Both the position numbers and the translations under genes were made by a program. Below are positions 1-64,000 of a DNA stretch of 64,000 nt, piece by piece. This stretch comes from Vicugna vicugna (lineage: Eukaryota). The stretch is from positions 1 to 64,000 of the forward strand of contig MU058228.1 of NCBI GenBank assembly GCA_013265495.1. Direction: 5' to 3'. The notes beneath the pieces were generated by a model. The model ran no database searches, was not told where the DNA came from, and worked only from the letters and a program-made list of their open reading frames with translations. Each line of letters opens with the position of its first letter. The first letter of the stretch is position 1.

Positions 1-2387
1 ATGCTTAGGAACACACCCAGGATTGGAAATCGGTCAGCTTAGTGCGGCAGAAGGACAGGGGAACACAGATCAAGGAGCCAGTGAGGGCACAAATGGAGAG
101 AAGAGGGCTCAGGAGGGAGCCTGGATAACCTGAAAGAAAGTAGCTTATCAAGGGACAGGAGTTCAGTGAGGTCAAAGCACAGGTATAGAGGGATGATGAC
201 AAAGGAGAGCTGGAAGAAAAGAAAGTTGTAGCGTAAAAATGACACTAGCACTTACTATGTCAGAGCTCTCAGTCCCAGTGATTAAAAAACAAAAACCAGT
301 CCAGGATGCGGCTGAGTGGAGCAGGTCACTGGAGTCTGGGGTGGGGAGTGAGTACGCTGTGCTGAGGCTGTCCCTGTGGGTGACGGGACCTCCCAGGGCG
401 GTGCTGGCTGGCGGAGAGGACGTGTGTCAACCAGGAGCCAGATCCCGGGGAAATGCTACTGCAGGACTTGAGGAGGATGTGGAGGGAGACGGCTGCAGGG
501 AGACAGCACAGGTTTCAGTGGAAGGGGGTGGAGGGGACCGAGCTGCAGTGTCAATACGGATTCCAGGCACAAGGGTCACAAGGTGGGAGAAACAGTTGCC
601 ACTCAGAAGGGCAGCCCAAGAAGCTAGCTTGTCAGGGCAGGAGGGAGCAGTGGTGCCCGTGACAATGGCTGAGTGGGCCAGGACTCAGCAGGGGAAGGAG
701 CAGGTTGGGGGATACCCGGGAGTTCAAGGAAGGGAGAGAAAGCAGAGAGAAAGGTCAGGAGAGAAGGCAGGGTGAAGGGGTGGAGGGGGCAGAGAAGAGC
801 TGCTGTCCTGATTGGTGTTGTGGATGACACAGGACAGGTGAGGGCGGGCCACCTGGGCACTGGCTCTGAGTCCCAAGTCCTTCCCAAGTGGGTTTCAGCA
901 CAGCTGCTTCCCAGCTGTGGTCTCTCCTAGGATGCACTCAGAGTGGGAGGGGGCAGAGAAGGCAGGGAGGAGATGTGCCTCTGTGGATGGCACACTGACA
1001 AGCTATTGGTCCCCCTACAGGTCTGCAGACTAAGGCCAGAACCCCAGCCAGGTGAGTGAGTGTCCTAGGGGTAGGGGGGTGAAGGTCACTGGTTTGGGAA
1101 ACAGGACCTTTCTCTCCAGTCCAGATCCTCACACGTCCCCTAACAGGTCAGGCTCTTCATTTCTTGAGGCTCCATCTCTTAAAAAATCTAGGACAGTTGA
1201 CCAGCCCTTTGTCTTATTCTTTCCCAGAATGACTCCCTTTGTCTTTCTCTGGCACCCTCTTTCCTCCTTTTGTCCCCATTTCTAAACTTTTCGCGCCATT
1301 CATCCTGGTTTCTCTCCACCTTGAATATCCTCCTTCTCAAACTCACATATCTTTTCCATGTTTTTTCCTCTTTCTTGCTCTCCCTCTAATCTGTCCTTTC
1401 CCCTGTGACGTGGGGAAGGCCACCAGGATCCTCTGCCTCCAGCTCCTCTGCCCTCTGTCCTTTCTCAGAGCAGCCTGGTCCCCTCCCCTCTGGCCCCAGC
1501 TCCTCTTCCTTTCCTGACCTCTCTCCCTCCTCACCAACCACCTCTTTCCTTTCTCCATCCTTTCCTTCCATTTCCACACTTTTCCTTCTTGCAGCCCCGC
1601 CCTCTTTCCTCCCTCTCCCGACTCTTGCCAGCTGTCCTCCTCAAACCTCCCCAGGGTGGCATTTCCTCTGGTGTCCAAGGCCTGAGCACCGCCCAGAGGA
1701 CCTGAGAGTAGCTTCCATGTTTTCAGTCTCCAGTTTTAACGGAGGAGCTGCAGCAGAAAGGACAGGAACTCACCATCCTATTTCTCCTCCCTGTGTCCCT
1801 CCAATAAGGCCACTTCTCTAAAACAATCCACATCAGTCAGCGCTCAGGGACAGGGCTACACCGCAAACTGCCCCTCAACCCTGTCCAGGCAGCCTCCTCC
1901 TGAGAGCCTCAAGCCATTGCCCTCATGTTCTCAGTATGTGCAGGCAGGACACAGAGCTCCCTCTTGGACTTTCTCCTCTAGCTCTTGGACCTGACCTGTC
2001 TTCTGTATTAGCCTCCAACCTTAGGAGATGGGATTTTTTGGCCTCCATGAGCCCCTAGACCTCTCCCTACCACCTGAGGGGTCCTACCCAAGCCAGCTGT
2101 GCCCTGGGAGGCTACATGACAGCCATCCTTGTGACCAGAGACCACCAAGAGGGCAGGCCTGTTACCCACAGTGCGGATCTGTTTTGGGTCCTGATCTGTA
2201 GGCAAAGGTCCCTGGTGATGTCCAGGGTCTGGAAATGGCACATACCTACTGATCTTCCTCTTGCCCTGGGTTGGGAATGCTCAGATGTAAGTGCAGCCGA
2301 TCTAGTCCAACAAAGTAGTTGGGTTTTTTTGAGAATCTGAAGAAAACAAGGGACTACAGTAGATTTCACAGAGTATTCCCAGGGAAT

Positions 2388-2690
2388 TTGAAGATAGGGC
2401 AATAAAAGTACCCAAACTGAAATACAAGAGAGAAAGAACAGAGCATGCGAGAGCTGTTCGTCAACATCCAAAGGTCTAACATACTGGTAACTGGAATCCC
2501 AGAAGGAAAAGAGAGAGAAGAATGCAGAGGAAATACTTGAAGAGATAACGGCTAAAAATTTTCCAAAAACAATTTTTAAAATATCAACCCACAGCTCCAA
2601 GAAGTTCAGAAAATTCCAAGAGAACACACACACATGCTAAACACATAATTTTTAAACTAATGACAACAAAAGAGAAAGAGAAAAATCTTC
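2388..2690 (+). mobile_element. LINE-1 ORF1-region fragment abutting and truncating the NXPE exon
   Basis: A-rich L1 ORF1-like sequence (gaagatagg...tctaacatactggtaactggaatcccagaagg...gaaatacttgaagagataacggctaaaaattttcc). Boundaries approximate. Confidence 0.65.
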
Positions 2691-2715
2691 TGTATACACA
2701 CACACACACACATCT

Positions 2716-3531
2716 CACATTTTCTTTATCCATTCACCTGTTAATGAACATTTAGGTTGTTTCCATATCTTGGCTATTGTGGATGATGCTACAATGAACA
2801 TGGGAGTGTAGCTGCCTCTCTGACCTACTGACTTCATTTCGTTTGGATACCCAGAAGTGGGACCAGGATAATATGGTAGCTCTGTTTTTAATTTTTTGTG
2901 GAAACTACACACTGTTTTCTATAATATAATTTACATTCCCACTAATAGTCATACGCAAAGGCTCCCTTTTCTCTACAATCTCACCAACACCTGTTTGTCC
3001 GACAATCCTAACAGGTGTGAAGTGTTGCTTCGTTGTGGTTTTGACTTGCATGTGCCTGATAACTAGTGATCTTGAGCACATTTTCACATGCCTGCTGACC
3101 ATCTGCATATCTTCTTTGAAAAAATGTCTATTCATGTCCTTTACCAATATTTAAATTGGGTTATTTGTTTCTTTGCTATACAAGTTTCTTACATTTTTTA
3201 GATATTAACCAATCATTAGATATATGGTTTGTAAATATTTGCTGCCACTCTGTAGGTTACCTTTTCATTTTGTTGATTATTTCCTCTGCTGTGAAGAACC
3301 TTTTACTTTGAGGTAGTCCCACTTGTTTTTTATTTTGTTGCCTTTGCTTTTGATGTCATATCCAAAAAATCAACCAAGAGCATGTCAAAGAGCTTTTTCC
3401 CTGTTTTCTTCTAGGAGTCTCTGGTTTCAGGTCTTACATTTAAGTCTTTAATCTGTTCCATGTTAACTTTTGTGTATGGTATAATGGTCCAATTTCACTT
3501 TTACATGTGGATATCCAGTTTTCCCAACACT
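2716..3531 (-). mobile_element. LINE-1 ORF2 3' region fragment
   Basis: Minus-strand ORFs KDMNRHFFKEDMQM..RHVKMCSRSLVIRHMQVKTT and TPMFIVASSTIAKIWKQPKCSLTGEWIKKM are typical of the L1 ORF2 C-terminus. Confidence 0.9.
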
Positions 3532-3900
3532 ATGTGGTTATTCATAAAACTGAATATTACACATGTGAAAATGAATGAATTACAGCTACCTACAATAAAT
3601 GAGTAATTCTCAGGATAATAATACTGAGTGAAAAAAGTATAGAAGAATACTTATGATTTCACTTATGTAAAGTGTAAAATATACAAAAACAATCATGCTG
3701 CATAAATGCAAATCTATATGGTAAGACTACAAAAAAATTCAACCAAATGATAAACACTCCTTTCAAGATAGTGGTTTCCTCTGAGGGGCCAGGAGAGAGA
3801 TGGGATTTGAGAAAAACAAAGTAGACTTCAAAGTAATGACAAATATTTTTCTTAAACTGAGTGGTGAGCACACAGGTGTTTGTTGCATTACTGTTCTCTG
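3532..3900 (+). mobile_element. old L1M 3' end fragment
   Basis: aatgaatgaattacagcta...atactgagtgaaaaaag...gatagtggtttcctctgagg pattern of old L1 3' UTRs. Confidence 0.55.
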
Positions 3901-4473
3901 TTACCTTTTATTTTAAAACTTTTCTTGTAACTACTTAATTTTTAACCAAAACGAAAAACTTTTTCAGACTATTCATGGTGCATGAGGAGAAAGAGAAGCC
4001 CACAAAGGAGACTCAAAAGGAGTGGGCAGGGAGGTTAAGTGGGGAACAGAAAGCCAAGGAGCCATGCAAGTTTCAAGAAGGAAGGTCAAGTGTTCCTGGT
4101 GTTCAAATAAAATGAGCACTAAGTGTCCTCTGGATTTGGTGATTACATCAGTGAGCAGCATCGTCCAGAGCCCTTTCAGTGGAGGCGGCAGGGTGGGAGG
4201 CAGACTGAGCAGAGCACTGAATAGAAATTGATGAAGAGGAATCAGCAAGGATATAAAGAAAATGTCTGGTCGGGGTGGGGAGGGACCACCCCTCTTCTGG
4301 AGGTGAGCGTGGATTTTTCTGGTAAGATGGCTTGAAGCAGCAATAGCTGGGACAATGGTCCTTTCTTTTTCCAAGTGCTGCCCCCTTCTGGAAGTGAGGG
4401 GGAATGGTGTGGTGTGATAGCTGCTTTGGGGAATGGTAGGCTTAAAGGATTGAATTTAAGATCCACCTAATTG

Positions 4474-4575
4474 AGGGGGAGGGTATGGCTCAGTGGCAGA
4501 GTTTGTGCTTAGCATGCACAATGCCCTGGGTTAATAAACCTAATTACCTCCTCCCCCAAAACAAATAAACAAAAA
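4474..4575 (+). mobile_element. tRNA-derived camelid-type SINE (Vic-1-like), internally deleted
   Basis: ggggagggtatggctcagtggcagagtttgtgcttagcatgcac...ctgggtt then taaacctaattacctcc and an A-rich tail. Near-perfect TSD aagatccaccta (4458) / aagacccaccta (4574). Confidence 0.85.
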
Positions 4576-4635
4576 GACCCACCTAGTACTGGAGAAGGGC
4601 AACTTTTAGCATCACCAATTCACGCACACACTCAT

Positions 4636-5085
4636 CGTGGCAGATTGCAGCAAGAGAAAAAAAAAAGCCGTAGACTCTTTGCAGCATCTTTTCTCAAAAG
4701 GGAGAGGGTATTTCCTCATCCCCACATCTGGGCTAGCCTTCTGATGTGCTCTGATCAACAGAATTTGGTGTAACGGATATTGTGCAATTTCTGAGCCTAG
4801 ACCTCATGGCCTTGCAGCTTCCAGCTCTAGTGCTGGGAACGCTTCTGCTACCGTGTGAACAAGCCCCAGCTAGCCTATTGGAGACGGACAGACGTGTGGA
4901 CAGAGGCCCCAGTCATCCCACCAATTCCACCTGAGGCACCGGATGCGTGAGAGAGGCCATTCCAGACCGTTCAGCTCCAGCCAAGGCAGTTCAAATGAAT
5001 CAGAAAATTCTAAGAAATAATGTCTGTGGTTTCAAGCCACTAGATTTTGAGGTGGTTTGTTATACAATAAAAGCTAATTGATACA
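4636..5085 (+). mobile_element. MLT1-type (ERVL-MaLR) solo LTR
   Basis: Characteristic end (tttcaagccactagattttgaggtggtttgttatacaataaaagctaattgataca). Candidate 5-bp TSD TCATC on both sides. Confidence 0.75.
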
Positions 5086-8000
5086 TCATCCATTTATTCG
5101 TTCTTTTGACAATTTTTAAAGCATATTCATGACTATCTGGTTATTTTCAGTCATTATCCTTTTGTCTCAGTTTGTGTGTTGCTAGCAAGCTTAGGGCCAA
5201 ATGTACTGTCCAGCTTCAGTGAGTGTCCTGATAAAATTCCCAAATTTCTAGTAAAATTACTTCCTTCTACCTGGTTTCTAATCCCTCTTTTAATCTTTAT
5301 TTTAATTATAGTATGTTGTATTCATATCTCTATGGCAGCCATTTGGAGCCTTTTGTGAAAACAGGCACAGTGAAAGTCATGACTGGTATCCTCCTACCTG
5401 AACTCCAGCTTTCAGCCCCTTACCATGTCTTCATTCTTATTAGACATTTGTTTCTCCAGGAATGTGACCGACAAAGCTCTCCTTTGGTGCCTTTCTCTGG
5501 TCCAGAGCCAGATGGTAGTCAAGAGAAGGAGCAGCTTGGTTGAGTAAATCTGCGAAGGCTTCCGGTAGAAGGTTATATCCATAATTGGGATTAGCCTCTC
5601 CCTAGAGAGTCTGGAAGCCAGCATTCACGTGACATTTACCAGCTCATTTCACTCAACTTCCCCAGTGATCACAAGAGGATGGTTATAGTGCACTGCACCT
5701 GGCACAGAGTAAACACTCAAAAAATATTAGCTCTTTTTAGTATCTAGCCTGTTGTTTTGCCCTTTTTATAGCCTTGTCCCCATGGCCCCCATGCTGCCCT
5801 GGACTCCTGGCCCCCCAAACCCTCTGGCTTCTATCACTGTGATGTGGGGTACTTGCTGTGTCTGGCCACTCCTCCACAGCATCCTGGGCTGCCCGCCTGG
5901 CTATGTGGTCCATATAATGAAGGACTCCATGCTTTAACAGTGGTGGGAGTATCCGTGTAACACTATGACCCGTCAGCGGCTGGGATGGGAGAGGGCAGGA
6001 CACCTGGGGCCTCTTATTGAAAGAGGTGAACAAGGAGTGCTTTGAGAGACACCCCGTAGTTTGCAAAGTGGATGGGATGCTGGAACTTCAGAGGATGGGA
6101 CAGACACCTAAGTCTTGGACAAGGAGTTAGAGCTGGGCCACAGGTAACAGATGCCCAAGCAGATTTTTTTTTAATAGCATGCACTTATTTTGTGGCATTT
6201 GTAGACAAAACACCAAACTCTAGAGCATTTGGAGAAGCATTTTGCATAGAGTTTTTGCTCTCAAAGGGAACAGTGGGGAAAGGATATTTCCAGAAAACTA
6301 AAATGACCAACATCAGGCATTATCTAATGCTAAGTGAATAATACAGAGAACGCATTACCAGAGTTTAAAGTAGGGTTGGAAAAATCAGATGTTTTCTGTA
6401 GGAGATGAGAGAGCCTGGCTGGTTGGGATGGGAAGAAGGATGAGAGGACCTGGGGGGAGAGCAGGATCACAGGCCTGCAGAAGAGGAGGAGGGGGCTAGT
6501 TTGTCTGGAAGGCAGCAGGCAGTCCAGCCCAACTGCAGCGGAGAGTTGTTCTTGGAGAACTGGGCAGGGAAGGTTGGGTTACAGGTGACATGCAGTGAAG
6601 ATCTTTGAGTAGAGGAAACTAATCAAATATGTCAGGTTTTCCTAAAGAGTTTTCACAAGAAAAGAAGCTTGAGAGAAATTTCTGAGAGTAGTCACTCTGG
6701 GCCCGACCTCCTAATGTCTTAAGCACCGTTTTCCCTGTTATCAGCCCTCTCCACACACTGTCCACACTGCCTGTCTCATTTCCACCTGTGTATCCATTCA
6801 CTTTGTAAAGGACTGAAAACACTGTCAAAGCAGCTTAGGCAGGAAGCAGTTGGCTAGCTGGAGAGATTGCTGAGTTAAGCAGCAAATCTGGCTTTTCATC
6901 AGGTCTGTTTCTCTCCAAGTACACTTCTGCCCCCTGCTGTTCAGTCTCATTCTCAGTCCCCACTGGGTGGCCCCAGCAGCAGGTGGCTCTTCCAACAAGG
7001 GGGCAAGATGACCCATCCTCCCATGTCAGTCTTGCAGGAAAGAATGAGACTTTTTCCCCCAGCTCCAGCAAAAACCCTACAATTACCAAGTCTGGACCAG
7101 CTTAGACTGGACCGTACATCCTGGAGACAATCAGTATGGCCAAAGGGGTGTGTTGCTCTGGATGACCAGGCCTGAGTCATGGGCAGAATACCAATGTTCT
7201 AGAAAGTAAATCCAGGCTGGAATTTTGTCTGTACAAGTTCATAGTGCATAGCTCTAAACAACCCATCCCCTCCTCTCGTCCTCCGAACAGCCCTGAAGCC
7301 AGAAGATCTTACATGCCACATATTAGACGGGGTCCCCGAGGGTGGACACTACTCAGGGCATGGTGCTGCACTGGTGGACACAACTGGCCCCTGCACTCCC
7401 TCCACATACAACTGGTCCCACTACACCCAGTGGCCTGGGAACTGGGGTGACGAACCAGGAATCCTCACAACGTGGTGGTGCTGGGCCTGGGCACCCACTT
7501 CACCACCTTCCCTCCGTCCATCTTTGTGCAACGACTAGCTGGGAGCCGGGCCACCATGGCTGCACTGCTGGCCTGGGAGCTGCACACTCTTGTGGTCATC
7601 AAACTGGCCAACACTGGCTACCGTGTACAGCACCTACTGGTTCATCTGCCAGCTAAACCCGCTCCTCTGAGCTGCCTTTGCTGATCTCCATGTGGCCTTT
7701 GTGGAGGCCCACAAAATGACCTTTAGTTTGGCCCTGCCCAAAAGCATCTACTCAGGGAGGCATCGTCCACAAGGTGGACTTTCTCCTTTCCTGCTTCTGC
7801 CCCTCCTTAGCTTTTCTGCTGGTCCTAGGGCTGTGTGGAGGGAGGGCTTGGGCACTGGGACACAGCCCTAGCAGGACTTCTGAGACCAGCAATTTCTCTC
7901 ACCTGGAAAACTGCAACGGCTTCCTATCTAGCCCAGCCCAGTCTATTGTTGCTCCCCTTCTCGACTCAGAACAAGACTGATTACTTTAAAACATAGATGA

Positions 8001-9044
8001 GACCAGGTCATCAGCCCAGTCTTCTGTGCTGGTATAAAGCCAAAGCCTTCTGAGTACAAATCCAAACCCCTCACCATGGTCCGTGGGGCCCTGCATGATG
8101 CTGCTGCCTAACTCTGAAACCTTGTTTATTGCCAGTCTTGCCCAGTGCTCAACACTCCAACCCCACGGTCTTCCTGCTGCTCAAGCAGGTCAAGCAGTCC
8201 TGCCTCAGGGCCTTTATACCTGCTGTTCCCATCCTTGGAATCCTCATCCTCGTATGGCTGGCTTTTTCTCATTCATTCTCATTCAGTTCTCTGATCAAAA
8301 TCACCTTCTCAGAGGCTTTTCCTGACCACTCCCCCCACCAGCACTCTATCCCCTTCTCACCCTGTTTCTTTTTCATATCACTAGCCAGAACCTGAAATTA
8401 TTTGGTTTACTATTATTATTGTTGTTCAATAGAATATAATCTCCAAAGGGGACAGGGGGTTTGTCTAGCTACTCACTGCTGTATTCCCTTGACCTAGAGT
8501 TGTGCTTGAGACATTGCAGGTCTATTAAGTATTCACTGAATGAACGAATGAATAAAAGTCAGATGACTGAGATGTTACCTCTCTGCTCTGCACCTTCTTT
8601 CAGCAACCTGCACCCTGAGAAACAGGTGATCTATCAGCCAAAGTGTCCCCCTGTCGCAGTTGCTGGATTATATTAGCAATGATTAGCATCACAAATGTTT
8701 CACATTTCCATTAGAGCAGTACGGTTTTCAATGCAGTTTCCTACTTTTTTATTTTGGAAGACTCCCCCAAGAACATTCTCCTGTTTTACTAATGAAGCGC
8801 CAAGAGATGGCACACAGCTGAGCCAGTCCTTGGTCCCAGTTTGGTCGTAGAAACAGTGATATTGGTGACTACAGTGGCAAAAGCACTGTCCCCCCTGGAA
8901 AACTGGCTTCCTGGAAGGGCTGTAAGTGACCAACCCTGAATCCTCTCTGACACGTCCTCTCCGTGTCCCGAATGTCCGTTCCTTGGCTGGGGTTGGGGCA
9001 GGGGGGAGGGGGTTCCCGGACAGGAATCCAGGGAAGACCAAGGT

Positions 9045-9860
9045 TTATTGGTGCACTAGGGGCTCCTCGTCGCCGACCAGGAGTTCAGGCCGGCTGTTCC
9101 CCAGACCCTTTGTCTCTGGCTGCGAGGCTTCTCTGATCACCCTAAAGGGGGCCCCGTGACCAGGAACGATCACGTCGGCAGAGCCTAGGACCCTCTTCCG
9201 GCTATACTCCTGGGTCACCGGGTCTTCGCTCAGCGCCTGCCACGAGTCCTCGTCCCCATCACGTTCAAACACATCGCCCACTATCATTACGGTACCTAGG
9301 GCGGTGCCAGCCACCACCACGCTCACGTCCCGCTGACCACCATGGCCCGGCGTGGCCCACACCTCGAGCCCCGGCCCCAACCGCAGGGGATGCTCTTCAC
9401 GCAGGCCGTGGGGGAGGTAGCGGCCCCCGGGGAGGCAGAAGTCGTGCGAGACCAGCAGAGCCGCCCCGGGAAACAGCCCCAGGTTCCCGATATGGTCCGA
9501 GTGTCCGTGGGTCCCCACCACCAGAGTCACGTCTCCTGGAGCCACGCCCTGCCCCGCCAGGGCCCCCAGGAGCGCCTCCCGTGCCCAGGGGCCCGCGGTG
9601 TCCACGAGAATGGGGCCACGGGCCGCCTCCTCCAGGGCGGTCTTCGCCTCACAGCCCTCGGGCGGGGGCTCCCGGTGGCTGGAGGCCGAGCCCCAGGCCT
9701 GGGGCAGGACAAGGGTCACTGAGCCGTCTGCGCGCACAGCATCGCCGACCCCCTCCGGCTCGGCGTAGCCCTGCAGCAGAACCACCACAGAGTAGGGGTC
9801 GCCGGGCACCAGCAGTGGGGACTCCCCGCGCAGCGGCTCGGTGCGCACCAGACCGCTCAT
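9045..9860 (-). CDS. MBLAC1: Metallo-beta-lactamase domain-containing protein 1, single coding exon, 271 aa
   Basis: MBL motifs [25 protein letters not shown] and VPGHG. N-terminus RTEPL....[18 protein letters not shown] is recognisable as MBLAC1. Confidence 0.96.
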
Positions 9861-10520
9861 AGCCGGAGAGGGACAAGCTGGGGAAAGGAAGTGGGGCTGA
9901 GGGCGAGTGTCTGCTCCCTTCGGGTTCCCACACTCGTCCGGCCTTCGTCAGGTGGTACCTTCCAAGTTTCAGTCCTGCCACCCGCCCTCGCACCCCTAAG
10001 TCGGCATCGCCTTCAACCCCCTTCGGAAAATGGTATCGCCCAACCTTCACTTCAGTGAGAACCCGCCCATCACTTAGCGTCTTCGGCCCCGGCCCGGCTA
10101 GCGTGCCAGAGCCTCACCCACCACCCTCCGGGGAGACCCTTATTATTTCCCTCACTCTAACCCGGGGCTGCTCTCTACCTTGGACCTAGTTTTATCGCCT
10201 CTCTTAGGTCTTGCTCGCTCTGAGTGAAGAAGAGACACGAGAAAAGAGAGTCAGTTTGTCCTCTGCGAGCTACCGTAATCCAAGTATGGCGGCCCAGCAG
10301 GCGTCACGCACCGAACGTAATTCCGACGCGTTTCCAGGCATGCGCAGACAAGAGCTGCACAGACCCAGGCCTGAAAACGGTCCTCAGCCCGCTGGTCCCA
10401 GGCAGCCTCCTCGGGCTGCAAAATTACAAAGCAGCATTAGCTTCTAAACAGGACGGCAGCCAATGATCCTATTCCCTCGGTGCCAGCGTCTCGGCCAGCG
10501 AGAACGTGTGCACGGCAGTG
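9861..10520 (-). promoter_or_regulatory. CpG-rich MBLAC1 promoter / 5' UTR region
   Basis: CpG-dense sequence upstream of the MBLAC1 ATG. Candidate 5' UTR intron with acceptor ..ccccag| at 9878 and donor |gtgagg at 10117 (minus strand). Confidence 0.55.
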
Positions 10521-11176
10521 GTTTGAAATTTGGGGCCCAGCTGATATTAAAGTATAAAGATTTACTAGCGTTATAGAAAATTTGGCACCTTTGCGATTAC
10601 TTGGTGGGCTGTCGGTGAAATTAGTATGAAGTAGATTAAGTATCTACCCAACCTAACTAATCAACATCGCCCCATCCAGTGTCCCCTTCCTGTTCACAGT
10701 TTGTTGGAATGCAGTCTCCTAGATGCAGGTGGTGTATATAGGTCGTAGAGAATGTCCATTCCCGCTTCTTCCTTATAAGAGTATAAAAACAGACCCCCGA
10801 AGGTTAAAGTTACTTTCTCAAGGTCCACAGTTCCTGTGCTATGCTGACCTCTGGGTCCTGTGGGGAGCAGAAGAGATATTTAAATGTCTCAATACCGTCC
10901 CCACACACAGCTGACAATCAGGGAGCTAGACGGCAGGTGGAGGACTCATCTGTTGGGGCAGGGATTCCACCTACTGCTCTCACCGTTCTCCCCATAGCCA
11001 TGCCATGCTGCACCACCAGGATCCTGCCTGAGAGCAGATGGGAGAGAAGAGCTACAAGCTCTAGCATGGAGTCACTCACATACGCACACTCTTAAAGCTG
11101 AGGGGCAGGGAGAGCTCAGACTTCAAAGGGTTCTTCTGCATGACCCCTGTCCATCCTTGGGGCTTAAAGACAAGGG

Positions 11177-14100
11177 TCAAAGATCCTCTGGGTCATGCTT
11201 GGGATGCCCTGGTGTGTTAGTCATCTCCTCCTCCTCTACTTCTTCCTGATTTTGGTCTTCCTCCCCTTCTGTCTTCTCTTGCCCATCTGTGATCTCCTTT
11301 CCAGTCCAAGTTTCCTGAAGACATGCTAGGTTGGGCGATAGAACACAGCTTAGATATGGGGGTGGGGTGGGGGTTGTGGCCTGGCAAGAAAGGGACCAGC
11401 CCACACACTTACCAGTTTCAGTAGCTGGGAGCACATGACCTTCACAGAGAAAATGCTGTAGGGGCTGCTCCTGATGGTGGAAATACCAGTCTTCCACGAT
11501 GTCTTCAGACTCCTCCAGCATCATCTCACACTGGTGGAAGAGTCAGAAGAGTATCTGCTCTGCTGGCCTTTGTAATCCCTCTTCTCTGTTCTTCACTCCC
11601 TGTCTCCCCACCCCACTTTGGAGAGGCAGGTGGCCAGGAGGTTAAACTTGGCTTATTAGATGTGTGATCCTCAGTTACTCAACATTTACTAGCACCTACT
11701 CTGCCAAGTAGATTATTAAACTCTGAGTCTCAGTTCCTTGCCTGTAAAATAGGAAATAGTAATAGTACTTGCTACAACAGGTTGTTGAGAGGGTAAAATA
11801 TTAATTATTACTCCTTGATATGCTCCTGGGCTCAATTCAATTGATGGCAGAGCCCTCACTGCTCAAAGATGGACCTCCCGAGGATCTAGCTTCCCTCTCA
11901 GGTTCCCTTTCACCTCCCTGGGCAGTGTGTAGTATCCTATCCTACCTGCTTCTTGAGGAATGTGACCTCCACGCTGGGCTCGTCCCACAGCTCCAAAGGG
12001 ATCCCCAGATCCACCTTCACTCCCTTCTCCACCAGGCCTTTCAGCACTGCCATGGTCTGACTCTCACCCTGAGAGATGGGAATTGGAGATCAACCCAGGT
12101 CACTGCCCCACCTCCTCCCCATTTTTGTATATCAGCCTTGTCAACAACTGGAGACCCTGGTAAGTTCCTTGAGGATGAGATGAAGGAGTCTGCGATGGGG
12201 AGGGGACACTCCAGAACCAGGGGGAGACGGGTAGATATCTCAAGGACCCCAGGGAATACAGGTCATCATTTCTGAGAAGTGGGATCCTGCCTGGGGGAAG
12301 AGTCTGACCTTGGCATATCTCAGTGAGCCCTTGCGCTCAGCATGAACACTGTAATCCAGGATCCGCTCACATAAATTCTCCAGAGCTTCTTCCAGCCTTG
12401 TCTCTCTGCGGGAAAAGGGTAAACAAAGGCTCCCTGGATGCTCTTGGCACTTCTAGGGCTCCTTCAGGGATCGGAGGGTCAAGGAGCACCAAGAAGGACT
12501 CACGAAACGCTGTAAGGGATATGTCTCTTCCTTTTGCCTGTGTCCAGCACCTGTCCCAGCTCCAGCACCTCTCGAGATTGGCCAGTGCGACTCAGCTCTT
12601 CCTGTAGCTCCAGGCTCAGCAGTTTACATACTAGATGTCCAAGGGGACGTGAAAGACAAACAAACATACCAGCAACTCATTCTGCAGATGAGCAAAGGCA
12701 GCAGAGCATGATGGTTACAGGTGCAGACTCTGGAGACAGCCTGACTAGGTTGGAATCCTGACTCAGCCACTGAGTGGTTGTGTGACAACCCTGCTGTGCC
12801 TTGGTTTCTTCACCTCTCAAATGAAGATAATAATAGTACCTCCCTCCTAGGGGTGTGGTAAGGATTAAAAAAGTCTATGTAAAGCCCCTAGAATAGTGCC
12901 TGGCATGTAGTGAGTACTACATAAGCGTTTGCTGTTTTCTGCAGTTATTTATTGAGTTCCTTCTGGATGCACAATAGTAACACAGAGATCAGTAAGACCC
13001 GAGATCCCTATCCACAGGATGCTGCCAGTGTCGTTGGGGACAGATAGAAAGATGATGACAATATTGCATAATGGACCCTACACTGGGGGTTAGACCAAGA
13101 GACAATCCCACTAGGAAATGCAAAATTCATTCAATTGTCATTCATTTTCCTCCTACTGGCCCCCAGTTTCCTTAAGGATGAGCACTGCATCTCTTCCACC
13201 ACTGTCTTTCCAGCATTTAGCACAAGATCTGGCATGTAGCAAGTCCCAAGAAAGGGAGTGGCCTAATACAGAAGCGCCAAGCCAACTAAACACAGGGGCA
13301 AGTAACAAAAGTGCCTTAAAATGTTCCAGGGGCTATGCTAGGACCTGGGAGAACACAGGTACTCTCCATCCCTCCCATGCAGTGGGAGGTGACAGATAAG
13401 GAAGGAGGCTTCCAAAGGAGGTGACATTTAAACTGGGTCTTGAAGAACCACATTCAGAAGGGAGAGGCTCATTCTCAGCAAAGGAAAAAACAACAGGCAA
13501 AGGCACAGAGATGCAAGAGGACGAGGCCGGCTTACTGACCGCTGAGAAGTTCAGTGTGGCTGAACATGGGTACTTTAGGGATGGGATGTGGGGTGTGGAG
13601 GCCATACAACAAAGATATTTGGATGCTATGCCAAAACCCCTTGGCTGTATTCTAATCACAGCAGGAGGCCTTCAGAGGTGTTAAAGCAAGCACCGACACA
13701 ATCGAGTTTGTATTTAGAAAAAGTGACTGGCATAGGCTGGTAAGAATGGGGACACAAATGAAAGGAGAGGAGAAATTAGGACCAAGTCATGAGGAACACT
13801 GATACTGAAATGCAGTGTGGAGTGAGGTAAAGGGGAAAAGAATCCAGGAAGAAATTAAAGCCAAGAAGGCAACAAACTAGGCAACCAGGGCACTCAGTGG
13901 CCCAGCTCTGAAGTGTCCTCCCCAAGTTGGGCCCCACAGGTGATGCAGCCACAGATGTTCCTCATTGTAAAATCCATACAGTGCACACCCTCTGCAAAGC
14001 TTCACAATGGGGAACTTCTCCCAGTTGTGTGGCCTTCTCTTTCTTTTATGAGCTTCAAGGGCTGATTCACTCACTCCCAAACCACCTCAGGAGGGCGTGG

Positions 14101-14662
14101 GGCCTATAATTTGGAAGCGTCTCTGCCAGGGTGGAGCAGAGATTGTCCAGAAGGTAATGAATGTCACACTCCGCTCTTGCAGCCTCCCAAGCTTTAGGTC
14201 TGGTGGCATGGAGGAAACACACACACACACGTCTGAAGATGCTCAGTAGAGTGGACGGTCCTGGCCAGTAGTCTCTGAACTACAATTCCCATAAACCATT
14301 GGGGCCCAAACCGGCAAGAATAAGCGGGCTCCCTCTGGATGTCTCATGGGAATTGTAGTGCGATAGTTTTGGGGTAGCAGTATGCGTTCCTTCCCTTGAC
14401 CCCATTCGAATTCCACCAGGCTCCACCAGAACCTCCCTCAGGTCCTCGAGGAAGTCGAGTGACCCACCCATCACGGTCCATTTGGTCTGGCCCAGACGAA
14501 GGAGGTGGGGCAGAGGGATGCGAATACGGGCTACTACTTTTAGATACCTTCGCATTTGCTGGGCAAGCGTTCTGTGTCATCGTCTTCCTCCTTCGGCATC
14601 CCAGCCCAGGCACTGTACATAGTCAAAATGAAAAGCAGCATTCCCAACCGCACAGGTCCCAT
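11177..14662 (-). CDS. CNPY4: Canopy FGF signaling regulator 4 (saposin-like ER co-chaperone), 6 exons, 242 aa
   Basis: Exons (minus) 14662-14548, 12630-12504, 12405-12309, 12068-11946, 11530-11413, 11325-11177; all GT-AG; 729 nt in frame. Starts [11 protein letters not shown]...[17 protein letters not shown] and ends in an acidic tail plus PEDL. Confidence 0.95.
12700..12930. mobile_element. MIR SINE remnant in CNPY4 intron 1
   Basis: MIR core-like (gtgccttggtttcttcacctctcaaatgaagataataatagtacctccctcctagggg...tgcctggcatgtagtgagtact). Confidence 0.65.
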
Positions 14663-15420
14663 AACCAAGAACCGTCCACCGCCAATCTTGCCCTCAGACC
14701 AACTTCGGGAAGGCAACGGGCCCTTTAAATACCAAAACGGTGTGCTGCAACTTTAATCCAGCCTGGCAAGAGAGGCGCAAGCGCAGTGCCGGCCCGAAAG
14801 AGGGCGGGGCCTCGCTGCGCTCCAGGCTGCCCCGCCTGGGTTTTGTGGCGCCTCCGGAGGTCCTGGCCGCCGGGTAGTGAAGGAATAAACTGAAGTAATT
14901 ACAGGAAGAAGTTTTGCTCCTTGCAAGTAGGCACAGAGACAGCACTTTTATTATCATTTCAGGCCGTGAGCGTGGCGGGCTTATTCCTTCTCCGGGAAGG
15001 GGTAGTGACCTGCTCTCTGGCTCTGCCAGGACCTACTCCCGGAGGGGGCGGGGCCAAGATGGCGCCGAGCGCCGGGTGAGCGGCGCTTCGGCAGCGGTGA
15101 GAGGCTTTTCCTGCGCGGGGTGCTCGGCTGGCGGGGGCGGGTCCGAGTGGTACCCGGGACTAGACCCTTTGAAGGGCCTGTGTGGGGACCTGGAGGCGGA
15201 CGGTTGGTTGTGTGTCCATGCGCCTGGGGACCTCTATGTGTGTTTGCTTTGGAAGGATGTTGCGAGGATGAGGTGGGCTCTCTACGCCGCCTTTCGCGCT
15301 GTACCCGTTGCCTGGGGACCTTGGCCCGCTTCTCTGCTGAGAAAACCGCTATGCGTATCTAACTCTCTACTAAGCCTTCCTGCCGAACTCCACTGACCTC
15401 AGGTTTCCTGAGGCCGCAGC
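14270..15420. promoter_or_regulatory. Bidirectional CpG-island promoter CNPY4/TAF6, with TAF6 non-coding first exon (donor at 15075)
   Basis: CpG-rich. Two ACTACAATTCCCA motifs (14279, 14347), GC boxes (gggcgggg), YY1-type AAGATGGCG at 15056, donor GG|GTGAGC at 15075/15076. Confidence 0.8.
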
Positions 15421-15839
15421 GTGTTTTATGAGCCTTTACTGGCAGAGGGTACCGCGAGGTATTGAAAGATTAGTAGGAGTTCGCCAAGGAAGTGGGACAC
15501 GACAGCCTCTTGTATACCCGGCTCCAGACACAGAGTATGTGTTAAATAAATGTGTTCCTTGCAGATAGGACTTATAAAAGTGGTGAAGGAGACCTGGAAT
15601 GGTTTGAGAACTATATTCTCTTTCGCCCCCATCTTCCCGTCGCTCCAGCTGGCCCACACCCTCTCCCCCACCTACACCCCGCAGTCACTCCAAAACACTT
15701 TTGACATTAGTTTTCCTATTGCCAGGTTCAAGCGAGCCATTTTCCTTTTGGCCACCAAGTAGATTCCAAGCTTGGGCATGTACATTGTTCATTTGATAAT
15801 AGTGGTACCGTGTAGTTTTTGAGCACCTGCATCTCTAAG

Positions 15840-17150
15840 CCTTACAATTCATTGGTTTATTCAACAGATGTTTATTGAGTGTCTGATATGTCTCAGGCAC
15901 CAGTCTGGGGTCTCAGAATACATCAGTGAACATAAAGATCTCTGTCCACACAATGCGGAAAGGAGAGATGTGGTGGTGATAAACAGGAAGAAATAATATG
16001 CATTAGCAGACGTTCAACTCCATGGGAATTTTAAAAAGCAGTGTAGGGGTGAAGGTGAAGTATTAAGTAGGGTGATGGGACTAGGCAGCCAGGGGACATC
16101 TGGGGAAGAGCATTCCAGGCAGAAGGAACAGAGAGCAAAGGCCATAAAGCAAGAGCGTACCTGGCAGATTTGAACAGTGAAGAGGACAGTGGGTCTGGAT
16201 TAAACTGGAAGGAAGGAAGGACGGGAGTTCAGAGAAGTGATGGGGAGAGAGCAGATCACGGAGGACCTTGTCGACCATGATTAGGATTTTGGATTTTACT
16301 CTGTCTCACGATGTGAGCCAGTACAGGGTTTTGAGCAGAGCAGTGACCCGATCTGATTTATATTTTGACAGAATCACTCTGGCTGCTATGATGGAACTAG
16401 ACTTAGGGAGCAAGAATGGAAGCGAAGACCTTGCCAGGAGGCTATTCAAGTTCCCCAGGGATTAGATGATGGTGAGCTGGCCAGGCAGTGGGAGTTGGGG
16501 GACCAGGTGGATCACTTGGTGGATTGGATGTGAGGCTCACACAAAGAACAAGTACGTGGATGAATGGTGTTGCTGTGAAGATGAGGAAAGCCAAGGCTGA
16601 AGCGAGTGGGGAGGGGGAGAGCAGGAGTTCAGTTTTAAAACAGGAGACAGTCTGATCTACAAATCTGGAGTTAGGAAGAAAGCTCTGGGCTGGGGCTATA
16701 AATTTGCCGTCAGCAGCCTAGAAGTGATACTGAAGGCTGTACGAGGGGTGGAGGTCACCACGGGACTAAGTAGAGCTCAGCTATACAAGGACAAAGCCCA
16801 GGACACTCCAACATTAAGCAGAAGAGAAAGAATCAGTAAAGGAAACAGAGGGAGTGGCCAGTGAGGTAGGAGGAAAATCAAGAGAAGATGGGGTGATACT
16901 GGTGTAAAGACTGTTTTCCAGAAGTGAGTAGGCAACTCTGCTATGTGCTGCTGAGAGGTCAAAGACGATCTGGAGGGAGAGGGGACTTTGGATTTGACAA
17001 TGTGCAATCATAGTGACCTTGATGAGTGGTTTTAGGGACCTAGTGGAATCAAAAGCCTGATTGGAGTAGGTTTAAGGGAAGAGGAGAGGAGAGGGATTAG
17101 AAACAGAGTTAAGACAACTCTTTCAGGGAGTTTTATTGTGAGGAGGAGCC
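15840..17150. mobile_element. Degraded L2 LINE remnants in TAF6 intron 1
   Basis: L2 3'-end signature ttattcaacagatgtttattgagtgtc followed by purine-rich L2-like body. Boundaries approximate. Confidence 0.5.
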
Positions 17151-17194
17151 AAAAAGGGTATCATAGAGAAAGTCAAAGTGAAGATTTTTTAAAA

Positions 17195-17590
17195 ATTTTT
17201 AATTGTGGCAAAATGCACATAAAAATGAACCATCTTAACCATTTTGAAGTGTACAGTTTAGTAGCATAAGCACATTCACATTGTTGTGCACCCATCACCA
17301 CCTTCCATCCCCAGAACTCTTTTCTTCTTGTTAAACAGAAACTCTGTACCCATTAAACCATAACTCCCTTTTCTCCCCTCCCCAGCTTCTGGCAACCACC
17401 ATTCTACTTTCTGTCTCTATGAATTTGACTCCTCTAAGCATCTCATATGATTAGAATCATAGAGTGTTTATTCTTTGGTGACTGGCTTATTTCACTTAGC
17501 AGAGTGTTCTCCAGGTTTATTGGTGTTGTAGTGTGGATCAGCATTTCCTTCCTTCTTAAAGCTGAATGGTATTGCATTGTATGGATGGAC
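17195..17590 (-). mobile_element. L1M 3' end fragment
   Basis: aattgtggcaaaatgcacataaaa...catcttaaccattttgaagtgtacagt...ggcaaccaccattctactttctgtctctatgaatttgact, the typical antisense L1 3' end. Confidence 0.85.
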
Positions 17591-18320
17591 CTCTACTTTG
17601 TGTTTTTAAGATGGGCAAAGTTACTGCATTTTGTAGACTGACAGGAATGATCTGGTAGGTGGGGGAATTGATGGTGATACAGGGAGATGGGAGACATGCT
17701 GGAGCAATGCTTGAGTTGGTGAGGGGCGTGACCAGAATCTCTCCAGGAACAGGTGGGAAGGCAGGGTACCTGGGCCCCTTTGTTGCTCAGCAGGTAGGCG
17801 TGGTGGTGGCAGCCTGGGGAGGTCTCCTCAGGTGCCAAAAATGAAGGAGGAGAAGTGTCAGATAGGACAGAGGGAACCTGAGTGCACTGAGGTGTATGAC
17901 TATCAGGCAGCATTAAGGGCTCCTCTGAAGTTCGAGGCCATGAATTTAAAGTGGGAATTGGTCATGATGGTTGTGTGTTTCCTCATCATGTTCAACTGAA
18001 CGGGCGCATACACTCAGGGAGTTGTGTTTAACCAATATTGCATTTTTGTCAAGCACGAATAATGAGGCAAGAAGAGGCAAGAGAGATGAAGGTAGGCACA
18101 TTAACCTTAAGGAAAAAAAACATTTTCACCTTTTAGAGAAGAAACCCAAAGCTGGGAGAGTTTAAGTGGCTTGCCCAGGTAACAGCTAGGTCGTGCTGGG
18201 GCTGGGATTTAAACGGAGAGCTGAGATCATTCTACTCTACGTGACCTGTACGGTGCCTGGCATAGAATCAGTGTCGAATTGGATGGGAGTGCTGCCTCCT
18301 CCCGGTATGGCTGGTGCTGA

Positions 18321-22823
<4,503 letters not shown>

Positions 22824-22946
22824 TGCTGTTGCTGCCTGCTGGCCTCTCCCCTGGATTCACATACGCGGGCATTCTGGGTGGAAGGAAGTAGTAGTCAGCT
22901 TCCCCCATGCTGCTTTCTCTTTAGACATTTTACAGCCGTTCCTCAG

Positions 22947-22952
22947 AATAAA
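22947..22952 (+). terminator. TAF6 polyadenylation signal AATAAA
   Basis: AATAAA 124 nt after the stop, followed by a U/GU-rich tract. Confidence 0.75.
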
Positions 22953-23163
22953 AGTTTGATTTTTAAGTTGTGATCCATCTCAGTCCTTCCCGGGTCTGAT
23001 ACCACAGGAGGGTCAACCCCATCAAGCCCTCCTGGTCTCTAGGACTCTGGACTCTTCAAGCCAGATCCGCAGCCACGGGCCGGAAGTCTGGAGAAAAAAA
23101 TTCTGTCCCCCTGATGCACAGACCACTGGCTCTGCCACTGCGTCGTGTCCTCCTTTGGGAGCC

Positions 23164-26868
<3,705 letters not shown>

Positions 26869-27308
26869 GGCCGTTCTGGAGAGTAGACCACGCGACAGCG
26901 AAAGTTGGGCCTGCCCCGCCCTGCGGCCCCGGAACAAAAGGACGCGAGTGGGCTGGCCCTCTAAGAGCGACTCTCCTCGGACCGCGGGAAACCCGGCGCC
27001 CGCCCTGCCTTGTCCAGCCTTGCCCGCCCAGCCTTGTCCAGCCTTTCCCTCCCAACACCCGCGCCGCATCCGCGTCACTCAGCCTAGGTTCGCCCGGTGA
27101 TTGGTGGAGGCTGGGGTCTGTGGCGAGTGGGAGGGGCAGAGGGCCTGCTCTCCGATTGGCCCGCACGCCACCGCGCTGGTCACGTGGGAGGAGACGTTTC
27201 GCGCCAATTTCGGTTCGTCGGCCGCAGTTCGCCGCGCGGGCGTACTTTGCTGCTCCGGCAGTGAGAGGTCTGAGCCCGCAAACTGCTGCCGCACTGCCCT
27301 CGGCAGCA
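26869..27308. promoter_or_regulatory. Bidirectional AP4M1/MCM7 promoter (start codons ~440 bp apart)
   Basis: CpG island; inverted CCAAT boxes at 27100 and 27155; E-box CACGTG at 27181; E2F site TTTCGCGCC at 27197. Confidence 0.85.
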
Positions 27309-34404
<7,096 letters not shown>

Positions 34405-34542
34405 GTCCAGTCGTGGGAGGCACTGGAGTCTGCTCTGCACACCATGCCAGCCCCCCTTCCCTTAAAGGTCCAATGATGCTCTTGAGGGGAAAGGAGGCTC
34501 CCCTCTTTCTCAAACTGCACTTGTTTTACCCATTCCTTTGCT

Positions 34543-34548
34543 AATAAA
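34543..34548 (+). terminator. MCM7 polyadenylation signal AATAAA
   Basis: AATAAA ~140 nt after the stop, with U/GU-rich sequence downstream. Confidence 0.75.
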
Positions 34549-34982
34549 GTGTTTATAGATTTGCTGCCTTCCGTTGTTAAAACATTGAGTTTCCTAGGTT
34601 CATATCTTGTTCCCCTTACGCTTGTCTTATTCCATCCACTCAGTTAACTGTGCCTGTCAGGCACCATTACAGACAGTGGAGATGCAGCAATGAGTGACAA
34701 GTCCCAGCGTGCAGACTGTTCACACTGGATCTCCACTCATGTCTCCTGCAGCCTCAAAGTAAGACACCAGTATCTCTGCCTCCTAGGGTGCAGGTGCCCT
34801 GGGGTTCAGGCACACACCTCACAGTGTAGTAAGCACTCAACGTGGTAACAGACACCTCCCCCTTGGCAATCAATACCCAGTGCCCATAGGATCAAGGCTT
34901 TAAGATCCAAGTTGAGAAGCCTGTGGGTACCTAACAGAGAGGACAGAGCCACTGAAAGGGGGTGCTGAGGGGCTGCTCCCCT

Positions 34983-34988
34983 TTTATT
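34983..34988 (-). terminator. COPS6 polyadenylation signal AATAAA
   Basis: tttatt on + strand, ~85 nt past the COPS6 stop. Confidence 0.65.
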
Positions 34989-35073
34989 GACAGGTTGCTC
35001 CAAAGGGAGTGTAGCGCCCTTCCCCTTGACAGCTGTCCTACCCCTGTGCATCACCCCTTCAAGTACCCTCTCT

Positions 35074-38110
<3,037 letters not shown>

Positions 38111-39204
38111 ACACCCGTCACTCATTCCCACTTAAGGGCCTTGTGTCGCCTTCATCACTGTAACCCTTGTGACCAAACACGGTGCCTGACACATGGGTAC
38201 CGAAATGAAATGATTTTTGAGTGAAGGAATGGTTTGCGGTGGAAGTTGGTCTTAAGTGGCTCCGTCCACACAGCCTATCTTGCCTCCTTCCGAACACTGT
38301 ATTACCTACAGCACTAGGAACAACCCCAGCATTTTCTAACCTCCCCACCCCCACCCCGCAACTAAACTCCCTCTACCCTCTCTAGCCATCAGTCTTTCAA
38401 GACCTAGCAAACCTAGCCCACTCTTGCCCTCTCCCCACTCCTCCACCCAAGCAGTTGTACCCACTGCCTTTACCCCGACTTGTTGCCCATACGATTTGGC
38501 TGGCTCTTTAAGTGCCTGTGTGCACCGCACCCAAAGTGTTAGTTCCCAAAGAACAGGCAGGGACCTATACTTTGATCCTGTAGAGCCTAGGAGGTATCTT
38601 CTGGTGATAATGGTGACATGTGAATTATGCAATCTCTCCATTTAGGAGCCTGGATGAAGGGAAGTTAAAGCGCCAGCAACTCTCAAAGGAAGAGACCTAA
38701 TAAATCCTGCAGAGAGGGAGGTCTTCTGGCCAAAGAGAAGTTAAGAAAGATTTTTCTCTCATTCTAATCCCCAATGAGTGAAAAACCTCCCAGTCAACTG
38801 AGAGGGTTATGAAAGAACCTCACTTAGGAGAAAAATTAGATCAGAAGTACGTATCTCTTTTAAATAACAGGCAGCTTCCAAGGAGTATAATGCTTCTCAG
38901 CTAGATTGAAGGTTAAAAGAGTTATTCTGCTCCTAAAACGGATAGTTTGCTTTGCTGTTTCACTCATTAAAGAATTCCTCTTTCTGTTGTTTCAAATGCT
39001 TTTGAAACATTGTTCAGATAATTATACAACTCATGAAACAGTGGTTACTGTGAAATTTAGATGACTTTGAATCAGTTGTTTATACATGCTTTGGAAGTAA
39101 GCTCACTGAGCAGTTCCTAAAAGTGCATTGTATTAAAAAAAAAAACTACAATCATAAATAAATAAATAAAATACAAAAAACTATCATCAGATTAAAAAAT
39201 TAAT

Positions 39205-39365
39205 TTCTGTATTGCACAGGGAACTATATTCAATATCTTGTAATAATCTTTAAGGAAAAAGAATATGAAAATGAATATATGTAGGTATATGCATGACTGG
39301 GACATTGTGCTGTGCCCCAGAAATTGACACATTGTAAGTGACTGTACTTCAAGTGAAAAAAAGTT
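39205..39365 (+). mobile_element. Artiodactyl-type L1 3' end
   Basis: gcacagggaactatattcaatatcttgtaataa...ctgtgccccagaaattgacacattgtaagtgactgtacttcaa followed by an A tail. Confidence 0.8.
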
Positions 39366-39584
39366 TTTCTCAAAAAAAGAAAAATAGCAACCACCACCAT
39401 TAAAACCTCAAGCTGAAATGGTGTTAAAGCAGCTATCCCACTGTTTTTCTCCCTTCCCACAAAACTCAGCATCATGTATCATTTTGTTGTTTTGTTAACT
39501 TTTGCTTCCATAGGGTGGTTACTGAGCTGGTGGGGAATAGAGCAGAGGGTCTGTTCAGAGAGTCTGCAAAGAAAAGATAGCGCG

Positions 39585-39820
39585 GTACATACAGCGTGGG
39601 GGCTAGAGGTGACAATACTGTACTGCATATGTGAAAGCTAAGAGAGTACATCTTCAAACTTCTCATCACAAGAAAAAAAAGTAACTATGGATGGTGGTGG
39701 ATGTAAACTAGACTTATTCTTGTGACCATTTTTGTACTATATACAAATATTGAATCATTATATTGTACAGCTGAAACTAATACAATGTTCTATATCAACT
39801 GTACCCCAATTTAAAAAGAA
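39585..39820 (+). mobile_element. L1MA-type 3' end fragment
   Basis: gtacatacagcgtggggg..aatactgtactgcatatgtgaaagctaagagagta...tgaaactaatacaatgttctatatcaactgtacc. Confidence 0.7.
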
Positions 39821-39827
39821 AGACGGA

Positions 39828-39950
39828 GGGGGAGGGTATAGCTGAGTGGCAGAGTACGTGTTTAGCTTGCACAAGGTCCTGGGTTCAATCCCCAGTACCT
39901 CCATTAAAATAAATAAATAATGCTAATTACCTCCCCCGCCAAAAAAAAAG
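39828..39950 (+). mobile_element. tRNA-derived camelid-type SINE (Vic-1-like)
   Basis: ggggagggtatagctgagtggcagagtacgtgtttagcttgcacaaggtcctgggttcaatccccagtacctcc with A and B boxes and an A-rich tail. Confidence 0.9.
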
Positions 39951-41429
39951 GAGAAAGAAAAGATACTGAAGACTGAAATGTAGGCCTTCCGGAGACAGCC
40001 CAGGCTGCTCACCAGTTGCTTTGAGTGTGTGGTGTCGCTGAGAAACTGCCTCTCTGAGGTCAGTGGTTATCCATCCATCCATCATTCATCACTTAGCTGG
40101 GGATGCAGCACTGAGCAAAACAAAGCTCTGACTTCATGGAACACTCTACTTGTAGGAAACAGACAACAGCCTACAGTAGGATTTGAAGAGGGATCGGAGG
40201 GTTGCTATTCTACATGGAAGGGAAGATCCGAAGGGAGCAAGGAAGCAAAGTGTGAGGCTACCTGGGTGGAAGGTATTCCCAACAGAGGGAACAAGTGCAG
40301 AGGTCTTCAGGCAGGACACTGCTCGGTGTGTTCCAGGATTAAACAGAAACTCAAGGGCTGGAGTTGGTGGGGGAGAGGGGTGGGGACTAACAGGCTCAGA
40401 CCACGTGAGGCCTTGCTGGCCATTACAAGGACCTTGGCTCTCAGTCTGGGTGAAGTCTGAGCAGAGGCATGACAGGATTTGACTTAAGTCTTGAAGGATC
40501 ACCCAGGCTGATGCCTGAAGGTTAGAAGGCAGGGAGAGAAGTCAGAAGCCAGGAACACTGGAGCTGTTGTACTAATCCAGGTGAGACATGACCAAGCCTT
40601 GGACCAGGGCAGCAGAGGCAGAGGTGGGAGGTGGCTCAGGCCCACAGCTATCCACATGCCCCCATGCACAATTAGAGACAGCCTTAGTGACTATAGTGAA
40701 TAACATTATTATGCATATTTGAAAGTGGCTAAGAGAGTAAATCTTAAAAGTTCTCAAAAAGAGAAAGAAAGGAAGAAAGAAAAAAAAAGGAAAGGAAATA
40801 AAAAGACATTCATTCTGGAGCTTAAGCTGGGTTTCAGTCCCCACTTGTCCCTCCACCCTGCTGCCCTGGACAGCACACAACCAGGATATATTTTGAAAGT
40901 AGAGTGAACAGGATTTGCTGACACCAGGGCGTTTGGGCCTCAGGAGAAGCCCATGAATTTCGATCAGTCAGCCTGGCACAAGGTGGTGCAGGTCCACATG
41001 TCTGTTCACATATGGCAGGAGGGGGATGATCACGTTAAGGAGTTTCCATCACCACGGTACCCAGGGCACCAGGCACAGCAGGACAGTTGGGCACTGGCAA
41101 ACCCAGCGTTGGGTCAGGCCGCCAGTCAAAACTGCTGCTTCGCTTGGGCAGACCTGGAGATGATCTTGCCAGGCTGCGGTGGTGCTGGGTCCAGATGACA
41201 AAGCAGCACCCAGTGACCCTGCCCTCCCCAAGCCTCCTAGGGTCTGCGGTGTTCCCTCTCCAGCTGCCAGGCCGTTCTCCTTCCGCGGCCACAAAAATGG
41301 ATATCTCACATCTCAGCAACTACGACTTCTTTCCTCCTTATCCCCTATTTCCAGTCCTTCTGCTCAGAAGGGTCAGGGTGAGTGACAAAGCGTTTTTGAC
41401 AAAATTTACAGACTTATCACATCCTCCAC

Positions 41430-41898
41430 GTTGGTGTCTGTATTTGTTTTCCAACACAGGCTTCGTGGCTTAAAACATCACACATTTACTGGCTTCAGTT
41501 CTGGAGGTCAGAGTCTGAAATAGTTTCCACTCATCTGAAAGCAAGGTGTCTGCAGGGCCACATTCCTTCCAGGGGCGAATCCCTTTTGATGTCTTTACCA
41601 GCTTCTAGAACCACATTCCTTGGTTCATGGCTTCTTCCTCATCTTCAAACCCAATATTTTAGTGGCGTCTTTAAATCTCTCCCTCTATTCCCATGATCAC
41701 ATTGCCCTCTCTGGTCAAATGGCTCTCTACCTCCCTCTTGTAAGGACACTTGGGATTACATTTAGTGCCCACTGGGATAATCACCCCATCTGAAGATCCT
41801 TAATTTAATCACATCTGCAAAATCGCTTTTACCATATTCACAGGTTTTAAGGATTAGGACCCAGATATCTCAGGGGCCATTTTTATTGTCAGCTGTGG
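41430..41898 (-). mobile_element. MLT1-type (ERVL-MaLR) LTR
   Basis: gtggcttaaaacatcacacatttact..cagttctggaggtcagagtctgaaat...aagatccttaatttaatcacatctgcaaaatc...ggattaggacccagatatctcaggggccatt is the antisense MLT1 pattern. Confidence 0.8.
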
Positions 41899-41909
41899 TA
41901 TGCGTGGAC

Positions 41910-43350
41910 CACTATAGGGGAGCTGGAGAGAAAGTGTCTTCAATTAAGTGATCCAGAACCATATTATAATCCAACAAGAGAATCTTGGTGGCTGGGCCAG
42001 AGTTGAGTTGGAATTCCCTAGGCTCCCTTCTGGCTGGGCTGTACTCAGAGATGACCAGCCAGGTTGGCCTGGAATCGCCATTAGAAATGTTGTACCAACA
42101 AATGGTCAGGGCAGAATCTTTAATTTTCAAAATAAGTCTAGAGCACTCCCCATCCCTTTCTTCTGATCATTAACCGAGAAGTGGCTGACCAAGAGGACAC
42201 GAACACTTTCAGGGGATGGCCACATTCAGTGATCAGGCTGCCTCACTAAGGTGTGTGGACCAGGAGGAGGCAAGGGAGGCAGAGCTGATTTGAAGGGGGC
42301 CGTTCCAGCGCTCGGCACCCAGATGCTGAGGGTGGGAATGTAGAATGTTCATCCAGCACCTTGACGACTGGTCACTGTTGAGTGGCTTCTGTAATAAAAT
42401 AAAAGGTGCACTGATGTCAGATTGCAGAGGGTCTGCAAAGCCTGAAACATGACACTGTTTACTTTCGAGGGCCAGTATGATGTGGCCTGGGTCAGCTGAC
42501 TGGGCTGCAACAGTGATACTGGCACCAACAGAGCCCCTAGCGGGTGTCCGAGGTGCAGTGGAGTCAGTTACCAGGAGCAGGAGGGAGCCTCCGGGCGGGC
42601 GATGCAGGCTTGATCAGCAGCTTGGAGCCTGTGAGTTTTATTAGAGACCAGTCCCCCCGTGGGCACCCACATGAATGACCCAACTGTCAGACAGAACCAA
42701 GGTGTGTTTTCGTTGTTCACCACCACAACGGCTGTGTCTTTAATTTTCCAAAGTGAACCAAGCAACCAGGCCATTGGCTGGCAGCCCAAGTCGGTAAAAT
42801 TTAACAAAGCACATGAGGGGGAGTGCTGGTCAGACTCGTGATGAGAATGGCCTTGACTTCTGCTCACTGAGCAGGGCAGTGATGTCCACTTTCGGTTTTA
42901 CATAGCTGGCCCTGAGGTTGGGCCGCGGCAGCCCCCCAGCGCACCCAGCAGGGTTCAGCTGCACTAAGCCATCAGCGAACCAAGCCCAGTCTCCAGGGAG
43001 CCACAACTTCGTTCGGGGTGGTTTCTCCCAGAGCAGAAACGGCTGCTTTTTCATGGAAAGCCCTTCTAGGGCCAGGCTGTGCTTTTAAACATACCATTTC
43101 CGCTTGACTAGCAAGGTCTTGTAGGCTCTTCCCATCTTGTTAACTGTCAGGTTTGACTTGATGCACCCCAAAATGAGGCTATCAGGCTGGAGAGTTACCA
43201 AGCCTCCTGGGTCTCGAGCTCTTCCGCGGCAGAGGTGCCCTGCAGCTGGGCCAGCAGGTGGCGCTGTTGCACCGAGCCGTGGACGGGTAGCAATGGGGTT
43301 TTTAAGTAAAGCTGTGATTTCCCTTTCTTGCTTTGCAGTCTTTAGTGTTC
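41910..43350 (-). mobile_element. Ancient ERV-L (class III) internal pol relic: connection / RNase H / integrase
   Basis: Frameshifted minus-strand peptides VTLQPDSLILGCIKSNLTVNKMGRAYKTLLVKRKWYV, WAWFADG, and QSADPGHIILALESKQCHVSGFADPLQSDISAPF..ATQQ..ASG.ERWNGPFKSAL (integrase core). Confidence 0.75.
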
Positions 43351-44504
43351 CTGTTGGACCCTCCTGGAGGTGAAAGGAAGGTGGATTGGGGAGTGATCGT
43401 CATGTCCCACTGTCATCCTCTACACAGAGCAGTCCCTGAATAGGAAAATCCCCTCTTACACTTAAGGGAGTGGAAAAGTGCAGGATATAAGCCATCAATT
43501 CCTGCAGCATATACGGGTGTAGAAGCATTTGTTGAATTCAGACACCTCTTCCCCTACAGGGACAAGGACCAAGAAATCTGATATGTTTGCCAGGGGTTAC
43601 AATGACCAGCAGCAGGAGACCACGCTAACATTCCAGCCAAGGCTGCAGGAGAGGGAAGCAAGTCTGCAGGACATGGTGAAGGCAGCAGAGGGGAACCTGA
43701 ACCTTCAGCCTTCTCCTTCCTTGGCCTCTGGCTCCAGGGTCGGCACCTAAGATTCACTACTGCCCTCTGCCTCCTGCTGGCACCTCCTGGCTTCCTGTAA
43801 ACACCTCAGCCCAGGGGCCCCTTTCTCTCTGCACCCATGCATGTTGCTGTATTTCACCCCGCAGTCCTTGGCACCCCGGCCACCCCTGTGCTCAGCACCC
43901 TCTCCTTACTACCAGGAACTACATACTGCAGCTGGGTTGTGAGTCCAGCCCGGTGGATACTCAGGCGACTGGCTTCTGCAGCACTGGCCAAAGGTGACTG
44001 TCCACACACGCCTGCCTTGCACTTGAATCACAAAGGATTTGCTCACCTGCTCAATATTGGCAGCAAGATTTCAAAGGCATCCTTTTGTTTGGTACCCCGG
44101 AAGTTTGGATACTCCAGGGCTGTGCACTGCTCTACATTTGGGGGTGAGAAACCTGAGTATCTTCTGCCAGGTGGGGAAGGTGACCCAGAAAGACAGTTGT
44201 CCAGCCACCGCGGTGTTTTCCAGGAGAGCAGTTTTAAAGGTGAATAAGATAGAAAATAAGGATCTGGGAATGGATCCTCACAGAACTAGCTGTCTCCACA
44301 CACTCGTTGTGAAGATCTGTGTGTTATCCATCCCCCATCCCCACCCTCCTCCCTAGGGTCCTCAAATCCTTGTCTGAAGACAGCTACAGTCTGACCCGAG
44401 AGCCACAGAAGGCCACCAGTACCCTTCCGTCTACTGACTGTTGATAAGGCTTACTATTTTTTAAATGAAATTAATATTTTTACTGCTTCATCAAGGATAT
44501 TCTT

Positions 44505-44639
44505 TTTTATTATTATTTATTTTGGGGGGGAGGTAATTAGGTTTACTTATTTATTTTTAGAGGAGGTACTGGGGATTGAATCCAGGACCTTGTACATGCC
44601 AAGCATGTGCTCTACCACTTGAGCTGTACCCTCCCTCCT
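44505..44639 (-). mobile_element. tRNA-derived camelid-type SINE (Vic-1-like)
   Basis: Reverse complement of gggagggtacagctcaagtggtagagcacatgcttggcatgtacaaggtcctggattcaatccccagtacctcc; TSD aaggatattctt. Confidence 0.9.
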
Positions 44640-44651
44640 AAGGATATTCTT

Positions 44652-44810
44652 TTCTAAAAAATAATTTATTTATTTTTGGTTTGGTTTTTTGTCTTGGGGG
44701 GGTAATTAGATTTATTTACTTACTTATTTATTTTAATGGAGGTACTGGGGATTGACCCAGGACCTCCTGCATGCTAAGCAGGCATTCTGCCACTGAGCTA
44801 TACCCTCCCC
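44652..44810 (-). mobile_element. tRNA-derived camelid-type SINE (Vic-1-like)
   Basis: Reverse complement of ggggagggtatagctcagtggcagaatgcctgcttagcatgcaggaggtcctgggtcaatccccagtacctcc; TSD tcatcaaggatattctt. Confidence 0.9.
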
Positions 44811-45014
44811 TCATCAAGGATATTCTTATATGAAACTGGATTTTTTTTAAAAAGAATGTATGACAATAAAGACTATAATAGTTCTGTTTGGTGCCACTGC
44901 CTGAATTTGTACTACAGTGTGAGCAGTTTAACCCACCACTGCTTTTGTAGCATCCCTGCAAATGTCAACACAGTGGAAAAGACAAAAAACAAAACAAAAC
45001 AAAACAAAAACTAT

Positions 45015-45500
45015 CCTGAAACATCCATAATCATACTGAGTGAAGAAAGCAAAACTCAAAAGGCTACAAACAGTAGGTATGATTCCATTTATATAACATT
45101 CTCAAAATGACAAAATGACAGAGATGGAGAACAGATTAGAGGTTGCCAGGGGTTAGGAACTGGGTGGGAGGATGTGGAGAGAGATGGGTGTGACTGTAAG
45201 AGTGTAGCGAGGGGGATGTTTGTGGTGGTGGAGCAGGTGTGTATCTTGATTATAGAGTTGATATACAAGTCTTCACTTGATAAAATTGCATAGAACTTTA
45301 GACACACACTGCATATAAAACTGGCAAAATCTGAGTAAGATTTGTGGATTGTACCAATGTCAATTTCCTGGTTTTGTTATAGTAATTAAGATGTTACCAC
45401 TGGGGGAAACTGGGTGAAGAGTACACGGGGCCTCTTTGTACTTCTTTTTAAACTTACTGTGAATCTATAATTATTTCAAAATAAAACAATAATAAAAAAT
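45015..45500 (+). mobile_element. L1M 3' end fragment
   Basis: atgattccatttatataacattctcaaaatgacaaaatgacagagatggagaacagattagaggttgccagggg...gtgaatctataattatttcaaaataaaa. Confidence 0.8.
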
Positions 45501-45929
45501 CTATCTTATGAAAATAGCTTTGACTGCCCAGACCACCTGGTCTCAAAGACCCACACAGGTCCACAGAATAGACTTTGAAAACTGCTCAAAATTAGATATT
45601 TCAAAGATAAAATAATCTTACAAACAATATCATTCCAGCAGATTAGAGATTTTAGATGAAATAGATAAATACACAGGAAAAAATTTACTTACCAAACCTG
45701 ATTCAAGAAGAAGTAAAAATATGAATAGTCTTACAATCTTCAAAAATTCAATCAGGAATCAAAAAAATCCTCCCAAAAAGAAATTCTAGACCTAGCTGGC
45801 TTGAAAGATGAATTCCTGTGGAATTCTGAGAAAAATAGATACAATTTTGTTCTAATCTGGTTGAAAAGTAACAGCCGCATCTTATTTTATGGCCGATTGT
45901 TCCATCACTTTTGCATCTGGGCATCTGCT

Positions 45930-46362
45930 GTTTTTTGAAATATAGTTGATTTACAATGTTTCAGGTGTACAGCAAAGTGATTCAGTTATACACATATATA
46001 TATATGTTCTTTTTCAGATTATTTTCCATTATAGGTTATTACAAGATATTGAATATAGTTTCCTGTGCTATACAGTAGGTGCTTGTTATCTTTTATATAT
46101 AGTAGTGTATCTCTTAATCCCCAAATCCAAATTTATCCTTCCTCCCTCTCCCCTTTGGTAATCAGAAGTCTGTTTTCTATGTCTGTGAATCTGTTTCTGT
46201 TTTGCAAATAAGTTCGTTTGTATCATTTTTTAGGATTCCACATATAATTGATATCATGTGGTAGTTGTCTTTCTCTTTCTGCTTACTTTATTTAGTATGA
46301 GAATCTCTCGGTCCATCCATGTTGATGCAAATGACTTTAATTCATTCTTTTTCATGGCTGAG
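45930..46362 (-). mobile_element. Artiodactyl-type L1 3' end (antisense)
   Basis: gaaatatagttgatttacaatgtttcaggtgtacagcaaagtgattcagttatacac...ggttattacaagatattgaatatagtttcctgtgctatacagtagg. Confidence 0.85.
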
Positions 46363-46440
46363 TTTTATTTATTTGTTTGTTTGTTTGTTTGTTTGTTTGT
46401 TTGTTTATTTATTTATTTATTTACATGATTATTTATTTAT
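46363..46440. repeat. (TTTG)n/(TTTA)n compound microsatellite
   Basis: Directly visible tetranucleotide run. Confidence 0.9.
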
Positions 46441-47729
46441 AAAAGCTATATGGAAGTTTAAATGTTTTCCTCCTCGCCTTGGTAGACTGCCTTGGGCATC
46501 TTCTGCATGACTCATGGAACTTCAGAGACCACAGACCCAAGAATAATCATTAATAGCAAGACTTTTGAGAACTTGTTGGGAATTAACCAGACAGCTGGGT
46601 TCTGGGGCAAATACAAATGGCAAGCTGCAAATTGACCTCTAGGCCCCAGAGTAACAGAGTTGATTGTATTGAGGATGCTGGGCACCTGAGAGCTGTTTCC
46701 TGAGGGCTGCCATTAGGTGAATTTCTAGGAAACACACAACCCCACTTCCAGGAGATTCACTCTGCTTCTATCCTTCCCTCCTCTCCTTGCCACTGCCTTC
46801 TTATTCATCTTGTTCTTGTCTTGGAGGAGGAGTGGAAGAATAAGGAAGTGAAAAGAGAGAAAGAAAAAAATTGCCCATTTTTCTTGGGGGGTTGGGGGTT
46901 GGAATTGAGTTTATTTAGTGGCTTGGCTATTCCAGCTATTTGCTCAGATTCTCACTGGGTCTAGAAAGACTGGTGTTGGTCACACACTCACACCTCTCAG
47001 GCTACCCTCAAGTTTTATTACCTGGAAATTGTTCTTTCATGCCTCAGGGCTTTTGCACTGGCTGCTGCCACTGAGGAGAACTCTCCTTCTTCCCTTCAAC
47101 AGCCTGAATCACTTCTGGAAAGTCTTCTCACCGCCCTACAGGCCCTGCTCTTTGTCACTTTTCTGAGCACATACCATATTTTACTGACATTGGTTAAATT
47201 ACTGTCCTTAGACTGAAGTCACCGGAGAGTTAGGTTTGTTGCATCTGCAGACCTGAGTGGCTGTGCTATAAGTATTGGATGCCATAAAAATCGGGATCAA
47301 ATTTGAGGCAGGGCCATAAGGTGAATCAGGAGATCACAAGATTTCGTTTCGTGTATATTATCTGCGGGATTTGATCCCGACACTTTCAGGATTCCTCCTG
47401 TGAGGACATAAAAATGAGTAAATTTCGAAAACCTGGACCCTCATTCCCTCAAGCATCTCAAACATCAAAGGGCTTCGCCTGTTTTCTTCAGATCTGGATC
47501 TATAACTTCCCCAAATCTTTTCTGCTTTCATCACTTGTACAGGTTTTGTCCTCACGTGAACTCTCTGATAGGCTAGAATGTTTTCTTCAGATTTTAGTAA
47601 TTTAAAGGGGGCTTTTTTTTTTTTTTTTTTTTACATGAGACAAACACAAAACTTTGCTTGGAAGCATAAACTTGGTCTGTTTGGAAACTTCAAATAAGGG
47701 TGAGTTTTTTATATCGAATCCTTCAAGCG

Positions 47730-48470
47730 TCCTCCTGTTTGCTGCGGGTCAACTTGGGACTCCGGTAGCTCAGACACTGTATGCCCTGCTGGGCCCACGG
47801 CTGCCCCGCGGAGAACCACGTGGGAGCTCAGCCTGGACCACCCCCGCCACCCGCGCCAGGACGCCCCCTCCCCGGCCGCCGGCTCCCGAGCATGCGCCCT
47901 GAGGACCAGGTGCGCGGCGTCCCACCAGGCCCCGCCAGCAGGGGGCGCGGCGGGCGGGGGCGACAGGCCTAGAGTGTTGCGTCAGCGCTGGGGCCCTGCG
48001 CCCAGTCAGCAAACCACCGAGAGGCGAAGACCTCCCATTTTCCTAGAGAGAACAAGTGGACGTGGGGGACTCGGGGGAGCGGTGAGTAGTGAAAAGAACC
48101 GACCCGGAAGCGAAACGGAGGGAACTTCCGTTCTTTGTTCTGTCCACCGTGTGTGGGTCTGTGACAGGGACCAACGGGGCCTGGTCGGTGTCCGGCCCCC
48201 CAAATCTCCCGTCCCTGCCCCCAGGGTGAGTCCGGCCGCCCCCAGGGCTCGCGGTGGGGCAGGGACAGTGGTCGCCAGGGAAGTGGGGGGGGGTATCCGT
48301 GCTGCTGCGGCCCGCGGGGTCCCCAGGCCCTCCGGGAGCGGGCTCCCGGGAGGCGCGAGTCCCGACTCCGCTTCCCCAGGGACCCCGCCCCCTGCAGGCC
48401 CCGCGTGCGAGGAGGAAGGAGGGGCTGAGGTTCTGATTCTGTGACTTCCACAGCGCCCAGCTCGAGCACT
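47730..48470 (+). promoter_or_regulatory. ZNF3 CpG-island promoter with candidate non-coding first exon(s)
   Basis: CpG-rich; CTCF-like CGCCAGCAGGGGGCGCG at 47933; ETS motifs CCGGAAG/ACTTCCG at ~48104-48130; GTGAGT donors near 48082 and 48226. Confidence 0.7.
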
Positions 48471-51400
48471 TCAAAGTTCCAGTCTGGCTGGAGAGGTGCC
48501 CCTCTTTTTACAACAGCTGATGACAGCGACCCTAACTTGGTCGTTATTCGGCAGGAGGGAGGGTCTGTTTTTACTTAGCTGGGTCCGAGGATCAGAGAAT
48601 GAGGAGTGTTACAAAGCGTGCGCAGTTAAAACTATTCACACATAACGGAATCATCCCCCTGGCGCCCAGTAAATCGAGTCTTTTTCGGGGAGTGGTACAA
48701 CTGTGTCCCATTTCCAGACGTATTAAATCCCTAATTTGATCCCCTTTTGAAGTGGGATTGAACACAAGCCGGTGTTTCCGTTCTGAAGGGCGTATGTGAA
48801 CTCCAGCAGAGGATAAGCAGGCTGATGAGCCTGAAATCTGTGCGATATTTAGAGGAACTAAAGGTATTCATCCCCACGAAGAGAAGCTTGTGGAGAGTGG
48901 ACATCATTGGGTTTCAAGTGTTTGGTGGAGAGTTGCCTGGAAACAGAAGATATCATAGAAACTCCGTTGGTCACTAGGCCTCTGAGAGGTGAAGGTCGGA
49001 GGGAGAAGATTCTCAGCGTAACTCCCAAGACCTCTCTAATGGCTAAGCTGTGCGGCAGTGGAACAGACTCCCTGTCTAGCAAGTTAGTGGGCAGTTCCTA
49101 ACGAGGAACTTGAGATGTTTCTTGCACTGGGTGGGAGGTTGACCTGGAGAACCTTGACTTCCATTTCAGCTCTCGGAGGGCGCAGCACAGATACCAATTT
49201 TGGTCTTAATCAGTATTTATCAGCATATGTCCTCTCTTCCTGTTTTTCCCCCCTCATCACTAAGTATCTAGATTCCAAGTGAAGTTCACATGAACCTTTA
49301 AAATTCCTTTTTCTTTGTTTTTCCTTAGTCATACAGCATTGGCATCAACTCAAGTCAGAACTCCCAGGAACTTGAACAGACGCTGCCAAATTCCCAGTAA
49401 TTGCTACTCTGGCCTTTTCGAGACTAACTCCAAAGAAGGAAGGAAAGAATCCGGCGGGTAAAGCTTTCCTCGACTTGTTCTCTCTGCCAGGTCCTCTTTC
49501 TCAGTCCCCAAGAGCACTGCAGGGGAGTGGGGTTGGCAGTGGAGCAGGGGAAGGGCCCTGCCTGGACCTGAAGCAGGGGGGGCACAAAGGAGGTTTTTCT
49601 TTCCATGAGAAACATTGTTTCCTGATCTAGACACTAGGGACTTGTTCTCAACAATATGCCTTTGAGTTTCAGCTTTGCTTAACCCAGTTGTGAGGAGGGA
49701 GCGTTGCTTTTTTCTCTGGAATCAGCGCTTCTGACTCTCCTTTCTAAGGAGAGTTTGGACTGAGAGCTGATTTCGTGGGGGTGTCTGCTTGTAAGCAGCC
49801 CTGGAGATTGCAAAGGTGGTTGACAGGAAGAAGAGGATGGCTGGCTCTGAGAAAGAGTCGAAGGGCCCCAACCAGGAGAGTGATGGTGGCAAGAGGGTGT
49901 GCCTCCTGGATCTTCAGTGGGCCTGGCTCATACCTGATTCATTGCTTTTCACTGTGTAATGGTCCTGGTGTGGTGATGGGCAGTCTACACGCCCCTGCTG
50001 CCCAAAGGCTGGCACTGTCTGAACTCTGAGTGACCCTCAAGGCCCCCACCCCATTTTATGCCTTATGCGATTGCAACAGTCTGTAATGATGAAACAAATG
50101 CCTTTTGCATTCTGGATTTTTTTCACTCCTTTCAATAGTGCCTTGCAATGTAACTGGCACGTAACAAATGTTTGTTCTATGAGCAAATGAATAAAGAGAG
50201 GGGAGGTGGCCAAAATCCAGGGTTTTCCCCTCTGTTCCTGCCTAAGCGTGAGGAGGCTCTGGCAGCTGCCTCCCCTGTACTTCATCTGTGGATTCTCGCC
50301 ACAACGTTCAGTTGTGGAGTAGAAACTTATAAGATCCAAACCTTAGTCTGGGTGCTAATGTTACATCTTATTCACTGGCGCCACAGAGAACAGACCTCTT
50401 TTGATTGTCGTAGCCACTGGGGAGTGGGGACCTTAGCAAGAATAAAAATGTAGTAAATAATTTTATATTTGTTTAAAAAGTATTAGTTCTTGCTTTAAGG
50501 ACTTACATCCAAGGAAATCTATTATGAGAGATGGGAGAGAAAATCTTTAATGAGAGAAGCCTCGCTGCTGCCTTCTCAGGGAGAGGACACACCACAGCTG
50601 GGGCCAGGGTCTCAGAGCCTGGTGAATACACACACCCACACTCTGTAACGAGACCGCACGAGGACCGCACGGGCGCAGGTTCCTCAGTAACAGCCCGCTT
50701 TCGACTGAGGCTGGAAGCAGAAGCTGTCTTAGAAAGAAGGGGGAGGAAGAATTTATCTCAGTCTAGCAGATCTGAGCTGTTTGCCCTAGTTCTGTGAGAC
50801 AGGTATTGTTTCCCCCAGGTTTTTAAAATGAGACAGAGAACTTAGGGAAACTTTCTCTGATCTCTGTTATTTGGGTGCTATTTCACGGCCCCTCTTCCTC
50901 TGAGGATAGTGCCTACAGGTACTGTAACAGCTAGAAACCGACCAAAGTAAGTTGGGTTTTTTTCCCCTTGTACTAATTCTAACGTTTCTGAAGGGCTTTT
51001 CTTGATCTGTATACATTAGCTTTATCCATTATTCCCAGGGTTCCTAAAAGTTAACGTGATACTTAAACATTTTGCAATCTATGTGTAATACTCTTTTTTC
51101 GCTTTACTCTGATATTTCTAATTTCAGTAGTCACTTAGTATTTCATTCTGTTAATGGCATCGTTTGGCACCCATGTTCTCCATTTTTTGTTGTTAGAAAT
51201 AGCGCTTGGTGTGAGGAGGGCACCTAAGGTGGGATGTTGTCCAGGAACTTGGGCCCTTTTTTGTGATCCTCGTGTGATCTCATCACAGGGACCAGGTGCA
51301 TTTATTCACCAGGATCTAAAAGACCGATCACTGTTGCTGCATTTCCTCTTGCTATTCTGGTAGTAACTGAAATGCTAGTTCCCCTCTTTCTGTATTCAGT

Positions 51401-51529
51401 AGAGTTTTTTAAAATTGTCTTTGCACCCTGACCTTTTGCTTCTGCAGTGCTTCCTCATTGTCACTCAAACCCTGCTTCCTGCTGACTTTGCAAACAGGAG
51501 ACCAGAGATACGAGCTTCTAGCCCTACCC

Positions 51530-55917
<4,388 letters not shown>

Positions 55918-58900
55918 AAGAGAGCCGCTCACCTGTTCTCCTCACTTCCTCTGAGTCTCAAGAGCGTCTGCCTTACTCTACAAGTACGAACAACTTAGGA
56001 TGTGTCCCTTCACTTTAGAGAATGGGGCAGACTGGGCAGGCCATCCTGGCACAGTGGTTAGCAACCGAGTCAGTGTCCCCAGGAATGACCCCAGCCCTGA
56101 AAGATTAGGCCACTAGTAGAGGGAAGCTCTGGGACCAGTCTTCTTCCGTTTTGGAAGGCAGTTTGCACTAGACCATGTTTCTCACACCAGAGGAGCCTTT
56201 CTTTCCAAGGTGGGGTTGGAAGCACGTAGGAATAAAATTCCAAGGAGTCCTCTAGTTGGGAGTCAGTATAGTCAGCAGAGAAGAACGTGGAAAGAATGTT
56301 CTGGGTCGTGTTACTGGCTAGCAGGGGAGATGGAGGCTGTATTTCAAAGCCACTGCTTCTAATCCAGCTTTCAGTTCTGATGAAGAATGTGCTGTTTTGT
56401 TCTATGACTTCGTTCATTAGGGAAACGGGGTGCTGAGGGATGTTACTTTGTTGGGCGGGGGAAGGACCCTAAGGTTTTCTGCAGTGACTGTATCCTTTAG
56501 GGCTCCTGGAGCAGCATAAGCCAGTTTCCAGGAGCAGCCTGGCAGTTTTGTGGGAGAACTCGCTCTTCCCTGCTGTGATAGGACTAACTGGGAATCCAGC
56601 TAATCACTGGGTCTAACATGAGGGAAAGGAGCAAAAGCTTTTAGCATCAACCTGTTCCTTTCCTCCTCTCTCCTGCCACTTCTGTGACAGAAAGTGATTT
56701 AATCTAAACCCCTAGTTACTAAGGATGCTTTTAAGGAGCTCGCTTAGCCAGCTTCCTGTGCCCTCTGTCACCTATAACCTGTGACCTCTGGCCCTGGCAG
56801 CTGGACCCCTCCTGATGCCACCTCTGACTTCGGCAGCCAAGAATGAATGCAAAGCACAGAGACCAGAGGAGGACAACTCGGCCTGAGCCTGGCCACGGGG
56901 CCTCTCGCCGGGTTAGAGGAGCTCCCGGGGCTTCCCAACTGAAGGGATGACCTGCGGTTACACTTGCCCATCGTGCTCCTCCTGTAGCATACATGAAGTG
57001 CACTATTAAACAGAATAGTTTTCAGAAGGACAGATTGAGTGTGTTTTTGGGCAGGGGCCAAATTTATTTCAGTTTAAACAAGAAACATTAGTGACTGTAA
57101 ATGGAATCTTTAAGAAATTAAAGCTTTGTACAGACAACCATTTCCCCTTTAGGCTCAAACATGTGACCTCCCTCCCTCAAGACTCCATCATTTCCTCTGC
57201 GTTGCCTCTGACTCTCAGGCATTTACCAGTCGCTCCCCTATCCATTAGGGTCTTATTGATGCGTATTGTTTTGTGTGATACGATACTTAACACCAGCTGC
57301 CAAAACTAGGAAGGTGTTGCTAAGTATGGGGTCCTTGATAAGAGTGTACTTGGGTGTCAGGTACCGATGGGCCTGTTGAGATGTCTTGGTTTGGCTGTGG
57401 GGAGGTTACGGTCATGGAGAAGGCGGAGATGAAAGAGATGAGGACGTGTCTGGAACTCTGGCCTCTGAAAATTTTTGGATCGTGTATTTTGACCACGTAA
57501 AGTTTTTAATTTCATAAAACTAATGAAACTTGCCCATCTGGCTCTTCTTTGACACCCACCGCAGACTTACAGGTCGACCCTCTGCAAGTGTAGACCAAGA
57601 GCTATCACCCATGGTAGGGTCTTGTTGGTAGTGCGGGTGTCTGCCCCAGTTCAGACCTGTAAAGTGATTTCTGAGGGTAGAGCCTAAATGTTCATATTGA
57701 GAAGGAAGAAACAGTAATGAAACAACATTTCTAGGAGGGGATAAACAAGCTAGGTCTCACAAGACAGATTCTGTGTGGTAACGGAGAGGAGGTTCCAGGC
57801 AGAGAGTTTGGGGTGGGCCAGAGCATGGCTACTCATGTGGAGGTTCCATCATGAACTCTGGGAAAGACCCCTGAACAGGCAGACTGCGAGCGATGGGCTG
57901 TCAGTGCGCATGAAGCCTCAGCCCCCTCTCTGCTGGGTGCTGGCTCCGCACCTGGAAAAGGCTTCATGACTCACTCTTGAGAGCGTCGCAAACAAACCTG
58001 AGACCGATCAGGCCATTGCATGGAAAATTGTTTTCCAGGTGTCTTTGAAAGAACTTTGGAACGTTTGGTTCACCTGACTCTCCTGATTACTCGTTCCTGT
58101 TTCTCATAGTGATCCCTCTCCTCAGTGCCCACCTGAGCATTCCTTAATGTCCAGTCATGGTATTGGTGGTTTCTATGCCAAGGGTTATTCTTTGAACCCA
58201 TTTACTCCCATGGCCTGAACTATTAACCTCTATTTAAATACGTTTTAAATCTACACAATGTGGTACTGACCTCTTCCAAGCTCTGGCCTCAGGTCTCTAG
58301 CAGACTGCAGGGCATTGACACTTGGGCCTCTACAAGTTTCAAATTATTTCTTTCAAACCAGATACATTTCTTCCCCCATAAGTACCCCTTCTCAAAATCT
58401 CTGTAAACCTCTCAGGGTCAAAACTTTCAAGTTTGTTGATTCTCATCCTTCTGCACTGAACCAGGGTCAAGTCCTGGGCACGTTTCCTGAGCAGGGGGTG
58501 GAAAGATGGATTGCTGCGGGGGTAGGGTGTTGTGGTTGAGGTCGTGGAGGCGGTGGGGTTTCCAAGTGAAGGTAATAATAGCTGGCACGTGGCCTAAGAG
58601 GGCCTTCCTGGCCCTTTCCCAAGTAGTTTTCATATATGAAATCACTTAATCTTTACAACAACCTGTGTGTGAGGCAGGCGTTAGTGATAACCGCGTCTTA
58701 CAGATGAGAAACGGCTGAACTTGCCCCGTGATCAGCGCACGGAAGGCCTCACCTGGGTTGCTCTGCTTGCTGGGAGGCCGGACCACATGGCCTCCGTGCC
58801 TCCGATGTGAGGGGAGCAGGCACGTGTGAAGAGTAAACCTCATCCAGGCAACTGCCTCGTCCTGTCAGGATTCTCCAGTCTCCTTCCTAGTTCCTCAAAC

Positions 58901-59174
58901 TTCCTTTGCTGCAAGTCCTAGAGTTCGAGTCCTCATGACTTCTCCCTGGATGACACAGTCTCCTAATGCATTAGTATCTTTATTTTTTCTCAAGCTTACC
59001 TCTCCAAAGCACTACACCCATCTTGTCACTCTTTTATCAAAAAATTTCAGTGGCTTCGCCCTTAAAGGATAAAATTCAAACTCCTTAGCCGTGGAGTCAA
59101 GGCTTTCCTTGAGCTGGTCTCTACATAACTGTATTGCCTTCTCTTTGAGCTCCTCCTCACATTGGAAAACCAGA

Positions 59175-59577
59175 TGTTGAAAACCCGGGGATGGAGAGTC
59201 GTTAGGGCGGTAAAAACAGATCTTATTCACAGCTGTTGTAACTGGGCTCGGTTCTGAGCACAGCGCAGTCTGTGGGGGTGCACAGTAAGGAGCAGGCTGG
59301 GTGTCAGTGGGTGGAAACTCTCAGGGGAAGCATCAGGGGTAAGGAGTCTTGCTGAAGACAGGCTGGGGTGATCAGACATCACCCTGGGGCGACGCAGCAG
59401 GATGAAGTATCTGATGAGATACTGAGGCGGGTCAGATGTGAAGGGCGGGGGACTCTTACCAGACTGATTTAGCACGGCTCTCGCTAAAACTAGAATTTAC
59501 AGGGAAGCACACATGTGGGTCTAAGAAAAGGTTTGGGAGCGTGAGGAAGGTCTGTTAAAGCAAAGAAATCTTTGTCA
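59175..59577. mobile_element. Probable ERV solo LTR (MER-type)
   Basis: TG...CA-bounded ~400 bp unit with the recalled LTR-like core ggtgtcagtgggtggaaa..catcaggggtaagg..ggtgatcagacatcaccctgggg. Family not certain. Confidence 0.45.
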
Positions 59578-62500
59578 CATCAAATAGCACGGTAGTAACA
59601 AGGCCCCAAACACCCACCTCCGTGCCCTGTGAGTTTGTTCACTCACAGTGTCCCCATGTCCTGCTCCAGCTCCTTACCTCCCATCAGTGAAAATCGGAGT
59701 CCAGGAGGGCCTTGGAAGCCACCTTCAGCCTCCCGCTCCGTGCAGACGCTTCCAGCAGCATCCGCGGCGGACGGCTCTCCAGTCTCCGGCGGCGCCTTCA
59801 GGGAGAGGAGGCTCGTTGATTGTGGCACCGGGCAGAGGCAGGTGACTCCACTGATGAACGTTCCGATGGCTGGGAATTAAGGAGGGCTGAAATCTGCCTC
59901 CTTGTAAGCTTCTGCCTTCCACCGTTAGCTTTGCCTTCTCACCTGTGAAATGATTTCCAAGGACATTAGCAGTCCCAGCAAAGGCAATTTGATCCCTGGT
60001 GCCTCCAGCCCATCCCGAGTCATGCCTGTTCTTTGAGATACAACTCAGATAATTCTGAGAGAGGGTATGTTCCAAGTTTCCAAGTAAAGGGAAAGCTTGA
60101 TTTTACCTGAACATTTCAGCCGACAGAAATGTGAACCATGGAGTGGTGGTGGGGAACGTCTTAACAAATTGTTCCTTTTTAATTAAAAGATTGCTTTTTA
60201 AAAGCTCCCCAAAGATATTTTTCCCCCATAAGTTGTTTTATATAGAGTTTAAGTTTTTTCCCCCACTTCAGAAAATAAAAGAAAGCCCAGTCAGGTGCAT
60301 TATTTTAAATATAGCAATAATGAAGAACTGAAGTTTTTTTAATGAATCAAAATTCCCACGGACTATTTTCTACCTACGTGGATAAATGCGGCCACCAGAG
60401 GGGCTTCTCCACGAACGACAAAGGATTCTTAGCATCTTCCTCCACAAGCAGTGTCCCTTGAGTTATCCCTGCTTTGGTTGCTGACATCATCAGCTTCCCA
60501 GTCAGCCACGCCAGAAAGCCGGGCCTGGTTCTGGATGCATGGATTCTCCCATCTCCTCTCCCCTCCAGTCTGTATCTCCCACCCATCCGGTCTCGCTCAC
60601 TCCTGTGACTCCTGCCTTGGCCCAGGCCGTCCCTGACTCGTTCCTCGTCCCCTCCCACGTGGGTTACGCTGGAGCGATGCAAAGCTGGGGTGACAGCAGC
60701 GCGAAGACAGTGGAGTCTGTCTCTGCACGTGCTAACGCCCTCCCTTCCTCTCCCACCTAACAGACTCCTACTCATCTGTCAAAACCTCCTCCTAAGCTTC
60801 ACCTTTCCGGGCATGGTGGATGCCACCCTCCACCCCTACCAGGTCCATCATTTCCTCGAGCTGCATCTTGTACACACGTTTATTACTGGGCTTGTCTCCC
60901 CATGTCCATCTTTTACTTATCACTTGTTCATACCTCTGACTCCCTCCCTCTGGTGGGGGTTTTCCTACATTTTCACTTTTCTACCAAAAGTAAGTATGGC
61001 ATTCATAATCAGAAAAAAAATATTTTAAAAAAGAGGAGATAAAAGTAGTAAGAAGTAACATCCACGGAGCCGTCACTGTGTGTCAGGCATTGTTCTAAGC
61101 GCTTTATATGTTAACTCCTTTCATCCATCACGATTCTGTGAGGTAGGTACTATTATTGCCCCCATTTTTATTCCCCTTGCTTCAGGAATGAAGGAAGGAA
61201 GGAGAGGAGGGAGGGAAGTTCTCCAGGCACAGTAACTGATACAGTGAGATTCGAAGGCCTTGGAGCCCGAAGCCCGGGCTTGAGCTCCCTCATCGCCCTC
61301 TCCCCAGACCATGGAGGGGATCCCAGCCCCTCCTCTGACACCCCACGCCACTCCCTCGTCCTTGACGCTCTTGGCCAGTAGCTCAGGGAGCACACAGGGG
61401 ACACAGAGATGAACGGCCCGTGGTTCCCCCACGGAAGGAGGCGCCAGTCTCGTCATCATGATGGCTGGCCTCACTGACAGCTGAGCCCTGTGCCAGCGCA
61501 GACTGTCTCCAGTACCGTCAGCCTTGTCTCCCACAATCACAGGGGCTGTCAGTCCTATTAACATCCCTCTTTTTACAGATGAGAAAACCAAGACACGGTT
61601 AGTAGTAGTGGAGCCGGGGTTCAAACCCAGGCAGTCTGGCTCCAGAGCTTGGGCTCTTAATGATCCTGCTGTCCTAAATCTCTTGACAAATGAAATGGGG
61701 GAACTCGAAGAAAGCTAGCCTGTGTTCTGCTTGGGGAGGGACGAGGCACAAGGCGGTCACAAAAGGCTGCACTGAGGAAACAGCCTTAAAGCTAAATTGA
61801 GAACAGGATAGCTAAAATACAGTCAGCCATTCCTCATTTATTCTCCAGTGTTTGACTTCTCTTTCCCTCAAGGCTCCATCAGGTTCCCCTAGACACTGCC
61901 ACAGACTCTCTCAGCACCACACAGACACTGCCATCTTCTCACCCAGAGGAGTCCCTGTGCTGCGTGTCATCCTGTGCGGTGTGATACGGCCATGGGCAGG
62001 CCTCGTCAAGACAAAACCATCCAGAAACACGAAATGGCACTGCCACCCCCACCTCCCGTCCCTGTCTGCTTCATCACAATGTGGGTGCCAGATGAAAAGT
62101 CCCAGTGCAAACAAAGTTTAGATTGTCCTTCTGTAGGAAGACACCAATCCACCATCAGAATCATAGGGTAGCAAGTGACTCCCCCTCAAATGCTTTCAAA
62201 GCCACTTACATCACCTGTCTTGTACCCTGAATTAAGCATATAGTTTCTTCATAATACTGTTCTGCTCTGATTACACCATAGAGAAACCTTACCCCAGCTG
62301 CTGCCCAGGGTGCCCTGGTGTAGCCCCTTGCCCCATTTTCTTCACGTCTGACACCCATGCAGTACCTGTCGCACTGCCTTGTCATGGATTTCCATCACCT
62401 ACTCCATGATCTGCCAGTAAAAGCCTCTCAGCTCATAGCCTCCCCAGGGCCCCCAGCATCTTCTCGCACAAGCGAGACACTTACTCTCACCGCCCGGCCT

Positions 62501-62967
62501 TTGCTGGTGCCGCTCCCTCCTTTCCCTGGCTGAAAATCCTAGTATATTAACATCCAGGAAAAAAACATCTCACAAAGAACAGCAGGTGCACAGACCCTTG
62601 GAGAGGACCACGCTCACCACATTCCAGGAACAGCAAGGAGCACGGCGATCCAGGAAGGGTTGCATCATGAAAGTCAGATCATCAGATGTGAGGGGCTTTT
62701 CCACACAGAATCCTTGATCCTTCATTCCATCGGAGCTCTGGTGGAGAATTTCCCTACAGTTACCGCATGCAGGGGTGACTGCTGGTACAAATCATTTCAC
62801 GTCAAGCCACGCCTGAGCCCCGGAACAGCTCCTCCCAGCACGCGGTGGCATGCCTGGGCACCCGTGGGTCTGTTCAGTGTGAACCCTCCACCGCTCCATC
62901 AAGGCTGGCCCCTCCGCGAAGGCTCTGTCTTACGCCCCCAAGGTGTATGTGTGCATGACTGAGTTTG

Positions 62968-64000
62968 TGTTTTTTAAAATAAAACTTTATTGATGATTCA
63001 TACACCATACAATTCACCTATTTCAAGTGCACAATCTGGTGGTTTTTAGTATCCAGAGTTGTATAACCAATCATCACAATTTGAGAATAGTTCATCACCC
63101 TAAAAAAACCCCATACCCTTCAGCAGTCTCTCTCCATTTCCCCCCACCTCCCCCATCAGTCTGCTGTCTGTCTGTGGACTTGCCTGTTCGGGACACTTCA
63201 CACACATGGAGTCATAATCACACAGTATGTGGCCTTTTGTGTCCGACTTCTTTCACTTAGTACAATGATGTCAAGTCTTTCACTTAGTACAATGATGTCA
63301 AGTTTCATCTGTGTATGTTGCAATGTGAATCTGTAATCTTTTTTTTTTTAACAGCTGAACAGTATCTTGTTTATCCTTTCACCCATTGATGGAAACATTT
63401 CCCACTTTTCGGCTTTTATGAACAGTGTTGCCTTGGACATTTGTGTACAAGTTTTTGTGTGGGTGTGTTTTCCTTTCTCTTGGGTATATACCTAGGGTAG
63501 GAACTTCTTGGTCAAACACTCTTTTTAATCTTATTTTTTTTTTCCAGTGGAGGTACTGGGGATTGAACCCAGTTCCTCATGCATGCTAAGCACATGCTCT
63601 ACCACTGAGCTATACCCTCTCCCCTAAGCTTTTGAGGAAAAGCCAGACTGTCTTCCAAAGTGGCTGTCCCACTTTACATTCTCACCAGCAGCGTATAATG
63701 TCCGGACTTCTCTGCCGCCTCAACAACACTGGATGTTGTCCTTCTTGCTACAGCCAGCCTCGCGGGTACGACGTGGCCTCGTGGTGGTTTAGATTTGCGT
63801 TTCCGTCACGGATGTGTTGAGCGTCTTTCCATGTGCTTCTTGTCCATTTGTCTTTTTTGGGGAAATGTGTATTCAGGTCCTTTGCCTATGTTTTAACTGG
63901 CTGTCCTTTCATCACCGAGTTGTAAAATAGGTTTTCCCAGCGCCCTAGCGTGTACACATGCTTTGCAGGGATTGGCTACCACTCGCTGGGTTGTCCTTTC
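62968..64000 (-). mobile_element. L1M 3' region (antisense), interrupted by a SINE
   Basis: catacaattcacctatttcaagtgcacaatc...gaaaagccagactgtcttccaaagtggctgtcccactttacattctcaccagcagcgtat. Confidence 0.85.
63530..63622 (-). mobile_element. tRNA-derived camelid-type SINE (Vic-1-like)
   Basis: Reverse complement of gagggtatagctcagtggtagagcatgtgcttagcatgcatgaggaactgggttcaatccccagtacctcc plus poly-A. Confidence 0.9.

Follow-up and report, generated by a model that had tools for sequence, protein, structure and literature searches.

Positions 1980-7809 of the window, the whole 64,000-nt stretch of Vicugna vicugna DNA analysed here, hold a dead NXPE5-type gene next to MBLAC1, an unprocessed pseudogene that keeps its introns. 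The relic is probably a copy of NXPE5 paralog B, left where an unstable NXPE5-PILR cluster borders MBLAC1.

Architecture of the relic

The relic and its surroundings contain the following features (residue numbers are those of rhino protein P0017):

1..1961, plus strand: PILRA-type duplicate (intron, one small exon, intron), running off the contig start
1021..1051, plus strand: 31-nt PILRA-type cytoplasmic exon, AG...GT intact
1980..2385, plus strand: relic of the large neurexophilin-domain exon, residues ~66-205, truncated at both ends; stops at 2009, 2056, 2199, 2288, 2303 and 2338; frameshifts near 2030, 2185, 2232 and 2330
2386..3480: repeat DNA at the point where the large exon breaks off on its 3' side; protein residues ~206-275 missing
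5460..5539, plus strand: exon relic of 80 nt covering residues ~276-302; AG acceptor intact, donor mutated from GT to TT
5772..5971, plus strand: exon relic with the GDS motif read as KDS, residues ~302-372; frameshifts at 5813 and 5871, stop at 5935
7291..7809, plus strand: relic of the last exon, covering residues 373-549 (PC-esterase/NXPE4_C domain); stops at 7324, 7448 and 7668; frameshifts at 7308, 7375, 7622 and 7761
9045..9860, minus strand (9860->9045): intact MBLAC1 ORF of 271 aa, convergent with the relic and serving as synteny anchor

NXPE homology is colinear over the four exon relics, and exon order and phase are those of intact Nxpe5 genes. This colinearity, proposed in a preliminary description of the locus, is far above chance by frameshift-aware profile scores, Pfam and protein matches. 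Specifically, relics 1 to 4 score 287, 30, 153 and 451 in order, and the best control scores elsewhere in the window, drawn for relics 1-3 only, are 32 (10 draws), 25 (60) and 35 (40). The stop-free piece 7451-7681 matches the Pfam NXPE4_C / PC-esterase domain (PF24536; E 1.8e-11, 44.5 bits, cut-off 27); Pfam gave no match on the 4 remaining relic pieces. The same piece matches 102/195 candidate proteins at 62-84% identity, the named ones being mammalian NXPE3-like, Nxpe5, FAM55C, NXPE-domain or hypothetical proteins. The relic belongs to the NXPE5 subfamily: P0017 shows 61-69% identity to the relic of the last exon and 31-45% to other NXPE genes of the same genome, and NXPE1 matches the relic with an E value of only 0.048. 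Identical residues number 85 of the 131 aligned to P0017 in the large-exon relic, 42/66 in 5772-5971, where the Ser codon (5926-5928) is kept, and 114/171 in the last exon. The neurexophilin-like domain (PF06312, residues 124-265 of P0017) is partly preserved, 1982-2385 of the large-exon relic aligning to residues 66-205.

Three introns are retained at homologous positions, so the locus is not a retrocopy, as had been proposed. The ORF at 9045..9860, which we take to be MBLAC1, matches Pfam Lactamase_B (E 9e-10). Because it lies on the minus strand, the relic is 3' of MBLAC1, tail-to-tail, and not upstream of it as first described. Mouse Nxpe5 presumably adjoins Mblac1.

The four relics together carry 10 stops and 10 frameshifts. 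All six stops reported earlier (TAG 2009, TAG 2056, TAA 5935, TAG 7324, TGA 7448, TGA 7668) are in place, the peptides quoted from the relic are present in the sequence, and the AG acceptors at 5459, 5771 and 7290 coincide with exon starts of a paralog on contig C3511. The AG at 1808, also put forward as an NXPE acceptor, lies instead in PILRA-derived DNA, and NXPE homology begins mid-exon at ~1980 (codon ~66). Three further matches in this region were discarded. An exon start in 1809-1980 scored 17. A tblastn match of 468-638 to residues 186-252 (E 0.004-0.1) was rejected as a chance match: its frameshift-aware score is 41 over 25 residues, and the DNA is PILRA intron. Residues 1-68, sought in 1-1990, reached 31 (control maximum 28, 14 draws), a Pro/Ser-rich low-complexity match in the PILRA duplicate.

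The PILRA-type duplicate matches G000:C3511:123230-125799, the sole other copy of 1-1961 found in the genome, with 1806/1913 matched columns identical (94.4%). The V-domain of the parent gene matches PILRA/PILRB structures (E 1e-42 to 4e-44). The region at C3511:123-126 kb, considered as a third NXPE5 copy, was excluded, as it is PILRA. The duplicate is joined directly to the NXPE5 relic and replaces the promoter, the first exon and the first ~65 codons; with residues 1-65 gone, the N-terminal membrane anchor is absent. The small exon at 1021..1051 lies inside a 225-nt tract (842-1066) that is identical to the parent gene and is a probable product of gene conversion.

At the other broken end, residues 203-276 were sought in 2390-5450 on both strands, and no match rose above the controls (scores 26 and 29; controls 29.7 +/- 4); the missing residues 206-275 were thus not found in the intron. 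The repeat DNA is presumably made of old L1 fragments; Pfam gave this no support on 2387-2719 (0/4 pieces), and the stretch 2715-3480 matches several places in C3511 at 67-68%. Compared with intact type B genes, the relic has 20 frame lesions and lacks promoter, first exon and membrane anchor. Among 43 new short proteins, one fragment (P0256) is 83% like 7487-7624; it looks pseudogenic, the shared changes are of CpG type, and it was left out of the analysis.

Authenticity of the lesions

The lesions between 5400 and 7900 are not assembly errors, being reproduced in sequencing-run contigs and mostly common to a relative. In runs X14 and X4, which carry two organism labels, 5400-7900 lies in a single contig with 2 and 1 substitutions, respectively, and no gap; both are near-identical to the window DNA and are possible sources of it. 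Likewise, 14/24 listed runs (3 labels) contain 98-100% of words, 13 of them flagged as possible sources. A ~3.1%-divergent relative (X17, X15) has an indel at 1/6 frameshift sites in 5400-7900 and shares the other 5/6; this comparison covers the frameshift sites, and the stops at 7324, 7448 and 7668 lie outside it. Both runs of this relative have G at 5540, retaining the donor GT. In the C3511 paralog the lesion check covers one of three frameshifts.

Spliced joints across the relic are absent from 4/4 runs. In the RNA-library run X15, intron and exon are covered alike, unspliced and without joints; such contigs cannot show expression.

It is hardly credible that an assembly or sequencing error conceals an intact gene here, or that a functional PILR-NXPE chimera is made. 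The window does start at a contig end beside a duplicated segment, NXPE3 in the same assembly carries a 1,487-nt tandem repeat (100% identical) with the look of an artefact, and Myotis P0007 is annotated as a fused NXPE5-PILR model. However, the reproduced lesions refute the error reading for 5400-7900, a third of the near-invariant positions have changed, with loss of the catalytic His, and the 1961/1980 junction joins an intron to mid-exon sequence with a stop 30 nt on.

Two NXPE5 paralogs and the order of loss

Two unnamed NXPE5 paralogs, here called A and B and both annotated 'NXPE3-like', occur in placentals. To type B belong mouse Nxpe5 (P0085-P0087) and proteins annotated 'NXPE family member 3-like' in horse (P0020), rhino (P0017), bats, rabbit and guinea pig. 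Type A is represented in cattle (P0039), in pig (P0061), in carnivores (P0029) and by a second camelid copy of the same NXPE5-PILR cluster, hereinafter copy A. Copy A (G000:C3511:88260-97771) is also broken, with 3 frameshifts, no in-frame stop and Ser, Asp and His all kept; one frameshift is common to the Camelus models (P0115, P0117, P0120). It presumably lies between LAMTOR4 and PILRA, and structure matches support the PILR identity of its neighbour. Searching the genome with both a rhino B and a cattle A query recovered these two NXPE5-type loci and no others, a lower bound for this assembly. The cluster layout on C3511 was read outside 1-20,000 and 140,001-340,000. The same genome has two NXPE1/2/4-type genes and NXPE3, with matched exons open.

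The window copy is probably type B, judging from trees, exon lengths and residues. A quick tree (n = 79 rows) and a careful tree (n = 28 rows, without mixture model) join copy A with the pig, ruminant, narwhal, Camelus and carnivore rows in a clade A (SH 99; 100/100) from which the window copy is left out. The window copy is nearest rhino, bat and horse, and in the best trees it falls among laurasiatherian B rows (91/90). Its identity to type B genes is 53-66% over 383 columns, highest to rhino B (65.5%), with pig and cattle A at 59-60%. Its short exon has the B-type length of 80 nt, compared with 74 nt in copy A, and its spacing is 40 aa, as in 15/17 measurable B rows (41 in 2/17); A rows in which it could be measured have 38 (9/9; each set began with 19 rows). 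B residues are present at columns 290, 302, 307, 313 and 314.

Alternatively, the window copy could descend from A by duplication, or be a mosaic of A and B made by gene conversion, and have died as a redundant copy with no distinct function lost. AU tests reject none of the relevant placements (p 0.11 inside clade A, 0.07 with artiodactyl A, 0.10 with copy A). A-like residues occur at columns 68, 193, 200 and 281, several of them in the big exon, and the column-wise B/A score is a neutral -7.6, held-out rows giving +56 to +172 for B and -51 to -186 for A (two degenerate A rows, -20 and -3.5); 10/13 diagnostic columns lie outside the window copy's coverage. The two camelid copies are 73-76% identical in DNA over exons (73% in 1980-2385), and their four-fold divergence of 27/118 (JC 0.27) is low for paralogs predating the placental radiation. 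The cluster is also prone to duplication, with several Rhinolophus gene models, rat Nxpe5-like duplicates beside Pilr genes, and the tract at 842-1066. Nevertheless, this origin is unlikely given the B-type exon length, the five B residues, the best trees and the top identity to rhino B, and a mosaic with a B backbone would fit the type B assignment as well.

For the type B pseudogene, decay appears to be old. Near-invariant residues are changed at 65/196 positions in the window copy and 23/264 in copy A, compared with 1-7/196 in nine non-mouse intact orthologues and 13 in mouse. At zero-fold sites of near-invariant codons, 60/319 are changed in the window copy (19%; K2P 0.23) and 21/432 in copy A, suggesting that the window copy decayed about four times longer. 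The per-lineage distance since the split from the nearest relative compared is ~1.6%; window zero-fold change is ~12x this distance and more than half the four-fold distance to copy A. Because 19% far exceeds ~1.6%, the loss would be much older than the camelid crown. Such dating overstates age, since CpG-rich coding DNA is set against a mostly intronic yardstick. The loss likely predates camelids and is probably common to other artiodactyls. The 'lineage-specific loss' of the preliminary description is right about a dead gene, but its decay indicates a much older event.

A type B loss confined to camelids (early Tylopoda), other artiodactyls losing the gene separately, is quite improbable. 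Relatives compared at the DNA level are camelid-grade only, CpG decay inflates the age estimate, and the family is lost repeatedly, A models being degenerate in rhino, mole and narwhal. Independent losses are possible because no pig, ruminant or whale DNA was found for this locus, and 0/61 and 0/594 pattern matches to relics of other artiodactyls in metagenome contigs were confirmed. Against this stand the ~12x zero-fold excess and the absence of B-type proteins of pig, peccary, ruminants and whales among the matches listed; for named artiodactyl or carnivore proteins, no B-type was among the matches listed (best 120/225 in one list, at most 15 members per cluster).

On the favoured reading, an old type B loss, paralog B would have been inactivated long ago, probably in the artiodactyl stem, with paralog A still present, and then underwent the neutral decay seen in its lesions. 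The 3' third of the big exon was lost, possibly through the repeat at which it breaks, and the 5' end was lost to the duplicated PILRA segment, later to judge from its 94% identity. Paralog A would have been lost afterwards in the camelid stem, consistent with the frameshift common to Camelus; copy A looks like the younger loss because it has only 3 frameshifts, no stop and its catalytic residues. The locus makes no enzyme, and camelids appear, from these sequences, to be without a working NXPE5.

The earlier term 'unitary' holds in part: no working counterpart was found in this assembly, copy A being frameshifted, but a second NXPE5-type copy is present on C3511. The relic resembles unitary pseudogenes in its unprocessed state, syntenic site and lack of a working subfamily counterpart in the assembly, and differs in being one of two paralogs lost in sequence. 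Because the second paralog is less decayed and frameshifted, the relic is one half of a double loss rather than a simple unitary pseudogene. The main text of Zhang et al. 2010 contains no mention of Nxpe, Fam55 or BC055004 (PMC2864566).

The ancestral enzyme and its possible substrate

NXPE5 is most likely a glycan-modifying enzyme, by homology to NXPE1/2/4; literature on Nxpe5 yielded no assays of NXPE5 itself. Its ancestral product would have been a membrane-anchored, luminal or cell-surface SGNH-fold acetyltransferase, using a Ser-His(-Asp) site to move acetyl groups from acetyl-CoA onto sialic acid, as NXPE1 does. Human NXPE1 (PDB 9PJA), a sialic acid 9-O-acetyltransferase, has the same two-domain build as rhino B; the alignment of the two spans residues 86-547 (E 5e-68) and pairs S355/D526/H529 with S358/D526/H529. 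NXPE1 and mouse Nxpe2/Nxpe4 form a different subfamily, about 31-39% identical to NXPE5. S355A is reported to abolish NXPE1 activity (PMC12216134), and red cells of an Nxpe2/4 double knockout reportedly lack 7/8/9-O-acetyl forms (bioRxiv 10.64898/2026.05.20.726592).

Intact orthologues keep the Ser/Asp/His used by NXPE1, with Ser in 32/34 and His in 33/34 intact A and B rows and gaps in the remainder. In the relic, the GDS serine and distal D-x-x-H of SGNH/GDSL-type sialate O-acetyltransferases (NXPE1, CASD1) are incomplete: Ser is kept, Gly is changed to Lys, Asp to Lys (7740-7742) and His to Tyr (7749-7751).

The losses appear reciprocal: B is retained in perissodactyls, A in pigs, ruminants and carnivores, and neither in camelids (perhaps also narwhal). 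The decayed gene itself is ordinary; the A/B split and its reciprocal loss are less so. With recent work showing that NXPE1/2/4 O-acetylate sialic acid, the losses provide a phylogenetic profile for assigning NXPE5 function. The literature searched, which did not extend to large gene-loss tables in supplements and subscription journals, contained no account of this loss or of the A/B split.

Intact B is found in horse, guinea pig, mouse and rabbit, and in none of the pig, ruminant or carnivore matches listed. Because type B is intact in reported makers of Neu4,5Ac2 (horse, guinea pig, mouse, rat, rabbit), the surviving type B of horse, guinea pig and mouse is a candidate for the long-sought sialate 4-O-acetyltransferase. 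We put forward as a doubtful, sequence-based proposal that what camelids carry here is the remnant of this vertebrate enzyme's gene. If so, NXPE5-PILR would be a 'writer plus reader' cluster, repeatedly duplicated and lost, and camelids, with both A and B lost, would be natural double knockouts. Papers of 2017, 2019 and 2025 call the gene for sialic acid 4-O-acetylation unknown, and one paper asks whether gene loss lies behind missing 4-O-acetylation in some species (PMC5588038).

Several observations touch on this subject. NXPE5 adjoins PILR, a receptor reading sialylated O-glycans. Type B was not found in pig, ruminants, carnivores and simian primates, in which Neu4,5Ac2 is absent or present in traces as far as tested. 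Echidna and platypus, also reported makers of Neu4,5Ac2, have NXPE5-like genes.

The NXPE5-type relic and its lesions

Homology to NXPE proteins runs colinearly through the DNA beside MBLAC1, as the preliminary description had proposed. Specifically, tblastn with 11 intact proteins gave plus-strand matches at about 2032-2385, 5768-5967 and 7309-7806, and the NXPE-type peptides quoted earlier were found in the window sequence. The segment 7451-7681 matches Pfam NXPE4_C (E 1.8e-11); of 195 candidate proteins, 102 also match it, with E down to 2e-19, and mouse Nxpe5 is one of them. A frameshift-aware profile alignment, numbered by the residues of the rhino type B reference P0017, resolves four pieces; in other parts of the window, control scores for pieces 1-3 peaked at 32, 25 and 35 (10, 60 and 40 draws).

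Pieces of the relic in the window
1982-2385, + strand: piece 1, residues 66-205, 85/131 identical, score 287
5461-5541, + strand: piece 2, residues 276-302, 11/27 identical, score 30
5768-5967, + strand: piece 3, residues 301-371, 42/66 identical, score 153
7290-7806, + strand: piece 4, residues 373-549, 114/171 identical, score 451

The relic carries ten stops (2009, 2056, 2199, 2288, 2303, 2338, 5935, 7324, 7448 and 7668), with all six named previously at their places, and ten frameshifts, at about 2030, 2185, 2232, 2330, 5813, 5871, 7308, 7375, 7622 and 7761. The proposed acceptors at 5459, 5771 and 7290 are AG at homologous positions before exons 5460-5539, 5772-5971 and 7291-7809, and the donor of exon 5460-5539 is mutated. 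Rhino S358, D526 and H529 align with the NXPE1 catalytic residues S355, D526 and H529. Intact rows have Ser in 32/34 and His in 33/34, the remainder being gaps; the relic keeps Ser, while Asp is changed to Lys and His to Tyr. The window locus is unable to make an enzyme, and the relic is an unprocessed pseudogene and a gene loss.

Because MBLAC1 is on the minus strand (9860 to 9045), the relic lies 3' of it, tail-to-tail and ~1.2 kb away, not upstream as first described. The window is the first 64 kb of contig C1668, and its further genes are, judging by translations, presumably CNPY4, TAF6, AP4M1, MCM7, COPS6 and ZNF3.

Assembly error, the alternative origin of the stops and frameshifts, was examined over 5400-7900. 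Among 24 listed sequencing runs, 14 (three organism labels) hold 98-100% of sampled words from this stretch, and 13 are flagged as possible sources; four of the 24 were aligned. Two runs (X14 and X4) cover the stretch in a single contig, gap-free and differing by 2 and 1 substitutions, although such near-identity to the assembly means that they are possibly not independent of it. Two others (X17 and X15) differ from the window at 60/1956 and 71/2225 positions; this 3.1-3.2% divergence indicates a relative as their source, probably an Old World camel. At the six frameshift sites covered in X17 and X15 an indel is seen only at 7308, so five of the six are common to the window and the relative. 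Both retain the GT donor at 5540, and stop 5935 shows no change in them among the substitutions listed (75 in all, 35 outside the list). No spliced joint was seen in the four aligned runs over 5400-7900.

A short multi-copy repeat at ~5695-5740, in the intron before exon 5772, draws many unrelated run contigs. A short SINE fragment at ~4476-4572, which we take to be of camelid type, has two matching places in C3511, the contig that carries the second NXPE5 locus. A pseudogene-like NXPE5 fragment among ENA proteins (P0256) is 83% similar to 7487-7624.

A PILRA-derived 5' end and a second NXPE5 locus

Over 1913 aligned columns, window 1-1961 agrees with G000:C3511:123230-125799 at 1806, and the matched interval falls within a PILRA-type gene.

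NXPE5-type and PILRA-type features of C3511
88260-97771, + strand: NXPE5-type copy A (L022, L021)
110.6-126.5 kb: PILRA-type gene (L026, L027)
111018-111404: its V-domain, matching PDB PILRA/PILRB (E ~1e-42 to 4e-44)
120239-120391: its membrane exon
after 125883: its last exons, with two tyrosine motifs

The PILRA match stops at 1961, ~80 nt short of the parent's next acceptor, and NXPE homology starts mid-exon at ~1980; the AG at 1808, previously read as an NXPE acceptor, therefore belongs to a PILRA intron. Missing from the relic are the NXPE promoter, the first exon and residues 1-65, which include the membrane anchor. At the 3' end of the first relic exon, residues ~206-275 are gone and repeat DNA abuts, which we take to be L1; Pfam gave no L1 support for it.

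A 225-nt tract at 842-1066, which includes a small PILRA exon, is identical to the parent (C3511 ~124.05-124.28 kb), pointing to a later, recent event of probable gene conversion; its flanks are 83-97% alike between duplicate and parent. Since a single PILR V-domain was found in the assembly (one match among 14 candidates), the activating partner PILRB may be absent or collapsed.

Searching the 2.03-Gb genome with rhino P0017 and cattle type A P0039 found two NXPE5-type loci, NXPE3 (C5938) and two NXPE1/2/4-type genes (C6892). The matched exons of the latter three genes are open, and no working NXPE5 was found with these two queries. The second NXPE5-type copy means that the window gene is not a unitary pseudogene in the strict sense.

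Copy A retains Ser, Asp and His and has no in-frame stop; it is frameshifted near 95246, 97456 and 97527. It is 89-94% identical to, and not the same as, the Camelus protein models, as befits a South American camelid. At the 97527 site, models of C. dromedarius (P0115) and C. ferus (P0120) pass through an identical out-of-frame peptide before reaching the correct frame, so copy A shares this frameshift with them; a third Camelus model (P0117) omits the region. Copy A is a young pseudogene and, next to the window copy, the clearer case of a loss specific to camelids.

Gene order in C3511 at 20-130 kb is STAG3(-) GPC2(+) GAL3ST4(+) TRAPPC14(+) LAMTOR4(-) NXPE5-A(+) PILRA(+) ... GIGYF1, the names other than PILR being presumptive. 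We take the human order to differ, with the LAMTOR4-STAG3 block oppositely oriented, and the comparison implies an inversion of this block with NXPE5/PILR copies at its breakpoints.

Within NXPE3, at C5938 ~943.8-946.7 kb (L015, L016), a 1,487-nt, 100%-identical tandem repeat duplicates one exon and is probably an assembly artefact. An extra partial NXPE1/2/4-type exon (L019, C6892:3016834-3017022) immediately follows one of the two NXPE genes there.

Probable placement of the window copy and likely order of losses

A quick tree of 79 rows and a careful one of 28 define two NXPE5 paralogs. Clade A is strong and contains pig, ruminants, narwhal, Camelus, copy A, carnivores, some bats, aardvark, armadillo, sloth, rabbit, squirrels, hystricomorphs, tree shrew, and degenerate rhino and mole models. 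Type B comprises the other placental rows (rhino, horse, mole, hedgehog, bats, colugo, rabbit, rodents including mouse Nxpe5, and xenarthrans). The duplication is old, since both types occur together in many species. Among the matches listed (120 of 225 in one list, at most 15 per cluster in another), named B-type proteins from artiodactyls or carnivores are absent, as is any simian NXPE5. Out-of-frame stretches, numerous changes at conserved residues or a low-quality label mark the type-A models P0116 (Monodon), P0066 (Diceros) and P0048 (Talpa).

The window copy, on a long branch (0.8-0.9), falls amid laurasiatherian B rows (support 91/90). AU tests rejected none of its A placements (p 0.11, 0.07, 0.10), its column-wise B/A score of -7.6 is neutral, some of its big-exon residues being A-like, and it covers 3 of 13 diagnostic columns (2 B, 0 A). 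The short exon, 80 nt here and 74 nt in copy A, counts for B, since it fits the B spacing of 40-41 (17/17 measurable rows) and not the A spacing of 38 (9/9), as measured by a pattern tried on 19 rows per type that missed 12 rows. The window copy is probably type B.

Decay was measured at 275 near-invariant columns. Residues are changed at 65/196 in the window copy and 23/264 in copy A; nine non-mouse intact rows have 1-7/196, and mouse 13. Zero-fold differences are 60/319 (0.19 +/- 0.02) and 21/432 (0.05 +/- 0.01), respectively, or ~12-fold and ~3-fold the ~1.6% accumulated per lineage after divergence from the relative; CpG decay inflates both ratios without changing their order. By this ranking, the window copy probably became inactive well before the camelid crown, plausibly on the artiodactyl stem, and its loss precedes that of copy A, which is placed in the camelid stem. 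The PILRA segment has diverged by 6% and would have joined after the first loss. Paralog A appears to have been lost independently in narwhal, rhino and perhaps mole.

The relic itself is ordinary; what stands out is the reciprocal loss of A and B and the double loss in camelids. The literature search returned no account of this NXPE5 loss, which genome-wide loss tables in supplements could already include.

Proposed ancestral function and a possible link to 4-O-acetyl sialic acid

By homology to NXPE1, the ancestral protein would be an SGNH-fold O-acetyltransferase, anchored in the membrane, that acts on sialic acid by way of an acetyl-serine intermediate, a route for which NXPE1 is the model in excerpts of PMC12216134 and bioRxiv 10.64898/2026.05.20.726592. 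Alternatively, it may have had an esterase role (PMC12403103, in part).

A bolder and rather unlikely reading is that the window gene is the camelid relic of the sialate 4-O-acetyltransferase gene, with NXPE5-B as candidate. This gene is stated to be not yet known in portions of PMC5588038, bioRxiv 10.1101/800300 and PMC11813153, and the reading offers a cheap test of a long-open question in glycobiology. According to excerpts of sources including PMC5588038, horse and guinea pig have the sugar in abundance, and it also occurs in mouse gut; dog, ferret and duck carry traces of it, and in pig and human it was not detected. Intact B was found in horse, donkey, guinea pig, mouse, rat and rabbit among the matches listed. 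Likewise, 4-O-acetyl sialic acid dominates monotreme milk (PMC10293200, in part), and echidna and platypus have NXPE5-like genes.

However, the species and independent events behind this distribution match are few. Sera of rat and rabbit are negative in excerpted reports, and one study, in its excerpts, gives a negative result for mouse colon mucus and a signal at mucus of human faeces (PMC13738405). Chicken is given as positive in part of PMC11813153, yet birds have no NXPE5 match among the matches listed, and dog has its trace signal without B. CASD1, too, may act at C4 (PMC12403103). Excerpts of the literature naming both 'NXPE' and '4-O-acetyl' hold no tie between NXPE5 and this modification.

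Loss may have come via redundancy or shifting selection in a recombination-prone cluster shared with PILR receptors, which read sialic acid (PMC13358205, in part). In rhino, the B model and the degenerate A model differ by two in their locus tags (HPG69_002845, HPG69_002847). A Myotis model (P0007) fuses A to PILR, and in rat Nxpe5-like duplicates adjoin Pilr genes (PMC13477028, in part); NXPE5-PILR linkage is therefore widespread.
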